From IMG/VR virus record IMGVR_UViG_3300030331_006276: a DNA stretch of 64,000 nucleotides; one strand, given 5' to 3'. Each line of letters opens with the position of its first letter. Positions within the stretch are counted from its first letter, which is position 1. Below, one piece after another: positions 1 through 64,000 of this stretch. This stretch comes from a virus. The notes beneath the pieces were generated by a model. It was not told the DNA's origin. It worked only from the letters and a program-made list of their open reading frames with translations, and searched no databases. A program made the position numbers and the translations under genes.

Positions 1-1458
1 ATTAGATCCGGTCTATCTACATTTACAAATGGGTTTACTGGAAGAGGTGATCTACCAGATACGCCCAGCACATGGACGAGTTTTCCAACTTCTGCTTATA
101 ATATCTTCTTTAGATATTTTAATCCTTATCAAGGATTAAAAGAACCTTCGAACTTTTTAGAAGTAGATTATAGAAGACCAGAAGGATTTACAATAGATGC
201 TGATGTTAAAGAAGGTGCATATTTTAAGTTTTCAGATAGTGAAACGCTTGTTGATCCTACTAGTGCTACTGATATAGGTACATCTAATATTTCAGATTTA
301 AGTTCTTATGCGAGTAGTACTGCTCAATTTTATTTCTCTGAGTTGACTGAAGGTGGTATTGGTGAGTTTAATTCTACACCTCCATATCCAACATCTTTTC
401 CTAATAAGACTATTTTTACAGCGTTGTGTGATCCAACAGATAATTTTACGAAGAGCTTATCTGGTAATTTTAGCTTTAATGTTCGTTTATCTGGAACAAA
501 CGGAGTGAAAGATTATGATGGTGGCTTCTTTACTGATAATATCATATTTAATTATACGCAAGATAGAGAACAATTTGAATTTAATTCAAGTGTCTTTGAA
601 AAAACTTCTATATCTAATGTTACTTCAGCTCGAGAAGCGTTTTTTGATAAGCAAGATCATCTAGGTAAAATATATGTTAAAAATATAAATAAAGCTCCAG
701 CTGCGCCTGCTGTTAGAGAATTAACACAATCCTTACCGTATCTATCTACAAAATATAATAAATCAATCTGCAATGAGCTTTCAACAGCAGTTGTTGATTT
801 TGATATCTTTTACAGTACTCTTTTTATTGAAACAAGCAGTCACGTTATAATTGAGAGAACTAATTACGATAACGATAAATTTAAAACTCCAAATACATTT
901 ACTAACTCTTTAACTATCAATACTAACTTTTTTGATAAAGCAAGTAATCGATTAAAAGTAGGCGATGATGTTTTCTATTGTAGAATGAAAAGAGAGCAAG
1001 TTGGTTATAAAGGAGATAGATTTTATCCAGAAATTTACCGATATAGTTATACAAAGGACGAAAGTGAGCAAATATACCCTACGACCGGTAACCCTGCTAT
1101 TTCTTCTGCGGCATATTTTGCTTTAACAGCTGAAGACTCAGTATATATAGAATGTAGTAAGCCAATACTAACTTATAGTAGTGATAACGAGCAGTTTAAC
1201 CTCGCTGTTATTTTAAAAGATCAAAATAAAGGACCAGTTTTATTTAACTATCTCTTTCAATATAAAAACGATATTGAAATTTGTAATACAGAAGCATATA
1301 TTTGTAATAATAGTAGATTTACTTTTAATTTTACTCAATCAGCAAAAAATATACGTAACTTAGATAATATTAATTTTGTATTATCTTCTACGGTACCTGC
1401 TTTAACAACAACATTTGTAGAGCCATCACCTCTATCTGCAGCAGCTTTAATACTATGA
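1..1458 (+). CDS. Virion structural (tail/baseplate region) protein, 5'-truncated by the window edge
   Basis: Frame 1 is open from base 1 (IRSGLSTFTNGFTGRG...) into the track ORF 343..1458, so the track's TTG start at 343 is not the real start. S/T/N/F-rich, upstream of tail fibre genes. Function is from context only. Confidence 0.55.
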   Translation: MRSGLSTFTNGFTGRGDLPDTPSTWTSFPTSAYNIFFRYFNPYQGLKEPSNFLEVDYRRPEGFTIDADVKEGAYFKFSDSETLVDPTSATDIGTSNISDLSSYASSTAQFYFSELTEGGIGEFNSTPPYPTSFPNKTIFTALCDPTDNFTKSLSGNFSFNVRLSGTNGVKDYDGGFFTDNIIFNYTQDREQFEFNSSVFEKTSISNVTSAREAFFDKQDHLGKIYVKNINKAPAAPAVRELTQSLPYLSTKYNKSICNELSTAVVDFDIFYSTLFIETSSHVIIERTNYDNDKFKTPNTFTNSLTINTNFFDKASNRLKVGDDVFYCRMKREQVGYKGDRFYPEIYRYSYTKDESEQIYPTTGNPAISSAAYFALTAEDSVYIECSKPILTYSSDNEQFNLAVILKDQNKGPVLFNYLFQYKNDIEICNTEAYICNNSRFTFNFTQSAKNIRNLDNINFVLSSTVPALTTTFVEPSPLSAAALIL

Positions 1459-2021
1459 ACACATTTACATTTTCTATATCTACAACCTCAGCAGAAATTA
1501 GTAAAGTTTATGAAACTACCAATCTCTTTGATATAACTAATTTTAAATTAAATTTAGTAGATGTATTTACTGATACATTTCCTAATTATGTTGCAATTGA
1601 TTGGGGCGACGGAACTGAAGTATTAGAACCTGATGTTACTATTTTTCGTGATTATACAAAAGATTCTATTTTCCCAGAAATTAATAAAGGAGTTGCGCCG
1701 AAATATTTAACTGATACATATAGTCATATATACGAACCATCAAACTTTGCATTAAATAAATCTGTTATTTTAAAAGTCAATATAGGCTATGTAACAGGTG
1801 AAACTACTCAATTGAGTGCTCCAATAAATATTCGTACTAATGGCTACTACCAGTCTATAGAAGATATAGATTTAATTGGATTAGATCTCCTTAATAAAGC
1901 TGATAACCCATCTAGATTTACTTTTCTTACTAAAAAGGATGATTATATAGTACAAATGGATAATGATCAATTTAAAGAAGACCCTTCTAAAGGTGGTGCA
2001 GGTGGAGTTGGGCAATACTAG
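1455..2021 (+). CDS. Hypothetical structural protein with PKD-like motif
   Basis: 188 aa; IDWGDGT...HIY is the typical PKD/Ig-like WGDG signature; ATGA overlap with the upstream gene. Confidence 0.55.
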   Translation: MNTFTFSISTTSAEISKVYETTNLFDITNFKLNLVDVFTDTFPNYVAIDWGDGTEVLEPDVTIFRDYTKDSIFPEINKGVAPKYLTDTYSHIYEPSNFALNKSVILKVNIGYVTGETTQLSAPINIRTNGYYQSIEDIDLIGLDLLNKADNPSRFTFLTKKDDYIVQMDNDQFKEDPSKGGAGGVGQY

Positions 2022-2042
2022 TATATAGCATAAATATTGTTA

Positions 2043-4421
2043 ATGGGATCTTTAGTAAAATCTAGTCTAAGTGCACTTAGCTCTGCAGAGGCTAGCTTTT
2101 GTCCAATGAATATTGAATTAGATCAATTTCCTAGGACATTTAATGGCGGTTTTAAGATAAATTTCATACAGGCTCTTTCAGGTGCGCAAAGCTTTAAGAA
2201 TTTAAACTATACAAATTTTTATCTTACAGATAATGTACTGTTAGATAGTGTTACTACTTATAATGCGCCAAAAATAAAACCCGATAAATATACAACAACG
2301 TTAAATTTTGGATTTAGTGCTTCTGCTTTTTGCAAATTTAAACAAGCTTCTTTAAGTACGTTTAAAATAGAAAATAAAATTTTTGAAGCTGAAAACTACG
2401 GTACAGCATCAATTGATTCAGTTAGTGGTGATATTTTTGAAATAGAATTGATTGATGATTTTAATTGTAGGGTTGCAACTCGTGTTAATAATATAAGATA
2501 TTTTCTCGTTGTTGAAGATGATAACGAAGCAGGATTTAAAGATACTCGAGATGTTTTATTTGTTTCAGAAAGTCAATTACCTCTTTCAGGATTTAATTTA
2601 AATTACAACTTATGTAAATATACTTCAATAAGTTATCTTAATTTATATTCAACAAAGCAGAAGGGCAGTACGCGTATAGTTTATGCTTTAACTAGTAACG
2701 GTAATAAAGTTGTTGCTACAAAACTTGACCCATCAAAAAATTATAATGAGTTTGTAGTTACAAATTTTAGTATAAGGCTTGATCAAGAATTAAACTTAAC
2801 CATACCATCGCCTTACAATACATCTTATATAACATATAACGAAAGTGGTAAAATAAGAGATACAAAAAGTGATTTTAATTTACCATCAAATTATTTGCTG
2901 TTTAGTTCAAGTGATAATGATAAGCAAGTTTTTGATTTTCTTACTTTAAAGAATATAGTTAATACACAAGATTCTTTTACATCATCAAATAATTTATTAT
3001 CTACTTCTGAAACACCTATATTCGCGCAAAATTTAAGAACATATACGAGTATCTTTACTGATATTGATAGTGAAAAAAATGAAACTTTAGCATTAAATTA
3101 TGTTTATAATAATTATGACTTAGTTATTAAACCTGGAACAACACATTTTACTACGCCTTCGTCTCTTCAACCTTTTGATAAAATTAATATTAATGATACT
3201 AAATTTGCAGATTGTGGATCATTTTCATTTATTGCACCAGATTTATCTGACCGTGTATATAATTTAGATGATGATACCGTACAAAGTGAAGATGTAACTT
3301 ATCTTTGCACTTGGTTATCGGGCGGTATAGGTACTCGTGGAACGTGGGTTGATAGATATTATTATCCTGATTTAGTTTCTAAAGAAACAGCCTTAGGTGG
3401 AGTTGCTTCATTTAATATAACATATGATCAAGCAGTTGAAAACTTAATAATGACTAATTCTAGTCTTAAGAGTTCTGTTACACAAAAATATTATTTTGAT
3501 AAAAGAAGTGATCTTGTTTTTGAGCCATCAAAAAGATACAAGTATGTTAGAATTGCAAAAGAAAATTTTGCTATGAAGACACCTACTAATTTTTGTGATA
3601 TATCAATTATAGATGAAAAAATTAATAATTATTTTTCTTCAATAAATGAAAACGGTGGTTTTGGTTTAGGGTTTACGATACAAAATGATACAGATGATTT
3701 TTATTTAGAATCAGAATTTAATTCAATACACGGTGGTATATATTTTGAAAAGAGTGGTAAAAATTGTAAGTTAATTTATAGACTATTTGATAATAGTACT
3801 GAAGGTATAAGCTTATCAGCAAGAATAGATCAAACTACATATGAATATGCTTTTGAAATAGATTTATTCGAACAAAATAATATCTTTATATCTTTTGATG
3901 CTGTTTTAGGTGAATTTAGATTATATTTAAATTCGAATGAATTATATACATTTGAAATTAATGCTTTTCAAATGTTTACAAAGCGATTGCTTTTTGGAGA
4001 TATTTTTATCTATTATAATGATAATAATAATGTGCAGCAGAATATTGAAATATTGCGTAATGCAGCTAGTGATCCAGAAGATAGAATTGCAATAGATAAT
4101 TTATATCTTTCTTTAGAACCATTAAATGAAAATGAAAGATTAGCATTTTTGTTTAGTACAAATATTAATAATATACAAGATATAACTTTATCACTACCAT
4201 GTGGTCAGAGAAATTTAACAGATAATATTCAATTAGTTAATTCTATTAATACTAATCTTAAACATAAGAGTAATGAAGTGGATATTAATATTAAAAATTT
4301 AAATATATCAGATAAAGATATTCGGGAAGAAGTAAAAAATATAGTTATAACTAATATTAAAAACTCTATACCGGAAACAGCTAATATTAATGAGATTAAA
4401 TTTATAGATTATAAAAAATGA
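2043..4421 (+). CDS. Large virion structural protein (baseplate/tail region), function unknown
   Basis: Long ORF; start moved from TTG 2037 to ATG 2043, which lies 6 nt after TAAATA (2031-2036) like other late genes. Confidence 0.55.
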   Translation: MGSLVKSSLSALSSAEASFCPMNIELDQFPRTFNGGFKINFIQALSGAQSFKNLNYTNFYLTDNVLLDSVTTYNAPKIKPDKYTTTLNFGFSASAFCKFKQASLSTFKIENKIFEAENYGTASIDSVSGDIFEIELIDDFNCRVATRVNNIRYFLVVEDDNEAGFKDTRDVLFVSESQLPLSGFNLNYNLCKYTSISYLNLYSTKQKGSTRIVYALTSNGNKVVATKLDPSKNYNEFVVTNFSIRLDQELNLTIPSPYNTSYITYNESGKIRDTKSDFNLPSNYLLFSSSDNDKQVFDFLTLKNIVNTQDSFTSSNNLLSTSETPIFAQNLRTYTSIFTDIDSEKNETLALNYVYNNYDLVIKPGTTHFTTPSSLQPFDKININDTKFADCGSFSFIAPDLSDRVYNLDDDTVQSEDVTYLCTWLSGGIGTRGTWVDRYYYPDLVSKETALGGVASFNITYDQAVENLIMTNSSLKSSVTQKYYFDKRSDLVFEPSKRYKYVRIAKENFAMKTPTNFCDISIIDEKINNYFSSINENGGFGLGFTIQNDTDDFYLESEFNSIHGGIYFEKSGKNCKLIYRLFDNSTEGISLSARIDQTTYEYAFEIDLFEQNNIFISFDAVLGEFRLYLNSNELYTFEINAFQMFTKRLLFGDIFIYYNDNNNVQQNIEILRNAASDPEDRIAIDNLYLSLEPLNENERLAFLFSTNINNIQDITLSLPCGQRNLTDNIQLVNSINTNLKHKSNEVDINIKNLNISDKDIREEVKNIVITNIKNSIPETANINEIKFIDYKK

Positions 4422-6451
4422 TTGAATATTTTAAATATACAGCAGCTGGATCGTTTACATTAAGTGGAGCTTCGTATTCTGGTTTTGTAAACGTTAGAGA
4501 TGGCGTAGCATATACCGGTAAAACTTTTACTCAAAATTCTAGTATTTTACAATCTTTAAATACGTTTTTTGCAAATAGTGTTTTAAATAAATTAGAATTT
4601 GATAGAACAACGACACCAACAAATGAAAGAGATATATTAACTAAACCGGTTGTATCGCCTAGAAGCGTAATAGATCAATCTTTCGTTGATACAAACTTAG
4701 GTATTTTAAATAAAAATAATTTAAATTTATATGCATTAAATATTACTTCGCGTAATGATTTATTAAACTTTAAAAATTCAGCAAAAAATGGTGATGCATA
4801 CTTTTTAGGATTATCTAGTGGTAAAAATGATATACGAAACAACGATACGAAGCAAGCAAAAGATAATTTGTTTCCTATTCAAATTGACCCATTTAGTTTT
4901 ATTGATAAGGTACCTGGTGTAAGTGTATTAGATGATACAATTGATAGTACTTTGTTTGTATACAACGATGAGACATATTTTTATTTTACTACTACACCTA
5001 CAACGTCACATACTTTCTCAGGCAGCTTTACCAAAAATAGTAGTTTAGTACCAATAACACCTGATGAAGATACAGGTGAAACATTATTTAAAGGTGGTAC
5101 GAGATTTACATATGATAACTCAACAGATATTTTATATAGTTTATCAGCTGGTACAAATGAAATTGATCTGAATCTTTATGATAACAGTTTTATTAATCCG
5201 TGTGGTAAATTAAAACTTGTTGATAAAATAACATTAGAAGAAAATATTATAGATGAAACTGTTAAGATAGGAAAAAATTTACTAGGTTATCGATATAATG
5301 AAGTAGATAGTGAAGAGGGTATCGATACTACGTTTATTTCTATAAGAAATAAATATTCTAATAAATTAATTAAAACAATAACGACAATAGAGGATGAAGA
5401 TATAATTGCTTTCGATATTAGGGACTCAGATGATTCAATATTAGTTATAACTGAGCCTGGACAAGCTCCTCCGGATATAATTGAGCAAAGTACAAGCAGT
5501 GAAGGTATATTTTATTTATATCAATTAGATGCAGAAAGAATAGTTGATTTAGGCCCTGAATTAAATCCGAAAATTATTTATAGACATAGACCTTCATATG
5601 ATTTTACATCAGTAAATGAAGATGATATTGATATCTTCTTTTCACAAAATGATTCAAATATTTTTATTATTAACGATAGGGGATTTATAACAACAAGATT
5701 TATTTCTAATCCAGCAGAAGTTTCAGGATTTGCAGATCCGAATAATTTGCAATATCTATCTGATATGTATTTTGATAATACAAGTGAGCGTTTTAATCTA
5801 ATCGAAAAGAAATTTAATTCTAATATACTTAGATCAAACTATTTTAATTATATAAACTATATAGTAGCAAAAAATGATACAGATTTATTCTTTTTATTAC
5901 ATAATATAGGTCGTATATATTTGTTTAAAGAAAGTAGTTTATTATATCAAAATTTTGTACCTTTAGATCTTAAAAATTTATATGAAAAAATTATAAGTTG
6001 TGAATCAAGCTTAGGAAGTTCTTTGAATAGTGAGATACAAAATATTGTTAAAGATACTGTAAATATATTTTTGAGCCTTAGTCTTATACCAGCTCCGGCA
6101 TTAATAGATAATATACCTATACTAAGAAATTATATAACATATAAAGGGTTAGATATTAATTTTAGAGATATAGAGTTTCATGAAAATGAAGCAGTAGACT
6201 ATAATGTTATTTCTCGTGTAATAAATGAACTTTTTGAACTTCAGCAACAAGTTTTAAATAGTATAGTAGATAAATCTGTAGTATTAGAAGAAGAACCAGA
6301 AGATGACTTTGCTGGTGAAATTGTTATAGGTGAGGTTGATTTTAGTGAGTTAAATCCTGCTAGTACAGGGTCAAGTAATACGACACCTCCCCCGCCGCCT
6401 CCACAGAGTCCGCAGAACTTCCGACCTAGTAGTGGTTCTACTGGTTACTAG
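4418..6451 (+). CDS. Hypothetical virion protein with Pro-rich C-terminal tail
   Basis: 677 aa, ATGA-coupled to the previous gene; ends in NTTPPPPPPQSPQ. Confidence 0.5.
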   Translation: MIEYFKYTAAGSFTLSGASYSGFVNVRDGVAYTGKTFTQNSSILQSLNTFFANSVLNKLEFDRTTTPTNERDILTKPVVSPRSVIDQSFVDTNLGILNKNNLNLYALNITSRNDLLNFKNSAKNGDAYFLGLSSGKNDIRNNDTKQAKDNLFPIQIDPFSFIDKVPGVSVLDDTIDSTLFVYNDETYFYFTTTPTTSHTFSGSFTKNSSLVPITPDEDTGETLFKGGTRFTYDNSTDILYSLSAGTNEIDLNLYDNSFINPCGKLKLVDKITLEENIIDETVKIGKNLLGYRYNEVDSEEGIDTTFISIRNKYSNKLIKTITTIEDEDIIAFDIRDSDDSILVITEPGQAPPDIIEQSTSSEGIFYLYQLDAERIVDLGPELNPKIIYRHRPSYDFTSVNEDDIDIFFSQNDSNIFIINDRGFITTRFISNPAEVSGFADPNNLQYLSDMYFDNTSERFNLIEKKFNSNILRSNYFNYINYIVAKNDTDLFFLLHNIGRIYLFKESSLLYQNFVPLDLKNLYEKIISCESSLGSSLNSEIQNIVKDTVNIFLSLSLIPAPALIDNIPILRNYITYKGLDINFRDIEFHENEAVDYNVISRVINELFELQQQVLNSIVDKSVVLEEEPEDDFAGEIVIGEVDFSELNPASTGSSNTTPPPPPPQSPQNFRPSSGSTGY

Positions 6452-6453
6452 GA

Positions 6454-6465
6454 TAAATATAAATA
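6454..6465 (+). promoter_or_regulatory. T4-type late promoter (TAAATA/TATAAATA)
   Basis: GATAAATATAAATA directly before ATG 6466; gp55 is encoded in this window. Confidence 0.7.
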
Positions 6466-9288
6466 ATGCCTGAGAGTCTTACACAGCAACGTATATCAGA
6501 TCAATATACATCATTACTACATGTAAGTGGTGGTGATATTAGTTCTTCGGATCAGCGTAGTATAGGTGGTGAAGCAAAAATTGCAAAAGTGTATGATGGT
6601 GCGGGTAACGTTACTGGTATATCTTTAAGTTCAGTAGATGATAGATTTGTAATTAATAATTATGCTGAACCAGTTGGTTTCTCATATCAAACAGAATGGT
6701 TAGATGCTTTTTTTCCTATAAACGTCATAATAATGACAACAAATTTTGAGAATCCAGAAAAGAGAATAAAGGGAACGAAATGGATTTTACAATCTGAAGG
6801 GTTATTTGCAGTAGGCGCAGGAACTCATACAGATAAAAATGAAGATACATTTACGTTTACACCTGGAGGCATAAAACAAAAAGATCCAGAAAATTTAAAA
6901 AATGGGGATTTAGCAGGAGAATATAGAGCTGGTATAAAGTTAGAAGATTTACCTAACCATACACATAGTACAGATACTAGAACAGAAATAGTACCTGAAG
7001 GAAAAGAAGGTGAAGGTACTAATGTAGGTTTTATATTTTATTTTGGTGATAGTATTAACCCGCAACAATTAATAGGTGATGATGCGCGTTATTTAGATAG
7101 TGATGCAATTGTTGCATTTCAAAATAATACTAGATATAAAGATATACTTAATTATCGTGATCATATAATTAGGGAAAATCACAATGCTGGAAAAGTATAT
7201 ACAGATGCTGATTTTGATCCAAAATACGGAAGTCAAAGCTTGAGAGGGTGGGCTCAACCATCAGCAGGCGGTCCTGGGTGGGGCGGAATACTTAATGTTT
7301 CTGGGAAGTTTATTGGTAATAGTCCAAGGCCGGTGGGTGTTAGATGGGTGTTTCAAGATACAGAATATTTTATTACTCAAGCTATATTTGACCCACGTAC
7401 ACAAAGTAGAGTACACCCAGGTCGTTTTTCTGATGCAGATCTAATTAAAGCTCGAGATTTTATTATAGGTGTTCTTGGTGTTGAAGAAGCTCAAAAAGCT
7501 TTAAGTTCGGTAAATAGATTAATAGAATTAAATGCATTGCCAGAGCAAGCTGAATTTGGTGAAAATTTATACTATGGATTAGTTCCGGGTTCAAGGATTG
7601 TACAATCAACAACAACAGGTCAATATGTAGGTCATAATAATATACCACCTAGCTTTCCAGTATATTTCTGGAGGCGCGTTCCTTTAGATTTTGTTGGTAA
7701 TATTCCTCCTGTAGAACGACCTCGTGCTGACTTACCTTTAGAACTTATCATAACAACAAATCAAAAGTCTACTAAAGATAATATTTTTAATTTAAATGCA
7801 TGGGCTATTGATAATGGATGGGATGGGCAATCACCGTGTAGGATTATTATAGATGAGGGTGTTTATATATATTCTGATGATCCAGATAACGTTAAAGTAC
7901 CGGGTATGCTAATTGATCAATTTCCTGGAGGTTTAACGCTAATAAATAACGGATTTATTATGGGCAGAGGTGGTAACGGTGGTTCATTTTATGCTGATGG
8001 ACAAGACGGAGGTGATGCTATACATGTTATAGGGAATACTGAAATTATTATCGATAATACTAACGGTGCTATCGGTGGCGGTGGTGGTGGTGGTTCTGCT
8101 TCAAAAGAAGGCGAATCAGGAGGAGGTGGTGGCGCTGGTGGTGGTTGGGGCGGTACAGCGTCAATTTTTCAATTTCCAGAATATAATTTTGGTGATGGAG
8201 ATGGAAGTATAGTAGATGTGAGTTTACAAAGAGGCACTATGGTTGGTAGTGGAAGAGGTCGCAACGATATATGGAGAGCTACTGCAGCTGGTGGAGCTGG
8301 GGGTGAGCCTGGACAGTTAGGTGGACATGGCCGATGGTATAATAAATTTACTAGTTCGTACTCATTACAATTATTTAAAGCTGCTGGTGATGTAGTAACT
8401 ATTGGCTGGGGTCCACTATTTCCTTTATTACCAGGTGTTGGTGGTGAAGCTGGAGGAAGCGGTGCGCATGGAAGAAGTAGAAACGGTATTGATGATCAAG
8501 GATCAGGTGGTGGTGGAGGTCGTATATTAACATCTACTGCTTTTGGTGGTGGTACGGGAGGCATGCCAGGTGAACCTTTTGGAGCTATAGATGCAGACGG
8601 TAATTTAAGAACTACAGGACCAGAGTGGAATAATATTGCGCCGGCAAATAACGGTTCAGTAAATGTTGAAACTATACCGAGACCGGGTAGATCTAGACCT
8701 AGAATAATTGAAACGTATATAACAGCATATAATAGTAGTCAGCCATTTGTTGGTTGGAACTCAGGTTACACTTTAACTAACAGAAATGGATTTGGGTCTG
8801 GACCAAATCGTGCTATTGGTCCACACTGGCATGCGGATGGGGTGGGTGGTTTAAGGGGTATACCTTTCATTACAGCTGGTGTAAATAAGCCGGGGAGAGG
8901 TTCACATACATCACAGCGTGTAACTACCTTTTTAGACTACAATGGATTTTCTTATCTTTCACCAACCGGTTGGGATGGATTTAATCATAGATCCGCTCTC
9001 GTAAGAGGCGGTAGTACTAATCTTCCTGGTGTATATGAACTAGCTCCAGAGCGTTATGTTGGTGGTAGATCCAAAAAGTTTGATCTTCATAATGATCGTT
9101 GGGCAGAAGAAGTTAGTGCAGGAGGTGGAGGCTGGGGCGCACCGGGCGGTCAAGCGTATGGTGTAAGTAATCCAAGAAAACCTGGAGCTGGTGGTCTTTC
9201 TATAAAAGCTACAGCTGGTAAAGTTACGATAATGAACGGATTAATATATGGTAATGTTGAAGGAAATGTAAATGTAATGCGCACATGA
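6466..9288 (+). CDS. Tail fibre/baseplate protein: gp10-C-like N-half fused to a gp38-like polyglycine adhesin
   Basis: N-half has FFP..NP..GTKW..EG.F.VG..GEY..LP.HTH..HNNIPP..VYFWRR; C-half has GRGGNGG..DGGDAI..GAIGGGGGGG..GGGGWGAPG..IYG, resembling T2/S16 gp38. Confidence 0.7.
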   Translation: MPESLTQQRISDQYTSLLHVSGGDISSSDQRSIGGEAKIAKVYDGAGNVTGISLSSVDDRFVINNYAEPVGFSYQTEWLDAFFPINVIIMTTNFENPEKRIKGTKWILQSEGLFAVGAGTHTDKNEDTFTFTPGGIKQKDPENLKNGDLAGEYRAGIKLEDLPNHTHSTDTRTEIVPEGKEGEGTNVGFIFYFGDSINPQQLIGDDARYLDSDAIVAFQNNTRYKDILNYRDHIIRENHNAGKVYTDADFDPKYGSQSLRGWAQPSAGGPGWGGILNVSGKFIGNSPRPVGVRWVFQDTEYFITQAIFDPRTQSRVHPGRFSDADLIKARDFIIGVLGVEEAQKALSSVNRLIELNALPEQAEFGENLYYGLVPGSRIVQSTTTGQYVGHNNIPPSFPVYFWRRVPLDFVGNIPPVERPRADLPLELIITTNQKSTKDNIFNLNAWAIDNGWDGQSPCRIIIDEGVYIYSDDPDNVKVPGMLIDQFPGGLTLINNGFIMGRGGNGGSFYADGQDGGDAIHVIGNTEIIIDNTNGAIGGGGGGGSASKEGESGGGGGAGGGWGGTASIFQFPEYNFGDGDGSIVDVSLQRGTMVGSGRGRNDIWRATAAGGAGGEPGQLGGHGRWYNKFTSSYSLQLFKAAGDVVTIGWGPLFPLLPGVGGEAGGSGAHGRSRNGIDDQGSGGGGGRILTSTAFGGGTGGMPGEPFGAIDADGNLRTTGPEWNNIAPANNGSVNVETIPRPGRSRPRIIETYITAYNSSQPFVGWNSGYTLTNRNGFGSGPNRAIGPHWHADGVGGLRGIPFITAGVNKPGRGSHTSQRVTTFLDYNGFSYLSPTGWDGFNHRSALVRGGSTNLPGVYELAPERYVGGRSKKFDLHNDRWAEEVSAGGGGWGAPGGQAYGVSNPRKPGAGGLSIKATAGKVTIMNGLIYGNVEGNVNVMRT

Positions 9289-9329
9289 TTTAGATAGTAT
9301 TTTCAAATTGTGACATAAATAATAGTAAT

Positions 9330-10415
9330 ATGCCAGAGAGTTTAACAAATCAATTTATATCTGATTTTTATACTTCTTTACTCCATTTAAGCGGAGCAGA
9401 GTTAGGAAATACTTTGAATAAAGTTTACGATGGTGTAGGTAACTCTACCGGTTTAGCTTTAAGTGGTAATCGCGTTGTAATTAATAATTACATATATCCT
9501 GAAGGTCCATTAGCAGAACCAACAGATTGGTTAGATGCTTTCTTTCCTGTAGGTTGTATCCAGTTAACATTTGATAATATTAATCCTCAAACTAGAATAG
9601 CTGGAACTGTATGGGAAATAGTTGCTGAAGGTAGATTTTTAGTGGGTGTTGGAGGACATACAGATAAAAATAATGATTTTCGAAAATTTTGTGATGAAGA
9701 TGCACCTAATTATCCAGAATCAGGTAATTTAGCAGGTGAATATTTAACAGAGCTTGGTATTGTAAATATGCCAGCACATACCCACACTACAAATGTAGGC
9801 TCAAATGACGTTTTTGTATCTACTGGTACATCTGTTGGTAATGGTCAACCTTTTTTTGCTACTGGTGTTGGTTTAGTTAACTCTACACAATCATTTACTG
9901 AACAACAACGTTCAAGAAATGCTTTAGGAGCTGCTAGTGGATGGAACTGGTTAAATTCGTTTGGTAATAGAACAGCAAATAATAATGACCCTCAAGATAT
10001 TATGAGAAGATCACTTGATCTTAATTTCCAATTAGGGTCTGCAGCAGCTTATAGTGCTACATTGAGAGCATTTTATTTAGAAAATACACAATTTCAATTT
10101 AAAGAAGTAGTTGGATTATGGAATGGTGAAACGCGTTTTGTCGCTAGTAAAGCACCATTAGGAGATGGTAGGGAATGGGAATTTAACGCATATAATTTTT
10201 GCTTGGAACGAGGCGCAGTAGATGTAGGTGTTGCACAAGCGGGTCAATTTGCTAATGAGGCTAACCCTGTAAGTACGTTATCAAGAAATAACCAACAAAT
10301 TAATTTTAATGAAGGATCCTCTAGTATAAGACAAACAACCGCAGTCGGTGAGGGAAAATCACATAATAACATACCTCCGTCTTATGGAGCGTATGTATGG
10401 AAAAGAATAGCATAA
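9330..10415 (+). CDS. Baseplate/tail fibre protein, paralog of the N-half of 6466..9288
   Basis: Same MPESLT.Q.ISD.YTSLLH.SG start, WLDAFFP, HTH and HNNIPPS..Y.WKRIA end; TAAATA at 9316-9321. Confidence 0.7.
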   Translation: MPESLTNQFISDFYTSLLHLSGAELGNTLNKVYDGVGNSTGLALSGNRVVINNYIYPEGPLAEPTDWLDAFFPVGCIQLTFDNINPQTRIAGTVWEIVAEGRFLVGVGGHTDKNNDFRKFCDEDAPNYPESGNLAGEYLTELGIVNMPAHTHTTNVGSNDVFVSTGTSVGNGQPFFATGVGLVNSTQSFTEQQRSRNALGAASGWNWLNSFGNRTANNNDPQDIMRRSLDLNFQLGSAAAYSATLRAFYLENTQFQFKEVVGLWNGETRFVASKAPLGDGREWEFNAYNFCLERGAVDVGVAQAGQFANEANPVSTLSRNNQQINFNEGSSSIRQTTAVGEGKSHNNIPPSYGAYVWKRIA

Positions 10416-10422
10416 AAAAATC

Positions 10423-11988
10423 ATGGCAAATATTACTATAGTAAAATTAAAAGTTAGAAGGGGCACTGATGGTCAACGGCAAGATATTGTATTAGATCAA
10501 GGTGAAGTTGGTTATACTCTAGATTCAAAAAGATTATTTGTTGGTGATGGTTCAACATTTGGCGGTACAGTAGCAGGAATAAAAGCAGTTGGACCTTTTG
10601 CTGCTGTAGAAAGCTTAGGACCAGCTGTAAGTGAGTCACCGTTTTTACAAATAGGTGATATTGGATATGCAGATAGTAGATTGTTTATATTAACTGGAGC
10701 TAGTTCTACTGGTAAAGCATATACAAATGCGTTGTCTGGGTGGGCATATATTGGTACAGTACCTGATGATACAACAATTGAATTTGATTCTAATAATAAA
10801 TTTACTGTTAAAAGACAAAGTTTAGATGCACAGAATTTAGGTACAACATTTTTTGGAGAAGGATTACTATCATCTAATACAGTAGCTGGAGAAGCAAATG
10901 TAGCCTATAATGCTGATTATATAGAATTATCTAGCTCACCTGGTACAAAAGGTCGACTAACATTAAAACAAAATTCTATAACAAATCGGGAAATAAAAGC
11001 TTTGTTTCCATCTGCGAGTGGGTTAAAAGGTGGTAATGGTGAAGAATTAGCTCTTAGCGTTAATGAAGATCAATTTAAATTTGATGCAAATAATAAATTA
11101 GAGTTAAAAGGAGTGGGTTCAATAACTGTGCCATTATCTACTTGGGCTGGTCCAGGTGATGGTACTTCAACAACAGACGGTAAACTTGGTGGTGGTTTAA
11201 CAATAAATACAGCAACAAATAGACTTCAAGCTTCTTTACAATCTGTAGATGGTGATTTATTAATAAATGACAACGGTGTAGTTACATTAAATGGTAGTAC
11301 TTCAGCATTTCAAGAAATGCCTTTTGTTAATGTTCAAAAAGGGTTAGTTACAGAAATAAAAAGTTCTATATTTGATGTAGTAACAGCAACTGGTTTATCT
11401 GGTGCTGGGGCAGGCGACGGTGTACCTATTGGTTCAATTTTACCGCATGCGCAAGCATTTACAACACCTCCAGCTGGATATGTTTTATGTAATGGAGCAG
11501 CATATAATGCTAGTACTGATACACAATACAGAGAATTATTTGATAAAATAGGTACCGTGTATGGTGGAACCGGTATGACTAATTTTAGAGTTCCAAACTT
11601 AACTGGGGGTGATGTACTTTTATATGGTTCGGAAGGCGCGATTACTGGTAGTACAAAGACACTATTTTTAAGTGCTACAAAATCGCATTTATCAGGTCCA
11701 AAAACAGGAGCTGGGGGACCATCAACCTTAAGTGCTTTTGGTGTTAACTTTATTATTAAGTTTGCTGAAGATCCAGTTTTAAATATTTTTAATGGAGCAC
11801 CAAATCAAGTTGAGCGTAATTTTGGTGGTAAATATACTCAACAAATATGTAATGGACTTGACTCGGGTGGTCAAGTGCTTAGTTTAAGTTCTGCAGGATT
11901 TATTACTATGGCATTATCTGGTAATGTACGCAATAGTGATAGTAATGAAACGTATGATAGATTTGCAATACCGGTTTATAGCTACTAA
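10423..11988 (+). CDS. Tail fibre protein with Mtd-N-like N-terminus and phage tail collar domain
   Basis: KVRRGT..LDQGEVGYTLDSKRLFVGDG N-terminus; PIGSILP..PAGYVLCNGAAY..LFDKIGTVYGG..NFRVPNL tail collar. Confidence 0.75.
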   Translation: MANITIVKLKVRRGTDGQRQDIVLDQGEVGYTLDSKRLFVGDGSTFGGTVAGIKAVGPFAAVESLGPAVSESPFLQIGDIGYADSRLFILTGASSTGKAYTNALSGWAYIGTVPDDTTIEFDSNNKFTVKRQSLDAQNLGTTFFGEGLLSSNTVAGEANVAYNADYIELSSSPGTKGRLTLKQNSITNREIKALFPSASGLKGGNGEELALSVNEDQFKFDANNKLELKGVGSITVPLSTWAGPGDGTSTTDGKLGGGLTINTATNRLQASLQSVDGDLLINDNGVVTLNGSTSAFQEMPFVNVQKGLVTEIKSSIFDVVTATGLSGAGAGDGVPIGSILPHAQAFTTPPAGYVLCNGAAYNASTDTQYRELFDKIGTVYGGTGMTNFRVPNLTGGDVLLYGSEGAITGSTKTLFLSATKSHLSGPKTGAGGPSTLSAFGVNFIIKFAEDPVLNIFNGAPNQVERNFGGKYTQQICNGLDSGGQVLSLSSAGFITMALSGNVRNSDSNETYDRFAIPVYSY

Positions 11989-12001
11989 ATATTAAAAACA
12001 C

Positions 12002-13663
12002 ATGGCCATACAAATTTTAGAAAACACTTTATTAAAACTTCTAGTTAGAAGGGGTTCTGATTTTGATAGAAAACAAATTACTCTAGAAACAGGTGAATTA
12101 GGTTATTCAACTGATAATAAAAGATTATACATTGGTGACGGTGTAACCAAAGGGGGTATTATAGTTGGTAATAAGTGGGCAGGAAATGCAGCAGATTTAA
12201 CTAGCTTAGCTCCTGCTGCAAGTGGTGATTTTGCCTATGATACTGATAATCGTTGTTTTAAAATTCTAACTAAAGGAACCGGTAGTGTAGCAGCAGATTG
12301 GGTAACAGTTGCAACATTTTTAAGTGCTTTTAATACATCAATTACAATAGATGCTAATAATAGAATATCTGTTGGAACATTATCTGCAGGTAATTTTTCT
12401 CTAAATGCTATTGGCAGTTCTTTAACTATAGATGGTTCCGAAAAAATAGCATTAAGCTCTACTATTAGTGTAGATAATATTACTCAAAGATCCACTGGAT
12501 TAACTGATTACTTAACATTACCAGCTAAATTAAAAATTAATACTGTTGATTATACTTTTCCTGTTACTAGTCCACAACCTGAAACATTTTTAGGTTATAG
12601 TACAAACGATGATGCAGGGAAGGCAAAATTAGCTTGGCAAGTTCCAAAAGTAGTATTTTCGGCTGTTGCGCCAACAACAGCTGCTTTAATTCCTGTTGGT
12701 TCTATTCAACCATTTGCTGGTCCTTTATCAGGCGCGCCATTTGGTTGGCTTAATTGTAACGGTCAAGCTGTTGATGCAGTAACATATTCAGAACTTCTTA
12801 CTGCTATTGGTGGTCAATTTGGCCGTAACTTTACTAATAATACATTTAATGTTCCAAACTTAAGTTCAACGTTTATTCATGGCTTTGATTCAACATCTAG
12901 CAGCTTAGGCGCACAATTTCCTGCTCGTGGTGTAGGCTTATCAGCACAAAAAACTACACTCTCAGCAGTTGGAATGAATTTTATTATTAAAGCATTCGGT
13001 GGTGTAACTAATCCAACTTTAACAGTAGGTAAGAATTTATCTGCTACTATTACATCACCATCTAATGTAACTGTAAATACAACTGATGCTGCATTTAACC
13101 CTCTTAGCGGTGCAATAAAAATAACTAAGCCGCAGCCTGGTATGCAGATTTTTGATACGCCTGGTATAACGCATACATTTAAAATGCCTGGAGGAATATC
13201 TTATGTTAAGTTTTACGTAACGGGGTCTGGATCTCCGGGTAGAAATCAAAGTGGTAATGCTGGATCTACAGCAATCGGTTATCTATCTGCACCTCCAGGA
13301 ACAGAATTTCCTGTTGTTGTTGCTGCAGCTCCTGTTGGTAATACTAGTGGTCAATCAAGTCAAATATTTGAACCCACTGCAGATGGTAACGATCCGATAG
13401 TTACTGCACCTGGTGGTGCGTTTGGTTCTATAGGTGCTGCATCTCCAACAATTGCTGAAAGTGTTTATCTACCAACAGAAACATTAAAGATTTTAGGTGG
13501 AGTTGGATTTATTGATACAGACGATGGTGGTGACGAAGAAGATGTTGGAGGAGCTGGATTTTACGGACACTCACCTGCTTATGGTGGTGGTGGTGGATCC
13601 CATGCTCACAGACCTGCAAGTGCTCCAGTTTCTACCGGTGTTGTTGTGTTTGAATGGAACTAG
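12002..13663 (+). CDS. Tail fibre protein (Mtd-N-like + tail collar + Gly-rich C-terminal domain)
   Basis: VRRG..LETGELGYSTDNKRLYIGDG; PVGSIQPFAG..PFGWLNCNGQ..FNVPNL; TPG..TFKMPGG..VTGSG Gly-rich end; TAAATA at 11986-11991. Confidence 0.75.
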   Translation: MAIQILENTLLKLLVRRGSDFDRKQITLETGELGYSTDNKRLYIGDGVTKGGIIVGNKWAGNAADLTSLAPAASGDFAYDTDNRCFKILTKGTGSVAADWVTVATFLSAFNTSITIDANNRISVGTLSAGNFSLNAIGSSLTIDGSEKIALSSTISVDNITQRSTGLTDYLTLPAKLKINTVDYTFPVTSPQPETFLGYSTNDDAGKAKLAWQVPKVVFSAVAPTTAALIPVGSIQPFAGPLSGAPFGWLNCNGQAVDAVTYSELLTAIGGQFGRNFTNNTFNVPNLSSTFIHGFDSTSSSLGAQFPARGVGLSAQKTTLSAVGMNFIIKAFGGVTNPTLTVGKNLSATITSPSNVTVNTTDAAFNPLSGAIKITKPQPGMQIFDTPGITHTFKMPGGISYVKFYVTGSGSPGRNQSGNAGSTAIGYLSAPPGTEFPVVVAAAPVGNTSGQSSQIFEPTADGNDPIVTAPGGAFGSIGAASPTIAESVYLPTETLKILGGVGFIDTDDGGDEEDVGGAGFYGHSPAYGGGGGSHAHRPASAPVSTGVVVFEWN

Positions 13664-13695
13664 TTGCTTTATAGCATAGAGAATATAACTACAAT

Positions 13696-13863
13696 ATGGA
13701 AGAAGTTATAGTTGAGGGTCTTAATTTTGAAGATTTTGTAACTCTAAAAGAAATTTTATCTAATAATACTAGCTTTAAATATAGTGAAAGTCAATTGCAT
13801 GCTGACGCGAGTATTTTAATTGAAAAGATAGATAAAATTCTTCAAGTCTTTGATGATGAATAA
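13696..13863 (+). CDS. Small acidic hypothetical protein (55 aa, not in ORF track)
   Basis: MEEVIVEGLNFEDFVTLKEILSNNTSFKYSESQLHADASILIEKIDKILQVFDDE*; fills the gap; TATAAC 6 nt upstream. Confidence 0.65.
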   Translation: MEEVIVEGLNFEDFVTLKEILSNNTSFKYSESQLHADASILIEKIDKILQVFDDE

Positions 13864-13871
13864 ATACTTGT

Positions 13872-14084
13872 ATGAATACAAGTGTTTGCAGAGCTAATGC
13901 ACTCTGTGAAGAATTTTCTGATTACGTTATCTACGATAGCGAATTTGAAAGTATTTTATTCAATGTACCATATGAGCACTTTAAAACAGTACATTTAGAG
14001 TTATCAAAACTAGGTTTTATCTTAGTATTTAAAACTCGTATTAAGAAAACAAATTCTCTAACCTGTACTTTTATAAAGGAATGA
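13872..14084 (+). CDS. Small hypothetical protein
   Basis: 70 aa; TAAATA at 13861-13866, 5 nt before ATG. Confidence 0.6.
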   Translation: MNTSVCRANALCEEFSDYVIYDSEFESILFNVPYEHFKTVHLELSKLGFILVFKTRIKKTNSLTCTFIKE

Positions 14085-14100
14085 GTAATTAAATATATAT

Positions 14101-15000
14101 ATGGCAGCATTAGCAGGATTTCCAACAGATATATCATTACCCGCGGAAGCTAGATATTATACTCTCGTGGAAATTGGTAAATCCTTTAATTCAAATTACG
14201 ATATAACTTGGTCTTTTCAGTATAAATTACCAAGTACAAGTTTTGGATCAACAGCAAAATTTGATAATTACCAATTAGGGTTTTCAACTTTTTTAACAAA
14301 TTTACCCAAACCGTTATCTTGCTTACCTGGGCAATATCTTGGTGATCAAGATCCAGAATTTGTACTATCAGCAAGTGCATTATTAACAGAAGATGCAAAA
14401 GTGTTAAAAACCCAAGACAGTTCTACAATTTTACTTGAAGGCGCTGTACTTAGTGGTATGTTAGTTAAAGTAGCATTTGACTCTACAGGTAAATATGCAC
14501 TAACTGGAAGAGATTCACGACCTGGGGTTAAACCACATCAAGTATTAAGAGAGTCAATGGTAGTTCGAGATTTCTTACATAATGTACTTGCTTACAATCA
14601 TCTTTCTGCTGTTTCAACTACATTTAATACTATATCTACAGATTCGTATAGAACCTTAAGATTTAGATACGTTAACCTAGGTCAAACGTTATTTATTGAT
14701 TTTCGTGAAAGTAATACTACAGCATACAGTTTACTTACAGCAATCAATTTAGGTTCTAGATATAGAACTTTATCAAACATAGAAAATGTTTATGTTGGTT
14801 TTGCTTTTTCTACTCCTATTTCTTCAACTACGCCAGCAGCTGCAGGGGGATATTCATTAAGTGCAAAAGACTTTTTCTTAAGAAATCTACATGTTGAAGG
14901 ATATGAAGGTAGTAACGTACTTACTGAAACTATACGTACCCCATCGTTAAGTACAGTACCAAATCTACCATTTACAACTGTTACTAACATTACTGCATAA
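14101..15000 (+). CDS. L-type (legume/ConA-like) lectin-fold protein, putative
   Basis: Strand pattern DITWSF..LGFSTF..GQYLG..VKVAFDS..VYVGFAFSTP..LRNLHVEG resembles L-type lectins; TAAATA at 14090-14095. Confidence 0.5.
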   Translation: MAALAGFPTDISLPAEARYYTLVEIGKSFNSNYDITWSFQYKLPSTSFGSTAKFDNYQLGFSTFLTNLPKPLSCLPGQYLGDQDPEFVLSASALLTEDAKVLKTQDSSTILLEGAVLSGMLVKVAFDSTGKYALTGRDSRPGVKPHQVLRESMVVRDFLHNVLAYNHLSAVSTTFNTISTDSYRTLRFRYVNLGQTLFIDFRESNTTAYSLLTAINLGSRYRTLSNIENVYVGFAFSTPISSTTPAAAGGYSLSAKDFFLRNLHVEGYEGSNVLTETIRTPSLSTVPNLPFTTVTNITA

Positions 15001-17261
15001 TGGAAACAACACCAGGACCAGACCCTTTTGATACGACGCCAGATCCAATGGATTTGTCTTCTGGTACTCCCGAACCAGCTGCTATAAATTTAGGTAATCC
15101 AGATGTACAAATAGAAGATATTTTTGTAACAGTAAAGTCATATCCACAAATAGGTACGGGAGGTGTACAAGGTTCTTTTGATAATACAGCTGGTGTTGTT
15201 ACTGTCGATTACATTACGTTAAGTCAACCTGTTGATGGTGATATTGAATTTTTTATTGAAGACTTTAATAGCAAGACTGAGCTTGAAGACGGTGTTACAA
15301 CTCGTGGTGGTAAAAGCACCAAAATCCTTAATATTAATGCATTTAATTTACCTTTTGTTGCTGATGAAGTCGCAAAAGACGGTAGTATGGATGTTACTGT
15401 TTCGCTTCAACAAATTGTAGAAGTAAAAGGTATACCGCGACCATTTGTAAAATCACAAACAATAAATATACCTAACCCAGCTTATAATCCTGCTGGAAGT
15501 GTCGATACAACACCACCCGCTAGTGCTGGTGTCGATACAACACCGCCGCCAACAATGGTGGCACGTGGTGATATATATTCAGATAGAAGTGGTACAGAAC
15601 CTAGACGAACTACAACTCCATTACAACCATCTCAACCGGTAGTTACGGTTACTACTAGCACATCTCCAAGACCTTTGATAATTGATGATACAAGGTCAGC
15701 AGCAAGTGATGGGGTTGATACAACGCCGCCTCCTAGTGACGGGCAAGATTATACAGATACAAATTTTAGTGACATAGATATTGGAATTGATACAACTCCT
15801 CCGGCTGAGGATACAACGCCTCCTGGACCTTCGCAAGAAGAAATAAGAAAAAGAGAAGAACTAAGAAATGCTAAAATTAGTGCTATAGATGTATTAGGTA
15901 ATGATATACTTCCATATTATGAAAGACAGGTATATGTTGATTTAATTAATGGAGCTACAAGTATAGAAGAGATACAAAGAGTTATACGAGACGCTGCAAT
16001 AGATAGGCTTGAAGCCCAAGAACGACGTACTAATGATGCAATACGTGAAGCAGAAGCTCGAGCACGAGGATTAGCTGAAGAAGCAGAGCGAAGAAGATTA
16101 GAACAAGAAGCTGCAGAAGAAGAAAGAAGAGCGCGGCTAGAACAAAATGAAGAACGAATAAGATTAGCACAAGAAAGAAGAGATGCTCTTAGACAAGAGC
16201 AGTTACAAGCTAGAATAACACGGCTATCTCTCTTAGAAGTTAATAGACTTTTAGATGAAGCGCGTATACGACTTGATAATGTAACCTTTCAAAATGATCC
16301 AATTGGTCAAAAAGAAAGATGGGCAAGACAAGATATTGAAACTTTAGAAAAATATATAGAAGATAATCTTGATCCTAATAACCCTTTTCCATCAGCAGAT
16401 GTATTTACTCCGCACTTTATGTATGATGAGGGTGGTAATGCTTTTTTTGCAGAAACATATGAAGAACATGAAACATTTCGAAGATTAGGCTATACTCACG
16501 AAGCCCCAGAAGGAGTTGATACAACACCGCCAGCGCAAGATACAACTCCACCAGTACAAGATACAACTCCACCAGTACAAGATACAACACCACCACCATG
16601 TCCATCGGGTATGGAGAGAGTTAATGGTGTATGTGTAGATAAATGTCCAGATGGTTTTATAAGAGGGTCAGATGGAGAATGTTATGATCCTACCGCTGGT
16701 GATACTGATGAAGAAGATCTTCTCGACAGTGGAGTTATTGATTTTCCAACAATTATACAAGGACCATTAGGTTCTGGAGGAAGTCCGGATCCTAATCTAG
16801 ATTATACTATATATGAAGATCCAACAACACAACCACCTCCTATAACGACACCTCCGTATACAACACCACCGTATACGACCCCGCCTTATACGACCCCGCC
16901 TTATACTACTCCACCATATACTACACCGCCGCCGTATACTACACCTCCGCCACCATGCACAACTATTCCACCGTTTATAGTTCCTCCCAGCGGGGGCGAT
17001 CCACCAGATCCACGAGAGCCTATAATAGTCTTACCACCCGAACCGCCTGAGCCTCCAGAACCACCAGAGCCGCCAGAGCCGCCTACATTTATATACCCAG
17101 CTCCCATTTTACCGCTAGCAAGACCGTTTCTAATAGACGTTGTAACAACTACAACCACTACTACTACTACAACGACAACTACTACTCCGGCGCCTATTGT
17201 ACAAGTAACTACTACAACAATATGTCCAGAGGATCCAGATTGCAATAATTTACAGTTTTAG
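15000..17261 (+). CDS. Mucin-like Pro/Thr-repeat virion protein with coiled coil and Cys-rich segment
   Basis: DTTPP x9, YTTPP x6, PPE repeats, 14 consecutive Thr, E/R/A-rich coiled coil, CPSG..CVDKCPDG..C motif. Confidence 0.65.
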   Translation: METTPGPDPFDTTPDPMDLSSGTPEPAAINLGNPDVQIEDIFVTVKSYPQIGTGGVQGSFDNTAGVVTVDYITLSQPVDGDIEFFIEDFNSKTELEDGVTTRGGKSTKILNINAFNLPFVADEVAKDGSMDVTVSLQQIVEVKGIPRPFVKSQTINIPNPAYNPAGSVDTTPPASAGVDTTPPPTMVARGDIYSDRSGTEPRRTTTPLQPSQPVVTVTTSTSPRPLIIDDTRSAASDGVDTTPPPSDGQDYTDTNFSDIDIGIDTTPPAEDTTPPGPSQEEIRKREELRNAKISAIDVLGNDILPYYERQVYVDLINGATSIEEIQRVIRDAAIDRLEAQERRTNDAIREAEARARGLAEEAERRRLEQEAAEEERRARLEQNEERIRLAQERRDALRQEQLQARITRLSLLEVNRLLDEARIRLDNVTFQNDPIGQKERWARQDIETLEKYIEDNLDPNNPFPSADVFTPHFMYDEGGNAFFAETYEEHETFRRLGYTHEAPEGVDTTPPAQDTTPPVQDTTPPVQDTTPPPCPSGMERVNGVCVDKCPDGFIRGSDGECYDPTAGDTDEEDLLDSGVIDFPTIIQGPLGSGGSPDPNLDYTIYEDPTTQPPPITTPPYTTPPYTTPPYTTPPYTTPPYTTPPPYTTPPPPCTTIPPFIVPPSGGDPPDPREPIIVLPPEPPEPPEPPEPPEPPTFIYPAPILPLARPFLIDVVTTTTTTTTTTTTTTPAPIVQVTTTTICPEDPDCNNLQF
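16518..16598 (+). repeat. 21-nt tandem repeat (xQDTTPP units)
   Basis: gatacaactccaccagtacaa twice exactly (16539, 16560) plus two degenerate flanking units. Confidence 0.9.
16842..16954 (+). repeat. 15-nt degenerate tandem repeat encoding YTTPP
   Basis: tatac(a/g/t)ac(a/c/t)cc(a/g)cc units with variable third positions. Confidence 0.9.
17033..17186 (+). repeat. PPE repeats and poly-Thr codon run
   Basis: PPEPPEPPEPPEPPEPP (17033-17084) and 14 ACN codons (17145-17186). Confidence 0.85.
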
Positions 17262-17272
17262 TAAGTATTATT

Positions 17273-18100
17273 GTGGGAAAGCTAACTATTGGAACTTGTG
17301 TTTATGATGATTACGAAGGTCTATATTTTACAATTCAATCTTTAAGGCTACATCATAAAGAAATATTAGATAGATTAGAATTTGTTATTATTAATAATAA
17401 TCCTAAATCTTTACAAGGACGCGAGGTACATAAATTTGTAGAATGGATTAAAGAGCCTGTAACATATGTTGAATTTGATGGTTTTTCCGCAACATCTTTA
17501 AGAGATAAAATATTTGGTCTAGCTAATACAGAATATGTTTTAGTAATGGATTGCCACGTACTATTAGATCCAGGTTGCTTAAAAAAGCTTTTAGACTTTT
17601 ATGATAGTAAAAAAGATCATAGAAATTTACTACAAGGTCCGTTACTATATGATGATATGGTAAATGTAAGTACTCATTTTAATTTAGATAAATGGGGTAG
17701 TGATATGTGGGGAATGTGGGATACGGATAAAAGAGGTACAAATCCTGATAATAAACCTTTCGAAATACCAGCACAGGGATTAGGTGTCTTTACGTGTAGA
17801 AAAGATAGCTGGTTAGGATTTAATAAAAAGTTTAGAGGCTTTGGTGGCGAAGAAGGGTATATACATGAAAAGTATAGATTAGCAGGTCGTAAAGTTGTCT
17901 GTTTACCGTTTTTAAGATGGTTACATCGTTTTGGTCGACCTGCTGGTGCACCTTACCGCCCAACAAAAGAAGATAGATTCCGTAACTATATGATTGGATT
18001 CCAAGAAATTGGAAAAGATACAAATGAAATCATAGCTAGATTTAAAAATATTGTATCAAAAGAACATATTGAAGCAGTAAAGAAAGAACTTGATCTATAG
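17273..18100 (+). CDS. Glycosyltransferase family 2
   Basis: LTIGTCVYDD..EFVIINNNP, VLVMDCHVL (DxH), GFGGEEGYI; GTG start 5 nt after TAAGTA. Confidence 0.8.
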   Translation: MGKLTIGTCVYDDYEGLYFTIQSLRLHHKEILDRLEFVIINNNPKSLQGREVHKFVEWIKEPVTYVEFDGFSATSLRDKIFGLANTEYVLVMDCHVLLDPGCLKKLLDFYDSKKDHRNLLQGPLLYDDMVNVSTHFNLDKWGSDMWGMWDTDKRGTNPDNKPFEIPAQGLGVFTCRKDSWLGFNKKFRGFGGEEGYIHEKYRLAGRKVVCLPFLRWLHRFGRPAGAPYRPTKEDRFRNYMIGFQEIGKDTNEIIARFKNIVSKEHIEAVKKELDL

Positions 18101-18328
18101 ATTACCTAAAGTAGCTTCTACTTTAAGATCATGCTTCATAGAATGAAATCTCTCATCAATATATTTTTGAAAAGCTAGCGGCTTAATCCAATTATTACTT
18201 TCAATATCGATATCCTCTTTTCCTCCTACTACTTCTAGAGCTTCAATTAAGCATGCCCAGCGAACTAGTTCGTCAAAATCCATAGTTTTAGTCGAACCGT
18301 CTTTTAGTTTAAATTCATGTTTATTCAT
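18095..18328 (-). CDS. Hypothetical protein
   Basis: 77 aa; TATAAT 6 nt upstream on the minus strand. Confidence 0.6.
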   Translation of the reverse strand: MNKHEFKLKDGSTKTMDFDELVRWACLIEALEVVGGKEDIDIESNNWIKPLAFQKYIDERFHSMKHDLKVEATLGNL

Positions 18329-18340
18329 AATATAATTATA

Positions 18341-18787
18341 TTATAGTTCCGTTCCTGGCTTGTAATCAGATGTTATCTCTATATCTTTTACCTCTTTGGT
18401 AAGTTCGGAAAATGCTTTATTAACATCAACTGTTTCTGTAAGAAGAGTTGGTACTAAATTAATATCTACTCTATATGTATTATTGCATTTCTCGCAAGTA
18501 TACGTATTTTCCATATTAACAAAAATATTTTCTTGAAAAGTATAATTATTACAAGGACATACTATTGCAGCTTCACTAAGATCAAGCAATTGCTGTATTT
18601 CATTTTCAAATTCTCCTGTAAGTGTATCAACTTTATTAATTTTAAAAGATGAAACAATAAAAGAGACTAAAAACTGACAAACAAAAGCAAGAACTACAGT
18701 TTCCCAAAAACCAATTATATTACGTAATCCAAAGCCCAGAGCAACAGATACAATTAAAGTAATAACTAAAGACCTTAAGATAGTCAT
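18341..18787 (-). CDS. Membrane protein with C-terminal zinc-ribbon-like motif
   Basis: Two N-terminal hydrophobic segments; CPC..CEKC. Confidence 0.6.
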   Translation of the reverse strand: MTILRSLVITLIVSVALGFGLRNIIGFWETVVLAFVCQFLVSFIVSSFKINKVDTLTGEFENEIQQLLDLSEAAIVCPCNNYTFQENIFVNMENTYTCEKCNNTYRVDINLVPTLLTETVDVNKAFSELTKEVKDIEITSDYKPGTEL

Positions 18788-19110
18788 ATAGCTATTTTAG
18801 CCAAGTCTTCGGGAATATCAAGTATAAGTTCGTTAATTTGATCAATTTTACTATTTATTGCATCAACAGCTCCACTTGATACATTTTCACTACCTTTGGC
18901 TGTTGTTAACATATTTCTTATTTCTACTAAATTTGTAAACGTGTCACCTAAAAGCTGCGTCATTTGTTGTAAATGATAAGGTAAAATAGGAGGTGCTTTC
19001 TGATGCTTTTCATTATCCTTATACATAGAAAGTTGATCTGCTGCATTCATATGAAAATTTATAGGGTTGCGTTCTGGCCCTACGCTATAAGGAAATTCTG
19101 GTCCATCCAT
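18784..19110 (-). CDS. Hypothetical protein
   Basis: 108 aa; minus-strand TAAATA 5 nt upstream. Confidence 0.6.
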   Translation of the reverse strand: MDGPEFPYSVGPERNPINFHMNAADQLSMYKDNEKHQKAPPILPYHLQQMTQLLGDTFTNLVEIRNMLTTAKGSENVSSGAVDAINSKIDQINELILDIPEDLAKIAI

Positions 19111-19115
19111 GTAAT

Positions 19116-19137
19116 TATTTATGCTAGAGACTAAATA
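19116..19137. promoter_or_regulatory. Back-to-back late promoters
   Basis: tattta 19116-19121 (minus strand, 5 nt from ATG 19110) and TAAATA 19132-19137 (plus strand, 5 nt from ATG 19143). Confidence 0.75.
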
Positions 19138-19142
19138 ATTTT

Positions 19143-19577
19143 ATGACCAAATTTGAAAGACGTTTTTTAAAATCCCTTTTAGAGCAATCAGAAGAAAGAG
19201 AAGCTTTTGAAGCGGAATTAGATGAAACAACAGATGCGGGTGATTTTGATGTAGATGTAGATGTTGATGAAGTTACAGTAAAGGAAGATCCAGCTATTAA
19301 AGCTGCTGCAGCAGTAAATGAGCGTAATGAAGCTATGAAGGAAGATCTTAGAAGTTGGATTAAAGCAATGGAAGGATTTTTAGATTACTTAAATGGTGAA
19401 GAACCTACTTCTATTCAACAACAACTAGCTAATGCTGAACCTGATACTATTTTTGATAGAATGAAAGCCTCTGAGCAACGTAAAATTGCGAGAGTTGCAA
19501 CTGAGTTAGCCGGTGTTACAGAGTCGTTTAAAGGCTACTTAGCGCAAACTTCTAATTCTCAATTTAAATACGTCTGA
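19143..19577 (+). CDS. Late acidic hypothetical protein (possible head-associated)
   Basis: 144 aa; N-terminus MTKFERRFLKSLLEQ; late promoter. Confidence 0.55.
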   Translation: MTKFERRFLKSLLEQSEEREAFEAELDETTDAGDFDVDVDVDEVTVKEDPAIKAAAAVNERNEAMKEDLRSWIKAMEGFLDYLNGEEPTSIQQQLANAEPDTIFDRMKASEQRKIARVATELAGVTESFKGYLAQTSNSQFKYV

Positions 19578-20617
19578 TTTCTATATTTTTTAATTTGAGA
19601 TAATTTAACAATACCTTCGAGACTATCGAAGGTATTTTTTTCTATAAAATCCCACTTAATTTCATCTATTTTACAAGCCATTGCTATATCGTTAAAATCT
19701 TTAAAACGTTTTCCAAACTTTTCAGGCCATATAAATACACGTTCATTTTGTTTAAGCAAAACCTCTGATTTTACTAAGGAAGCCTGATCAACCCACTGAG
19801 AATCAAGTATCCACACCTTATCATACCATTTTAAAGAGTTCAGCTGCTGCTCTTGTCTTTGAGTAAATGATCTACCTCGTTCAGTAATACCAGCTACAGC
19901 TATAGAGTTTTTAGTAAAGAAGGCATTCAAAGGTCCTTCAAAAATATAAACTTTATCATGATCGCTCGATACTCTATCAATATTAAACAGAGTTTTTTCT
20001 GCTTGTACTTTACCTAAGTACTTAGGTTTAGTTTTATTATCTTTATTTAAGACAGTACGAGTTTGATAAAACTCTATCTCCTTATTCTCATTAATAAAAG
20101 GTATAACTAATCTATTTTTATGTACCCTATCAGTTAATGATACATATAAGTTATCTGGTTTATTTACTGCAGTATCTAATCTACGTTCCTTAACCAAATA
20201 TCTAGCAGCCGTAATAACAGAGTTGCTACTATAATAGTTAAGCTGAAACTCATCAGACAGATTAATGCTATCTTTAGGTAAGGTTTCGACTTGAAAAGTC
20301 TCTCTAATTTTTTCTCCATTTGCTGACAGATCTTTTGCATCAGGTACATATTCTTTTAGTTCATTAATTATATCTGTATCTGTACAACTTGATACTTCTT
20401 TTATCCACCGTAAAGGCTTACCCGACCAACCGCAGTTATGACAGAATATATTTTCATTTTTAGGAATATAATAGCATCTTCTTTTTTTACCTAACGATTT
20501 ACCTTCTCTACAAATAGGACAACTACATTGATATACGTTATTAAATTTATTATACTTAGGATAAAAGCCTAATTCAAAAAATTTAAGTATAACAAAATCC
20601 TCAGGAAGCGATATCAT
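19559..20617 (-). CDS. gp61: DNA primase (T4 gp61-like)
   Basis: Zn finger CPIC..FCHNC, RLVIPF, TOPRIM YIFEGPLNA and WILD. Confidence 0.9.
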   Translation of the reverse strand: MISLPEDFVILKFFELGFYPKYNKFNNVYQCSCPICREGKSLGKKRRCYYIPKNENIFCHNCGWSGKPLRWIKEVSSCTDTDIINELKEYVPDAKDLSANGEKIRETFQVETLPKDSINLSDEFQLNYYSSNSVITAARYLVKERRLDTAVNKPDNLYVSLTDRVHKNRLVIPFINENKEIEFYQTRTVLNKDNKTKPKYLGKVQAEKTLFNIDRVSSDHDKVYIFEGPLNAFFTKNSIAVAGITERGRSFTQRQEQQLNSLKWYDKVWILDSQWVDQASLVKSEVLLKQNERVFIWPEKFGKRFKDFNDIAMACKIDEIKWDFIEKNTFDSLEGIVKLSQIKKYRNQTYLN

Positions 20618-21482
20618 TTAGTTTATTATAAAGGCTTTTCATAAAAAACAAACTATGCCAGCTTTCTTTATTATCTAGAATCCTCTTAAAGGAATACTCT
20701 TCACAATACTCTAAAAATACTTTATAAGAAGGATTAACTTGAATTGCTAGTTGATCTCTATAATATTCTTTTTCATTTCTATAATCTTCGTATAGATTTA
20801 ATCTAAAGATATGTTTATTAGATTCATAAATCTGGTTTTCATCTTCAGTTAATTCAATTTCACCTTTTAGATATTTTTCTACTTTAACCTTACCAAATTT
20901 AGGTATACCAGCAATATTATCTGATTTATCACCTGTTAAGCATTTAGCAATAAACCACTCATCAACATTTTTAAATCCTGTTTGCTCTTCAAAATTACTT
21001 TCTTCAAAAAATTTCTTACGAATAGGATCATATAAAGTGCACTCAGAATTAACTAATTGAAGAAAGTCCTTATCTACAGAAACTATAACTTTTGATCCAT
21101 CATGTTCATTACATATATAAGCAACAATATCATCTGCTTCAAGTTCACGTGGAAAAATAGAATTAATTCCCATTGAATATAAAATAGATTTAATTATTTC
21201 ATTATTTTGATGAGGTGATGAATCTTTAGATCTATTACCTTTATATTCAGTTAGAATACTTTTACGAATATTAGGTTTATAATCTTGTTTTTCGTCCCAC
21301 ACAAATACTGTAGTATCGGGAAGAAACTGCTTCACGTAGGAGCTAACAGCATTAAGCGTAAAGTATATATGAAAATTACTTACTTGGTAATCTGAGTGAG
21401 TCTTGGTCTTCTTTGACTGTACTTTCGCTGTATGATACGTTCGGTGTATTAAATTGTTGCCGTCTATGATCAGTGTTTTCAT
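20601..21482 (-). CDS. rnh: RNase H / 5'-3' exonuclease (T4 rnh-like)
   Basis: LIIDGNNL, FVWD..YKGNR, LEADD, VSVDKDFLQL, LTGDKSDNIAG; start moved to ATG 21482 (MKTLIIDG). Confidence 0.9.
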   Translation of the reverse strand: MKTLIIDGNNLIHRTYHTAKVQSKKTKTHSDYQVSNFHIYFTLNAVSSYVKQFLPDTTVFVWDEKQDYKPNIRKSILTEYKGNRSKDSSPHQNNEIIKSILYSMGINSIFPRELEADDIVAYICNEHDGSKVIVSVDKDFLQLVNSECTLYDPIRKKFFEESNFEEQTGFKNVDEWFIAKCLTGDKSDNIAGIPKFGKVKVEKYLKGEIELTEDENQIYESNKHIFRLNLYEDYRNEKEYYRDQLAIQVNPSYKVFLEYCEEYSFKRILDNKESWHSLFFMKSLYNKLNDIAS

Positions 21483-21717
21483 TTTTCTTATATTGAGCCT
21501 CAATAACTGAATAAACGTTTCTAGGAAGCTTCTCTACAAACTTAATTATATCATTGTTCCTTCCGATATCAAATGATTCTTTAGGTACATCTATATTTTC
21601 CATTTGTGGTAAAATAAGACAACCAATAGTATCTTGTTTAAGATCAACTATTGCAAACATTTTACCTACATAATCGCCTGTCTGTACAGCGTATATATCT
21701 CTTTTACGATATTTCAT
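21376..21717 (-). CDS. Hypothetical protein
   Basis: Probable start MKYRKRD at 21717; its C-terminus overlaps the rnh start by about 107 nt. Confidence 0.5.
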   Translation of the reverse strand: MKYRKRDIYAVQTGDYVGKMFAIVDLKQDTIGCLILPQMENIDVPKESFDIGRNNDIIKFVEKLPRNVYSVIEAQYKKNENTDHRRQQFNTPNVSYSESTVKEDQDSLRLPSK

Positions 21718-22033
21718 CTGGACCAAATCCGTGTCCTTTTAAATGGTGCATTTCTGATGCAAAATATTTTAGTAAAAAGGAATTAAGTGCTTCAGTTTGT
21801 TGTGGTGTTTTTGATGCTTTTATATCAACATGTCTACCTTCAAAATCGTATCCAAGTATAATATAACAATCTAAATATTCACTAATAATATTACATAGCC
21901 TATGAGCTAAATCCTGTCTTCTTTTAAATGTTTTCTTTTCAACAATACTTTGCTTAAGAGCTCTTTCGACCATCTCTCTTAATTCCTCATCGTTATCAAA
22001 ATCTTCGGAATCTTCCTCTGGTTCGTTGCTCAT
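21704..22033 (-). CDS. Hypothetical protein
   Basis: 109 aa; minus-strand TAAATA at 22039-22044. Confidence 0.6.
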   Translation of the reverse strand: MSNEPEEDSEDFDNDEELREMVERALKQSIVEKKTFKRRQDLAHRLCNIISEYLDCYIILGYDFEGRHVDIKASKTPQQTEALNSFLLKYFASEMHHLKGHGFGPDEIS

Positions 22034-22037
22034 GCTA

Positions 22038-22376
22038 TTATTTATTCAAAAAATCATTCTTATCCTTTTGCCGAACTCCTGATTTTAATAACTTACTAAC
22101 AACAACTTCAATAGAATCTGTTTTTAAACTAAAATTATTGTTAAACAATTGATTACCATCATTAAAGCTAAATAAATATTCACCTTTAAAAGGAGTATTC
22201 TCAAAGCAGGTAATGTATACTGAAGCACCAGTAGGATCAACTAGTACAGTCCATTTACGAGGATCAGATTTACTATACTTATCAAATATTCGTAAAGTAA
22301 CAAAATCATTGTCCTTTAATCTTTTAATAAAGTAGCCTGCAGTTTTAAGTTTATTTTTCTTGTGATGCATTATCAT
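22038..22376 (-). CDS. Hypothetical protein
   Basis: 112 aa; ATGA-coupled to the gp45 stop. Confidence 0.6.
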   Translation of the reverse strand: MIMHHKKNKLKTAGYFIKRLKDNDFVTLRIFDKYSKSDPRKWTVLVDPTGASVYITCFENTPFKGEYLFSFNDGNQLFNNNFSLKTDSIEVVVSKLLKSGVRQKDKNDFLNK

Positions 22377-23101
22377 TGAGTTAAAGCTGATATAATATAT
22401 TTTAATTTAATATCTTTATCTTCAATATCAAATATAACAACACCAAATTCAGTATTTACCTTAACATTAAATTCATCATTTATAATAGAAAGTAATCTAA
22501 TATTATCTAAATTTACTGGAGTAGGTTTAAGGTTAATATCAGTTTTACCTAAACTTAGAGTAAAGTTATCAGTATTATGTCTAGATCTATCAGTAAGTTC
22601 TGCCATTAAGTTATCGCCTTCAGTATAAAAATATATTTTATTAGTTTCAGATGCAAAAGTACTACCTTTAAATAATCTCTGCAACGTATTTTTATTGAGC
22701 TTAAACTCAACATCATACTTAAACGCATTTATTTTTTCAAGATTAATATTAGGTCTAGTTATAAAGCCCTCTTCAAATAAATGATATTTAAACTTAACAC
22801 TACTACCTTTATACTCTAAATTATTCGAATTAATATCTAGAGATATATCAGTATCCTCAATCGTATCTAGTACATTACGTAATTTTTTTACGTCAGGTAT
22901 ATTTAACGAACTTTCAAAAGAATAAAGATTAGTCTTATATTCAGAACAAAGAATTAAAGTACTATCAACGCTAGATACTAAACTAGTAATCTTATCTTTT
23001 TTTAAATCTAGGATAACTCCACTATCGTTTATCTTAGAAATAGCGTCTAATAACTTTAAAAATTCAGCTTTGTTTGCGACTTTTAGTTGTCTTTTTTCCA
23101 T
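22373..23101 (-). CDS. gp45: Sliding clamp (T4 gp45-like)
   Basis: 242 aa; two-repeat clamp pattern (LNIPDVKKL..L..I..LDI...KFKYHLFEEG..P) in the replication cluster. Confidence 0.75.
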   Translation of the reverse strand: MEKRQLKVANKAEFLKLLDAISKINDSGVILDLKKDKITSLVSSVDSTLILCSEYKTNLYSFESSLNIPDVKKLRNVLDTIEDTDISLDINSNNLEYKGSSVKFKYHLFEEGFITRPNINLEKINAFKYDVEFKLNKNTLQRLFKGSTFASETNKIYFYTEGDNLMAELTDRSRHNTDNFTLSLGKTDINLKPTPVNLDNIRLLSIINDEFNVKVNTEFGVVIFDIEDKDIKLKYIISALTQ

Positions 23102-23531
23102 TATCTAATTTTAAGCTAATTTCTTTCAATAGCAAATTTTGCTCTTCTAATAGATCAAGCAACTTATCTGTTACCGTTGGCTCAGAGAAATCAAACTCAC
23201 CTTGATTATCAACTGCTGCTGGTGCAACAGGAGGTTCAACTTCTATTACTTCTGGAGGTGCTTGCTGTAATTCCATAGCAGCTTGTTCAGGTGTAATTTG
23301 TTGCACTGGTGCTTGTGGAGCTTGTTGTTGTGGAGGTGGTTGCGGTGGTCTTTGAGGATGAATAGTAGGAGAATGTGCAGTTTGCTCAAACACTTGCTTC
23401 ATTTCTGCTGACTTTGGTTTTAAATTACCAGCTGAACCAATAATATTTTGATCTTGTTGATGTAGTTGGCCATATGTTTGACCCATAAACTGCATAACAA
23501 TAGCTTTTTCTTGTGGAGTCATTCCTTCCAT
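23064..23531 (-). CDS. Hypothetical Q/P-rich protein
   Basis: 155 aa, central PPQPPPQQQAPQ; lies between gp32 and gp45. Confidence 0.55.
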   Translation of the reverse strand: MEGMTPQEKAIVMQFMGQTYGQLHQQDQNIIGSAGNLKPKSAEMKQVFEQTAHSPTIHPQRPPQPPPQQQAPQAPVQQITPEQAAMELQQAPPEVIEVEPPVAPAAVDNQGEFDFSEPTVTDKLLDLLEEQNLLLKEISLKLDNGKKTTKSRKQS

Positions 23532-23532
23532 T

Positions 23533-24369
23533 TTACAGATCTTTTAAGAGGTCATCAATATCTTCTTCTACACTATCGTTAGTAACAACAGCCGGCTCAG
23601 GCTCTACGGGAGTAGGAATACTATCTGGAACCGGAGCAGAAGTAGTAGGAGCTTTTTCTTCAGCTTTACAGAAGTAATGCTCATTAAGCATATCTTTAAG
23701 CTCGTCATACGTCTTTTGCGTAAATACATCAGTTAAATCAAAAGCGCCTTCATAGATTTCTTTCTGCTTATCATCAGAAATATCAATCTTACCAGCAGTA
23801 GTAAATCTTGATGAAACGTACGTAGGAAAATCACCTTGCTGCTCAACTTTAATCTTAAAGTTAACTCCTTCATTACCGAGATCAAAAATTCGCGGACCGA
23901 ACTCTTCAGCATCTTCACCTTCGATAGCCTCAGTAATAATTTTTTGAAGCTGCTTACCATATCGAAGAATTTTTACTTTACCGTTATTATCAGGATTAAC
24001 CGGATCATCGATAACGTATACATTAACTAACCATTTCTCTAAACGACGAACAGCAGTCATTTTTTCTTTTTCTTCTTCACTACCTGTCCGAAGAACTTTA
24101 AATCTCTCTTCAGCAATAGGATCTCTTTCACCGAATGTCTGAGGACTTAAAGCCTGAACATATTGCCCAGTAGCAAACGAATTCCATCCATGATTATAAT
24201 AATGAAAAAACGTTTTACTAGGGTCTTTAGCATAAGGTAAAAGTCTTACCGTATACGTATTACCTACTTTAGTAGGCATAATTTCGTTAAATGTAGCAGA
24301 ACCCTTACTATCAGAGCTTGCTAACGCGTCTTTAATTGATTGAAACATTGAAGTATTAAAAGTACTCAT
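23533..24369 (-). CDS. gp32: Single-stranded DNA-binding protein (T4 gp32-like)
   Basis: VRLLP..FFHYYNHG..YVIDDP.NPDNNGKVKILRYGKQL..IFD..GVNFKIKV..Y.SSRF; acidic C-tail DDLLKDL. Confidence 0.9.
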   Translation of the reverse strand: MSTFNTSMFQSIKDALASSDSKGSATFNEIMPTKVGNTYTVRLLPYAKDPSKTFFHYYNHGWNSFATGQYVQALSPQTFGERDPIAEERFKVLRTGSEEEKEKMTAVRRLEKWLVNVYVIDDPVNPDNNGKVKILRYGKQLQKIITEAIEGEDAEEFGPRIFDLGNEGVNFKIKVEQQGDFPTYVSSRFTTAGKIDISDDKQKEIYEGAFDLTDVFTQKTYDELKDMLNEHYFCKAEEKAPTTSAPVPDSIPTPVEPEPAVVTNDSVEEDIDDLLKDL

Positions 24370-24375
24370 GCCATA

Positions 24376-24403
24376 ATTATATAACCTATAGAGAGGATAT
24401 CAA
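24376..24403 (-). promoter_or_regulatory. Sigma70-type early promoter of gp32
   Basis: TTGATA-N16-TATAAT, 6 nt before ATG. Confidence 0.7.
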
Positions 24404-24410
24404 CAGTTTT

Positions 24411-24710
24411 TTATAACTGTATATTTGAATTTGAATTAAGGAACTTAGTAATATATTTTGACTTTGTTATTGCTGGTTCAAAGTCAATAAAGAGCTTTAC
24501 TATATCAAAATTTGTCTCTATTGTTAATAGTTCCTTTAGTATATTTCTCAATCTTTCTTCTTGTAATACAAGTATAAAAATATTTTGCAGAGATAATTTT
24601 TTACCTTTTAGCATTGAACAAAACGTACAAAAGCAAAGTAGTAGATGCTCTGTTTCATCTTTAATTAAAGTTTTAGAGGGATTTGGTGATATATTTGAAG
24701 TTGTTAGCAC
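24411..24710 (-). CDS. Hypothetical protein
   Basis: 99 aa, GTG start overlapping the DHH stop. Confidence 0.5.
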   Translation of the reverse strand: MLTTSNISPNPSKTLIKDETEHLLLCFCTFCSMLKGKKLSLQNIFILVLQEERLRNILKELLTIETNFDIVKLFIDFEPAITKSKYITKFLNSNSNIQL

Positions 24711-25591
24711 GGTGCGAATGTTTTGGTTAAGTTTGCAAATTGTTGAGTTAACTTACCTCCTGCTGCTGCAGCGTGGCCTCCTCCATTACATAATTTTGTA
24801 GCTAATATACTAACATCAACATCAGTTTTTTTGGAGCGTCTAAACGAAACAGTTTTTGCTTGAGTATTTACAATAATACTAATATCAGTATTATATTTTT
24901 TAAGTAAAAAATGTGCTAGCTCATTAATCGCATAATTAGCAAATGTAGCTACTATAGTGTAGTCTTTTATCATACCTGTAAAGACCTGTGCACTATCTAT
25001 TTGATCTTTAAATTTTTTGAAATATAATTTTATAGCATTTTTTTCATGTATAGTAAATTCTCTAAATCCTTCAGAAAATGCATCAATAAATTTTTCTGTT
25101 TTTGGAGAATTCAAATTATAATATATAGCATTTAGTTTAAGTGATTCTTTATACTGTGTATTATACCAGTCATATGTACCAATGTACTCAATCAATAATA
25201 ATTGTGAATCGGTTAAATGTGATAAGTGATCACCAAACTTATCATAAATTAGGTCTAAAGTTGATCTATAACCTTTTTCTGGCCCACTTTCTAGTATAGC
25301 TTTTGCTTTACTATATAGATGTTTATTATTAATATGATTTTTATGAGTATCTACAACAACTACATTTTTTCTATCAACTAATTTAATTTGTTCCGGCGTT
25401 AAATCTAAATCAACAATAAAAACTCTATCATAATGATCTAGTGTTTGTAATGATCCTTTAAATCTTCCAGTAATGGTTGATTCTGTTACATCATTTATAC
25501 TAAATGTATCAGCATCTTTATATAACCACTTTAACACTAACGCTGACCCAGCGCCATGTAAATCGGTATCAGTCCATACTTGGATATTCAC
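24704..25591 (-). CDS. DHH/DHHA1-family phosphoesterase
   Basis: TDTDLHG, IVDL, VDTH and C-terminal NGGGHAAAAG motif; TAAATA 6 nt before GTG. Confidence 0.85.
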   Translation of the reverse strand: MNIQVWTDTDLHGAGSALVLKWLYKDADTFSINDVTESTITGRFKGSLQTLDHYDRVFIVDLDLTPEQIKLVDRKNVVVVDTHKNHINNKHLYSKAKAILESGPEKGYRSTLDLIYDKFGDHLSHLTDSQLLLIEYIGTYDWYNTQYKESLKLNAIYYNLNSPKTEKFIDAFSEGFREFTIHEKNAIKLYFKKFKDQIDSAQVFTGMIKDYTIVATFANYAINELAHFLLKKYNTDISIIVNTQAKTVSFRRSKKTDVDVSILATKLCNGGGHAAAAGGKLTQQFANLTKTFAPC

Positions 25592-25614
25592 TGTATATAT
25601 TTACAAAGAGTTCC

Positions 25615-26922
25615 TTATTGTGCAAGTCCTGCTAATATATTAAGTGTATCATCCATATCCTCGCCTATTTCAACATCATCAGCTTGTTCAATAGTAAGAG
25701 TAGAATAGTCAATTCTCATTGCTTGAGTTATACCTCTCGGCCCATATCTATTTTTCATCATACCTAAGCGTATAACTCCTATTCCTCTATCTTCTTCATT
25801 CTGAAAAATAGAAACAATAGCATCAGCAGTAGCTGCTAGACCTATAGACTCAGAGATAGTTGCTAAGTCAGGATTATCAGTATCGAATCCAGCTCTATTT
25901 AACTGCGTAGCTGAAATAATAGGACAGTTAAACAGATAACTCATAGCTCGTACTTGCTCAGTAACATGCTTTATCCGTTCATAAGAATTATTACCAACAG
26001 TAGAATGCATTAGGTTAAGATAATCTAATACTATTGCATCGAGTTTAATACCTTGCTCTTCAAATTTCTTAATAAACGCTTTAAGTTGATTAGCTGTAAT
26101 AGTAGCAGGAGGAAACTCTTTAATAAAAATTTTACCACCTTGATTATGCATACCTTGTTTAATACTAGCAGAGTTTTGAGCTAGTTCTTTCATTGGAATC
26201 TTAGTAACATTACTACATATACGTCTAGCATAAAGTAATTCAGACATCTCTAAGGTAACTAACAAAACATTTTTACCTTCTTCAGCTATATTACTAGCAA
26301 TATTACCAAGAAAAATAGATTTACCAATATTAGTTTCACCAGCGAAAACATATAAAGCTTTACCAGCTTCTAAAAAGCCTCCCCCTAGACAATTATCTAA
26401 CCACTCCCATTTACTAGGAACATATCTTTCTACAGAATTAAGATCATCAATAAGTCTATCAACGTCACCATAAAAATCTAAACCAAGATCAGTTACAAGA
26501 TTAATATTACAAGACTTTTCAAATTTATCTAATACTACTGATGTATCTACTTTACCATTTGATACATCTTCAGCTACATTTAGCATAGTATGATAAACAG
26601 CTTTTTCTTTAAGGAACTGTTCAGTATTATCATATAGCTCATCTTTATCTAAAGAGTTATCAATATCAGTAAATGACTTAACTAGTTCCTTAAAAGACTC
26701 TTTTTGCTCATCTGAAACAAGATACGATTTTATTTCAGTAGTAGTAGGTAACTTATTTCTCTTTTCAGAAAAGTCTTTTATAATATTAAAGATACTTGCA
26801 ATCGATTTATTTTTAAAGTATTCAGGTTTAACAAAATCAGCAATAGAAGCTAAGTAACCACTATCAGTAAGAGACTTATAAATAAGAATATTTTCGAAAT
26901 AATCTAAGTCTAATTTACTCAC
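25615..26922 (-). CDS. gp41: Replicative DnaB-like helicase (T4 gp41-like)
   Basis: AGETNIGKS (Walker A), TLEMSE, IVLDYLN, SATQLNR, SESIGL.ATAD, KNRYG. Confidence 0.92.
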   Translation of the reverse strand: MSKLDLDYFENILIYKSLTDSGYLASIADFVKPEYFKNKSIASIFNIIKDFSEKRNKLPTTTEIKSYLVSDEQKESFKELVKSFTDIDNSLDKDELYDNTEQFLKEKAVYHTMLNVAEDVSNGKVDTSVVLDKFEKSCNINLVTDLGLDFYGDVDRLIDDLNSVERYVPSKWEWLDNCLGGGFLEAGKALYVFAGETNIGKSIFLGNIASNIAEEGKNVLLVTLEMSELLYARRICSNVTKIPMKELAQNSASIKQGMHNQGGKIFIKEFPPATITANQLKAFIKKFEEQGIKLDAIVLDYLNLMHSTVGNNSYERIKHVTEQVRAMSYLFNCPIISATQLNRAGFDTDNPDLATISESIGLAATADAIVSIFQNEEDRGIGVIRLGMMKNRYGPRGITQAMRIDYSTLTIEQADDVEIGEDMDDTLNILAGLAQ

Positions 26923-26941
26923 AATTTAATAGTATAATAAT

Positions 26942-27598
26942 TTATTGCGTTTTCCACTTATCAAGAAACCAGTCTTCGCCCTTTTGAAATTCTTCTGTAA
27001 AATTAGTAAGCCCGGGAGATTTATGCGTTATAATAAAATCTCCAACACCTACTTTAAATCCTGCTTTATGACATTGCATAGAGTAGTCTAAATCGTAAAA
27101 ATGCCACTTTGATGGGCATGTTTCATCAAAACGAATCTTTTCAAATACTTTTCTTTTTATAACTAAAAATACACCATCGATTAGAATAGCTCTATTAGGA
27201 TAAAATCCAAATCCCCCCATATGCTTTTGTCCTTCAGTACCATGAGCTACGGCTCCAACTAAATGACCTCCTTCAAAACCACCGCCTAGCAAATGCCATA
27301 ATACAGGTTTTTTAAGTGTAACTTTATTACACCCAGCAACCCCCACGATATCAAATTTTTCAAAATTACGTTCTATCCTTTTTTCAGAATATGCTTCTAA
27401 TATTACATCGTCGTGAACTAAAACTAAATTATCAACACGTTCTTTTATTGCAAAGTCTATTGCTTTATTGTAAGTTTTTTGCAAAGATTCTTGATTATGC
27501 TCTTTTATAAAAACATCAATACCTTCATCTCTACATGTATTATAGAGCATTGAATCTTCTTTTTTACCAGCTGTAGCAGAAAAAATAAACGTTTTCAT
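26942..27598 (-). CDS. GT-A fold glycosyltransferase (GT2-like)
   Basis: SLQKTYNKAI, LVLVHDDV, IDGVFL, WHFYDLDYSMQC. Confidence 0.8.
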   Translation of the reverse strand: MKTFIFSATAGKKEDSMLYNTCRDEGIDVFIKEHNQESLQKTYNKAIDFAIKERVDNLVLVHDDVILEAYSEKRIERNFEKFDIVGVAGCNKVTLKKPVLWHLLGGGFEGGHLVGAVAHGTEGQKHMGGFGFYPNRAILIDGVFLVIKRKVFEKIRFDETCPSKWHFYDLDYSMQCHKAGFKVGVGDFIITHKSPGLTNFTEEFQKGEDWFLDKWKTQ

Positions 27599-28257
27599 AT
27601 AAACATAAACGGTGATTTGGTTTTAAAGATACCAGCTTTATTCCATCGCTTAGTTCTTTTATTTAACTTCATAATAACTCCTTCTGGAAGCATTCTATAA
27701 TCTGTTCCAGGCATTGTTGTATAACTTCCTTTATTATTATAATGTAACAAAGAACCTACTCTTGCAATATATACATCGTTCGTTTCACAATTTACAATAC
27801 TTAAAGCAAAAGAACCTTCTAACATTTCTAATACTTGCTTTATAACTTTAATAGGCTTCTTATTTGTTTGAGAAAATTTTTCCAAAAGTTCAACGATTAC
27901 AGCAGTATCAACAGGATTTTCTACATATTTAAGATGCTTTCTTCTTAATTTTTTATCGTTAGTTAATACACCGTTATGACTAACTAACCACGTCATAGAT
28001 TCAAAAGGATGCGAAGTATTATAATTCCACGATCTTTTAGCAGATGTAGGAGCTTGAACATGACCTAAAACATATTGTATGTCATCTCTATCTGCATAAT
28101 TAAATTTATCAAAATTTATATCACCTTCATATTTAGCAATAAATTGATCATCGTCTGATAAGCATACAACACTACTAGCAAAGTTACCACGTTCTTTATT
28201 TGCTTCATATAAAATTTCTAACATCGTTTTATCAAACGATCCAAAAATAGCGCACAT
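27595..28257 (-). CDS. Stand-alone class II (Ntn) glutamine amidotransferase
   Basis: N-terminal MCAIFG (catalytic Cys), RG, GHVQAPT, HPF, SHNGVL, VDT, EGSFAL. Confidence 0.85.
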   Translation of the reverse strand: MCAIFGSFDKTMLEILYEANKERGNFASSVVCLSDDDQFIAKYEGDINFDKFNYADRDDIQYVLGHVQAPTSAKRSWNYNTSHPFESMTWLVSHNGVLTNDKKLRRKHLKYVENPVDTAVIVELLEKFSQTNKKPIKVIKQVLEMLEGSFALSIVNCETNDVYIARVGSLLHYNNKGSYTTMPGTDYRMLPEGVIMKLNKRTKRWNKAGIFKTKSPFMFI

Positions 28258-28262
28258 ATCTT

Positions 28263-28290
28263 ATATTAATATATTTTGTAAAGTAATCAA
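28263..28290 (-). promoter_or_regulatory. Early promoter of the amidotransferase-GT pair
   Basis: TTGATT-N16-TAATAT, 5 nt before ATG 28257. Confidence 0.6.
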
Positions 28291-28739
28291 TCTTCCCAAT
28301 CAAACTTAAATCCAGGTTTCCACATATAAGAATTATCTACATAGCGGCTAGATGGACCGTTGGGTCCTTCATCTCTAATTCGCTCGCAAATTTTTCTTAG
28401 CCTTAATACATGCGCACTAGGTGATGCTACAGGCCTTCTACGTTCTTGCGGTATTCTCCAAAACAGATCAATATTACCATACTTACTATCTTTAGCTAAA
28501 CTATAATCCGGGTAATCGACACCATCAATAGTAAACCATTTTTTCTTTTTCTTTTTAGTTTTTTCGATTCCTAGATTCTTAAGTGTCTTTTTACCTAGAC
28601 CCTTTACCTTAAACAGATCGTCATTGTTTCTAAAAGGTCTAAAGCCTACAATACGTTTAACTGTAGTTTTACCCACCCCGGGTAATTTACACAATTCTTT
28701 ATCTGTCATCTTATTAAAATCCTTATAATTTAGCTTCAT
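28287..28739 (-). CDS. Helix-hairpin-helix (ComEA-like) DNA-binding protein
   Basis: LCKLPGVGKTT..I...RPF...DDLFKVKGLGKKTL double HhH. Confidence 0.8.
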   Translation of the reverse strand: MKLNYKDFNKMTDKELCKLPGVGKTTVKRIVGFRPFRNNDDLFKVKGLGKKTLKNLGIEKTKKKKKKWFTIDGVDYPDYSLAKDSKYGNIDLFWRIPQERRRPVASPSAHVLRLRKICERIRDEGPNGPSSRYVDNSYMWKPGFKFDWED

Positions 28740-28756
28740 AGGTATAAATATATTAT

Positions 28757-30124
28757 ATGAGTTCCTTCGATTTCGCCGATAATTTTAGTGGCTTTAATGA
28801 TTTATTCCAGAGGGCAGAATTTCTTACAGAAGCTAAGAAATCACCTTATGCTAAATACCACCCATCTTTTGGTGGTGTCACTAAAGATTTAAGATCTGCA
28901 GGATTTAGTTCTGCTCCATTAGATACAATTAACTTTATTAGAACAGCACTATATAACTTAGAGCTCATAAGTGACGATGAATTAGCTGCAGCTAAAAAAG
29001 GAACCGGGTTTGCTGCAAAAAAGAAAAATCTTTTAGCTCTACTAGATTCTAAAGAAGATGTTATTGAGCAAAATAAAGATAAAATAGCTAAAGAAATTGC
29101 AGATGGTCTTGCCCGTTATATTAATAGAGCAACAACTGATAGAGGTAAAGAAGAAAAATATGCAGCGCAAAAAGCTGCTTTAGAGTTAGCTAAAGATATT
29201 AAAGCAGGTGAAGATATGGGTGATGCTGTTGAAGATGCCGTTGGTCAACTTGATGCTGCAGAATCGGAATTAGCTGACAGTTTGCAAATGTCAAAAGAAG
29301 ATCCAACTACATTTATTGAGATTAAAATTAGAGATGCAGAGCGAACTGACGATGTTAGTAAGATAGTTTCAAAATATGCTAATGAAGATGGGGTAGATAT
29401 TAGCGGAGATACAGTTCAATTTTCAGTTGATCCAAATACCCCTCTCGCTAGTGCTGTTGCTAGACATGGTATTGATAAAATTGAAACAGCTTTAAAAAGA
29501 GATGTTGATAGAATTAGTGATAGTGTTGTTATTGTAATGGCTCCAGATGAAGATTATGAAGAAGGTCCCGCGCCTATAGAACCAGAAGGTCCTGCTAATG
29601 AGTATGAAGAAAATATTAATGAAGTAGAAGATGCAGAAGATCTTAGCGCTAAGAAAGCTAGGGCAGGAAAAGATATCGGTAAACCGGGAAAGAATTTTTC
29701 TAAAATAGCTAAAAGCGCTGGTAAAAAGTATGGCTCGAAAGCAGCTGGAGAAAGAGTAGCTGGTGCTGTATTAGCTAAGATGAGAGGTAATTATGAGGGT
29801 GCAGAAGAGTTTGATGACTTTGATATTGGACCACAGTCTGATGAAAATATACCTGATGATTATGAAGAAGTTTTAGCTGCTTTAATTGATGATGATAAGA
29901 AAAAGCACGCAATGAAGCAACTTAACGGTGAAGATGAAGAAGAAGCTATAGTAATGCAACCAATGCTTGAGTCACATAAGACAGATACATCTGCATACCT
30001 TACAGAGCAATCAGCTTCAGACAAACGTAATAAGAAAACGGAGATTAAACCTCAATCCTTTAAGGAAAAATATAAGCCAAAGACATCTTGGCAGTTAGAA
30101 GAGCTTAGACGCTACGGTCTTTAA
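28757..30124 (+). CDS. Late acidic protein with internal basic module (probable head-internal/core protein)
   Basis: TATAAATA at 28743-28750; contains LSAKKARAGKDIGKPGKNFSKIAKSAGKKYGSKAAGERVAGAVLAK between acidic stretches. Confidence 0.6.
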   Translation: MSSFDFADNFSGFNDLFQRAEFLTEAKKSPYAKYHPSFGGVTKDLRSAGFSSAPLDTINFIRTALYNLELISDDELAAAKKGTGFAAKKKNLLALLDSKEDVIEQNKDKIAKEIADGLARYINRATTDRGKEEKYAAQKAALELAKDIKAGEDMGDAVEDAVGQLDAAESELADSLQMSKEDPTTFIEIKIRDAERTDDVSKIVSKYANEDGVDISGDTVQFSVDPNTPLASAVARHGIDKIETALKRDVDRISDSVVIVMAPDEDYEEGPAPIEPEGPANEYEENINEVEDAEDLSAKKARAGKDIGKPGKNFSKIAKSAGKKYGSKAAGERVAGAVLAKMRGNYEGAEEFDDFDIGPQSDENIPDDYEEVLAALIDDDKKKHAMKQLNGEDEEEAIVMQPMLESHKTDTSAYLTEQSASDKRNKKTEIKPQSFKEKYKPKTSWQLEELRRYGL

Positions 30125-30870
30125 GCGCATTTTTTACAATTATTTTCTTCGTATAGCTTATCCAACTTTTCCTGTTGGATATAAGTGATAGGGTCTTTTA
30201 AACCAGCATCCACAAATCCTTTTACTCTCATACTACTCGACGGTGTAGTAGCATCTGCTAGTTTATCTTTTCTATCTGAATAACAAGTCCAAGTATCTTT
30301 AAATTTAACACCAAGTCTAGCACCCTCTTTAATAATTTCAGCTTTAGACATAACAAGTAAAGGGGCTTCAATTTTAACTCTATTTTCTCTATTAAGTTCT
30401 GTCACTTTATTTACCGTATCTACGAACTCTTCACTACCATCCCAGTAGCCTGCTAACGAATCAACTTGAGCAGCGCCATACCATACTGTATCTGCATCTA
30501 CACTTTCAGCATAAGCAGAACAAATAGATAAAAACATTAAGTTTCTAAACGGTACATAAGATACAGGTTGAGCATCTCCTGCTATTTTACTAATATCAGG
30601 ATTATCAATATCAGTATTAGTTAAAGAAGATGTAGGAGCTATATCTTTAATATAGTTTACATCTAAAACTTTATTAGTTACTTCAATATTCTTATATTTT
30701 TCTCTAAAGTTAGTAATCTGCTTGTCAACACATTTAAGTTCACGTCTATGTCTTTGACCGTAATCAAAGGTTAATGTATGTATTTCATCATATCCTCTAT
30801 CTTGCGCCATATATAACAGCACAGATGAGTCCATTCCACCACTAAGAGTCAGTACTAATTTTTTCATCAT
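30121..30870 (-). CDS. queC: 7-cyano-7-deazaguanine synthase
   Basis: LSGGMDS, FDYGQRH..E, YVPFRNLMF, APLL.MSK.EI, TWTCY. Confidence 0.93.
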   Translation of the reverse strand: MMKKLVLTLSGGMDSSVLLYMAQDRGYDEIHTLTFDYGQRHRRELKCVDKQITNFREKYKNIEVTNKVLDVNYIKDIAPTSSLTNTDIDNPDISKIAGDAQPVSYVPFRNLMFLSICSAYAESVDADTVWYGAAQVDSLAGYWDGSEEFVDTVNKVTELNRENRVKIEAPLLVMSKAEIIKEGARLGVKFKDTWTCYSDRKDKLADATTPSSSMRVKGFVDAGLKDPITYIQQEKLDKLYEENNCKKCA

Positions 30871-31969
30871 TAATTAAATCTTCTAATTCAAGTTCATCGG
30901 GGATATCTTCTTCGTTATTGCTATAGGACCATTCCTTACCAATACGTTCTTCAACTTTAGGTAAGATAGTTTCTTCCCAAAGCTTAGTATCCTTTCTCCA
31001 ATTTTTATAATAACCTAACTTAGTACCATCTTCAAGCTGATAAGTTGCGCCAGTTTGAATTACAGCACCTACACCTACAGCCAGATCAACTAAACCATAA
31101 TATCTATCTAATCCAGAAGAGAAAGATAAATACATTTCCCCTTCTAAGTATTGCTTAATAAATCTATTCTTACGTGTGAGAGCTCTAATAATAATACCGG
31201 AGTATTTTTTCTGACCTACAGCTAACTCACCATCAACAGTTTTACCGCCATCAGACTTCATAGGCTTACGTGCAAGTTGTACAGTTACTGACGGTAAATA
31301 AATACAAGATTTACCTCCTGGCATATTTTTTTCAATAGAAGGAAATAAAGCAGTAGGATCATCATAAACATGATTAGTACATAAGATGGTAGTTTGAGTT
31401 ACAGAACCTAAATTAGTACAAGTTTGCATTAATGTTTTCATAGCTCGAGCTTTTGTACCCATATCTGATGAAGTACTATCTTTATTCATACGATTAAGCT
31501 CTAACTCTGATTGTAGGTTAGCTAAAGAATCAATAGCTACAATAAATTTACCTTCAAGTCCCTTTTCTTTAACGGAAGTAAGGAATTTATAAAGGGAGTT
31601 CCTAGCTTGTTCAATACTAGTACAAGGAACATATTTTACTTTACTAATATCTAAACCTAATCTTTCCGCACCACCTGGATCGATAGCATTTTCAGTATCA
31701 AAGATAACTGGAATAAGTCCTTCTTCTTGAGCTTTAGCTAGAATCTTTTGAACAAATAAAGACTTACCAGTCATAGATTCACCAGCAAGCATAGTTACTC
31801 TTCCTTTAGGAATACCGCCATTAATAGAACCAGAAATGATAGCATTCAGTACATATGACCCTGTATCAATCCACTCACCGACATGACTTAACGTATTATT
31901 ATCAAGGTAAGTAGCGAAAGGGTTAACTTTATCGATAGCGTCTAAAGCACTAGTAATATCTTTATCCAT
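30842..31969 (-). CDS. uvsX: RecA-like recombinase (UvsX)
   Basis: IDTGSYVLNAIISG, AGESMTGKS, FDTENA, IDSLANL, GTKARAMK, PGG. Confidence 0.92.
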   Translation of the reverse strand: MDKDITSALDAIDKVNPFATYLDNNTLSHVGEWIDTGSYVLNAIISGSINGGIPKGRVTMLAGESMTGKSLFVQKILAKAQEEGLIPVIFDTENAIDPGGAERLGLDISKVKYVPCTSIEQARNSLYKFLTSVKEKGLEGKFIVAIDSLANLQSELELNRMNKDSTSSDMGTKARAMKTLMQTCTNLGSVTQTTILCTNHVYDDPTALFPSIEKNMPGGKSCIYLPSVTVQLARKPMKSDGGKTVDGELAVGQKKYSGIIIRALTRKNRFIKQYLEGEMYLSFSSGLDRYYGLVDLAVGVGAVIQTGATYQLEDGTKLGYYKNWRKDTKLWEETILPKVEERIGKEWSYSNNEEDIPDELELEDLINDEKISTDS

Positions 31970-31976
31970 ATATAAG

Positions 31977-32004
31977 ATTATATTTTCTTATATATACTTT
32001 TCAA
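31977..32004 (-). promoter_or_regulatory. Early promoter of uvsX
   Basis: TTGAAA-N16-TATAAT, 7 nt before ATG 31969. Confidence 0.7.
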
Positions 32005-32295
32005 CTGTTTAATTTGTTCCAAAAGATCTAATACATTAGTAACTTTTATTGTATCAGTTTGTATTGTCATGGGATAGTTTAACTGTGTATCAATACGTAT
32101 ACCTTCAACATCACATTCTGGAGTTACCATATCATCAACAAAGTCATATAAACCTTGACTCTTAAGATTTTTATAATGGTAATCAATTAACGGTTTAGTT
32201 GTTTCAACTACAACATTAGCATCAGCCATCATTGTTAAATACCTAAAGTATAGCCCTTCATTTGTTGTTAAATCTGCTATAACTATTAAGTTCAC
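31978..32295 (-). CDS. Hypothetical protein (105 aa)
   Basis: Start reassigned to GTG 32295, 5 nt after minus-strand TAAATA (32301-32306). The track's upstream extension to 32385 runs through a terminator. Confidence 0.6.
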   Translation of the reverse strand: MNLIVIADLTTNEGLYFRYLTMMADANVVVETTKPLIDYHYKNLKSQGLYDFVDDMVTPECDVEGIRIDTQLNYPMTIQTDTIKVTNVLDLLEQIKQLKSIYKKI

Positions 32296-32311
32296 ATAAT
32301 TATTTATGCAT

Positions 32312-32335
32312 AAAAAAAGCCCCTTACGGGGCTTT
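32312..32335 (-). terminator. Intrinsic terminator
   Basis: Minus strand AAAGCCCC-GTAA-GGGGCTTT followed by more T (T7 run); GNRA loop. Confidence 0.9.
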
Positions 32336-32340
32336 AAAAG

Positions 32341-32530
32341 GTGGGTGAGAGGATTTTCTGGTAACCTCCAACTTTCAGTGAGCAAGATGCAGTTTCATCT
32401 TTTTACCTACTTGTGCCCTGCTTTTTTACACTTAATAGTCAGTTGACCCTCCATGTACGTTACAGTCCCTTTAACACTCTTGCTTAAAATGTTTATTCAG
32501 GCACACCCGGGGTTGGGCTAGCTAGGCCCA
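32341..32530 (-). ncRNA. Putative structured non-coding RNA, family not recognised
   Basis: About 190 nt, visibly GC-richer than the flanks, between the hsp20 stop and the terminator; several complementary segment pairs (see findings). Strand inferred from the terminator. Confidence 0.55.
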
Positions 32531-32539
32531 TATAAATTA

Positions 32540-32950
32540 TTATACCTTATAAGTTTTAATGTATTCTTCTTTTTTTCTTCGAGGTACATCTACCTCGAGA
32601 ACTCCATTAACGTAAGAAAATTTAATCTTATTAAGGTCAAACTCTCTCCCTACTGAGAACGATCTATTATAAGTCTGTTCTTTTGCCCCGTCGTGAGTTT
32701 TAATTTTGCGTTTAGCTTTAATATAAACTTCACGTTGATCTGTATCTGTAGAAAGATTTAGATCTTCTTTTATAACTCCCGGTAGATCAATTTGTACACT
32801 TAATGTATTTTCGTCTTGCGAAAAACGAACTTGATCTCCGGTTTTATATACTTCTTCCAGCTGGTGGAAGACTGGTGTCAGATTAAAAAAACCATCAAAG
32901 GCTTTTTCGATTTCTGCGATTGGATTATGTGTGTATCTAGTTAGTTTCAT
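32540..32950 (-). CDS. Small heat-shock protein (Hsp20/alpha-crystallin)
   Basis: IDLPGVIKEDL...YNRSFSV..D..IKFSYVNGVLEVDVPR; TAAATA 8 nt upstream. Confidence 0.9.
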   Translation of the reverse strand: MKLTRYTHNPIAEIEKAFDGFFNLTPVFHQLEEVYKTGDQVRFSQDENTLSVQIDLPGVIKEDLNLSTDTDQREVYIKAKRKIKTHDGAKEQTYNRSFSVGREFDLNKIKFSYVNGVLEVDVPRRKKEEYIKTYKV

Positions 32951-32988
32951 AGTAAAAATATTTATTACACATTATGTATTTTTTTAAA

Positions 32989-33360
32989 TTAATCGTCAAA
33001 AAGCTTAATTACTTCAGGCTCTTCTTCTTGAGCTGGTTGCTCTTGAATAGGAGGTTGTGGATTATTAATATTTTCATACTGAGTAATAATCCTATCGTCA
33101 AGATCAACGTCTGAAGTACTAATAGCACTCTTAGTAAAGGTCCAATTATTTTTTTCTTTATCTTTTAGAAACTCCATAAAGATATATGGGAAAGATTGAA
33201 CTTGTAATTGTCCTGACTGTGCATCTGGCTGTACGTGAATAATTACAGGGTTAAATAAAGTAACTGTTTTTGCATCTTCTTTAGAAACAGTCCCTACAAC
33301 GGTACGTCCAATATGATCGATAATGGTCGTAATTTTTGGTTTTGGTTTTTTATCTGCCAT
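32989..33360 (-). CDS. Hypothetical protein
   Basis: 123 aa, beta-rich; GTGGAT-N17-TAATAT 6 nt upstream. Confidence 0.6.
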   Translation of the reverse strand: MADKKPKPKITTIIDHIGRTVVGTVSKEDAKTVTLFNPVIIHVQPDAQSGQLQVQSFPYIFMEFLKDKEKNNWTFTKSAISTSDVDLDDRIITQYENINNPQPPIQEQPAQEEEPEVIKLFDD

Positions 33361-33394
33361 AATAATATATTAAATTAAATTTTGTAATAATCCA

Positions 33395-33712
33395 CTAACC
33401 TTTTTGATAAATTAGAGTATTTGCTACTTTAATTGCTTCATCAAGTGCTTCTTTTGCCTGCTTAGAAAGATATGTAGATTTATCTGATGCATGTTCTAAA
33501 GCATCTCTTAAGAGAAAAACAGATCTTCTAATTTTTTCAATCTCAGGAGAATTGATAGTTCCGGAACCATTATCAGCTCCTGTAATAACATCTTTAAAAA
33601 TTGCTAATGTTTCTAAAATACCAGCAATTTTACCTCGCTTAAAAGCAGGGTGTGCGTTAATGGTATTATCGTCTTGTGGTCTATCTAGATAGCCTCCCGG
33701 TTGTACTGCCAT
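33395..33712 (-). CDS. Hypothetical protein
   Basis: Start reassigned to ATG 33712 (MAVQPGG), 8 nt after TAAATA at the end of gp43. Confidence 0.6.
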   Translation of the reverse strand: MAVQPGGYLDRPQDDNTINAHPAFKRGKIAGILETLAIFKDVITGADNGSGTINSPEIEKIRRSVFLLRDALEHASDKSTYLSKQAKEALDEAIKVANTLIYQKG

Positions 33713-33719
33713 AATAAGC

Positions 33720-36296
33720 TTATTTACTAAACAAGTCAAATAATTCAACCTGTACATTATCAGCTGGTTTTCTAATACTCCAGCCTACACAATCGTAAAA
33801 TCTTTCTATGCCTTGAAATAAGATCTTTTCAAACATTTTATCATAATTAATTTTAAACGTTTGTTTAAACTCCGAAGGGTATTCATACTTAAAACCAATA
33901 CTATCTAATCCGTATTTATTAGGCTTTTCAACATACATATAACGAACTTTATCACCTGATCCTAAAGATTCATACTTGTTACCTGTATTAAGTTTATCTA
34001 ATAGCAAATTATAAAAATAAGCTGACTTAACATGAATAGGCATACTCTTAACAGTATTAAACTCCCTACAATCTACAGCATACTTTTCATAACCTTTTAC
34101 ACCCATAACAAAAGCAAGTTCTTCAGGACTTAATTCTTTAAAAATATCATAAGTTTCATTAAGCACTTTATTAGTTTCAGTTAAAGACTGAGTACTTAAC
34201 ATAGTTTCAATAATTTTTTTAGCGTACGGCTTAATTGCGTTAGGCATAGTAGTTCGAACTACTTCAACACCTGTATACTTAAATTTATTTTCCTTAATAC
34301 CTTCATCGTCTAAGATATGCATTACATATCGTTTTTTCTGTAAGAAGACACCAACGTCAGCAATACATTCACGTTTAAATACAAAGCGACTATCTTTAGA
34401 TAATAGAGATTTTTTAGCCCAATCTTGTACCCCGGCATTTAGATAGTCTTCAATTTCTTGTATTTTATTATGAGTATCTTGATGGATATCTTCACCATCT
34501 AAAAAGTTCAATCCTTTTTCAACAAGAGGAGTAATCGATACATATGAAGAGTCGGTATCGTTATAAACAATACATTCTTCTAATTCTTTATCAGATATAT
34601 CAGGTATTTCCTTTTTAATAAACTCTTTAATAAGTTCATTCGAATACTTAATAACAGCTTGACCAGTTAACGTTACAGATGAGGCAATATCGTCATCACC
34701 AATAGGAGCGTTTTTATTGCCCATATATCCATAACAAGAATTAATAAGAATCTTAATAACCATCTGCGAAGTATTAAGTCGTTCTACTTCATATTTAGCT
34801 TCAATATATTCCGGAGTATCTTTCTTAAGTTTCTTAAGTTTAGTTTTAGCTTTAAAGAGATCTTCTTTAATCTTTACTCGTTGATTATAGTAATGTTCGA
34901 GAAACTCAGGTATAATACCTTTTTTCTTTTGTGTAAAAAGGAACCCAGCTTTTGATAACGCACATTCTTCATCTTTAAGAAATTTTACAAATGCAGGTTT
35001 ATCTAACTCAAATACTTTACCGGCTACATGTTGTATAACAATCTTATCATCAGTAGTTTTTTCAACTCTACCTACTTTAGTTTCCGGCGAAGTATTAAGA
35101 GATATCATCACATTAGGATATAGGGAGTTAGCATCAAAAGATACTATATGATTCTTAAATCCTTGTTTAGGTTCAGCAACATAAGCACCCGGATTCTTTC
35201 CAGTATCAGCATTACGTAAAAACGTTGCAATTATCTCCCCTCTTTGTCTACCTCTAATACATAATGCACCGTTAATAACACCAATAGTACCCATAGCACC
35301 TTCAAGCGTAGTTAAGCCTACGTAAGATAACTTTCGCAATAAAGGAAAATATTGCAGTTTATCTTCTAATCGAACGAGCAAATTAACATCTTGAATATTA
35401 TAGTCAATAAAAGTATCCCAATCATCTTCCGATAAAGAAGCAAGATTAGTATCACCGTAATCAATCTTTCGTTGCCCGAGCTCTACTTCACCAATAGCGT
35501 CAAGTTTATAAGACTCTCTTAACTTTAAACAAAACCGTTTATAAACATCTAAATAATCTAAACAAGCTACACCATCAATATAGTAACGTTTTTGATCTTG
35601 ACCAAACTTACCTTTAATAGCTCTAAAATGAACTCTACCCAAAGGCGAAAGTCTATTAACATAATCCTGACCTAAGATTCTTTCAATACGGTTAATAATA
35701 TAAGGTATATCGAAAAACTCAGAGTTCCAACCACTCAATATATCCGGATAGTCTCTTTCAAGATATTCAATAAATCTAATAAACATCTCACGTTCATCTT
35801 TACAATAAACGTAATTAAGATTATCAACGCCTTTGCCGTTATATGGTTTAATACCAAATGTATGAAACTTTTTACTAAAATTATCGTAACAAGTTATTAC
35901 GTTAACAGTATGAGTAGGATTTTCAGGATCAGGAAACGTATCGGGAGAGTAAGTTTCAATATCTAATAAACACGTTTTAAGAGGATGAGTACTAAATTCC
36001 TTTTCTTCATTTTGCTCCCAATATAAATCTAGTAAAAATTGTTGAGCCGGCGGCATATTTTCAAATACACGCTTTATATTAGAATCGCGTACGAATCTAG
36101 ATCTATCAAAACTAGTATTAAATTTACGTTTTTTAACTTTAGTACCATAGATAGACGTTTTATCACCGGCTGCATTTTCAATATATAGATAAGGTTCAAA
36201 AGAACACTCATGCATTACCCTCTTACCTTCTGTATCCCAGGTAAATAAATTAACACAACGGTTTCTACCGTTATACACTACATTACGATACGACAT
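33720..36296 (-). CDS. gp43: Family B DNA polymerase (T4 gp43-like)
   Basis: Exo DIET, GWNSEFFDIPY, YNIQDV; pol SFDANSLYP, KILINSCYG, YNDTDS. Confidence 0.97.
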   Translation of the reverse strand: MSYRNVVYNGRNRCVNLFTWDTEGKRVMHECSFEPYLYIENAAGDKTSIYGTKVKKRKFNTSFDRSRFVRDSNIKRVFENMPPAQQFLLDLYWEQNEEKEFSTHPLKTCLLDIETYSPDTFPDPENPTHTVNVITCYDNFSKKFHTFGIKPYNGKGVDNLNYVYCKDEREMFIRFIEYLERDYPDILSGWNSEFFDIPYIINRIERILGQDYVNRLSPLGRVHFRAIKGKFGQDQKRYYIDGVACLDYLDVYKRFCLKLRESYKLDAIGEVELGQRKIDYGDTNLASLSEDDWDTFIDYNIQDVNLLVRLEDKLQYFPLLRKLSYVGLTTLEGAMGTIGVINGALCIRGRQRGEIIATFLRNADTGKNPGAYVAEPKQGFKNHIVSFDANSLYPNVMISLNTSPETKVGRVEKTTDDKIVIQHVAGKVFELDKPAFVKFLKDEECALSKAGFLFTQKKKGIIPEFLEHYYNQRVKIKEDLFKAKTKLKKLKKDTPEYIEAKYEVERLNTSQMVIKILINSCYGYMGNKNAPIGDDDIASSVTLTGQAVIKYSNELIKEFIKKEIPDISDKELEECIVYNDTDSSYVSITPLVEKGLNFLDGEDIHQDTHNKIQEIEDYLNAGVQDWAKKSLLSKDSRFVFKRECIADVGVFLQKKRYVMHILDDEGIKENKFKYTGVEVVRTTMPNAIKPYAKKIIETMLSTQSLTETNKVLNETYDIFKELSPEELAFVMGVKGYEKYAVDCREFNTVKSMPIHVKSAYFYNLLLDKLNTGNKYESLGSGDKVRYMYVEKPNKYGLDSIGFKYEYPSEFKQTFKINYDKMFEKILFQGIERFYDCVGWSIRKPADNVQVELFDLFSK

Positions 36297-36304
36297 CTAC
36301 TACT

Positions 36305-36332
36305 ATTATAGTAGTATAGTTCCTAATTCCAC
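36305..36332 (-). promoter_or_regulatory. Early promoter of gp43 (variant -35)
   Basis: GTGGAA-N16-TATAAT, 8 nt before ATG. Confidence 0.55.
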
Positions 36333-37555
36333 TCTTTAAGGAAACGTCTTTCGGAACTTCCATATGGTGTATTTAAAGCTTCAAGATGCGCTCCAATATT
36401 AGGATCTAGTTCTAAAATTCTTTTTTCGCCTATAGCACGAAGTTTATGTACATTTTGCATGTACTTATTTTTCTTATTGGGTCTTAAAATACGTTCTATT
36501 TTATCTTCAAATTCTTCTACTGAACTAAATTTTAAATGATCTGGTGCATTACTATATGTTTCCATATCTTGACATAGACATGGTATACCCAATATACAGC
36601 CTTCAATATATTTAATATCTGATTTTGATCTATTAAAATCATTAACTTGTAATGGTGCCACCATTAATTGTGCTCTTAAACTATTAATAAAATATGGGTA
36701 TTTTAATAAAGTTTGCCAGCCATAAAACTCAATTTTTTGCTGTTGTACTAAATCAGCTAACTGCGGAGGAAACGCCCCTACAAAAATCCATTGATATTTG
36801 TCAACCGTCTTTCGAATAAAGTCTCGAACTTCTGATAAATCATCCTTACCACCGGTTTTATTATCAACATCATAATGTGCACCAGATCCTGTATAAAGTA
36901 TACGTGGCTTCTTTTTATTTTGATCATAATTTCTTTCTATCTCTCTCGAATTAAAAAGCTGACCCATCCACCCATGAGGTATAAAGTTTGGAATAACAGT
37001 AATATTTTGCTGTCCAGTTTTTTCTTGATATAGCTTTCTCATAAAGTCACAAGTTACAGTAACTTCATCTACCAAATTAATTATATCAACACAATTTTGT
37101 CTAATTTCGTCTGTATCAAAAGCGAATTTAAATTTATTGTAGTCTGGAATAACTTCTTTAAATACTACATCATCAACTTCATATATAATTTTAAAACCAT
37201 ACTCTTGCTGTACTTGTTTGAGAAATTTAATAAACGCTAATTGATGTGAAGAAGCTTGTCGTTGTACTTTTACTGTCTTAACTCCTTGATACCATTTAGG
37301 ATCTGCTACCATAGCTGTAGTAGATTGTGACATACCATCGCCTCTAGCGTTAATTGTTGCTTCAGGCCAAAGAATTCTCCAATGACCACAACCAGAATAG
37401 TCTGCTAGATAATTAACATATCTAGGCATATCTGCTTCTGATGGCGCTGGTAGCTTAGGTGTTAAAGGTACACCTGGCATTTGTCCCATAGGGCTAGTAA
37501 CTGGTGCAGCTTGTGGTGTAACTATCGGTTGCGGATATGGTGATGGTGATATCAT
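36323..37555 (-). CDS. GT-B fold glycosyltransferase
   Basis: ADYSGCGHWRILWP, IIYEVDD, VTVT..F, VIPN, RILYTGS, APL..NDFNRSKSDIKYIE..G.PCL. Confidence 0.8.
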   Translation of the reverse strand: MISPSPYPQPIVTPQAAPVTSPMGQMPGVPLTPKLPAPSEADMPRYVNYLADYSGCGHWRILWPEATINARGDGMSQSTTAMVADPKWYQGVKTVKVQRQASSHQLAFIKFLKQVQQEYGFKIIYEVDDVVFKEVIPDYNKFKFAFDTDEIRQNCVDIINLVDEVTVTCDFMRKLYQEKTGQQNITVIPNFIPHGWMGQLFNSREIERNYDQNKKKPRILYTGSGAHYDVDNKTGGKDDLSEVRDFIRKTVDKYQWIFVGAFPPQLADLVQQQKIEFYGWQTLLKYPYFINSLRAQLMVAPLQVNDFNRSKSDIKYIEGCILGIPCLCQDMETYSNAPDHLKFSSVEEFEDKIERILRPNKKNKYMQNVHKLRAIGEKRILELDPNIGAHLEALNTPYGSSERRFLKEWN

Positions 37556-37569
37556 CTTATTTATATAGT

Positions 37570-39375
37570 TTAAAGTTCTATATAATCTACCCGCTTAGTA
37601 ATTCCATTCTTTTTCTCAAGATATACAACATCGCCGGTTACTGCTTTAATAGATTCTTTACGATGAGATATAACTATTGAACACTCATTTAACTCTTCAA
37701 CTCTATCTTGCAATATTTGTGTAATTAGTTCAATTCCTTTTTCATCAAATGATGAATCAAACAACTCATCATATATCGCAATATTATATTGAACACCACC
37801 TTGCAATCTTCTTATATCTGAAAAAGTAAATAAGCATGCTAAATCAATAGACTTACGCTCTGCTCCAGAAAAATTAAAATATGAACATACTTTATTTTTT
37901 TCATTTAGTATTTCTTCTTCAAAATATTCATTGAAGATACAAATAGAATTCGAATCTAGTCTTTTAAGATAATGCAATAATTTGCTATTTAAAAGTTCCA
38001 AAAGCTTATTTACAATATAAGATTTAACCCCTTCTTCAGATACAATATACTTAACTATATCAAGCTTAGCTAATTCTTTTCTATATTCTTTAACTCTACC
38101 TTGAAGGTTATCAACACGCTTTTTAGTTTCAACAATAAGCGTATCAAAGTCTGTTTCTGTTGACTCTATAGCTTCAAGATCACCTTCAAGTTCAACTTGC
38201 CACTTATCTAATTGCTCTAGTCTTTGCTCAATATTAACTTTATTTTGTTCTTGTAGTTTTCCTTCTGATATTCTATTACGACATTCACCAACTGCTTTTA
38301 AAAATCTATTTTTTCTAACTCTTAATTCTTTAAGTCCGTCGGAGTAATATTTAATATCCTCAACTGCTTCATGAATTGCTGCTTTAAGTTTTTCTTTTTC
38401 TTGAGCTATTAATTCAGCATCGTGTCCTTCCATAGGTCGAAGACATACAGGGCATTTTTCTTCTTCTGTACCCATTTTCTTATATCTTTCTTTCCTCCCA
38501 GCAGCTAAAGCTTTATTACGAGCAACCGCTTCTAGATTACTTTCAATTTTTATATCTTGATCTAAAACTGCTTCTTCTAATGCAGATATTTGACTTTCAA
38601 CCTTATTAGTATCTATATCTTCTATTTCATCTAACTGCTCTTCTAACTTTTCTTTTTCAAGATTATTATCTTTTTTGCGACCTAAATATTTTTCTTTTTT
38701 ATCTTTTCTAGTCTGTAAGATTTTTTCTTTTTGATCGTTGTAATTTTTATAAGCTTTATCTATTTCTTCTAATTTAGTTAATTGAGTATCATGCTCTCTA
38801 GATATCTCATTATACTCATTTCTTAAAGTAGCAAGCATTGTACTAAATACCTCCATTCCAAAAATATCCTCAATAAACTTTCGTTTTTCGATTTTATTTT
38901 TAGCCATAAAAGGAACTGCATTATTTACAGTCATAATAACGCAGTTTTGAAATATAGAAGGTGAAGCACTTAATACACTATTGATATAAGCTGTTGTATT
39001 TTTAATGCTATCACGCGTTCTATCAACGCCGTCTTTAAAAATTAAAACCTTTGAAGGAGATAATGTACGTATAATTTTATAGCTATTAGTACCTTTAGAT
39101 GAATCAAGTTCAAAGTCTAATTCAATATGAGTCTTACCGTTTGTTAAGTTGTTAGGTATAAGGTCTTTTTTTAACTCGCGCAATGTTTCACCAAAAATAG
39201 CAAAATATAATGCATCAGCTATAGTACTTTTTCCAATAGCATTTCTACGATCTGGTTTATCTCTATTTTTACCAGTAATAACATGAAGCCCTTTACTAAA
39301 CTCAACAGTAACGGGCTCTTCACCTACAGATAAAAAATTGACTATACTAAGCTTTTTAAAGTTTACTTTTTTCAT
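37570..39375 (-). CDS. gp46: Recombination ATPase (T4 gp46 / SbcC-Rad50-like)
   Basis: NAIGKST, CPVC hook within coiled coil, FSGAE signature, YDELFD, ISH. Confidence 0.93.
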   Translation of the reverse strand: MKKVNFKKLSIVNFLSVGEEPVTVEFSKGLHVITGKNRDKPDRRNAIGKSTIADALYFAIFGETLRELKKDLIPNNLTNGKTHIELDFELDSSKGTNSYKIIRTLSPSKVLIFKDGVDRTRDSIKNTTAYINSVLSASPSIFQNCVIMTVNNAVPFMAKNKIEKRKFIEDIFGMEVFSTMLATLRNEYNEISREHDTQLTKLEEIDKAYKNYNDQKEKILQTRKDKKEKYLGRKKDNNLEKEKLEEQLDEIEDIDTNKVESQISALEEAVLDQDIKIESNLEAVARNKALAAGRKERYKKMGTEEEKCPVCLRPMEGHDAELIAQEKEKLKAAIHEAVEDIKYYSDGLKELRVRKNRFLKAVGECRNRISEGKLQEQNKVNIEQRLEQLDKWQVELEGDLEAIESTETDFDTLIVETKKRVDNLQGRVKEYRKELAKLDIVKYIVSEEGVKSYIVNKLLELLNSKLLHYLKRLDSNSICIFNEYFEEEILNEKNKVCSYFNFSGAERKSIDLACLFTFSDIRRLQGGVQYNIAIYDELFDSSFDEKGIELITQILQDRVEELNECSIVISHRKESIKAVTGDVVYLEKKNGITKRVDYIEL

Positions 39376-40405
39376 ATAAGCTGAGAGTATATTTTATTAT
39401 CTCTTTTTTATTTTTGATTTCAAGTAAATTTACAAACTCTTCAATAGCTTGAGGTATATCAATACCAGAAAGATCTTCTTTATCTTCAGTATCATCAAGC
39501 AGTCTATTAAAATTTATATCATAATCTACTGTTAATACTTCAGGTTTAAGTAATGTTAACTTTTTAATTAATATATCCATATCAGCTTGAGATATGTTCA
39601 TATCAACTTTTAATTTTGTAATATTACCTGAAAAGTTGTTTATTACTTCATGAGTAAATTTTTCTTCTCTTACTAACTCACTAAGAGCTATTTTTTTATA
39701 TGACGGTGATATTGTATTAGGCGTAAACTCATATTCTAAAGTATCTAGATCTAAAATATAATACCCTTTATCGTTACCAGCATCACCAAAATCCATTTGA
39801 AAAGGATTACCAACGTACAATATTGTGCCTTTACCGAACTTCTTTTCATGTCTAGTATGAAAATGACCAGAAATAACTAAAGAACTTTTTTTCAATAAAT
39901 CTTTAACTTTTAGTCCTTCTTCACAAACCTTATAAGTATTCATTTTGAAAGTTTCTATTTCAAAATGGCCAAAAATAATATCACTTTCAGGTATATCTTT
40001 TACTTTAGTGTTCCAAGGACAAAAGGTAATAGTACGATCAAAAGCTTCAACAGTATCAAAAGTATCTAAAATTGTAACATTTTGTCTTTTCTTAAAAATA
40101 GATAATGAATTAACATCTGTTCTATGCTTATAGTAAATATCATGATTTCCAGTAATCGCTATAATATTAAAATCGCATAATATATCTAATATATCTGCAG
40201 ATACTTGTAACGTATTAACTGATATCTCACTTCTGTTATGATGCCAATCACCACAAAAGATTATATCTTTGATATTTTTCTTTTTACACTCGTCCTTAAA
40301 CCAATGAGCCCATTCTACAGCATAATTATGCCAGTCTGAACTATTTGTATGAACACCGAGATGCAAATCAGAAAAAATAGCAACTCTTGGTTTATTAATC
40401 TTCAA
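39356..40405 (-). CDS. gp47: Recombination nuclease (T4 gp47 / SbcD-Mre11-like)
   Basis: SDLHLG, GDWHH, GNHD, GHFE, SGHFH, GNPFQ. Confidence 0.93.
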   Translation of the reverse strand: MKINKPRVAIFSDLHLGVHTNSSDWHNYAVEWAHWFKDECKKKNIKDIIFCGDWHHNRSEISVNTLQVSADILDILCDFNIIAITGNHDIYYKHRTDVNSLSIFKKRQNVTILDTFDTVEAFDRTITFCPWNTKVKDIPESDIIFGHFEIETFKMNTYKVCEEGLKVKDLLKKSSLVISGHFHTRHEKKFGKGTILYVGNPFQMDFGDAGNDKGYYILDLDTLEYEFTPNTISPSYKKIALSELVREEKFTHEVINNFSGNITKLKVDMNISQADMDILIKKLTLLKPEVLTVDYDINFNRLLDDTEDKEDLSGIDIPQAIEEFVNLLEIKNKKEIIKYTLSLYEKSKL

Positions 40406-40832
40406 AGGAATTTTCTTCGTCAGGGGGTTTCACATAAACATGTCCATGTGTATTTTCTGGATTTGACATATAATCTTCATATACACGCTCTCTATATTTT
40501 GTAACAGCTTCGTGATGTTTTTTCTCTTTTTTAATTCTATTTATAAACGCATGATATGCAATAGTTGTAAAATATGAAAACGGATTAGTAGCTTTTTCAA
40601 AGTTAAATTTTTTATGCTTTAACGCTGAGTACATTTTTATTAATGCATCACCAATCATATCGTCTTTGTACGTATAATTAATAAATGATGCATTATAACT
40701 TAATCCGTAGGCTATTTTTTTAATATTTTCAGCTAAATCATCTGTAAGAATATCAGTATCATAGTATTTTTGTAATGATTCCTTAAAGACTTTAGGTTCT
40801 ATATAATACGGTTTTTTCTCTTTCGCGGCCAT
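40395..40832 (-). CDS. gp55: Late-transcription sigma factor (T4 gp55-like)
   Basis: KIAYGLS...FINYTYKDDMIGDA...NPFSYFTTIAYHAFINRIKKEKK. Confidence 0.92.
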   Translation of the reverse strand: MAAKEKKPYYIEPKVFKESLQKYYDTDILTDDLAENIKKIAYGLSYNASFINYTYKDDMIGDALIKMYSALKHKKFNFEKATNPFSYFTTIAYHAFINRIKKEKKHHEAVTKYRERVYEDYMSNPENTHGHVYVKPPDEENSFED

Positions 40833-40841
40833 TTCCTTTTA

Positions 40842-40869
40842 ATTATATTAACATATTACTATTTTTCAA
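40842..40869 (-). promoter_or_regulatory. Early promoter of gp55
   Basis: TTGAAA-N16-TATAAT, 9 nt before ATG; the leader contains AAGGA. Confidence 0.65.
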
Positions 40870-42280
40870 CAATATTAGTTTCACTATACTTTATCTTTTC
40901 GGTATTATAGATTTCTTTGCGCTTTTCACAATGTCTTATACCATATCTTAATCTATCGCAAAGATCAAATATTATTAACTTAGATTTAAGATTATGTTTT
41001 CTTAATCCACGACCAATTGACTGAACAGTACGTATAAATGACTTACCTCCTGAAGCAAAAATAATATTATGTAAATTTTTAATGTTAATACCTGTAGAAA
41101 AAATAGCACTTATTGCAATACATACAACATTTGTATCTTTTTCCATTATTTTTTTAATTTTATCTCGTTCTTCTACATCTACCTCACCTCTAATAAAATA
41201 AACTTGCTTGTCTGCTATATTATCTAGATATTCTTTTAGTAATTCTCCATGTTTAATATGATTAACTAATATTAGCGTATTATTATTCAATTTATTACAA
41301 AGTTTTGCTAAAAAATCATTTCGAAAATTACTTTCATAGATAAAATCTAACTCTTCTCTATAATAATTGTCACTATTATATGTCGGTGATATACGATAAT
41401 CTAAGTTTAATATTTTAACATTTACATTAGCGAGATAATCTTCTATTCTTAGCTCATAGCTCGTCTTTTCATATATGACAGGGCCTAATTTACCTATAAT
41501 TGACCATTTATCTAAATTATTTTCAGGCAGGGTACCTGTAAATCCATATTTGTTAGGAGTTCTTATTCTAGATACAATTTTACTAATCTTATTAGATGAT
41601 TTTATCTTATGACACTCATCAACTATAAGTAAATCAATATGTTTTAACCAGTCATTTTGTTCAAATCGACTTTGAACAATACCAATATTACAAATAATAA
41701 CATTTGCAGTTAAGTCCGGTTTAATCTTACCAGTCCATTTAGTTATTTTAAAAGTAGTACCACAGTTTAAAAACTCATCGTACGTTTGAGTTACAAGTCC
41801 TAAGTCAGGAACCAATACTACACACTTAAATGTATCTTTATCCTTACTATCTCTAAAGTAATTTTCAATTAAAGCTGCTGTTGTAAAGGTTTTTCCCGCA
41901 CCAGTACCTAAAACACAAGTACCAGTACCAAGTTTGAGAGCTTTTTTAACAACTTCTTCCTGATATTCTCTTAAATTAAACGCAAAGTCTTTATAAAGCT
42001 CTATATCTTTACCAACTTTTAATACTTTTTGTAGTTTATCTGTAGTTTCTGTATCTTTCTTAGTTAAAAACTTTTTAATTTCCCAATATAGACCAACTTC
42101 ACACGCACCAGCTGGAGTTATAGCATATTTTCTTTGAGGTATATACCGACCATAACGCCTACCAAAGCGCGCCGCATCATTAATAATACTAAAATGCTTT
42201 CTTATATCATTAAAAAGATCTAAATCTTCTGTTTTTAACAGAAGCTTACGAGTTGATGGATTGTAATCAAAAGTTACCAT
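40859..42280 (-). CDS. uvsW: SF2 DNA helicase (UvsW)
   Basis: LREYQ, TGAGKT, VDECH, GFTGT, STGINI, QSIGRGLR. Confidence 0.93.
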   Translation of the reverse strand: MVTFDYNPSTRKLLLKTEDLDLFNDIRKHFSIINDAARFGRRYGRYIPQRKYAITPAGACEVGLYWEIKKFLTKKDTETTDKLQKVLKVGKDIELYKDFAFNLREYQEEVVKKALKLGTGTCVLGTGAGKTFTTAALIENYFRDSKDKDTFKCVVLVPDLGLVTQTYDEFLNCGTTFKITKWTGKIKPDLTANVIICNIGIVQSRFEQNDWLKHIDLLIVDECHKIKSSNKISKIVSRIRTPNKYGFTGTLPENNLDKWSIIGKLGPVIYEKTSYELRIEDYLANVNVKILNLDYRISPTYNSDNYYREELDFIYESNFRNDFLAKLCNKLNNNTLILVNHIKHGELLKEYLDNIADKQVYFIRGEVDVEERDKIKKIMEKDTNVVCIAISAIFSTGINIKNLHNIIFASGGKSFIRTVQSIGRGLRKHNLKSKLIIFDLCDRLRYGIRHCEKRKEIYNTEKIKYSETNIVEK

Positions 42281-42675
42281 TAGTATTGCTCCATTTTATT
42301 CATATCAATAACATTTTTAATCTCCCAATGCATATTACTGAGTATTTTTTCTACTTTCTCAAGGTATTCTATAATAGTATCTTGCTCTTTTATGTTATTA
42401 TTAAGTTTAACAACAGATTCGTACTTTTCAGCAGCAGATTCTGCAGAAGTTTGATTAATACGTACAGGAGAATCAGCAATTACCTTCTTAACTAAGTCTT
42501 TTTTAAGCTTACTCTTTTGAGCAATCAGTTTATTGCGTAGAATTTTTGCTTCTATAAGTCTACCAACCCAAAAATGCTTACGAGCTGGAAGTCTTTGTTG
42601 CTGTTGTTTAAGATTAAGATCATTTAGTACAAGATCTTCACCAATTTCTTGCATATACTTTTTTAGCAATTCCAC
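42280..42675 (-). CDS. uvsY: Recombination mediator (UvsY-like)
   Basis: 131 aa helical protein, LP.RKHFW..L, adjacent to uvsW as in T4. Confidence 0.7.
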   Translation of the reverse strand: MELLKKYMQEIGEDLVLNDLNLKQQQQRLPARKHFWVGRLIEAKILRNKLIAQKSKLKKDLVKKVIADSPVRINQTSAESAAEKYESVVKLNNNIKEQDTIIEYLEKVEKILSNMHWEIKNVIDMNKMEQY

Positions 42676-42681
42676 ACAATT

Positions 42682-42709
42682 ATTATAAATATAAGTATAA
42701 TGGAATCAA
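42682..42709. promoter_or_regulatory. Overlapping divergent early (uvsY) and late (42700) promoters
   Basis: Minus strand TTGATT-N16-TATAAT 6 nt before GTG 42675; plus strand TATAAATA 42684-42691. Confidence 0.7.
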
Positions 42710-43089
42710 GTGGCAAATTTGAACGTATCTTTTTAAAAATGTTAAAAGAAGAGATGACTGCTGGTGCTGGAGGGGCGCTTGGTGGTGGTTCTTCGTATAA
42801 CCCGCCGGGTGATATAAGTTCTGGTGATACATACGCTCCAGGCGACGCTAGATTACCTAAGGCTCTTGGAGCTGTCCAAACGCGTAAAGGTACAGTAAAT
42901 AAAAAGAAGAAAAAGAAAGCAAAAGAAGAAAACGAAGAAAATTTTCCAGAAGAAGATGCAGAAAAGAAGAAGAAAGCTGATAGGTGTAAGCGTAGAGCTG
43001 ATTCTGTTTATGGTAAGAAAACTTCTGCTTACAAATCCGGGGCTATTGTAAGGTGTAGACAAGGAAAAATTTGGAAAAAGAAAAAATGA
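42700..43089 (+). CDS. Late modular basic protein
   Basis: KFERIFLKMLKEE N-terminus; EEDAE then ADRCKRRADSVYGKKTSAYKSGAIVRCR module. Confidence 0.65.
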   Translation: MESSGKFERIFLKMLKEEMTAGAGGALGGGSSYNPPGDISSGDTYAPGDARLPKALGAVQTRKGTVNKKKKKKAKEENEENFPEEDAEKKKKADRCKRRADSVYGKKTSAYKSGAIVRCRQGKIWKKKK

Positions 43090-43690
43090 CCCAGAAAGAG
43101 ATATTAGAAGCTAGCGACTCACTACGTCAATGGTTTAAACGTGGTGGTACTGATCCTAAAACTGGTAAAAAGTTTAAAGGGTGGGTAAATTGTAAGACTG
43201 GTGGTCCTTGTGGTCGTAAATCAAAAAAGTCTGGTGGTAGTTACCCGGCTTGTCGACCAACTAAAGCGGCTTGTAAAAGTATTAAGGGTAAAATGTATAA
43301 AAAGAAGGGTCCAAAGCGTGTTAATTGGAAGAAGAAAAAAACTAAAAGCGAGAATGCTGAAGAACCTAAAAAGGGTACCGGTAAAAAACCTAAAGGTTCA
43401 AGCAGAAGGTTGTATACTGATGAAAATCCAAAAGATACAGTAAGCGTAAAATATAGTACTGTGGGTGATATACGCGAAACGTTAAATAAAGCTTCATTTA
43501 AAAGTAAATCGCATGCCCGACAGTCGCAAATTATTAATTTAATTCATCAAAGAGTAAGAGCTGCTCGTGGTAGAGTAAAAGATCCTAAAAAGAAAAAAAG
43601 TTTAGCTGCCGCTTACAAATATATTACTAATAAAAAAGAAGCTAGTAAGCGTAAGACTAAACGAATGCGTGAAGAAGATGCAGAAAAGAA
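42949..43690 (+). repeat. 20-nt exact direct repeat at module junctions
   Basis: gaagaagatgcagaaaagaa at 42949-42968 and 43671-43690; partial copies at 44046 and 29627. Confidence 0.85.
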
Positions 43691-43841
43691 AAATGTTCAT
43701 AAACCTGTTAAGCCAGGTATACTTAAAAAGCGATTAGGTAATCTGTCTTGTAGTAAAGTAAGAGGTGCTAAAAGTAAGCTTAAGAATAAAGGTACTCATT
43801 ATGCTAAAGCATTACAACGCTATTTAAATTATCATTGTTAA
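43086..43841 (+). CDS. Late modular basic protein (three modules)
   Basis: ATGA-coupled start MTQKEILEA; SLRQWF..C..C..YPACRP module, RRLYTDENPKDT module, KPVKPGILKKRL module. Confidence 0.65.
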   Translation: MTQKEILEASDSLRQWFKRGGTDPKTGKKFKGWVNCKTGGPCGRKSKKSGGSYPACRPTKAACKSIKGKMYKKKGPKRVNWKKKKTKSENAEEPKKGTGKKPKGSSRRLYTDENPKDTVSVKYSTVGDIRETLNKASFKSKSHARQSQIINLIHQRVRAARGRVKDPKKKKSLAAAYKYITNKKEASKRKTKRMREEDAEKKNVHKPVKPGILKKRLGNLSCSKVRGAKSKLKNKGTHYAKALQRYLNYHC

Positions 43842-43853
43842 ATAAATATTAAT

Positions 43854-44324
43854 ATGAAGTCATTTAAATATTATTTTTTTGAAGCTAAAGAAGCTCCTAA
43901 AGGAAAACATTATGATTCAGCTGGTAGATTAAGATCTGGTGACGCTGATGCTGATGGTAGAGGAGGACCTAAGTATAGGTCTGATCCTACGTATAAAAAT
44001 CCTAATGAAAATAATGAAGATGATCTTGAAGATGAAGAAGCACCTGAAGAGGATGCAGAATATAGAGGAAGGAAAGTAAAACTTAACAAACCCATGAGAG
44101 GGGACGTTAAGAAGTTTAAAGTGTACGTTAAGGATCCTAAAACTGGTAATGTAAAGAAAGTAAATTTTGGTCATGGGGGTACTTCTGCTAAAAGAAAAGG
44201 TGAGAAGACTATGAAAATTCGTAAAAATAATCCAAAAGCTCGTAAATCGTTTAGAGCTAGACATAATTGTGATAACCCCGGGCCAAAGACTAAAGCCAGG
44301 TATTGGTCTTGTAGAAAGTGGTAG
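43854..44324 (+). CDS. Late basic protein, conserved marine T4-like family
   Basis: MKSFKYYFFEA start; YRGRKVKLNKP..KKFKVYVK..VNFG..ARKSFRARHNC..ARYWSCRKW. Confidence 0.7.
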   Translation: MKSFKYYFFEAKEAPKGKHYDSAGRLRSGDADADGRGGPKYRSDPTYKNPNENNEDDLEDEEAPEEDAEYRGRKVKLNKPMRGDVKKFKVYVKDPKTGNVKKVNFGHGGTSAKRKGEKTMKIRKNNPKARKSFRARHNCDNPGPKTKARYWSCRKW

Positions 44325-44716
44325 ATTTAGGTCATTGGGAGGGGATTCTAGAAGAAAGTACGGATCTACCTTACGGTTTCATTTATAAGATAACAAATCT
44401 TACTAATGATAAAAAGTATATTGGTAAAAAGCAGTGCCAGTCAATAAGAAAACGTCCACCCTTAAAGGGTAAAAAGAATAAACGTCATGAAAAAATAGAA
44501 ACTGACTGGAAGACCTATACTTCTTCATCAAATGAACTTAACCAACATATAGAAACACTTGGAAAGAATAATTTTAAGTTTGAAATCCTTAGGTGGTGTG
44601 ATTCAAAGTGGGAGTTGAGTTATCATGAAACTAGATTACAATTTGAAAAAGAAGTATTACTAAGAGATGACTACTACAACGGAATTATTAACGTCAGAAT
44701 TGGAAGGCGTAAATGA
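44318..44716 (+). CDS. GIY-YIG nuclease-domain protein
   Basis: GFIYKITN..KKYIGKK..W..Y..SS..F..EIL..E..YYN. Confidence 0.8.
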   Translation: MVDLGHWEGILEESTDLPYGFIYKITNLTNDKKYIGKKQCQSIRKRPPLKGKKNKRHEKIETDWKTYTSSSNELNQHIETLGKNNFKFEILRWCDSKWELSYHETRLQFEKEVLLRDDYYNGIINVRIGRRK

Positions 44717-45161
44717 TACGGTACGTGGTTTTGAGTTTATTAATCTTAATAAATGCTTAGCTAGATCTTTTAATGAATATCTATTGTATATAACTGAAAA
44801 CGAGCTTAAATTAACAAGAAAAGATAAAAACAAGCTTGGTATTCATTTTATTATTAAAGAAATAATTAAAGTTTGTAAGAATACTAATAGTAAAAAATGG
44901 TTTTATTATAAAACAAACGGTAAATCAATAGAACATACACTTGTTAAACGTATTTTTAACGCTATACCCACAAATATTACGTATAGTAAAGATAGCTTTG
45001 AAATATTTTTAGAAGAAAGAGACTACATGTCTTTCCAAAAAAAAGATACTTCAACTATTTCATTTTATAAATTTAGATTATTTCTTCGAAGGTATGAGTT
45101 GCAGCAAATAGAAAAGGAGTTTCTAACTAATATAAATATAAAACTCTCGTTGCTTCCATAA
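44667..45161 (+). CDS. Hypothetical protein
   Basis: 164 aa; start uncertain (50-nt overlap with the upstream gene). Confidence 0.5.
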   Translation: MTTTTELLTSELEGVNDTVRGFEFINLNKCLARSFNEYLLYITENELKLTRKDKNKLGIHFIIKEIIKVCKNTNSKKWFYYKTNGKSIEHTLVKRIFNAIPTNITYSKDSFEIFLEERDYMSFQKKDTSTISFYKFRLFLRRYELQQIEKEFLTNINIKLSLLP

Positions 45162-45169
45162 ATATATAC

Positions 45170-45583
45170 ATGAATAAGTTTCTTAAACTTGTAGAAGAGA
45201 ATCGACCAGGTCAAGACAAGTATACTATTGAGTTAAGAGATTCAAACGGCAAAGTTGTTGATTCTTTTGATATGTTTGGTGTAAGCAGTCCTTTCGATAT
45301 CTTTGATAGCTTTAAACGCGAGTATGCTCCAGATGGTTCAGTAGAAGATCAAGAAGTTGCTATGGGTAGTAATAAACCATATGATGTTGAAAAAGAGGTT
45401 AATAAGTTAGCAAATCAAGCTAAAGGTGGTGTAATGGGTAAGATTGCAGGGGCTATGGGAACAGCACCACAAGAAGCTAAAAAAGCAGTAAAAATGAGAG
45501 CAGACCTTGCAAAAAAAGCTGTAGATCTATATAACCAACAAACAGGTAAGTTATCTAATGCTATAGATGCCGCGAAAGGATAA
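45170..45583 (+). CDS. Late hypothetical protein
   Basis: MNKFLKLVEE start; TAAATA at 45159-45164. Confidence 0.6.
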   Translation: MNKFLKLVEENRPGQDKYTIELRDSNGKVVDSFDMFGVSSPFDIFDSFKREYAPDGSVEDQEVAMGSNKPYDVEKEVNKLANQAKGGVMGKIAGAMGTAPQEAKKAVKMRADLAKKAVDLYNQQTGKLSNAIDAAKG

Positions 45584-45588
45584 AAATC

Positions 45589-45927
45589 ATGAAAAAAACA
45601 ATACAATTATTTGAAAAATATAAAAAGCTCTATTCTGAACAAGAAGAAATAGATGTTAATGTTGATGTTGAAGCAGATGCTACTGATGTAGAAGATATTC
45701 CTCCGGAGCCAACTGGTATTTCACCAGAAGGGGAAGTATTTATTGCAGATTTACTAACTAATGCCTTTATATATGCTCCAAAAATGCAGGATATTAATAT
45801 TGCTGCACAGGTAAACAAACAATTTGGTAGAACGCAGCCTAGAAAAGTTATTGAAACAATTGAAAGATTAATCGAATTTTCAAACGAAGAGGTTGAACAA
45901 GAACTTGAAGACTTAGACGCACAATAA
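45589..45927 (+). CDS. Acidic hypothetical protein
   Basis: 112 aa; MKKTIQLFEKYKKLYSE start. Confidence 0.6.
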   Translation: MKKTIQLFEKYKKLYSEQEEIDVNVDVEADATDVEDIPPEPTGISPEGEVFIADLLTNAFIYAPKMQDINIAAQVNKQFGRTQPRKVIETIERLIEFSNEEVEQELEDLDAQ

Positions 45928-45928
45928 C

Positions 45929-47023
45929 ATGCAGTGGTCATTAGAAGATATCTATAAAAAGCAGGTACGTGGTAATATTCCACCACGCAGACACCTTCGT
46001 GTGCTAGGTGAAGAGGTAGATCTTTATACTAAGCAAAATGATGAATATTCATATGTTGGTCAAGTTTCAGATGAAAATTTTGATAAGATAAGTCGTATCG
46101 CAACAGGAGGAGATGCGTTAGCGTCAATTACCAAGTATTTAGAAGGTAAAAAATATACAAGAAACTCTTTTAAGAACGAATACGACTATGATAGTTTAGT
46201 TGATATGTTAGATAGAGGTGAATTTGAGAAATATATTAGCAGTGAAGAAAAACCGTCACTATCGATTAATGAAACGGGAAATGTTGTACAGTTAGTTACA
46301 AGTAAAGGGTTTAACGAAAAAACAGCAATGAGAACTTCTGCTTTTACTCCTATTGATGAAGGTGGTAGCAATGTTGGACCTTGCGAAATACTTCTCGCTT
46401 TAGCATTCAGCAACGTAACTAATTCAACCGAAGGGGGTGATTTAATGATAGATGGTGAAAAACTTGAAGTTAAAGGCCAAGGCGGTAGATTTGGTCAACA
46501 AGGCGGAAGAGGAGGACCAGCCTTATCTCCATCAACCCTTCTAAAAGGGTTAGAAGCAGATAATGTTAAGGTAGTTGAAAGTGTTGAATCAAATATTATT
46601 GGTGCGTATCGTGCTTTCGAGCAAATTGGAAAAATAGATCTATTTTTATCAAACTTACATGATTTACTTAAAATAGCATATCCGGGAGGTGATGTTGCAA
46701 AGTTTTTTACCAATGATATTAATTATATAGATCCAACATCAAGAAAAAGAGGGGCGCCACAAAGTCAAATTAGAAAACAATTAGCAAAGCTTAATCTACA
46801 GCAATATTCTACAAAGTATGATCTACAAAACATAATATTTGCAAAAGGACCACAACAAAAAAAGCCTACACCGGGTCGTTTAGGTGATTTTGCTTCATTT
46901 ACGGTTAATGACGCTATTAAGGAGGGTGGTTTAATTGATAGAGGTATTTTACGTGCAAATTCTTTTACAATGGCCGGTCTCTATCCAAACTTTTTCTATA
47001 TGTTTTCCAATGAATCTAAATAA
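45929..47023 (+). CDS. PD-(D/E)XK nuclease-like protein, putative
   Basis: GPCEILL..GGDLMIDGEKLEVKG fits an E...D...ExK catalytic pattern. Confidence 0.55.
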   Translation: MQWSLEDIYKKQVRGNIPPRRHLRVLGEEVDLYTKQNDEYSYVGQVSDENFDKISRIATGGDALASITKYLEGKKYTRNSFKNEYDYDSLVDMLDRGEFEKYISSEEKPSLSINETGNVVQLVTSKGFNEKTAMRTSAFTPIDEGGSNVGPCEILLALAFSNVTNSTEGGDLMIDGEKLEVKGQGGRFGQQGGRGGPALSPSTLLKGLEADNVKVVESVESNIIGAYRAFEQIGKIDLFLSNLHDLLKIAYPGGDVAKFFTNDINYIDPTSRKRGAPQSQIRKQLAKLNLQQYSTKYDLQNIIFAKGPQQKKPTPGRLGDFASFTVNDAIKEGGLIDRGILRANSFTMAGLYPNFFYMFSNESK

Positions 47024-47026
47024 ACT

Positions 47027-48238
47027 ATGAAGACTTTTAAGCTATATTTTGAACAATACGAGCTTCTAAATGAAGCTAAAGCTAATACACACCTTACACA
47101 TTTAGAGGAGCTTATTCTTACTAAAGGAGAGGGTGGATATAAGACTGCAAGGGGATTTATAACCGATTTGCTTTCACATTTACAGGGTAAGAGTAAAAGA
47201 AAAGTAAATACATCAGTCAAATGGGATGGTGCACCTGCTATTTTTGCTGGTAAGCATCCAGAAACTGGTAAATTCTTTGTAGGTACTAAATCTATATTCA
47301 ATAGAGAGCCTAAAATTAATTATACAGATAATGACGTTGAGATGAATCATGGTCATGCTCCTGGTTTAGCCGATAAATTAAAGAAAGCTCTTAAGTATCT
47401 TCCTAAGCTGGGTATTAAAGGTATACTTCAAGGTGATTTTATGTTTGATTCATCATCTGTTAACAGAGAGATTATTGATGGTGTGGAGCATTTTACATTT
47501 AAACCCAACACAATTAAGTATGCAGTTGAAAAAGATTCTAAATTGGGTAGAGAAATAGCTAATTCGGTATTTGGTATAGTATTTCATACAGGATATGCTG
47601 ATTTAGATAGCTCCCCACAATATGGTATTAATGTAAAAGGACTTAAAAAAGTTCCAGGAGTGTGGGTTGATGATGCTATATTTACTGATTCAACTGGAAC
47701 AGTTACTCTTACTACTGATGAGGCTAAGCAGGTGAGAGATTATGTAAAGACAGCAGATTCTATTAAAGTAGATTATCGAGATCTACCTCTAGACTTACTA
47801 AACATTTATGCTAACTCTGAAATTCAAAAAGGTCAGTTTTTAGAAGATCCTGAAGTTTCATTTAATAACTTTGTTGATTGGTTCAAAGGTAGAATGACTA
47901 AAGAAATAGAAAAGAGAAAGTCTAAAGCCGGTAAACTTAAGGTAGAAGAAAGCTTTAAAAAGAAAATGGCTGAATTTAATCAACAAAAAGATGATATAGT
48001 AAATATCTTTAAAGTAAGTAAGCTACTTTCTCAAGCCAAACAGATCTTTATTAACAAGTATAATAATGCTGTATATAATACTAAGCATTTCTTAGATGCA
48101 GAAGACGGTACGTTAAAGGTAACATCTCCGGAGGGTTATGTAAGCGTATCTAAAGCTGGTGATGCAGTTAAGTTAGTAGATAGATTAGAATTTAGCCGTG
48201 CTAATTTTAGTGGAGGTCAAACAAGTACAAAAAAATGA
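47027..48238 (+). CDS. Conserved T4-like phage protein (DUF6267-like) with ligase/capping-enzyme motifs
   Basis: SVKWDG (motif I), LQGDFMF (III), PEGYV (IV), VKLVDR (V); MKTFKLYFEQ start; TAAATA 4 nt upstream. Confidence 0.65.
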   Translation: MKTFKLYFEQYELLNEAKANTHLTHLEELILTKGEGGYKTARGFITDLLSHLQGKSKRKVNTSVKWDGAPAIFAGKHPETGKFFVGTKSIFNREPKINYTDNDVEMNHGHAPGLADKLKKALKYLPKLGIKGILQGDFMFDSSSVNREIIDGVEHFTFKPNTIKYAVEKDSKLGREIANSVFGIVFHTGYADLDSSPQYGINVKGLKKVPGVWVDDAIFTDSTGTVTLTTDEAKQVRDYVKTADSIKVDYRDLPLDLLNIYANSEIQKGQFLEDPEVSFNNFVDWFKGRMTKEIEKRKSKAGKLKVEESFKKKMAEFNQQKDDIVNIFKVSKLLSQAKQIFINKYNNAVYNTKHFLDAEDGTLKVTSPEGYVSVSKAGDAVKLVDRLEFSRANFSGGQTSTKK

Positions 48239-48738
48239 AAACATTTAGAGAATATTTTGAAGAAAACAAAGCGATAGATTCCTTAAGAGGATGGGAGCAT
48301 GATGATGCTAGAGATTACGCAATAAAACTTATAAAGAAATTCGGTGAACCAGATGAAGTAACTGAAAATATGTTACTTTGGAATAATATTGAACCGCCTT
48401 TTGAATCAGTTTATATAAAAGATGAAAGTATACCTCATGAGTTTCCTTCCTCCCATAGAGATTATGTTTATTCTACTATGAATATTGATGTACCTGCTGA
48501 AATGTTAGATACATTAGGATATGTTACTGGTAGTATTATATACGACGGTCTTAAAAAAGAAGTTACTGCAAGATGTGGTGACTTATATGCTAATGCAGCT
48601 ACATTAGGTTTTGTAAAAGATATGGTTGATGGTAAGGTTACTACAGATTTTGAAGAGGCAAAAAAAGAATATGCTAATAGAATACAAAAGGCACCTTTAC
48701 CTGATTGGTATCCTAACAGTATGGAAGAAGGAGATTAA
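48235..48738 (+). CDS. Hypothetical protein
   Basis: MKTFREYFEE start; FGEPDEVT..HEFP..H.D..GSI..D..EVTARC..N motif set. Confidence 0.6.
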   Translation: MKTFREYFEENKAIDSLRGWEHDDARDYAIKLIKKFGEPDEVTENMLLWNNIEPPFESVYIKDESIPHEFPSSHRDYVYSTMNIDVPAEMLDTLGYVTGSIIYDGLKKEVTARCGDLYANAATLGFVKDMVDGKVTTDFEEAKKEYANRIQKAPLPDWYPNSMEEGD

Positions 48739-48740
48739 AA

Positions 48741-49280
48741 ATGAGAACCTTTAGAGAATATTTTGAAGATATGGAGACAAGAGTTGAGCGAATCGCTCTT
48801 CTCCCCGGTGGTTTTAAGCCACCTACAAAGGGTCACTTTAATGCTTTAAGATATTTGCTTGATGATGCAGATAAAGGTATTGTTTTTATTGGTGGGAAGG
48901 CACGTGAAGGCATTACACCTGAGCAATCAGAAAAGATATGGAACATATATGCGAAATATTTTGATAAGCCTGTAAAGGTTGTGTATGTACCGAATCCGGT
49001 AAGGGCAGTTTATGACTTTGCTGATGAAAATTTAGACACGACGTTGCTTGTTGGTGCTGGTGAAAAGGATGAAGATGTTAAACGTTACAAATATTTTATA
49101 GATAATGTGGAAAAATATCCATATGTTAATGTAGTTAAAATACCAATGCAAGAAGGTGGTATATCTGGTAGTCAAACAAGAGAAATGATACAAAAAAATA
49201 TAGATGAGTCGTTGGATTATTTTGTACCAGATGAAATATCTATTGAAGATAGAGATCAAATAAAAGCAATATTAGTATAA
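48741..49280 (+). CDS. HIGH-superfamily nucleotidyltransferase (cytidyltransferase-like)
   Basis: PGGFKPPTKGH (HIGH variant), GAGEKD..RY, GISGSQTR; MRTFREYFED start. Confidence 0.8.
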   Translation: MRTFREYFEDMETRVERIALLPGGFKPPTKGHFNALRYLLDDADKGIVFIGGKAREGITPEQSEKIWNIYAKYFDKPVKVVYVPNPVRAVYDFADENLDTTLLVGAGEKDEDVKRYKYFIDNVEKYPYVNVVKIPMQEGGISGSQTREMIQKNIDESLDYFVPDEISIEDRDQIKAILV

Positions 49281-49288
49281 ATAATATT

Positions 49289-49705
49289 ATGAGAGATAAG
49301 AAACGTAAAGAAAGAGCTATGCTTCAGGAAGCATATCAAAAGGTTAACGAAATGTTAGGACCGCATAATAACCCTTATCCTCAAAAAATGGCAGTAGCTG
49401 TTCCTGTACCATCAGAAGATGAAAGCTGTGGAGAGTATGATCAATCTGAAATTGATATGGCAGGTAGGGATCTTCTTAAAGCGCAAGAATATGCTACAAA
49501 ATTAAGTATGATGGTGCCAAAGTTACCTGGTTTGGATGGATGGGTAGCTTCAAAAATTACAAAAGCTGCAGATTATCTCTCATCTGTATTTCATTATCTT
49601 GATTATGAAATGCAACAACATGATGAAGTTGTAGTGGATGTTGAAGAAATACAAGCACCAGTAGAAGTTTTTAATGTAGGGTATGAGGATACAGAAAATA
49701 CTTGA
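49289..49705 (+). CDS. Late hypothetical protein
   Basis: LDGWVASKITKAADYLSSV; TATAAATA at 49276-49283. Confidence 0.6.
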   Translation: MRDKKRKERAMLQEAYQKVNEMLGPHNNPYPQKMAVAVPVPSEDESCGEYDQSEIDMAGRDLLKAQEYATKLSMMVPKLPGLDGWVASKITKAADYLSSVFHYLDYEMQQHDEVVVDVEEIQAPVEVFNVGYEDTENT

Positions 49706-49728
49706 CCACACCGTTAATAGCAGTTGCT

Positions 49729-50178
49729 ATGAAGAAGTTTAAACATTTTTTTATTGAAAAACAAGTTCTTGGACTTATAGAGTTCTTTGACGTAGATGGT
49801 GTTGGTAAAATACCATCTAAACTTGATTCAGGTAACGGTGCTTTTAACGTTATTCATGGAGAGGATATACAAATACAAGGTAATAAAGTTCTCTTTAAAA
49901 CAGTTAACAATAAACATCTTATAAAAGATAAAGTAGATGATATTTCTATTAATGTCGGAGCTGGTAATATAGAAGAAAGACCTGTTGTTAACTTTGATCT
50001 GAAAATTGGTAATAAAGAGTTTAAAGATATACCTTTTTCTGTAGGTAATAGAACTAGTAACTTATTTAAAATATTAGTAAGTAAAGACTTTATAGAAAAA
50101 GAGCTTGATGCTCTTATTGATGTTAGTCGAGAAAATATTGCTGATAAAGAGCTTGATGCTACTTTTAATACCAAGTAG
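49729..50178 (+). CDS. Retropepsin-like (RimK-associated 'ATP-dependent Zn protease'-type) protease
   Basis: SKLDSGNG, ERPVV..L.IG, FSVGNR..ILVSK; start moved to ATG 49729 (MKKFKHFFIE). Confidence 0.7.
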   Translation: MKKFKHFFIEKQVLGLIEFFDVDGVGKIPSKLDSGNGAFNVIHGEDIQIQGNKVLFKTVNNKHLIKDKVDDISINVGAGNIEERPVVNFDLKIGNKEFKDIPFSVGNRTSNLFKILVSKDFIEKELDALIDVSRENIADKELDATFNTK

Positions 50179-50695
50179 GCTTCCAACGTAACGTCCAAGT
50201 AGCAAAATCTTTATCGTGACGAATATACTCTCTGTATTTGTCAATAGTAGATAAATTATCAAAATCTTCTATTTTTCTGCAATCACAATCTTCGCCAATA
50301 GCTACTGCGTAATTAGTTAAGCCAGTTTTACTCATAATAGTATTATGAATATTTTGACCACACCACTCAATAAATGTCTTAGTAAAATGTTCTTTTGATT
50401 CGGGCCACCTATACATACGTTCATTAAACATTTCTAAGGTATGATCAACTAACCATTTAAAGTTATCTTTAGTTTCTCTTGCCCATATAGAACATTGATG
50501 ATTAAAATAACCTTTACCTCTCCTACGAGGTTTACCGGTAGAAGTTCTTGGAGTAGATTTATGATCTAATACTTCTTGAGGAAACGCATGCGCTAGCATA
50601 ATAGCTCCTTCAATTTGCATTTTTGATCTTACATGTTGATCACAGAGGTTATAAGTAGAAATTACAGGATCGTCGTCAGTTACAAATATATTCAT
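50165..50695 (-). CDS. Pyrimidine-dimer glycosylase (DenV/Pyr_excise)-like protein
   Basis: MNIF..D.DP...L.DQHV.KM..E..ML, NHQCSIWAR..NF.WL..EF..R, YREY..K. Confidence 0.75.
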   Translation of the reverse strand: MNIFVTDDDPVISTYNLCDQHVRSKMQIEGAIMLAHAFPQEVLDHKSTPRTSTGKPRRRGKGYFNHQCSIWARETKDNFKWLVDHTLEMFNERMYRWPESKEHFTKTFIEWCGQNIHNTIMSKTGLTNYAVAIGEDCDCRKIEDFDNLSTIDKYREYIRHDKDFATWTLRWKPTWY

Positions 50696-50697
50696 AA

Positions 50698-50784
50698 TTA
50701 AAACTCAGTAAAGGATATAGTAGCTAATAGAATACCAAATATTCCAAATACAAATCCCCACCATAAAATATCAGCTATAGGCAT
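50698..50784 (-). CDS. 28-aa single-pass membrane peptide (not in ORF track)
   Basis: MPIADILWWGFVFGIFGILLATISFTEF*; exactly fills the folE-denV gap. Confidence 0.55.
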   Translation of the reverse strand: MPIADILWWGFVFGIFGILLATISFTEF

Positions 50785-50797
50785 TTTTAAATTATGT

Positions 50798-51448
50798 TTA
50801 AGTTCCTTTCATATTAGAAACAAATTGATAAAATTCATTCCTAGTAGCAATTTCATCTAAAAAGTCGCTACTTAATCTTGCAGTTTTCATCTCACAACCA
50901 TCATGTTTAACTCCTCTTAAGCAAGCACAAGTATGTGTAGCAGAAATCATTACTGCAACTCCTTTATTACCCTCACAAATCTCATTAATAGCATCATGAA
51001 TTTGCATAGTTAAACCTTCTTGAATTTGAGGTCTTCTAGCAAAATGTTCTACAATACGATTAAGTTTACTTAATCCAATAACTTTACCACTTTTAGAAGG
51101 AATATAAGCTACATGAGCTCTACCAGAGAAAGGTAAGTGATGATGAGAGCATAACGATTTAACAGGTATACCTCCTTGAAATACCATTCCATCATAGCCA
51201 TCAGAAGGAAATGCAGTTACATTAGGTAACTCATCATAACAACCTGCTGCTAAATCTCTTACAAATGACTTAGCTACTCTATTAGGAGTATTGTCACTAT
51301 TAGGATCACTACGCCAGTCGATGCGTAAGGCATCTAAAAATTTTTCATACGCTTTAGCAGCGTCCTCCATAACTTCGAGTTTTTCTTCTTCAGTTAAGGG
51401 CATATTTCCGTTAGCAGTAGGTAATTTAGTAATTTTAGTACGATCCAT
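50798..51448 (-). CDS. folE: GTP cyclohydrolase I
   Basis: TPNRVAK, SLCSHHHLPF.G.AHVAY, GLSKLNR, RRPQIQE.LT, HTCACLRGV. Confidence 0.95.
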   Translation of the reverse strand: MDRTKITKLPTANGNMPLTEEEKLEVMEDAAKAYEKFLDALRIDWRSDPNSDNTPNRVAKSFVRDLAAGCYDELPNVTAFPSDGYDGMVFQGGIPVKSLCSHHHLPFSGRAHVAYIPSKSGKVIGLSKLNRIVEHFARRPQIQEGLTMQIHDAINEICEGNKGVAVMISATHTCACLRGVKHDGCEMKTARLSSDFLDEIATRNEFYQFVSNMKGT

Positions 51449-51497
51449 ATATCTTATTATAGATATAAATAATTTATTTCAAGACTAAATATTGTAT

Positions 51498-52850
51498 ATG
51501 GCTAGAATATCCCAAAAAGAGCTACTTGAAGAAGGGTTTTCAGATAAAATACGTGGTATAGCAAAAGCCACAGCAGCAGGTATTAAGCAAGCTGCACAGC
51601 AAGGAATAAATTTAGATACTGGTCAATTAGCTAAAGGAATGTATAAGTCTTATAAAGGTGAGCAACCAATTGCATTTCTTAAAAAAGCTCTAGAAAATGA
51701 TAAGGATATTGAAATAGTTAAAATTGATAAGAGCAATATTAAAAAACAACAGGCAAGTGGTAAAAAAGGTTATTTAAGTCGAATTGTTGGTCCAAAGACA
51801 ATAACCTTAATTCCATTTGAAGGTGTTTTATATAATAGAAAAGAGAGACGTTATGAAGGGCCTGGAGCAGGTACATCACCACCACCTGACGCTGTAAATG
51901 AAAAAACAGCATATATGGGTGATTCAAGAGATAAAAAAGGTAAGTATAAGCCTGTTAGTGAAAAAGGATCTGTAAAAAAACAACTAAAAGGAGCATTAAC
52001 TAAGATAGGTATAGATGATCAATCAGCAAAAGAGTTTGCTTTATATTTAAGTAAAAACTTGAAACCGTTTCTTGCAAGGGTACAAGAAACAAGAGCTGGA
52101 CGTGGTTATGATTTTACATATGACCCTGATGCAGTACTTGGTGTAGTTAAGCAAACAAAAGCAAATATTCCTAAATCTAAAGGTAAGAAAAAAAAATTAA
52201 TTATACCAGAGCATTTTTCTATAAGAGATACAATTAAATTTTCCAAAAATGTTTTAATTTTAGAGCAACCAGACGATGATTTTTCAGAATATACAAAAAT
52301 GGGCCCAGTAAAATTTATTGAAAATTTATCTGATGAGCAAATGGAATCTTTGTTAAAAAATATTCAAAAGATACAGCCTGGATTAAACGTACAATTTAAA
52401 TTAAAGGCATCACAAAAATATATTGATAGAAAAGAGCGAGAAGAAAAAGGACCTAAATCAGACTTTGAAAGTGAAACGGGAATGTTTGTAGCAGAAATAT
52501 TTAGAACAAAGGATGGGTTGCAACTAGGTGATATATTTAGACGTGAAGATCCGACAGATATAATAAGAGGTATGCAACAAAGTAAAAAGAAAGAGGAGGT
52601 TAAACTGTCCCCGTTTGATAAAGCAGTACAAATCTTAAATACAAAAAATAATCTTACAGCTGCTACATTAGCTCCAGCTCTTAATATAAAAGACGTTAAT
52701 ATTATAACAGATATTACTAATAAAGATGTAGGAGCGATGCTATCTGATAAAGATATAGTAAAAATTAAAGGTGAGTTAATAAAGAAAAAAATTATTAAAG
52801 AACACTGTTCGCAAAAAAATATGCTATTGCAGTTGACTTTACTTTCTTAA
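51498..52850 (+). CDS. Late Lys-rich hypothetical protein
   Basis: Start moved to ATG 51498 (MARISQKELLEE), 6 nt after TAAATA 51486-51491. Confidence 0.6.
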   Translation: MARISQKELLEEGFSDKIRGIAKATAAGIKQAAQQGINLDTGQLAKGMYKSYKGEQPIAFLKKALENDKDIEIVKIDKSNIKKQQASGKKGYLSRIVGPKTITLIPFEGVLYNRKERRYEGPGAGTSPPPDAVNEKTAYMGDSRDKKGKYKPVSEKGSVKKQLKGALTKIGIDDQSAKEFALYLSKNLKPFLARVQETRAGRGYDFTYDPDAVLGVVKQTKANIPKSKGKKKKLIIPEHFSIRDTIKFSKNVLILEQPDDDFSEYTKMGPVKFIENLSDEQMESLLKNIQKIQPGLNVQFKLKASQKYIDRKEREEKGPKSDFESETGMFVAEIFRTKDGLQLGDIFRREDPTDIIRGMQQSKKKEEVKLSPFDKAVQILNTKNNLTAATLAPALNIKDVNIITDITNKDVGAMLSDKDIVKIKGELIKKKIIKEHCSQKNMLLQLTLLS

Positions 52851-52903
52851 TAGATAATTATCCGAGACCAGAGGAGGGAGAGCCTTTTAAATTTGATCAT
52901 TAG

Positions 52904-52931
52904 TTGATTTATTTTTAAAATTGCTTATAAT
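52904..52931 (+). promoter_or_regulatory. Early promoter of queD
   Basis: TTGATT-N16-TATAAT, 6 nt before ATG 52938. Confidence 0.75.
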
Positions 52932-52937
52932 AATATT

Positions 52938-53633
52938 ATGATTTATACGTCTTCAAAAAGAATTGAACTTGGATCAACTGCTTTTCGTCAACCTAATGCT
53001 GACTCGCATTGCAAGTTTATACATGGATATCAGCTTAATGCAGAAATAACTTTCGGTTGTAGTAAGTTAGATGACAATAATTGGGTTTATGATTTTGGTG
53101 GTTTAAAAGAACTTAAAGATATTTTTAATAATCAATTTGATCATACATTAGTAATTGCAGGTAATGATATTCATAGAGATAAATTTATTGCTCTAAATGA
53201 AGTAGGAGCTGCAGATGTTAGAATTATGGAAGGTGGTGTTGGTATTGAAAAGTTTGCTGAGTGGGTATTTAAAACAGCTGATACATATATTGATGAAGTT
53301 ACTGAAGGTCGGGTATGGGTAGAAAATGTTACTGTATATGAACATGGTAATAATTCGGCTTCATGTTCAAGACCTGTTAAGGAAAGTAATTTACATAAGG
53401 ATGAAGAAGGTAAAGCGACTTACGTATCTCATGAAGAGTTTGAAAGATCTTGGAAAGAGTGGTCAGAAAAAGGTAAGATTCCAGTTGTAGAGGAACAAGA
53501 ACCGGTAGTTACAACTACAGTTCCCCCTGTAGAGGAACCTCCAGCAGATAATCCTAGAGCAGCAAATGTTGGTCCTGCAGAAAAGACTAATAATTTTAGT
53601 AACCCGTTTAAAGGTACTTCTTGGGGTGCTTAA
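52938..53633 (+). CDS. queD: 6-carboxy-5,6,7,8-tetrahydropterin synthase with C-terminal extension
   Basis: HCKFIHGY, DFGGLK, FDH, EKFA, VYEH. Confidence 0.88.
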   Translation: MIYTSSKRIELGSTAFRQPNADSHCKFIHGYQLNAEITFGCSKLDDNNWVYDFGGLKELKDIFNNQFDHTLVIAGNDIHRDKFIALNEVGAADVRIMEGGVGIEKFAEWVFKTADTYIDEVTEGRVWVENVTVYEHGNNSASCSRPVKESNLHKDEEGKATYVSHEEFERSWKEWSEKGKIPVVEEQEPVVTTTVPPVEEPPADNPRAANVGPAEKTNNFSNPFKGTSWGA

Positions 53634-54358
53634 GCACCGAGTATTTTACAAATAAATCTTAGTATTTTACTTCTCACAATTTCAGAATTACCAAATCTAA
53701 ACGAACTTATTCCGTTTTCTATACAATCTACAGAAGAAAATTTTTGAAATACTTCACTAAATCCGGATTTATTAATATCTGATTGATGAGTATCACCACA
53801 AACAATATATTTTGTTCTTCTTCCAAAACGCGTTAAAATAGTAGTAAGTTCGCCTTTAGTTAAATTTTGTGCTTCATCAACAATAACTACACAATCATTA
53901 AAAGTTAAACCTCTTACAAAATTAACCGGTATAGCTTCTATCATACCTTTATTTTTAAGTATACCGCAAGTGCTGTCGCTAGTAATTTCTCTTACCTTTT
54001 CAATTAAAGGCATTGCGTAAGGTAAAAACTTATCATCTACTTCACCCGGTAAAGAACCTAAGCTTTTAGCTGCAGATTCAATTACAGATCTAATATATAT
54101 TACCTTTTCAACTTTTTCTTCTTTAAGCTCTTGAAGGGCTGCATATATTGCAATATATGTTTTAGCTGAACCAGCAGGACCGTCTACTAATACCATATTA
54201 GTATTTGTATTACGGATTTGCGAGTAAAACTCTTTGTGATTATGGTTAAGATAAAAAGGCCTTTTGATTTTAAAGTCGAGTAAAAAGTTATCTTTCATTT
54301 GTTCTTCAATATCTTCCAACTGCGTTTCGCGACCTTGTCGCGTAGCTTTTTTTCTCAT
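53630..54358 (-). CDS. phoH: PhoH-like ATPase
   Basis: GPAGSAKT, RSVIE..LGSLPG, FVRGLTF, DEAQN, GDTHQSD, IVRS. Confidence 0.93.
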   Translation of the reverse strand: MRKKATRQGRETQLEDIEEQMKDNFLLDFKIKRPFYLNHNHKEFYSQIRNTNTNMVLVDGPAGSAKTYIAIYAALQELKEEKVEKVIYIRSVIESAAKSLGSLPGEVDDKFLPYAMPLIEKVREITSDSTCGILKNKGMIEAIPVNFVRGLTFNDCVVIVDEAQNLTKGELTTILTRFGRRTKYIVCGDTHQSDINKSGFSEVFQKFSSVDCIENGISSFRFGNSEIVRSKILRFICKILGA

Positions 54359-54366
54359 ATTATTAA

Positions 54367-54401
54367 TATTTAGTTGAAAAAAACATCAAAACAAATATAA
54401 T
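54367..54401. promoter_or_regulatory. Divergent late (phoH) and early (queE) promoters
   Basis: Minus strand TAAATA 54367-54372; plus strand TTGAAA (54374)-N16-TATAAT (54396). Confidence 0.7.
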
Positions 54402-54410
54402 TATATATAT

Positions 54411-55169
54411 ATGTCTATTGATTGTGATAAAGAAACGTTGCTAATATCTGATGATAAAGCATTTTATACTCTTGAAGGTGAAGGCGAATATGTAGGAATG
54501 CCTTCTGTCTTTTTTAGAATGGCTATGTGTAATTTAACATGTGAAGGTTTTGCATCTGAATCATCTCCGCATGGTTGCGATTCATATGTTTCTTGGTCAA
54601 TAAAGAATAAAATGACTTTTAATGAGATATTTGAATATTTTGAAGAGCATAATTTAATAGATAAATTAAAAGCAGGTGCTATTTTTAAATTAACCGGTGG
54701 GGAGCCTATGATTCAGCAAAGAGCTTTACTTAAATTTATAGAAGCTTTTATTGAAAAGTATGATTTTACTCCTATTATAGATTTTGAAACTAACTCTACT
54801 ATAAAACCTGATGAAAGATGGGTAAAAGATTATAGAGCTACATTTACTACTTCACCTAAGCTTACTACAAATGGTGATCCTGAGAAAAAAACTTATAAAC
54901 CTGAAGTATTAAAATGGCATAAAGAAAACGGATCTGGATTTAAGTTTGTTATTAACGCTTCAGAAGATATAGATGAAATTTGGCGTAAGTATGTAGATGA
55001 CGATAATGTTAAATTACCTAAAGAAAGGATATGGTTTATGCCTTGTAGTGGGAGTAGAGAAGAGCATGTAAAAAATGCTCCTGCTGTAGCTGAGTATGCT
55101 AAAGCTATGAATGTTAATTTTTCGCCTAGACTGCACTTGCTTATATGGGATATGGCATTAAAGGTTTAA
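54411..55169 (+). CDS. queE: 7-carboxy-7-deazaguanine synthase (radical SAM)
   Basis: FYTLEGEG..G.P.VF.R..CNLTC..CDS, TGGEPM, ETN, SPKL, KFV, SPRLH. Confidence 0.92.
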   Translation: MSIDCDKETLLISDDKAFYTLEGEGEYVGMPSVFFRMAMCNLTCEGFASESSPHGCDSYVSWSIKNKMTFNEIFEYFEEHNLIDKLKAGAIFKLTGGEPMIQQRALLKFIEAFIEKYDFTPIIDFETNSTIKPDERWVKDYRATFTTSPKLTTNGDPEKKTYKPEVLKWHKENGSGFKFVINASEDIDEIWRKYVDDDNVKLPKERIWFMPCSGSREEHVKNAPAVAEYAKAMNVNFSPRLHLLIWDMALKV

Positions 55170-55184
55170 TTTGATATATATAGT

Positions 55185-55943
55185 ATGAGAATTGCATTTT
55201 CCGGAACTGGAAATAGTGGTAAGACTACTCTTTTAAAAAGTTTTCTTTATACCTGGACAAATTATACAACTCCAAAAGATACTTATAGAGATGTATTAAG
55301 AGAAGAAAATTTACCACATTCCTCAAAACTAACAACCAGTACACAAGAGCTTATACTTAATTTTTTAATTGATCAAGTTCAGTCAAAAGATAAAGATGAT
55401 AAAGTTGTATATGATAGATGCCCATTAGATGCTATAGCTTATTCCATGTGGGCTCACGGTAAAAAAATTGAAGGGTTTACTAAAGATTTTGTTACAAAAC
55501 AAATTAATTTAATGAAAGAGTCAATGAGATCTCTTGATATTATATTTTTATGTAGATTTGATTCTAGTCAAACTGTACAAGATGATGGATTTAGAGATAC
55601 AGATAAAAATTTTATTATAGAAGTAGATAATATTTTTTATTCTCTTTATCGTCAATATACAGAACACCCAGAAGCTGATGTTTTTTTCCCGAAAGGTGAT
55701 TCACCTTGTATAATTCTTTTACCGGATAAAGGTCAAGAACGAATAGATTTAATTAGTGAATATGTAACTCCTGAAGGGGCAATGTATGGAGATGAATCTT
55801 CTATTTTTAATTCACAAAATATTAATCAACTTGAGAGTTTAATTAAGCAGCAGCAAAATGCACATAAAGCAGAAGAAAAAGAAAAGGAACTTAAGAAAAA
55901 GTTTGGTTTACCAGATGATGGCCGGCCACCGGTATCGATATGA
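55185..55943 (+). CDS. P-loop nucleoside/nucleotide kinase
   Basis: IAFSGTGNSGKTT, YDRCPLD..AY, DDGFRD. Confidence 0.8.
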   Translation: MRIAFSGTGNSGKTTLLKSFLYTWTNYTTPKDTYRDVLREENLPHSSKLTTSTQELILNFLIDQVQSKDKDDKVVYDRCPLDAIAYSMWAHGKKIEGFTKDFVTKQINLMKESMRSLDIIFLCRFDSSQTVQDDGFRDTDKNFIIEVDNIFYSLYRQYTEHPEADVFFPKGDSPCIILLPDKGQERIDLISEYVTPEGAMYGDESSIFNSQNINQLESLIKQQQNAHKAEEKEKELKKKFGLPDDGRPPVSI

Positions 55944-56737
55944 ACAAAGTTGGAGTAGGTATTATTACATGTAATAGGATTGACATGTATAAAAAATGTT
56001 GCGACTCAATACAAGAGAGTTGGTATAATGAACTAGTTACTGTAAACGATGGTGAGCAGAGTATAGTTTGCCGTGTTGGTGATTATGTAGAAACTACAGG
56101 TGGGGAAGGTGTAGGTAAAGCTAAGAATAAAGCTATAAAGCATTTGCTTGAAAAGGGTTGTGATTATATTGTTCTTGTAGAAGATGATATGTTGTTTAAA
56201 GGTAACCTTTTTGAACAATATATTAAAGCTCATAGAGAGACAGGCATACATCACTTTATGTTTGCATACCATGGACCAGCAAATAAAGCTGGAATAAGTG
56301 GAGGTAAACCTGTTCCGCGTAAAATTATTGATTATGGTAATGTTAAAATTGCTTTAAATCAACACTGTGTTGGTGCTGTTTGTTTTTATACGCGGCAAAG
56401 TTTAAAAGAGATAGGATTATACGATGAAACTTATACTAATGCATTTGAGCACGTAGACCATTCATATGAATTAGCAAAAGCTAATTATAGCACTCCCTAT
56501 TGGTGGTGGGCTGATATTGAGAATAGTTTAGACTTTGTAGAGGAGCAAGCTTGTTCAGAAAATAACTCTGCAATTCGTCCACGACCAGATTGGCAATCAA
56601 ATATACAGAAAGCTTCTCTTAAATTTTTACAAAAACACGGAACATATCCAGTACAAGTAGCTGATACACCCGTAAATGAAGTTATTAACAAACTTAAACA
56701 AATTAAAAATGAAAATAGACCTGTTTTGTCCAAGTAG
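55940..56737 (+). CDS. Glycosyltransferase family 2
   Basis: VGIITCNR, VNDG, GVGKAKN, LVEDD, GLYDE..FEH.D. Confidence 0.85.
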   Translation: MNKVGVGIITCNRIDMYKKCCDSIQESWYNELVTVNDGEQSIVCRVGDYVETTGGEGVGKAKNKAIKHLLEKGCDYIVLVEDDMLFKGNLFEQYIKAHRETGIHHFMFAYHGPANKAGISGGKPVPRKIIDYGNVKIALNQHCVGAVCFYTRQSLKEIGLYDETYTNAFEHVDHSYELAKANYSTPYWWWADIENSLDFVEEQACSENNSAIRPRPDWQSNIQKASLKFLQKHGTYPVQVADTPVNEVINKLKQIKNENRPVLSK

Positions 56738-57437
56738 AGAAAGAATTAATAAAGTATTAACATTTATATGTAGCATTGCAACAACAGCAAAAAATATTAA
56801 TAATATTAATCTTGTTTTAGGTGTAGATAGCGATGATCCTAAACGTGACATATATTATAAAATTGCACAAAATTTTTCTTTTATACAGTTAGTAAAATAT
56901 CCTAAAGGGTTATTTAAAGAAAAAGGTCTTTCTGGATTATGGAATACTATGGCTGAACAAACAACGAATGATATTGTTGCTATGGTCGGTGATGATATGA
57001 AATTTGAAACTCCAGATTGGGATGAAAAAATTATTACAGAGTTTACAAATAAAGAAGATAATTTTTATCTTATACATTGTAATGATGGTATGAGAGGACC
57101 TGGTAATAAGTATGTAAATGTTCCTCCTTTAGCAGTAAATTCTTTCTTACATCGTGAATATATAGAGACTATTGGTCGTTATGTTGAAGATGAAGAACCT
57201 AATACATTTCATGATACTTATCTAGATAAATTATTTGAAATTTTAAATAGAAAAATATATTTTCATGACATAATTATAAGACATTTACATTTTTCAGAGT
57301 ATGGTAGCAAGGATCAAACGTCTATTGAAATGGAAAAGGAAAGAGAAGGTGTATGGGATAACAATAATTTATTTCAAGAAAAACTGTTACCTATAATATT
57401 AAAGGAAGTTGATATAATCAAAGCAAAAATATCATGA
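56709..57437 (+). CDS. Glycosyltransferase (GT2-like)
   Basis: MKIDLFCPSRER, GVDSDD, WN.MA, MVGDD, D..L..H.H; start moved to ATG 56709. Confidence 0.8.
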   Translation: MKIDLFCPSRERINKVLTFICSIATTAKNINNINLVLGVDSDDPKRDIYYKIAQNFSFIQLVKYPKGLFKEKGLSGLWNTMAEQTTNDIVAMVGDDMKFETPDWDEKIITEFTNKEDNFYLIHCNDGMRGPGNKYVNVPPLAVNSFLHREYIETIGRYVEDEEPNTFHDTYLDKLFEILNRKIYFHDIIIRHLHFSEYGSKDQTSIEMEKEREGVWDNNNLFQEKLLPIILKEVDIIKAKIS

Positions 57438-58096
57438 ATATATACACACACTATAGTGACTCTCATAAAGAATTATATCAAGATTACTTTAAAGCAACTT
57501 TAAGAAAGCTTTACAGTAAAGATGAATTATCTATACGCGCAGCCTATCATAAGCAAACAACAAGTGAAGGTAAATTTATGGAAGAAGGGTGGCTTGATAG
57601 TATGAGATATAAATTACAAGTTATATTACAAGCTATTGAGGAAAATAAAAACGATTTTTTTATTTTTGCAGATACTGATATTGTTTTTTATAGAAAATTT
57701 ATTGAAGATTTAAAAAACGAAATCGGAGATCATGATATTGCATGCCAAGAGGACTGTAATTCTTTATGTGCAGGCTTTTTTATTGCACGTGGTAACGATA
57801 AAAATAAAATATTATTTACTGAAATATATAATAACTTTACTCAAATGGTAAACGATCAAGTAGCTTTAAACCATTTTAAAGATATGGTTAGTTATAAGTT
57901 TCTCGATAAAGAAAAATATTATACTATAGGTAATTTTTTTGATAATGCTGATGGTACGCATAGATGGGACGGACTTACAAATATTTTACCTCCAGAAAAA
58001 ATGATGATACATCACGCCAACTATGTAGAAGGTGTTGAAGAAAAAATTAAACTAATTAGTTTAATTAAAAAGAACTATGAAAATTTGGTACAATAA
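57434..58096 (+). CDS. Nucleotide-diphospho-sugar transferase (GT77-like)
   Basis: FADTDIVF, LCAGFF, NDQVALN, HHANY. Confidence 0.75.
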   Translation: MNIYTHYSDSHKELYQDYFKATLRKLYSKDELSIRAAYHKQTTSEGKFMEEGWLDSMRYKLQVILQAIEENKNDFFIFADTDIVFYRKFIEDLKNEIGDHDIACQEDCNSLCAGFFIARGNDKNKILFTEIYNNFTQMVNDQVALNHFKDMVSYKFLDKEKYYTIGNFFDNADGTHRWDGLTNILPPEKMMIHHANYVEGVEEKIKLISLIKKNYENLVQ

Positions 58097-58964
58097 AAAT
58101 AAACTAAATTTAAATGAATTTAAGTCTGAAAAATTTTTATTCTTACCTTTATATGATAAAAAGGTAATAAATCAAAATAATGATTTTAGTAATAATAACT
58201 GGTCGTCACAAATAAAAAATACTATAGAATATACATCTATAGATGAAGCAGACTATATTGTATATCATGATAAATTAGATCAAGGAATTGTTGAATATTT
58301 ACAATATACTAATAAACCAATTATAGCATTTTTTAATGATGATAGTTGTAAACCAATTAGCGATAAAATACCTACAAACATAAACGTTTTTAGAACATCA
58401 ATTAATAAATCAAAACAAAAGCAAAATGAATATGCAATGCCGGCTTGGAGTGCAGATTTTTTATTTAATGGCACAGTACATAAAGTTACTAAACCGGTTA
58501 TTAGCTTTTGTGGTGCTATAACAGATCCTATTAGAGAAAATTGCATAAACAAATTAGAAAATAATAAAAAGATACAAATAGATTTTATTATTAGAAGAGC
58601 ATTTTGGGGAGGAAATCCACATAATTTAACATTACGACGTGAATATATTCAAAATATAAAAAATAGTGATATGGTTTTGTGTTGTAGAGGTGCAGGAAAT
58701 TTTTCTTATAGACTTTACGAGACACTATCATGTGGTAAAATACCCATTATTGTAGATACAGATTTATCGTTACCGTGTTCGGATAAAATTGATTGGAATA
58801 AATTTATTATAACAACACCGGACAAAATAAACGACGACGTTAATCAATGGTGGGCTAGTCATAATTCAGAGTCATATATGTCATTGCAGTCCTATAGTCG
58901 TTATATATACGATACATACTTAAGCCCTTCGGGTTTTGCTTACTATATATCTAACTTTTTCTAA
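58077..58964 (+). CDS. Exostosin (GT47)-like glycosyltransferase
   Basis: FCGA..R, LCCRGAGNFSYRLYETLSCGKIPII. Confidence 0.75.
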   Translation: MKIWYNKNKLNLNEFKSEKFLFLPLYDKKVINQNNDFSNNNWSSQIKNTIEYTSIDEADYIVYHDKLDQGIVEYLQYTNKPIIAFFNDDSCKPISDKIPTNINVFRTSINKSKQKQNEYAMPAWSADFLFNGTVHKVTKPVISFCGAITDPIRENCINKLENNKKIQIDFIIRRAFWGGNPHNLTLRREYIQNIKNSDMVLCCRGAGNFSYRLYETLSCGKIPIIVDTDLSLPCSDKIDWNKFIITTPDKINDDVNQWWASHNSESYMSLQSYSRYIYDTYLSPSGFAYYISNFF

Positions 58965-58966
58965 AG

Positions 58967-59779
58967 ATGAAAATAATTAATCACGATATTTTATCTAAAG
59001 AAAAGTATTTTGACCCTGTAAAGACAGAGCAAAATATACAAGAAAGCTTGATTAATGTTATCAATGATTTACCTAATAATTTTAATTATGTAAATATACC
59101 TTTAGCTCAAACTATTAACAAATATGGTATACATGTGGCACAACAAGCAATTGATGATATTGAAAAAAAATATAATGGTGTTAAAAAATTTGTATGCCAG
59201 CATATTTTAGTCAATAAATTAAATTTTTATGACAATATAGTTTTTACTCCTCATGCTATTTTTTCAGATAATAGAATATGTATACCACATTATAACAATT
59301 TTTTTGATAGAAAAGATGCTATAGATTATAATAAGCGAAAATATAAAACTAGTTTTATTGGGAGTTCTTCGACACATAATATACGTAAAGAATTATTTGA
59401 ATTAAACAACAATAATGATATTATTGTAAGAGATACAGGTAATTGGTTTTATGAAAAACCATCTAATGATAGAGGTAAATATTCGAATAAGTTTAAAGAA
59501 TACTTATTAAGTAGTAAACTTAGTCTTTGTCCGCAAGGAACGGGCCCATCTACAATAAGATTATACGAATCTATGGCTGTTGGGAGTATACCAATTATAT
59601 TTAATGATGTAAAAGTTCCTACTGGTTTTGAAAAATATGTAATTAGATTAAACAGTGTTAATCAAGTTAATGATTTAAATGCAGAAAAATATATTGATCT
59701 GAGTAAGTCTTTACATATTGATTACTGGAATAAAATATCTAACTATAATGTATACAAAATACTAATCAATCATGTGTAG
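58967..59779 (+). CDS. Exostosin (GT47)-like glycosyltransferase
   Basis: SFIGS..R, LSLCPQGTGPSTIRLYESMAVGSIPII. Confidence 0.78.
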   Translation: MKIINHDILSKEKYFDPVKTEQNIQESLINVINDLPNNFNYVNIPLAQTINKYGIHVAQQAIDDIEKKYNGVKKFVCQHILVNKLNFYDNIVFTPHAIFSDNRICIPHYNNFFDRKDAIDYNKRKYKTSFIGSSSTHNIRKELFELNNNNDIIVRDTGNWFYEKPSNDRGKYSNKFKEYLLSSKLSLCPQGTGPSTIRLYESMAVGSIPIIFNDVKVPTGFEKYVIRLNSVNQVNDLNAEKYIDLSKSLHIDYWNKISNYNVYKILINHV

Positions 59780-61085
59780 TATCTTAATGACAAATAAAAA
59801 AGTGTCAAATATAGAAGAAGCAAACTTCTATTTACAGCGACGCGGACCAGATAAAACTACCGTGACAGAAATAGATAACTGGACATTAGTGCATAATCTT
59901 TTATCTATTACAGGCGACTTTACACCACAACCACTGTCCAAAAAAAATGTACATTTGATATATAATGGTGAAATTTATAATATTCAAAATGAATCAAAAG
60001 AATATAAAAGTGATGGTTATTATATTTTAGATGCATATGATCAATATGGAGATAACTTTTTTAAACATCTTGATGGTGAGTTTGCAATAGCTTTATTAGA
60101 TTTAGATAATAATAAGTTAATATTTGGCGGTGATCTATTTTTAACAAAGCCTCTTTTTATAGGTAAAGATGGTAATAATATTTGTATATCTTCATATAAA
60201 TCTGCTGTTACATCATTAGGGTTCAATAAAATATTACGTGCAGAACCTAATATGTATTATATTGTTGATTTAAAAACATTTAAAGCACAAACGAGACAAA
60301 CATATGAATGGAATCTTGATCAACATATCGATTCATATGAAGTATGGAAAGAAAATTTTTATAAAGCTCTTAAAAAGAGAGTAACAGGTATTAAAGATAA
60401 TTTTTTAGTTCCAGTAAGTAGTGGGCACGATAGTGGTGGTATAATTTGCGGTTTAAAAGAACTTAATATAGTCGATTTTATGACTTATTCTTTTACTGCT
60501 AATGAAGCTCCAGGAATAATTGAAGAGAGAGTTAAACATATTGATAATAAAATTCTTAAAGATGGTATTACATTAGATGAAAATATTGCTATAAACAAAT
60601 ATAAAGAAAATTATGTAGAGCCATTTTTTTATGGACCAACGCCATATAATAAAACGCATGAAGGGTTCGAAGATAAAGGTGGTACAGGTCTTTTACACTT
60701 ATTAAAATATTGTAGAAATAATCATAAAATAAAAGTACAGCTTTCAGGACAAGGAGCTGATGAAGTAATGACAACCATACAAACATATGGTTTTAATTCT
60801 CCTAATCCATATATATGGCCTGAAAATTTATCTGAAATATTTCCGTGGGGTAATTTTTACTACGGAGCTAATTGGAGTTATTTAAATAAAGAAGAATGTA
60901 TTGCTGGTAGTGTTGGTATAGAAACAAGATACCCATTTTTAGATAAAAAGGTAGTACAAAGTTTTATTAACTTAACTGCAAATTTAAAAAACAAATACTA
61001 TAAAGCACCTCTACATTCTTTATTAACAGAGTGTAATTTTCCTTTTGTAGGTGCAAAAAGAGGTTTTGATTTAAAAATATCATGA
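59772..61085 (+). CDS. Asparagine-synthetase-like (AsnB) amidotransferase
   Basis: MCSI, RRGPD, YNGEIYN, LDGEFA, KPLF, SSGHDS, SGQGADE, RYPFLD. Confidence 0.88.
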   Translation: MCSILMTNKKVSNIEEANFYLQRRGPDKTTVTEIDNWTLVHNLLSITGDFTPQPLSKKNVHLIYNGEIYNIQNESKEYKSDGYYILDAYDQYGDNFFKHLDGEFAIALLDLDNNKLIFGGDLFLTKPLFIGKDGNNICISSYKSAVTSLGFNKILRAEPNMYYIVDLKTFKAQTRQTYEWNLDQHIDSYEVWKENFYKALKKRVTGIKDNFLVPVSSGHDSGGIICGLKELNIVDFMTYSFTANEAPGIIEERVKHIDNKILKDGITLDENIAINKYKENYVEPFFYGPTPYNKTHEGFEDKGGTGLLHLLKYCRNNHKIKVQLSGQGADEVMTTIQTYGFNSPNPYIWPENLSEIFPWGNFYYGANWSYLNKEECIAGSVGIETRYPFLDKKVVQSFINLTANLKNKYYKAPLHSLLTECNFPFVGAKRGFDLKIS

Positions 61086-61858
61086 GAGTAATAGTTGAAT
61101 ATGATCCGTACAATAGGCTAGGTAATAGAATGTTTCAATATGCATTTGGTTATATTGTAGCAAAGAAATATAATTGTGAATTATTTTGTAATGAAGGTTT
61201 GCCCAATTTTGGAATTAAACCTAATCCTATAAAAGATATTGATCCAAATGCTATGAGAACAAGATCTTTTGGAGAACAATATTTTGATATAGATTCTTTA
61301 GAAAACTTTACAGGAGATTTTATTGTTGATTTTTGGGCTCAAAAAGCTGCTCATTATATTGAGCATCGCGAAGAATTAAGACAAGTTTTTGGTATTAGAG
61401 AACTTGATACTATTAATAAAAACGCATTAGTATTACATATTAGAGGTACTGATTATAACCAACTTGGTCAATTTTTAGGTTTAGATTTTTATAAAGATCT
61501 TATTCGTAATTCTAAATTTACAGAAGTTAAAATTGTTACTGACGATCCAAAATGTGAAACTGTTACTAAATTAATAGAAGAAGGGTGTAAGTTAGAAACA
61601 GCCGGGCCTGGATCAGAGTTTAATATTCATGGTGATAGAAGTGCGATGGATGATATGAAGACATTATTATATAGTGAAAATATAGCTATATCACAGTCCT
61701 CGTTTGCTTGGTGGCCAGCATTTTTAGGTACACATAAAAAAATTATTTTTCCATATAGTCTTACTATTAACAAGCAAATGTGGCCTTTAGATCCAAAGCA
61801 AGATGACATTGACCTGTTTTTTGACTTTAATAATACTAGTCATAAGTACATAAAATGA
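61082..61858 (+). CDS. Alpha-1,2-fucosyltransferase-like (GT11)
   Basis: RLGNRMFQYA, LHIRGTDY, VTDD, SSFAWW.AFL. Confidence 0.85.
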   Translation: MRVIVEYDPYNRLGNRMFQYAFGYIVAKKYNCELFCNEGLPNFGIKPNPIKDIDPNAMRTRSFGEQYFDIDSLENFTGDFIVDFWAQKAAHYIEHREELRQVFGIRELDTINKNALVLHIRGTDYNQLGQFLGLDFYKDLIRNSKFTEVKIVTDDPKCETVTKLIEEGCKLETAGPGSEFNIHGDRSAMDDMKTLLYSENIAISQSSFAWWPAFLGTHKKIIFPYSLTINKQMWPLDPKQDDIDLFFDFNNTSHKYIK

Positions 61859-62769
61859 ATGTAGTTTTGTTTCATAGAGGAAACTATTTAGCACACCGCC
61901 CGGATATGTCCGGGTTGCCTAAGCATATAGAATATTGTATCAAACAAATACGACGTACAAGCCCGGAGTTAAAAATATATTTTTTAACTAATTTAGATAT
62001 TGAACAACCGCCAGATAATAACATTGTAATTGTTAATATACGAGAGCTTGAAGTTCCTGATATAACAAATTATTTTGCGCATGATATACCTGAACACGTT
62101 CAACTATGGCAAACAGCTGTATTACGATTATTTTATATTGAACAATTCTTAGAAAAATATAATATTAGTGATGCTGTTCATTTTGATAATGATGTTTTAA
62201 TTTTTTCTAATTTAAAAGATTTACTAACTAAATTTAGAAAGTTTAATTTTCTTATTACAGCTCATTTTGAAACAGAATATGTATTTGGTTTTAGTTATAT
62301 TAAAAATAGTAAATCTCTTACACCTATTAATAATAAGTTATTAGACTTAATTAATTTACCATTTTCAGAATTACAAGCTCGAGTTGATAGCGAATGCCCT
62401 CATGAAATGAGGCTTATTAATTACATTAATACATCAAATAATAGTAAGTATATAGATCACCTTCCTGTAGTTGTTGAAGGACCAGGAAGCGATAATTTTG
62501 ATATATTTCAAACAATATTTGACCCTTCTTCCTACGGTAAGCATATTGCTGGTTCACATTGCCTAGGTCCGCATAATAAACATTATGTTAAGACGCCTGA
62601 TTGGCATGGTACAGAATTACATCATTATGCCGGTAAACAGATAAGCGACGGAAAAATAAAAGTAATTTTTGATGGTAAATATCCTTTTTTATCTTATAAT
62701 GATAAGACGTATACGATAAACAACCTTCATATACATAATAAAAACCTAAAAGAATTTTCAATATTATGA
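61855..62769 (+). CDS. Putative glycosyltransferase (GT-A-like)
   Basis: RLFYI..F..Y..VHFDNDVL; FDP.SYG..G; within the glycan cluster. Confidence 0.6.
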   Translation: MNVVLFHRGNYLAHRPDMSGLPKHIEYCIKQIRRTSPELKIYFLTNLDIEQPPDNNIVIVNIRELEVPDITNYFAHDIPEHVQLWQTAVLRLFYIEQFLEKYNISDAVHFDNDVLIFSNLKDLLTKFRKFNFLITAHFETEYVFGFSYIKNSKSLTPINNKLLDLINLPFSELQARVDSECPHEMRLINYINTSNNSKYIDHLPVVVEGPGSDNFDIFQTIFDPSSYGKHIAGSHCLGPHNKHYVKTPDWHGTELHHYAGKQISDGKIKVIFDGKYPFLSYNDKTYTINNLHIHNKNLKEFSIL

Positions 62770-63392
62770 TGCTAGATTTCGATAACCTTATTAAAAAATA
62801 CAATATGAAAATAACTGGTGTTATTCATATTGGTGGTCATATTGGTAAAGAATATGATGAATATCAAAAAATAAAGACTATAGAACATATGGTCTTTTAT
62901 GAGCCAGATCCAGATAACTTTAAAAAATTAAAAGCGAGAGTAGGTCATGATGAGAGAGTTTTTTGTATTAATCGCGCTTTAGGTCCTTTTTCTTGTGAAG
63001 CAGATTTACATAGAGAGTATAATAATAATGGACAATCTAATTCATTATTAGAGCCATTTAAACATACGCATATATATCCGGATATTGTATTTAATGAAAA
63101 ACTTAAAGTTAAAGTTGATCCTTTAGATAGATATAAAACATCTTCTAAATTTAATTTTATTAATATGGATGTACAAGGGGCTGAATTAAACGTATTGCTT
63201 GGGGCTTCAAAAACTCTTCATAATATAGATTATATTATGACTGAAGTTAATAGAGATGAATTATATAAAAACTGCGCATTAATTGAAGATATAGATTATT
63301 TTCTCTCAAAATATAATTTTGAGAGAGTAGAGGAAGAATGGGATAGAGATAACCCGGTATGGGGCGATGCTTTTTATGTCAAGAAAAAATGA
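62766..63392 (+). CDS. FkbM-family methyltransferase
   Basis: IHIGGHIG, YEPDP, INMDVQGAELNVLLGA, WGDAFY. Confidence 0.88.
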   Translation: MMLDFDNLIKKYNMKITGVIHIGGHIGKEYDEYQKIKTIEHMVFYEPDPDNFKKLKARVGHDERVFCINRALGPFSCEADLHREYNNNGQSNSLLEPFKHTHIYPDIVFNEKLKVKVDPLDRYKTSSKFNFINMDVQGAELNVLLGASKTLHNIDYIMTEVNRDELYKNCALIEDIDYFLSKYNFERVEEEWDRDNPVWGDAFYVKKK

Positions 63393-64000
63393 ATCTAATA
63401 TCAGGAGAAAAGCTTCAAGAGCTAGCTGATTTAACTATTATTTTTGAAGACCAGCGTCATGAAGATTTATGGAAGGTTCAAATTCAAAACATAATATGTA
63501 AATATATAATATTACGGCCTGGTGACGAGATTCCTAAATCAGTTTTTAAAGCTAAATCTATCTTTGTATATACACATGCTCTTCCTTTATTTTTTGAAAG
63601 AATATTTCCATCATTAACAAAGCCAATAATATTATTATCACATAATTCAGACCATGGTGTTGATAATAATTTTATCAAATATCTTGAAAGTGATAAAATT
63701 TCTAAATGGTTCTGTCAAAATAGATTAATTGAACATCCTAAATTATTTTCTTTTCCAATAGGCGTTGCAAATAGTCAGTGGGATCATGGTAATCAAATTC
63801 TTTTAAAAAGCATTATTGAAAAGAATTTCGCAAAAGAATTTTTAGTATACAAAAATTTTGATATTAGTACTAATTCTTATGAACGTAATTTATGTCATGC
63901 TATTACACAACGCAATGGCATACCTATGAGCTCAAAAACTGATATATCACAATACTGGGAAATGTTAGCAAAAAGTGTTTTTGTAATATCACCACCCGGT
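63389..64000 (+). CDS. Glycosyltransferase (GT47-like), 3'-truncated, not in ORF track
   Basis: ATGA-coupled ORF open to the window end: MNLISGEK..HNSD..KWF.QN..PIG.AN..FVISPPG. Confidence 0.65.
   Translation, partial: MNLISGEKLQELADLTIIFEDQRHEDLWKVQIQNIICKYIILRPGDEIPKSVFKAKSIFVYTHALPLFFERIFPSLTKPIILLSHNSDHGVDNNFIKYLESDKISKWFCQNRLIEHPKLFSFPIGVANSQWDHGNQILLKSIIEKNFAKEFLVYKNFDISTNSYERNLCHAITQRNGIPMSSKTDISQYWEMLAKSVFVISPPG

Follow-up and report, generated by a model that had tools for sequence, protein, structure and literature searches.

A divergent RNA, very probably of the manA family, between hsp20 and a terminator in an uncultured lineage of marine T4-like phages

The manA motif (Rfam RF01745) was called a cis-regulatory riboswitch candidate in marine phages by Weinberg et al. 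in 2010 (PMC2864571), because an open reading frame (ORF) usually starts 11–50 nt downstream of it. Most of the canonical loci compared here are arranged in this way, while about a quarter have a terminator first, and the adjoining genes are gp32-like, transaldolase, HAD, PurS-like, hsp20, and small ORFs. To our knowledge, no function has been assigned to manA since 2010. Aligned with a canonical member, the Rfam consensus begins with a 5' hairpin, the loop of which is GACG, and continues with a closing helix and the junction GUGaCUGAAUAA with a 2-bp pair round a hairpin; these are followed by a three-hairpin domain (GUGGUG, GNRA, and uaACCA), a 7-bp stem with a UaCUguA hairpin, and a 3' hairpin. 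The wcaG (RF01761), glnA, and PhotoRC RNAs are also structured RNAs of marine T4-like phages, with roles that are metabolic or unassigned.

The family is newly of structural interest through a cryo-EM preprint on RNA-only cages, in which manA RNAs are reported to self-assemble in vitro into 8-mers, 10-mers, and 60-mers, the 60-mer being a cage (Ren et al. 2026, 10.64898/2026.07.01.735769). Pentamers are the building blocks of the assemblies, with L5-L7' and L8-L9' kissing loops and a GNRA-receptor contact holding them together, and the members have a core in common, with peripheral helices that differ and set the type of oligomer (10.64898/2026.07.01.735769).

The window analysed here, the whole 64 kb stretch of DNA, comes from a phage of an uncultured, deep-branching lineage of marine T4-like phages. 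Among isolates, cyanophages and a Pelagibacter phage come nearest, yet its UvsX is only about 33% and its DNA polymerase only about 31% identical to theirs; at these identities the phage is not a cyanophage relative, unlike the phages that carry canonical manA. There is no blastn match to the RNA, or to the 2.6 kb around it, among 50,697 phage records, and the lineage is without a sequenced isolate.

On the minus strand the order is hsp20, an 8-nt spacer following the hsp20 stop codon, the RNA, an intrinsic terminator, an 84-aa ORF, uvsX, and queC (Table 1). The gap between hsp20 and the 84-aa ORF (32233–32539, 307 nt) is non-coding. A sequence-only reading of the window had described this as its largest intergenic stretch; on a crude ORF map it is indeed among the three largest real gaps, but not clearly the largest. 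It had also been described as richer in GC than its flanks and closed by a clean terminator, and both descriptions hold, the GC being 0.38–0.385 in 200-nt windows against 0.27–0.36 in the flanks, and an intrinsic terminator being present at 32335..32316, followed by a U-tract. The GC of the RNA itself is 0.44. No tRNA or tmRNA was found when these were searched for. Elsewhere in the window there are two other gaps of about 340 nt, 44325–44666 and 24370–24703, neither with an ATG-started ORF of at least 70 aa, and neither matches an Rfam family at E up to 0.1.

Table 1. Features of the locus in the window, in minus-strand order
Feature	Position	Strand	Basis or remark
ATAAATA, T4-type late-promoter-like motif	32959..32965	-	8 nt upstream of hsp20 ATG
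hsp20, small heat-shock protein, 136 aa	32540..32950	-	Pfam HSP20 PF00011, E 1.1e-13
Very probable divergent manA-family RNA, 194 nt	32338..32531	-	Rfam RF01745, model positions 1-192 of 192
5' hairpin (Rfam P1) UGGGC/GCCCA	32530-26/32518-14	-	Rfam manA helix; invariant in 23 relatives
Closing helix GGGUG/CACCC	32508-04/32347-43	-	Rfam manA helix; invariant in 23 relatives
Closing-helix 5' strand and conserved junction GUGCCUGAAUAA	32493..32508	-	Junction matches Rfam consensus GUGaCUGAAUAA
2-bp pair C32501-G32468 and C32500-G32469	32468..32501	-	Rfam alignment
Hairpin ACAUUU/GAGUGU inside the 2-bp pair	32492-87/32479-74	-	Rfam alignment
Rebuilt middle domain: CUGU/GCAG closing one extended hairpin	32418..32465	-	Constrained fold
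Hairpin AAGAUG-AAACUG-CAUCUU (loop L8)	32384..32401	-	Rfam alignment; homologous to canonical ACUG-loop hairpin
3' hairpin GGAGG/CCUCU, 12-nt loop UUACCAGAAAAU (loop L9)	32348..32369	-	Family alignment
Intrinsic, bidirectional-looking terminator AAAGCCCC-GUAA-GGGGCUUU and U-tract	32312..32335	-	Present in all relatives
ATAAATAAT, possible late promoter of the next gene	32299..32307	-	After the terminator
84-aa ORF (MMADANV...), no known family	31978..32232	-	79-96% protein identity in 20 contigs

The same reading had left the RNA unassigned and had proposed a cmscan comparison with Rfam, manA included, as a check; it is this comparison that supplies the identity. At the Rfam gathering thresholds nothing is reported for the stretch, because the manA score of 40.7 bits is below the RF01745 gathering score of 55.2 bits. 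In E-value mode, the match to 32531..32338 on the minus strand covers the full length of the model, with E values of 3.4e-9 in the local search and 4.9e-7 over the whole window (64 kb against 4227 families). It is the sole Rfam match in the whole window at E up to 0.1, a level at which wcaG (RF01761), glnA, and PhotoRC have no match anywhere in the window. The copies in related contigs score 43–46 bits, one per contig, the RNA being single-copy in this lineage; a canonical manA member scores 185.6 bits.

The sub-threshold score counts against the identity, as does the lack of a match to the model in its middle domain and long stem. The folding energy of the whole RNA is no better than that of shuffled sequences (z = -0.97). 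In favour of the identity, the manA-like fold, if forced in a constrained fold, is only 1.1 kcal/mol above the minimum free energy (MFE) structure. The U.G pairs of the ACAUUU/GAGUGU hairpin set the strand of the RNA as minus. The element is very probably a divergent, remodelled member of the manA family (RF01745) rather than a new kind of RNA, and the earlier description of a structured, conserved non-coding RNA on the minus strand with a terminator at its end stands. The family is a known one; what is new is the variant, which is remodelled, has not been catalogued, and belongs to a new lineage of phages. As a discovery this is modest. The Rfam threshold misses a whole lineage-specific variant of manA.

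The pattern GGGNGTGNCTGAATAA is found in more than 120 viral contigs, mostly in canonical manA RNAs, the contigs of which are placed by blastn in T4-like phages of Prochlorococcus and Synechococcus. The 84-aa ORF and a narrower pattern lead to about 45 contigs of the window's own lineage. Pairing within this clade was counted over 23 relatives, while the family alignment contains 106 sequences, 91 of canonical manA and 15 of the clade.

Across 44 relatives the RNA core has a mean identity of 92.4%, compared to approximately 84% at the DNA level for hsp20, the 84-aa ORF, and uvsX. The non-coding RNA is thus more conserved than its coding neighbours, which argues for strong selection upon it. 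Two related contigs, L134 and L135 (the latter of 154 kb), have hsp20 and the 84-aa ORF and do not have the RNA; its presence or absence is a natural polymorphism among the relatives, and the clade offers a natural comparison of relatives with and without it. This RNA-less lineage, the sub-threshold score, and the unremarkable folding z-score would all be expected of a non-functional spacer or a decaying remnant. Such a reading is nevertheless barely credible, given that the RNA is more conserved than the neighbouring coding genes in 44 contigs and that the family core is retained via compensatory changes.

The nested manA fold covaries strongly across the 106 sequences, where 33 pairs have double changes, a count that is reached in 0 of 500 shuffles. 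Three helices, namely the closing one, the 2-bp pair, and that of the 3' hairpin, remain 100% paired across the clade and the 91 canonical sequences via compensatory changes. Within the clade itself (23 relatives) there are no compensatory changes at all. Because the RNA is nearly invariant there, within-clade covariation is uninformative, both for the manA-like fold and for the helices of the sequence-only reading, and the clade-specific parts of the fold are supported only by folding energy and by changes on one side of a pair.

The first two helices of the manA model are the 5' hairpin and the GGGTG/CACCC pairing that had already been noticed from the letters of the window. The loop of the 5' hairpin is of 7 nt, (C/U)UAGCUA, being CUAGCUA in the window, and it holds the 6-nt palindrome UAGCUA, which is invariant in 23 of 23 relatives; canonical manA has a GACG loop on this hairpin, where the clade has the palindromic one. 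The closing helix follows the family pattern GGGNG/CNCCC with a separation of around 160–175 nt, the distance between its strands being about 165 nt in the window RNA as in canonical manA. It is paired in 106/106 family sequences, with an A-U to U-A change in 18 of these.

The GUGNCUGAAUAA junction is common to the window RNA and the manA family, and it is accompanied, as in the family, by the 2-bp pair and the 6-bp hairpin. The 2-bp pair is formed in every sequence, by A-U in the 91 canonical ones and by C-G in the 15 from the clade. The hairpin is shifted, sitting 4–5 nt further 5' in the clade than in canonical manA.

The middle domain departs from the canonical arrangement. In place of the three small hairpins with GUGGUG, GNRA, and ACCA loops, the window has a single extended hairpin, made of UACAU/GUGUA and then GGUC-AACU-GACU with an AACU loop; of the canonical domain, only the closing 3–4 bp and UGG are kept. 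The Rfam alignment passes over the rebuilt domain. The changes in P3 and in the outer stem of the extended hairpin are only one-sided ones that keep the pairing, with the exception of three unpaired cells at one pair of P3 among the 23 relatives, and the inner GGUC/GACU stem does not vary within the clade.

Further 3', canonical manA has a 7-bp stem round a 4-bp hairpin with the loop UaCUguA. The corresponding AAGAUG/CAUCUU stem is a perfect 6 bp, and the count within the clade, which covered its five inner pairs, shows no variation in them, whereas the long outer stem is degenerate, with 4 non-standard pairs in the Rfam alignment in comparison to the canonical 7 bp. An alternative outer pairing round the ACUG hairpin is 88.8% paired in the 23 relatives and is without compensation. 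The 3' hairpin is paired in 106/106 family sequences, with double changes at 4 of its 5 pairs; between canonical manA and the clade it goes from GUUGG/CCAAC to GGAGG/CCUCU, where U-A, U-A has become G-C, A-U. An 11–12-nt loop on this hairpin and the CCCACC tail, in which the ACC follows the 3' strand of the closing helix (aCc in the family), are common to the window RNA and canonical manA. So too is the placement, which is intergenic and co-directional in marine T4-like phages, near hsp20/ibpA, within the family's range of marine T4-like phages or marine bacteria. The clade shows which parts of manA are indispensable, namely the closing helix and junction together with the ACUG and 3' hairpins, and also which parts can be exchanged.

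The sequence-only reading had instead proposed three mutually crossing helices, B, C, and D, and from these a new pseudoknotted RNA, a ribozyme, or a conformational switch. The stretches are complementary, and helix B appears in the unconstrained MFE structure. Complementarity of this kind is, however, at chance frequency. The RNA contains 19 complementary runs of at least 6 bp and 6 of at least 7 bp, compared to 25.6±5.1 and 9.1±3.1, respectively, in dinucleotide shuffles, and no pair of B, C, or D has a compensatory change among the 23 relatives. Each of the three also clashes with helices supported by the family. Helix B, which has C.A mismatches in 4 relatives, competes with the 2-bp pair that covaries in the family. 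The first pair of helix C is broken in 20 of the 23 relatives, and another three of its pairs draw on bases in the 3' arm of the AAGAUG/CAUCUU hairpin. Helix D competes with the 3' hairpin, and in one natural variant (L166) a G-to-A change breaks D and converts a G.U of the 3' hairpin to A-U, favouring the hairpin over D.

With a full-length Rfam manA match in addition to the lack of covariation and the conflict with helices that covary across the manA family, a new RNA built upon B, C, and D is very improbable, and this proposal is already largely refuted. There is no sign of a ribozyme, and a conformational switch is unsupported. The word pseudoknotted is right insofar as the manA family has loop-loop pairings that cross the nested fold, and unsupported as regards the B-C-D topology. 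The D1 pairing of that reading, taken as a contact from the tetraloop to the junction (AACU/AGUU), was also considered, and was dropped as sterically unlikely.

One of these loop-loop pairings, L8-L9 (CUGUA/UACAG), covaries in the family, where 3 of its 5 pairs have double changes, a count reached in 0 of 500 shuffles; its variants include AUGUA with UACAU and CUUUA with UGAAG. In the window's clade it is reduced to 3 bp (CUG/CAG), which are invariant, against the canonical 5 bp. For a second candidate, GGCA/UGCC, none of the 91 canonical rows is unpaired, and C-G has switched to A-U once. Helix C has as its outer 4 bp AGCA (32484-81) with UGCU (32384-81), which are within 1 nt of this canonical site, and so a portion of helix C coincides with a candidate tertiary pair of manA, which the remainder of helix C does not. 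The MAFFT family alignment misaligns the ACUG loop of the clade, placing a later ACUGAAA there, with the consequence that the clade rows are gaps or mismatches in the GGCA/UGCC and L8-L9 counts; the loops were therefore compared by hand.

If the Rfam helices are numbered in order, then L5 would be the GUGGUG loop, L7 ACCA, L8 ACUG, and L9 the 3' loop, a mapping which fits the complementarities that are seen. The window RNA, known from sequence alone, is of the same family as the self-assembling manA RNAs of the preprint and has the conserved core. The hairpins mapped to the L5-L7' and L6-P6' contacts of those RNAs are absent from it, and it is further set apart from them by its palindromic UAGCUA loop, a candidate contact peculiar to the clade. 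This loop may be a site of self-pairing. Symmetric dimerization of RNA classically makes use of a small hairpin loop with a 6-nt palindrome, as in the kissing loop of the HIV-1 DIS; for the window RNA, dimerization is only a prediction. ROOL and GOLLD are large phage-associated RNAs that are homo-oligomeric, and so provide other RNA-only multimers in phage contexts, although the window RNA is far smaller than these and has no sequence relation to them. By analogy with canonical manA, the RNA probably works by way of the shape into which it folds and of contacts between RNAs, while self-assembly of this particular variant is a tentative possibility, and a doubtful one.

The gene directly 5' of the RNA is hsp20 in 44 of the 44 related contigs that carry it. 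In every relative, hsp20 is preceded by (T/A)ATAAATA(A/T/C), 7 nt that are mostly TTTTACT, and the ATG. Further upstream the DNA is unrelated between contigs, with a different gene, a terminator, or, in L166, a tRNA-like sequence. The motif matches the T4 late-promoter consensus, TATAAATA, and the ATAAATA before hsp20 is the likely start of a unit that contains the RNA. A σ70 promoter, TTGACG-17-CATAAT, had been considered before hsp20 and was dropped, the conserved element there being ATAAATA. Between the hsp20 stop codon and the RNA there is no promoter motif that is conserved in the relatives; there are AT-rich strings resembling a -10 element just before the RNA (TATAAT in the window), which could be a separate promoter.

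The RNA would appear to be co-transcribed with hsp20, in a single late transcript that runs from the late promoter-like ATAAATA through hsp20, the short spacer, and the RNA to the terminator. It would then form the 3' tail of an hsp20 transcript made late in infection, and the product would be the folded RNA itself, whether it stays on the hsp20 mRNA as a 3' domain or is released as a separate piece. The terminator is outside the RNA, separated from it by a variable U/A spacer with indels among the relatives, and its stem is itself altered in some of them, being GCCUCC/GGAGGC in L166 and longer in L172 and L183. The RNA-less contig L135 (2856–3000) has another terminator (GCCUCGGUAAUUAAUUACCGAGGC) immediately after hsp20.

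What follows the terminator also varies. In seven relatives (L085, L166, L172, L178, L183, L189, and L195) the 84-aa ORF, which has no match in Pfam, is absent and uvsX with its own TATAAT is next, while in L093 the next gene is neither of these. Each of the genes found after the terminator in relatives has its own promoter-like motif. Where the 84-aa ORF is present in relatives, an ATAAATA after the terminator is kept, in L135 as a perfect TATAAATA. The ATAAATAAT of the window may accordingly be a late promoter of the next gene, although the motif is at chance level in the window, with 8 occurrences against 7.05. Because the order of hsp20, RNA, and terminator is conserved, because the RNA-less relative keeps a terminator, and because the downstream genes vary, we lean, on balance, towards the RNA being the tail of the hsp20 unit and not a switch for the next gene. 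Taken jointly, the manA identity and this hsp20 unit are somewhat favoured.

Counting against the tail arrangement is that most canonical loci have an ORF 11–50 nt downstream and no terminator, as fits a 5' leader. The RNA might then be an orphan riboswitch, in which a manA-like aptamer senses a small molecule and controls read-through of the terminator at 32335–32312 into the 84-aa ORF, uvsX, and queC. This would agree with the proposal of manA as a riboswitch candidate in 5' UTRs (PMC2864571); the succession of aptamer, terminator, and gene is a classical layout, and in other members of the family terminators also come directly after manA. However, the terminator does not overlap the RNA, the spacer has indels, and there is no conserved alternative pairing to be seen, nor was a conserved anti-terminator found between the RNA and the terminator when looked for in the relatives. 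L135 has a terminator after hsp20 without having the RNA, and the gene downstream varies and carries a promoter-like motif of its own beyond the terminator. In addition, the genes adjacent to manA are functionally unrelated, which would be unusual for a metabolite sensor, and no ligand is reported since 2010 in the literature that was searched. A riboswitch at this locus is thus quite unlikely.

The association with hsp20 extends to canonical manA. At 20 canonical cyanophage loci, where both orders occur, manA has a same-strand hsp20 no more than about 1.4 kb away, and at 4 of these manA starts 91–125 nt after hsp20. Same-strand adjacency of the two in cyanophage contigs is far more frequent than would be expected by chance. 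Neighbouring pairs are seen, among others, in L005, L026, L062, and L068, in L038, L048, L063, L077, and L081, and in phage P-SSM2 (L221), where the order is manA, a purS-like gene, and hsp20. In phage P-RSM4 (L222) manA is directly after the major capsid gene, gp23. A position at the 3' end of a late hsp20 unit, along with linkage to hsp20 in both orders, argues against a simple leader riboswitch.

The same linkage is also compatible with a cis-acting element in the 3' UTR of the hsp20 mRNA, which would protect it from exonucleases or tune its translation or decay. The RNA is always directly after hsp20 and before the terminator, the linkage recurs in cyanophages, and in P-RSM4 the gene before manA, gp23, is highly expressed. 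Yet the hairpin of a terminator is normally enough to protect a 3' end, and L135 manages without the RNA. Conservation extends over nearly all of the 194 nt, far beyond what a stabilizer would need, and other members of the family are found ahead of genes or adjoining tRNAs. Such a 3' UTR role is unlikely.

A broader proposal can be made for the family, which is improbable as it stands. RNAs of the manA family may be late-expressed, self-associating structural RNAs that travel with phage hsp20, and not riboswitches. The clade would be a re-engineered version, in which the canonical kissing hairpins have been lost, the UAGCUA loop has been gained for symmetric pairing, and the RNA is produced at the tail end of a late transcript from hsp20. 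Were this so, an RNA and a chaperone would be produced together and might work together.

Two further observations concern the surroundings of canonical manA. In L106 (1090–1165, minus strand), as with many canonical manA RNAs of cyanophages, manA is followed, some 15–20 nt on, by a conserved terminator-like element of about 45 nt, AGACCUAAGAUGCAACUC...GAGUGGGCAGAUGGUCU with a U-tract, which is also present in L016, L056, L063, L068, L070, L088, L097, L112, and L118. The interior of its stem is conserved, which is not needed by an ordinary terminator, and the element has no Rfam match at E up to 0.01. In L102 (1700–1810, minus strand) there is a tRNA-shaped sequence directly after a canonical manA, and entries in the alignment of Weinberg et al. 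include manA RNAs that are flanked by tRNAs (PMC2864571).

Follow-up and report, generated by a model that had tools for sequence, protein, structure and literature searches.

In the window, that is, the whole 64-kb stretch of DNA analyzed here, which comes from an uncultured T4-like phage of the ocean, a cassette of genes encodes five proteins that share one N-terminal decapeptide in front of unrelated bodies, namely, an Hva1-like basic domain, a DUF6267 RNA-ligase-like protein, a fold without assignment, a HIGH-motif nucleotidyltransferase, and a weakly retropepsin-like protein (Table 1). The cassette genes are preceded by NATAAATA boxes, as are the tail-fibre genes, and it is from these boxes that we take the cassette to be a putative late one. 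The genes of the run 45170–49280, which holds three of the tagged genes, are start/stop-coupled, and the boxes at 45131 and 45157 are likely the promoters of this run. The two very basic proteins at the head of the cassette contain 26–30% Lys+Arg, a composition like that of the T4 internal proteins, and a canonical tag was detected in neither of them with the position matrix described below.

Table 1 Features of the putative late cassette and its candidate promoter boxes.
Feature	Position	Strand	Description
TATAAATA late-promoter-like box	42684..42691	+	9 nt upstream of the gene at 42700, the first of the cassette
Two untagged, very basic proteins	42700..43841	+	Head of the cassette; pI 9.9 and 10.5
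AATAAATA box	43841..43848	+	6 nt before tagged gene 43854
Tagged protein 1	43854..44324	+	156 aa; tag = residues 1–10; phrog_7595
Two boxes, TATAAATA at 45131 and CATAAATA at 45157	45131..45164	+	Before 45170
Tagged protein 2	47027..48238	+	403 aa; tag, then DUF6267 RNA-ligase-like body
Tagged protein 3	48235..48738	+	167 aa; tag, then conserved domain without assigned function
Tagged protein 4	48741..49280	+	179 aa; tag, then HIGH-motif nucleotidyltransferase, PPAT/NMNAT-like
TATAAATA box	49276..49283	+	6 nt ahead of 49289 and upstream of tagged gene 49729
Tagged protein 5	49729..50178	+	149 aa; tag, then weak retropepsin-like/PF05618 body

The common N-terminus reads M-K/R-x-F-K/R-x-Y/F-F, followed by Glu at position 9 or 10; F4, Y/F7, and F8 occur in all five tags, Glu10 in three, and Glu9, with Asp or Gln at position 10, in the other two. 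The five strict tags claimed in the preliminary description are indeed present, at the gene starts 43854, 47027, 48235, 48741, and 49729. Applied to the six reading frames, the regular expression M[KR].F[KR].[YF]F gave five matches in the window, every one at an ORF start (chance expectation, 0.015), and only four in a syntenic 171-kb relative with 79–87% DNA identity to the window (G001), at the orthologous starts (chance expectation, 0.032); with a Met-less version of the pattern, 9/9 matches lay at protein starts and none was internal. Scored by a position matrix made from the five tags, with 800 internal Met positions as the null, the tags reach 25–30 bits versus 5.4 bits for the best internal Met, and a clear gap separates the tagged proteins from all others. 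Six looser versions had also been counted as members of the set, but neither the position matrix nor an all-against-all comparison of N-termini distinguishes them from background: those at 45170, 19143, and 43071/43086 score from −1.7 to below −10, within the null distribution (99th percentile, −2.2), and those at 42700, 28757, and 51498 fall below the top 22. All six are therefore unsupported as members. The weak mutual likeness within the pairs 42700/19143 and 43086/51498 (score 29) equals that of interior-segment controls. L/I/F-x-E sites near other cassette N-termini were set aside as too frequent by chance to count.

Selection acts on defined positions of the tag at the protein level. Hundreds of homologues from metagenomes retain it although synonymous codons have changed, and such codons differ within tags, between tags, and between orthologues, whereas residues 4, 7, 8, and 9/10 are fixed; free variation is seen at positions 2, 5, and 9 or 10 in the nucleotidyltransferase and retropepsin-like families. 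All 34 matches to a DNA pattern (ATG plus tag-coding sequence) in IMG/VR head intact ORFs, belonging to at least five families, and in relatives the tag is found on at least eight different bodies. It persists to about 50% body identity; other lineages carry an altered, position-equivalent form, some distant homologues are without it, and HTVC008M, the closest isolate, has degenerate versions only. One may ask whether such a motif could have no sorting role, being an AT-rich translation-initiation feature of the 5′ end or an N-terminal helix spread by recent 5′-end duplication, as its AT-rich codons, the tight coupling of the genes with boxes 1–9 nt from the starts, and the helical propensity of the tag by AF2 would allow. 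The constancy of the key residues over differing synonymous positions, the persistence of the tag in diverged bodies and in other lineages, and the lack of the motif in the other highly expressed late genes of the window all argue against this explanation, which we regard as very improbable.

The fixed residues find their counterparts in the capsid-targeting sequence (CTS) of T4. The T4 record was found to open both ipII and ipIII with MKTYQEFIAE, in agreement with what had been said of these internal proteins at the outset, and when a loose tag expression was scanned over 57 kb of T4 and 148 of the 229 kb of S-SCSM1, these two genes were the only matches in the T4 portion. In the T4 CTS, targeting depends on residues 4 and 7 and processing on residues 8 and 10, and the protease gp21 cleaves after L/I-x-E (PMC9026906); positions 4, 7, 8, and 9/10 of the present tag coincide with these targeting and cleavage determinants. 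Both signals comprise about ten residues with which unrelated proteins, putatively late ones in the present phage, begin, and both share Met-Lys-Thr, an aromatic residue at positions 4 and 7, a hydrophobic one at 8, and Glu at 10; the present tag differs in having Phe instead of Tyr and Ile at positions 4 and 8, respectively, and in that two of its copies carry Glu9 in place of Glu10. An Asp at position 10 of the T4 CTS blocks processing, so that the cut site is uncertain in the two Glu9 tags. We put at roughly 70% the probability that the decapeptide M-K/R-x-F-K/R-x-Y/F-F-x-E serves as a T4-type capsid-targeting tag on enzyme cargo, as suggested by its exclusive occurrence at ORF starts, the conservation of the T4-determinant positions, its location outside the predicted folds, the gp21-type protease of the relative G001, and the presence of tagged remote nucleotidyltransferase homologues in published virion proteomes.

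With regard to the folds, the tag has a pLDDT of ≤50 in both AF2 models, versus 91.5 and 79.3 overall. Together with the existence of untagged homologues and of PDB relatives that align from profile position 14, this low value indicates that the tag is dispensable for the cargo fold. With regard to the protease, neither a megablast search of 24 kb of the window against isolated phages nor an exact 45-nt search of IMG/VR gave a match, and G001 was therefore used as a proxy for the head genes, which were located there, outside the 64-kb window. Its prohead protease is a gp21-type Peptidase_S77 (109.6 bits, over the cut-off) and adjoins genes that, from their position and N-terminal likeness to T4, were assigned as scaffold-like and major-capsid-like. 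As in T4, the tag belongs to a phage lineage that has a scaffolding core together with a protease of the gp21 type, and its locus varies from one relative to another; in contrast to the enterobacterial hosts of T4, the hosts here are marine.

Among the cargo, protein 1 (pI 9.9) has an acidic/Gly-rich linker between the tag and a basic, Hva1-like domain at the C-terminus (residues ~70–156). Many marine phages encode this domain by itself as a small protein, one of these being annotated as HVA1 family; a paralogue in G001 has another leader, the junction lying at the same Glu-Ala boundary. Protein 3 has 65 homologues, some without the tag, and in one that is 57% identical (P0141) the N-terminus matches the T4 CTS at 9/10 residues; a search of IMG/VR for relatives of P0141 found none. 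Its AF2 model is confident overall (pLDDT 91.5; 50 for residues 1–10), and VIA-align returned only type III secretion chaperone and YbjN-like folds at Z ~5, within noise, while Foldseek gave no match in the PDB for the models of either protein 3 or protein 2. The start of protein 5 is the ATG at 49729, which lies within an ORF listed mechanically from the TTG at 49702; about 115 of its 117 unique homologues begin at this Met, identifying it as the real start. Within this family F7 is invariant, F4, F8, and E10 are present in 114–115 of the 117, and position 9 varies freely. Its similarity to PF05618 (23.1 bits, under the cut-off of 27) and to PDB 9g58 (E 0.012) makes "retropepsin-like" a weakly supported label for what may be an aspartic protease.

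Protein 2 belongs to DUF6267 (PF19782; E 2.9e-96), the domain starting at residue 20, and residues 1–21 have a pLDDT below 50. In the family alignment A4, K65, D67, and G68 of K-x-D-G (motif I, with the catalytic lysine) are invariant. The best long structural matches in VIA-align were RNA ligases at Z 6.0–7.4, all below Z 8, including 5cot (Z 7.4, rmsd 4.0, 173 aligned), Trl1 (Z 7.3 and 7.0), T4 Rnl2 (Z 6.5), and T4 Rnl1 (Z 6.3), and a ligase fold is moderately supported. The DUF6267 homologues of S-PM2 and S-SZBM1 begin at the domain and are without the tag, the latter not appearing among the virion proteins in the part of the S-SZBM1 report that was available (PMC9146016).

In some phages DUF6267 and the nucleotidyltransferase are fused, from which it may be concluded that the two work together. 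This fusion, as well as the fact that the tagged genes are all neighbors, would suit a tag that docks its bearers onto a partner other than the capsid, such as a modifying enzyme, a multi-enzyme complex of the cassette, or a host protease or chaperone. Such a role is nevertheless rather unlikely, considering that the match to the T4 CTS falls on functionally mapped residues (and extends to nine of ten in the homologue of protein 3 mentioned above), that no candidate partner gene accompanies the tag in the loci examined, and that tagged homologues are present in virions. The fusions were also considered as proof that each polypeptide needs the tag only once, but were rejected as such, a tag-like stretch remaining at the internal junction. 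Most lineages of the nucleotidyltransferase family have an amphipathic leader of variable sequence before the fold, and this variable leader, taken with the stretch at the junction, means that the leader of the nucleotidyltransferase could belong to the enzyme itself.

In the close family of protein 4, the tag is kept in 120/120 homologues of at least 60% identity, with M1, F4, E6, E9, and E12 invariant. Alignment A1 also shows conservation of P-P-T-K-G-H, corresponding to the H-x-G-H motif that follows the first strand in such enzymes, and of I-S-G-(S/T)-x-x-R, corresponding to their C-terminal I-S-x-x-x-x-R motif. PPAT/NMNAT structures in the PDB align to the family profile from position 14–22, after the tag, the PPAT matches having E values of 0.03–0.2; protein 4 itself gave no match in Pfam, and its HTVC008M homologue scores 20.4 bits against PF01467, under the cut-off of 21. 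By hhalign the family is linked to the nucleotidyltransferases of HTVC008M and S-SCSM1 (ORF91), the latter with a probability of 81% (E 1e-5), a remote similarity that was detected by profile comparison only, as a phmmer search with the cassette proteins gave no match in the S-SCSM1 cluster. S-SCSM1 ORF91, S-SZBM1_140, and S-CREM2 ORF154 resemble protein 4 in belonging to the HIGH nucleotidyltransferase family, with G-x-F-x-P-P-T/H-x-G-H, and in being located after the replication genes, whereas the virion-associated cyanophage enzymes are longer than the window protein. ORF91 (NMNAT-like; PMC9602691) and S-SZBM1_140 (a cytidylyltransferase; PMC9146016) were found in CsCl-purified virions of T4-like cyanophages, and both carry tag-like peptides at their N-termini. 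The authors of one such study cautioned that virion preparations may also contain abundant non-structural proteins through co-purification (PMC10665884).

The virion data also bear on whether the tag may sort proteins into the prohead as assembly-time or core components that are then degraded or expelled, and not as injected cargo. Most T4 core proteins (gp22, gp67, and gp68) are cut up and leave the head, one tagged enzyme in alignment A1 has a basic repetitive module with acidic boundaries between tag and enzyme, and the tagged proteins include the possible protease. Set against these points, the remote homologues of the nucleotidyltransferase are found in mature, CsCl-purified virions, the tagged bodies resemble folded enzymes with a single obvious site near the N-terminus, and the T4 proteins with such tags are retained. 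A transient role of this kind is accordingly an unlikely one, although slightly less so than docking to a non-capsid partner.

In the capsid-targeting mechanism that we favor, the five proteins would be produced late, and their N-terminal tag would provide affinity for the scaffolding core of the prohead during assembly. The gp21-type serine protease would then cleave after the Glu (position 9 or 10) of an aromatic-x-Glu site, which would be the counterpart of the Leu/Ile-x-Glu site in T4, and the mature proteins would be retained inside the head alongside the DNA and enter the cell with it, where they may act on the host before phage transcription, possibly against its defenses. As the shared tag matches the head-loading signal of T4, the phage probably carries these enzymes inside the capsid, which would explain their recurrence in purified cyanophage particles. 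In several studies, purified particles of T4-like cyanophages contained NMNAT- or cytidylyltransferase-like enzymes that could not be classed as cargo or contamination, and the available parts of the cyanophage virion papers (including PMC9602691, PMC9146016, and PMC10665884) offer no packaging signal for them; a conserved T4-type tag on these enzymes and their neighbors would supply a concrete, testable packaging mechanism.

Uncultured marine myoviruses rank with the most abundant viruses of the ocean. For these phages, the tag would amount to a simple sequence rule predicting capsid-borne proteins and, if the proposed mechanism is true, could be used as a key for listing the injected ones. 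We speculate, with considerable reserve, that abundant T4-like phages of the ocean pre-load a set of tagged enzymes (RNA-ligase-like, NMNAT-like, and partners) delivered with the DNA for nucleic-acid repair or NAD-related counter-defense before phage expression, a scenario that we find possible but doubtful.

The proposed cargo is worth comparing with other proteins carried in phage heads. Even between branches of the T4 superfamily that are very distant from each other, the T4 tag appears nearly unchanged, whereas the cargo would have shifted from small, basic, DNA-associated proteins to mostly enzyme-like ones of 150–400 aa. A head-carried, injected enzyme is also found in T4 itself, namely, the ADP-ribosyltransferase Alt, which is processed by gp21 near the N-terminus and also at the C-terminus and whose action on the host comes as infection begins; however, the leader of Alt is not a CTS of the internal-protein type, and no cassette protein, whose packaging we infer, is an ADP-ribosyltransferase. 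The giant phages phiKZ, 201phi2-1, and SPN3US contain many head proteins, some of them enzymes, with propeptides cut after Glu by a gp21-related protease. Their propeptides are long, have the cleavage motif S/A-x-E, and are without a common decapeptide, in clear contrast to the single short, shared, T4-like tag of the present phage, the genome of which would be roughly 170–185 kb. Finally, the first basic protein of the cassette (42700) contains a stretch like the N-arm of the major capsid protein (BLASTP E 2e-5 to gp23 of G001).

The N-terminal decapeptides shared by five proteins of the plus-strand cassette at 42700-50178 are, with a probability of roughly 0.7, capsid-targeting tags of the T4 type, by which, judging from the sequences, the proteins would be carried into the prohead core, lose the tag by cleavage after Glu, and stay, thus trimmed, in the head. 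The five strict tags named in the preliminary description are present at the ORF starts assigned to them and are confined to such starts; a strict regular expression, applied in six frames to the 64-kb window, returned these five as the only matches (chance expectation 0.015), and in G001, an IMG/VR relative (171 kb), it returned four, all at orthologous starts (chance expectation 0.032). When the initial Met was dropped from the pattern, 9 of 9 occurrences were at protein starts and none elsewhere. The position-matrix scores of the five tags were 25-30 bits versus 5.4 for the best among 800 internal Met positions, and when the N-termini of G001 were compared all against all, the chief group of unrelated proteins to emerge was the tagged family. 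Six looser cases that had also been proposed did not hold up, their scores falling within the null distribution in both the position-matrix and N-terminal comparisons. The position of the tag sets the true start of the fifth tagged gene at the ATG at 49729, not at an upstream TTG.

Features of the window and of related loci (positions refer to the window unless a genome or locus is named)
Feature	Position	Remark
Tagged ORF starts	43854, 47027, 48235, 48741, 49729	M-K/R-x-F-K/R-x-Y/F-F, Glu at 9 or 10
NATAAATA boxes	2029, 6452, 9314, 13859, 28743, 42684, 43841, 45157, 49276	end 1-9 nt before start codons
First cassette protein	42700-43089	
Lys-rich modules bounded by E-D/N-A-E	42946, 43347, 43668, 44043; L005:5000	also in protein P0055
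Motif L-L/M-x-E-A-Y-x-x-I/V	49289-49705; G001 167166-167819, 167819-168196, 169419-169772; L031:36358-37329	recurrent, N-terminal
SegE-type GIY-YIG homing endonuclease	44318-44716	PF19835, E 3e-33

The mechanism is already known from T4, in which ipII and ipIII begin with MKTYQEFIAE (T4 record; PMC8442874), targeting is set by residues 4 and 7 of this sequence, processing is set by residues 8 and 10 and blocked by Asp at position 10, and gp21 cleaves after L/I-x-E (PMC9026906). The fixed positions of the window tag are these same targeting and processing positions; where Glu stands at 9 and is followed by Asp or Gln at 10, as in two of the tags, the cut site is uncertain. A loose expression applied to 57 kb of T4 found ipII and ipIII only, and a homologue (P0141) 57% identical to the 48235 protein matches the T4 sequence at nine of ten N-terminal positions. 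In other lineages the leaders of the 48235 family are hydrophobic at positions 4, 7, and 8, with Glu at 9 or 10. G001, used as the stand-in for genome parts beyond the window and the only relative in which the protease and head genes of this lineage were seen, encodes a gp21-type protease (Peptidase_S77, score above the Pfam cut-off), the genes on either side of which agree in position and N-termini with the portal, scaffold, and major capsid proteins of T4. The T4 internal proteins are very basic, like the first three cassette proteins (pI 9.9-10.5). Residues 33-56 of the first of these resemble the N-arm of gp23, the major capsid protein, of G001 (residues 77-106; BLASTP E 2e-5) and are followed by a Lys-rich tail; the protein may mimic a segment of the capsid protein.

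Selection on the tag acts at the peptide level and not on the DNA, the tags varying at synonymous positions inside the window as well as between relatives. In the nucleotidyltransferase family the tag is kept in all 120 listed homologues, down to 60% identity, with M1, F4, E6, E9, and E12 invariant and positions 2, 5, 10, and 11 variable. For the retropepsin-like protein, every one of 117 homologues has F7, and 114-115 of them have F4, F8, and E10, with six different residues at position 9; such a free middle position flanked by fixed anchors is the pattern that would be expected for a hydrophobic-x-Glu protease site. An N-terminal signal having no role in sorting would explain only part of the data. 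The leader of the nucleotidyltransferase could nevertheless belong partly to the enzyme, because it is so general in the family and persists as a tag-like stretch at the junction of DUF6267-HIGH nucleotidyltransferase fusions (metagenomic proteins P0306, P0322, and P0327, 624-652 aa).

The tag is a module. It heads additional, different proteins in relatives, including the more distant L019, and a degenerate DNA pattern encoding the tag from an ATG start gave 34 matches in IMG/VR, all heading intact ORFs of at least five families. Conversely, several homologues of the 48235 protein are devoid of the tag, in S-PM2 and S-SZBM1 the DUF6267 homologue begins, untagged, right at the domain, and in HTVC008M it has only a short unrelated leader. 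In AlphaFold2 models of the 48235 (pLDDT 91.5) and DUF6267 (79.3) proteins the tag region has a pLDDT of at most 50, and alignment of solved PPAT/NMNAT structures with the nucleotidyltransferase begins at profile position 14-22. In one nucleotidyltransferase variant, a 41-residue Lys-rich insert separates the tag from the enzyme, leaving the tag at the extreme N-terminus. A docking signal for a different partner would likewise explain part of the data only, and capsid targeting is the reading that we prefer.

The E-D/N-A-E boundary of the Lys-rich modules also terminates the insert of the nucleotidyltransferase variant; these boundaries may mark sites of internal processing, but they do not match L/I-x-E. 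The motif L-L/M-x-E-A-Y-x-x-I/V, also present in S-SCSM1 ORF89, an annotated virion protein, may be a second leader type. In Flavobacterium phage immuto (L030, 100-120 kb), a large and unrelated myovirus, several proteins bear recurrent N-terminal peptides particular to that phage, one family opening with M-K-K-S-Q-L and the other containing F-x-L-K-K-F-L-x-E-N-K-L-T, so that lineage-specific address tags may be common.

NMNAT-/cytidylyltransferase-like proteins have been found in CsCl-purified virions of the T4-like cyanophages S-SCSM1 (ORF91; PMC9602691), S-SZBM1 (S-SZBM1_140; PMC9146016), and S-CREM2 (ORF154; PMC10665884), with the caution from the authors of the last study that abundant proteins may contaminate virions. 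In profile comparison the window nucleotidyltransferase family matches the corresponding domain of ORF91 (probability 81%, E 1e-5), the S-SCSM1 and S-SZBM1 genes occupy an equivalent neighbourhood after the primase-helicase gene, and both proteins open with a tag-like peptide ending in Glu-Ala. The adjacent, untagged DUF6267 protein is absent from the S-SZBM1 virion proteins named in the consulted passages of PMC9146016. Three ORFs in the first 148 kb of S-SCSM1 begin in a tag-like manner: ORF30 and the annotated virion proteins ORF31 and ORF91. Targeting to the prohead without retention of the proteins would explain only part of the data. The cargo, the marine lineage, and the connection to unexplained virion proteomics appear to be new; our literature search found no paper connecting these cyanophage virion enzymes with a capsid-targeting sequence.

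As to the cargo, K-x-D-G is invariant in the DUF6267 protein at 47027, whose best long structural alignments from the predicted model are with RNA ligases, a suggestive likeness at Z 6.0-7.4, below the safe threshold. HIGH and I-S-x-x-x-x-R motifs, as in PPAT/NMNAT-type enzymes, are present in the 48741 protein, which, being fused to DUF6267 in some metagenomic proteins, probably acts together with it. The match of the retropepsin-like 49729 protein to PF05618 is below the cut-off, and the 43854 protein has a small basic Hva1-like C-terminal domain common among marine phages. For the protein encoded at 48235-48738 a fold is predicted with confidence, and its family has invariant motifs (D-E-S-I/V-P-H, H-R-D-x-V-Y, and A-R-C-G); structural search gave no convincing match (best Z about 5, type III secretion chaperone and YbjN-like folds). 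The idea that pre-loaded RNA- or NAD-related repair would serve as counter-defence after injection is attractive but speculative, and on balance rather unlikely.

NATAAATA boxes lie 1-9 nt upstream of the genes at 42700, 43854, 45170, and 49289, similar boxes precede tail-fibre genes, and the remaining tagged genes are start/stop-coupled downstream of boxed genes, an arrangement that makes late expression of the cassette plausible. If the boxes are late promoters, they leave nearly no space for a leader or Shine-Dalgarno sequence.

The window comes from the genome of a T4-like marine myovirus and contains tail-fibre genes, a minus-strand replication block including UvsW and UvsY, genes for 7-deazaguanine synthesis, and a glycosyltransferase operon. 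Judged by the DUF6267 protein, its nearest isolate is Pelagibacter phage HTVC008M (Kyanoviridae; 38% identity), followed by T4-like cyanophages; DNA-level comparison with isolated phages gave no match, and G001 (170,908 bp) is syntenic at 79-87% DNA identity. The SegE-type endonuclease gene lies within the cassette and, as segE does in T4, neighbours uvsW and uvsY.

Follow-up and report, generated by a model that had tools for sequence, protein, structure and literature searches.

A viral DUF6267 protein with a predicted ligase-superfamily fold is linked to a HIGH-motif adenylyltransferase carrying a similar leader

Two gene families of the T4-like cyanophages, T4-GC 71 and T4-GC 190 ("cytitidyltransferase"), are adjacent in S-PM2, P-RSM4, S-8S53, and S-SZBM1. 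Public annotation treats GC 71 as hypothetical and gives GC 190 a cytidylyltransferase or metabolic function. The searched literature contained no mention of DUF6267 or of "cytitidyltransferase" and no recognition of a ligase fold in GC 71. The closest described enzymes are the ATP-dependent RNA ligases for the first family and PPAT and NMNAT for the second. In the virus analyzed here, the same two families were found on the plus strand of a 64-kb stretch of DNA (hereafter, the window): a 403-aa DUF6267 protein (47027..48238) and a 179-aa HIGH-motif adenylyltransferase (48741..49280).

The 403-aa ORF matched Pfam DUF6267 (PF19782) over residues 20–395 (E = 2.9e-96; 323.5 bits, gathering score 27). 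Its predicted model (pLDDT 91.1) contained the nucleotidyltransferase domain fold of the covalent superfamily, which comprises ATP/NAD ligases and capping enzymes. The initial annotation had staked its idea of a covalent nucleotidyltransferase on a ligase-like fold, and the idea survived this test: in an unbiased structure search, the top 19 of 19 matches were ligases or capping enzymes, as were all 50 re-aligned Foldseek candidates. RNA ligases ranked first, in agreement with its remark that the protein is closer to RNA ligases. In the BFVD search, the first named match outside the protein's own family was also an RNA ligase (E = 4e-3). Foldseek alone against the PDB gave the highest probabilities to ligases, with a best E value (0.097) that was not significant, and an ESM-Atlas shape search returned only the protein's own family.

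Sequence comparisons gave little beyond the C-terminal motifs. Searches of PDB sequences with the single sequence and with a 71-sequence profile yielded only low-complexity or coiled-coil noise. In hhalign, residues 365–384 were placed on residues 223–242 of T4 Rnl1, covering E227/G228 and K240/K242 (E = 0.025–0.043); against a 26-sequence Rnl1-family alignment, the match (E = 0.025 over 21 columns) was not significant beyond motifs IV–V, and T4 Rnl2 gave no match. The T4 Rnl1 family PF09511 did not match the window's protein and was reached by only 2 of 71 DUF6267 relatives (E = 6e-4). An OB-fold domain and motif VI were absent from all 403 residues, and the model stopped about 20 residues past motif V, with one helix there (386–395), bearing out the earlier statement that no OB-fold tail is evident. 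Between the core strands and motifs IV–V, the model contained a helical insertion (residues 230–346; 47714..48064, plus strand) made up of helices 230–245, 255–267, 275–296, 300–319, and 321–346. This insertion was missing from the matched ligases, which aligned over 172–203 residues. We infer from the model that the protein, which lacks an OB domain, belongs to the covalent (lysyl-NMP) nucleotidyltransferase superfamily as a divergent member structurally nearest to the RNA ligases, with catalysis predicted.

The four motifs named in the initial annotation were located at the places given there. Motif I, KWDG (residues 65–68; 47219..47230, plus strand), lies in a loop between strands 61–65 and 71–76 of the model, and its K65 is the presumed nucleotidyl-accepting lysine. 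Motif III is QGDFMF (residues 135–140; QGD with D137 at 47429..47437, plus strand), and motifs IV and V are EGYV (residues 369–372) and VKLVDR (residues 381–386), which together span 48131..48184 on the same strand. Among 71 aligned homologues with 33–88% identity, K65, D67, G68, K88, H187, E369, G370, and K382 were invariant, and Q135, G136, D137, V384, D385, and R386 were conserved in at least 90%, indicating that the motifs did not arise by chance. A short form in P-RSM4 (331 aa, ~27% identity) retained the invariant residues of motifs I, IV, and V together with K88 and QGD. The acidic residue of motif III is Asp (D137), whereas Glu is commoner in the superfamily. In motif V, K382 aligned with K240 of Rnl1, and the second KxK position is occupied by V384, followed by the conserved D385 and R386. 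Near its N terminus, the family also conserves the motif N-x-H-L-x-H-L-E (H22, H25, and E27), which to our knowledge has not been described in ligases.

The HIGH-motif protein lies two genes downstream of the DUF6267 gene on the same strand, with one gene between them, as the initial annotation had described. It contains GGFKPPTKGH (residues 23–32; 48807..48836, plus strand), a (T/H)xGH nucleotide-binding motif, and ISGSQTR (residues 141–147; 49161..49181, plus strand), a second signature of the ISxSxxR type. G23, P27, G31, and H32 were invariant in the aligned homologues, and G..F.PP..GH was conserved in 37 family seeds; in the second signature, S142 was found in 34 of the 37 seeds and R147 in 35. 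The window's protein had no Pfam match, and its fused and long homologues matched PF01467. The best match in a PDB sequence search was PPAT (4f3r; E = 0.0016). The model (pLDDT 89) was matched by Foldseek, with a probability of 1.0, to PPAT (1gn8; E = 2e-6), NaMNAT, NMNAT, and NadM, all with similar scores (E = 2e-6 to 7e-5). These results place the ORF among the PPAT/NMNAT-class HIGH adenylyltransferases, its activity being predicted from the model and signatures.

The structural indistinguishability of this enzyme from PPAT and NMNAT fits an explanation in which the pair acts on small molecules. In such a scheme, the pair would synthesize or reconstitute a cofactor (NAD+, dephospho-CoA, or similar) with DUF6267 as an unusual adenylate-forming enzyme, offsetting host NAD+-depleting defenses or priming host metabolism. 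Some HIGH homologues carry the archaeal-NMNAT-like signature GRFQPFHKGH, fusions of HIGH domains to P-loop kinases are reminiscent of NadR and CoA synthase, and an NMNAT-like metabolic role was suggested for a virion-associated cytidyltransferase by the authors who reported it (PMC10665884). However, the cassette showed no Nampt-like partner, and the kinase that joins the family resembles polynucleotide kinases (AAA_33/zeta type) rather than the NadR RNK type. We also know of no member of the covalent superfamily with a small-molecule acceptor, which counts against a cofactor route, and we regard this explanation as quite unlikely.

The pairing of the two genes was real and specific, as had been proposed: the HIGH gene was both the dominant conserved neighbor and a recurrent fusion partner of DUF6267. 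Of 82 viral loci, 47 had it downstream of or fused to DUF6267, never on the opposite strand, and other genes of the window recurred in at most 7 of the 82. In the 45 loci having at least 4 kb of sequence downstream of DUF6267, the HIGH gene was present in 32, and the remaining 13 had no nearby HIGH gene. Fusions were found in both domain orders, including a 591-aa fusion of the two in cyanophage S-PM2, and the arrangement was also present in pelagiphage HTVC008M, S-8S53, P-RSM4, S-SZBM1, and the soil phage DLP6, a Stenotrophomonas phage with a complete DUF6267–small gene–HIGH module. A distance of 65 kb separates the two genes in S-CREM2. A P-loop kinase (AAA_33/zeta type) sometimes joins either partner, and both kinase-DUF6267 and HIGH-kinase fusions exist; no kinase of this type was found in the window. 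Prediction of a DUF6267-HIGH complex, run without controls, scored 0.00, which speaks neither for nor against binding.

HIGH domains were also fused to unrelated SET, HNH, RimK, DUF5824, and DUF6321 modules, and therefore some fusions may reflect shared polyprotein packaging rather than shared chemistry. Carried further, DUF6267 would be a noncatalytic capsid cargo or scaffold that has retained a ligase-like fold, and the fusions would reflect copackaging in protease-processed polyproteins. Consistent with this, very large ORFs join HIGH to SET, HNH, RimK, retropepsin-like, kinase, and DUF domains, and leader-like linkers precede the DUF6267 domain within fusions. However, exactly those residues that nucleotidyl transfer requires stay invariant down to ~27–33% identity, a pattern that relics do not show, and the DUF6267-HIGH link is far commoner than any other pairing, so that a purely structural role seems very unlikely.

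The T4 capsid-targeting sequence (CTS) reads MKTYQEFIAE (PMC8442874). The N-terminal leader of the DUF6267 protein, MKTFKLYFEQ... (47027..47077, plus strand), resembles it, and residues 1–17 of the model had low pLDDT. The initial annotation had noted the same capsid tag on both proteins, and a common T4-CTS-like leader was indeed present on the two, as well as on the gene between them and on two further ORFs. Thus, the start M-[KR]-[TSK]-F-[KR]-x-[YF]-F was shared by the DUF6267 and HIGH proteins and ORFs 48235, 43854, and 49729, and no other match to this pattern was found in the six frames of the window. Leaders of this kind were also found on many DUF6267 homologues. A late-promoter-like motif, CTAAATAA (47016..47023, plus strand), is located 4 nt before the DUF6267 start codon, and related ATAAATA motifs occur just upstream of ORFs 42700, 43854, 45170, 49289, and 51492. 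Motifs of the TATAAATA type were not enriched overall (13 seen against 20.9 expected in the window); because this count is not above chance, only their placement is suggestive.

Delivery in the virion, as first proposed, is supported only indirectly. In favor of it are the T4-CTS-like leaders and the detection of a leader-bearing HIGH homologue in two cyanophage virion proteomes (PMC9146016, PMC10665884), those of S-SZBM1 and S-CREM2, both obtained by mass spectrometry. The DUF6267 proteins of both phages are leaderless and are not listed in these proteomes. The DUF6267 and HIGH proteins of the window are probably packaged.

Several neighboring genes were also characterized, all on the plus strand. 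The gene between the pair (48235..48738) encodes a 167-aa protein with the same leader and no family found, with homologues in only 4 of the 82 loci. Upstream of DUF6267, a 364-aa protein (45929..47023) had no Pfam or PHROG match; its nearest named ESM-Atlas clusters were the SmaI, HinP1I, and Eco47II endonucleases, at only 0.77–0.78, so a restriction-endonuclease-like identity is only a lead. Genes in the upstream position in HTVC008M and the cyanophages were considered as homologues of this ORF, and jackhmmer drew no link. A 156-aa protein (43854..44324) with the related leader MKSFKYYFFE matched phrog_7595 (E = 2.4e-14) and shares its C-terminal module with a neighbor in the HTVC008M cassette (L001 9122–9523; jackhmmer). 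A 149-aa protein (49729..50178) with the leader MKKFKHFFIE showed weak similarity to the retropepsin-like Zn_protease family (PF05618; E = 7.5e-5, short of the curated threshold). An endonuclease V-like glycosylase assignment for ORF 50165–50695 was dropped, as Pfam gave no match.

DUF6267 is carried by most ocean T4-like phages. Nearly every sequenced T4-like cyanophage has it together with its "cytidyltransferase" neighbor, as do myophages of SAR11 and Methylophilales and thousands of metagenomic clusters (2,377 representatives at 50% identity); current annotations call the two hypothetical or metabolic genes. Assignment of DUF6267 to the ligase superfamily bears on an old puzzle, namely that marine T4-like phages have no recognizable ligase. 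DUF6267 might be the DNA ligase, replicative or recombinational, that seems to be missing from marine T4-like phages without gp30; it would then seal Okazaki fragments and recombination nicks and would not be an enzyme that is injected or that repairs RNA. HTVC008M, S-8S53, S-SZBM1, S-CREM2, and S-PM2 all have DUF6267 and lack PF01068 and, where tested, PF01653, PF09414, and PF09511; conversely, T4 has gp30 and no DUF6267, and published lists place gp30 in the non-cyanophage core (PMC5349666, PMC2993671). DUF6267 matches occurred in 453 phage records, mostly of cyanomyophages, and the gene usually lies 1–3 kb downstream of the gp41 helicase and UvsX. However, DLP6 has a PF01068 ligase in addition to the complete module, and a simple replacement of gp30 was therefore downgraded. 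In S-CREM2, moreover, DUF6267 lies among tail-fiber genes. The protein resembles RNA ligases more than DNA ligases in structure and has no OB domain, and the late-promoter-like motifs and CTS-like leaders, found in this phage and in many homologues, also argue against a replicative ligase. Such a role would leave the fixed HIGH partnership unexplained, and we consider it unlikely.

The ligase fold and conserved residues of DUF6267, together with its persistent linkage or fusion to the HIGH gene, suggest that the two are probably an uncharacterized nucleotide-transfer or break-repair pair, perhaps delivered in the capsid. As the best explanation, we lean toward a late-expressed, probably packaged pair with a predicted polynucleotide end-joining or nucleotidylating activity. 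In this mechanism, K65 of KWDG would attack the α-phosphate of an NTP or an ADP-containing dinucleotide to form an enzyme-NMP, with D137, E369, and K382 holding the ribose, metal, and phosphate. The NMP would then be passed to the 5′-phosphate end of a polynucleotide, and the end would be sealed. The 115-residue helical insertion probably stands in for an OB or C-terminal domain for substrate binding, which the protein lacks. DUF6267 would work as a unit with the HIGH adenylyltransferase, joined in some phages by the P-loop (AAA_33/zeta-type) kinase, and such a unit looks like an end-healing/sealing or nucleotidylating kit. In the division of labor, the HIGH enzyme might supply or renew the adenylyl donor (NAD+ made from NMN and ATP would be one example), or might adenylylate a phosphate-bearing substrate of DUF6267's own pathway. 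With both genes behind late-promoter-like motifs and both products bearing T4-CTS-like leaders, the proteins would probably enter the prohead, undergo trimming, and reach the host along with the injected DNA.

A more specific form, in which DUF6267 is a new ligase family chemically coupled to the HIGH enzyme (by 5′-end pre-adenylylation or on-the-spot NAD+ regeneration) and forms, with or without the kinase, a capsid-delivered break-repair kit, appears rather unlikely. If true, such a kit would mend the injected genome, or host or phage RNA, in the first minutes of infection, in phages that rank among the ocean's most abundant viruses. Placement of DUF6267 in the ligase superfamily provides a biochemical handle (the K65 adduct and end joining) and suggests that the capsids of these phages may contain enzymes and not inhibitors alone. 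If the two enzymes share one reaction pathway, they would represent a new two-enzyme scheme of nucleotidyl transfer.

Compared with the T4 internal proteins IPI–III and Alt, the ten-residue leader is very like MKTYQEFIAE and ends in hydrophobic-x-E. It occurs on several otherwise unrelated products of a single late cassette. The cargo here would consist of nucleotide-handling enzymes rather than small basic inhibitors or an ADP-ribosyltransferase. With PPAT (CoaD) and NMNAT/NaMNAT (NadD, NadM, and NadR), the HIGH partner shares a Rossmann-like fold (TM 0.6–0.7, probability 1.0), (T/H)xGH, and ISxSxxR, and it differs in its CTS-like leader and its linkage to a ligase-fold enzyme; we know of no cellular PPAT or NMNAT with either feature. 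With the RNA ligases (Naegleria NgrRnl, also named Rnl5, PDB 5cot; T4 Rnl1; the Trl1 ligase domain; and T4 Rnl2), DUF6267 shares KxDG, an acidic motif III, EG, and the motif V lysine in like order. The E-to-K spacing of motifs IV–V is 13 in both DUF6267 and T4 Rnl1, an OB domain is lacking as in Rnl1 and fungal Trl1, and P-loop kinase fusions occur occasionally, as in Trl1 and bacterial Pnkp. Compared with T4 gp30 and the ATP-dependent DNA ligases (PF01068), DUF6267 lacks the OB domain and motif VI and matches less well in structure than it does to RNA ligases. DUF6267 differs from the ATP-dependent RNA ligases in having no significant sequence or profile match to them, in the helical insertion between motifs III/IIIa and IV, in the valine that replaces the second motif V lysine, and in its persistent HIGH adenylyltransferase partner.

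The DNA under study derives from part of the genome of a T4-like myophage (G+C ~31%) whose minus strand carries gp43, gp46/47, and gp41 homologues, and the genes of interest form a plus-strand cassette (42700 to 50178) with an orientation opposite to gp41. The DUF6267 gene (47027-48238, +) encodes a 403-aa protein (Pfam E 2.9e-96) in which all four ligase-type motifs proposed in the initial annotation are present: KWDG (residues 65-68), QGDFMF (135-140), EGYV (369-372), and VKLVDR (381-386). The HIGH nucleotidyltransferase noted two genes on was also found, as a 179-aa protein (48741-49280, +) carrying GGFKPPTKGH and ISGSQTR, after a single 167-aa gene (48235-48738). The gene immediately upstream of DUF6267 (45929-47023, +) had restriction endonucleases as its closest named ESM-Atlas neighbours, at only 0.77-0.78; in HTVC008M and cyanophages, this position is occupied by other, apparently unrelated genes.

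Several further features of the cassette were recorded. A GTP cyclohydrolase I (folE) homologue (50798-51448, −) and a QueD homologue (52938-53633, +) flank it, consistent with this phage having a 7-deazaguanine DNA-modification pathway. The ORF at 44318-44716 (+) is GIY-YIG-type homing-endonuclease-like; its top PHROG, phrog_447, bears the name 'NAD synthetase', seemingly in error because homing-endonuclease PHROGs also match this ORF. A small module ending …RKSFRARHNCD…YWSC..W (phrog_7595), found in eight loci, is common to the window (43854-44324, +) and HTVC008M (9122-9523) cassettes.

The shared N-terminal tag attributed to the two proteins was borne out. Five cassette proteins (DUF6267, the 167-aa protein, HIGH, and two others) start M-[KR]-[TSK]-F-[KR]-x-[YF]-F, and no such start was found outside the cassette proteins in six frames of the window. 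The T4 capsid-targeting sequence, MKTYQEFIAE, is removed by cleavage once inside the prohead (PMC8442874, PMC3012670); the window leaders (MKTFKLYFEQ, MKTFREYFEE, MRTFREYFED, MKKFKHFFIE, and MKSFKYYFFE) are close to it. Many DUF6267 proteins have comparable leaders (MKSFKQILKE, MISFKQFLKE, etc.) before the first conserved motif, and leader-like sequences remain as linkers within fusion proteins. A leader-bearing 149-aa protein (49729-50178, +) showed weak similarity to PF05618 (retropepsin-like 'Zn_protease'). ATAAATA late-promoter-like motifs lie directly upstream of the ORFs starting at 42700, 43854, 45170, 47027, 49289, and 51492, with a window total not above chance; such motifs also precede the modules of S-PM2 and S-8S53.

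The co-occurrence of DUF6267 and HIGH was assessed in 82 loci (80 DUF6267-encoding viral loci plus HTVC008M and S-8S53), and the proposed pairing held. A HIGH-domain profile detected the partner in 47 loci, on the same strand every time. Where 4 kb or more of sequence lay downstream (45 loci), it was detected in 32; the other window genes each occurred in at most 7 of the 82. Single ORFs fusing the two domains were found in six loci, in both domain orders, and many database proteins are likewise DUF6267-HIGH fusions. In the S-PM2 reference record (NC_006820; 3947-5726 of the locus), a frameshift splits such a fusion gene, so that p141 ends in out-of-frame residues and the N-terminal part of p142, annotated 'cytidyltransferase', is the C-terminal half of DUF6267; the intact 591-aa fusion is present in BFVD. 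The 185-nt gap that immediately precedes DUF6267 in S-PM2 holds a tRNA-like stretch (…GGAGTTCGACTCTCCC…; 3790-3870). In the cyanophage cluster scheme, DUF6267 and HIGH match T4-GC 71 and T4-GC 190, respectively, and the soil Stenotrophomonas phage DLP6 has the order seen in the window, DUF6267-small gene-HIGH.

The 179-aa partner itself had no Pfam match, and its best PDB sequence match was PPAT (E 0.0016). Its structural model (pLDDT 89) matched PPAT, NaMNAT, NMNAT, and NadM with probability 1.0 and TM 0.6-0.7, and both GGFKPPTKGH- and ISGSQTR-type signatures are kept across the wider HIGH family. By class, the partner is clearly a PPAT/NMNAT-class adenylyltransferase.

Published virion proteomes bear on delivery. 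The published table for S-SZBM1 includes the cytidylyltransferase SSZBM1_140 together with the neighbouring _139 (PMC9146016); the adjoining SSZBM1_141, identified here as DUF6267, is absent from that table. The S-CREM2 proteome lists gp154 (cytidylyltransferase), gp155, gp156, and gp160, and not DUF6267 (PMC10665884), whose gene lies elsewhere in the genome, away from gp154. The virion-detected HIGH proteins of the two phages start MRFRQFIIEA and MKNFSSFLTE, and the undetected S-SZBM1 DUF6267 has no leader, starting straight at the conserved motif. The authors of the virion proteome work caution about possible carry-over. These two phages, with the leaderless case coming from S-SZBM1 DUF6267, fit a leader that governs packaging; if so, the leader-bearing window DUF6267 would be packaged. 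DUF6267 and HIGH in the window lineage are probably capsid-delivered.

A zeta/AAA_33-type P-loop kinase recurs in these modules, as its own gene between DUF6267 and HIGH in HTVC008M, fused to HIGH in several loci, and fused to DUF6267 in P0252. End healing and sealing classically combine a ligase with a P-loop kinase, as in Trl1 and Pnkp. Giant single ORFs of 680-1873 aa with the HIGH domain first (loci L032, 2141-7759; L019, 5537-8671; L050, L053, L067, and L069) continue with one or another of zeta/AAA_33 kinase, SET, HNH, RimK ATP-grasp plus retropepsin-like 'Zn_protease', DUF5824, or DUF6321 modules, and look like cargo polyproteins. Because HIGH is joined to such SET, HNH, RimK, and DUF modules, part of the fusion signal may mean co-delivery as polyproteins, not common chemistry. 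In the L019 polyprotein, the domain after RimK is of the PF05618 type.

DUF6267 is a very large family (2,377 representative clusters, E up to 0.001), and our literature search found no paper mentioning it. In an alignment of 71 members (33-88% identity), K65, D67, G68, K88, P160, Y165, G183, H187, E369, G370, and K382 were invariant, and Q135-G136-D137 and V384-D385-R386 were at least 90% conserved. PDB sequence searches gave no match. The AlphaFold2 model from this alignment (pLDDT 91.1, pTM 0.86) begins with a flexible leader (residues 1-17) and a set of N-terminal helices, which lead into a beta-rich core (61-216); an insertion of five helices (230-346) is followed by closing strands bearing EG and the motif V lysine and then by a single last helix. 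No OB domain was present in the 403-aa model, and RNA ligases headed the structural comparison: NgrRnl scored 8.4 (185 residues, rmsd 3.9), Trl1 7.9, archaeal Rnl3 7.7, T4 Rnl1 7.4, T4 Rnl2 7.3, REL1 6.3, DNA ligases 5-6.3, and capping enzymes about 5. The suggestion of a ligase-like fold without an OB tail, nearer to RNA ligases, therefore agrees with the model. In BFVD, the first named match outside the family was an RNA ligase. In hhalign comparisons with T4 Rnl1 and with a profile of its family, DUF6267 365-384 aligned with Rnl1 223-242 at an E of only 0.025-0.043, pairing E369/G370 with E227/G228 and K382 with K240. Two of the 71 aligned members also touched PF09511. We conclude that DUF6267 is a ligase-superfamily member most like RNA ligases.

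The DNA ligase gp30 is absent from marine T4-like phages (PMC5349666, PMC2993671). Its family, PF01068, was not found in the DUF6267-bearing HTVC008M, S-8S53, S-SZBM1, S-CREM2, and S-PM2 (nor were PF01653, PF09414, and PF09511 in HTVC008M and S-8S53), and T4 shows the reverse, with PF01068 and without DUF6267; DUF6267 could therefore be the ligase of marine T4-like phages. This substitution is nevertheless unlikely, since DLP6 has a PF01068 ligase plus the entire DUF6267 module, the fold is closer to RNA ligases, and the leaders and late-promoter-like motifs speak against a replisome role.

DUF6267 is a real and widespread enzyme of the ligase superfamily that has gone unannotated, and it is tied to an adenylyltransferase of the PPAT/NMNAT class. 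It was not detectable as a member of any named ligase family. Compared with the named families, it has the helical insertion as its own feature, a valine where the second motif V lysine stands, and a conserved N-x-H-L-x-H-L-E motif ahead of motif I.
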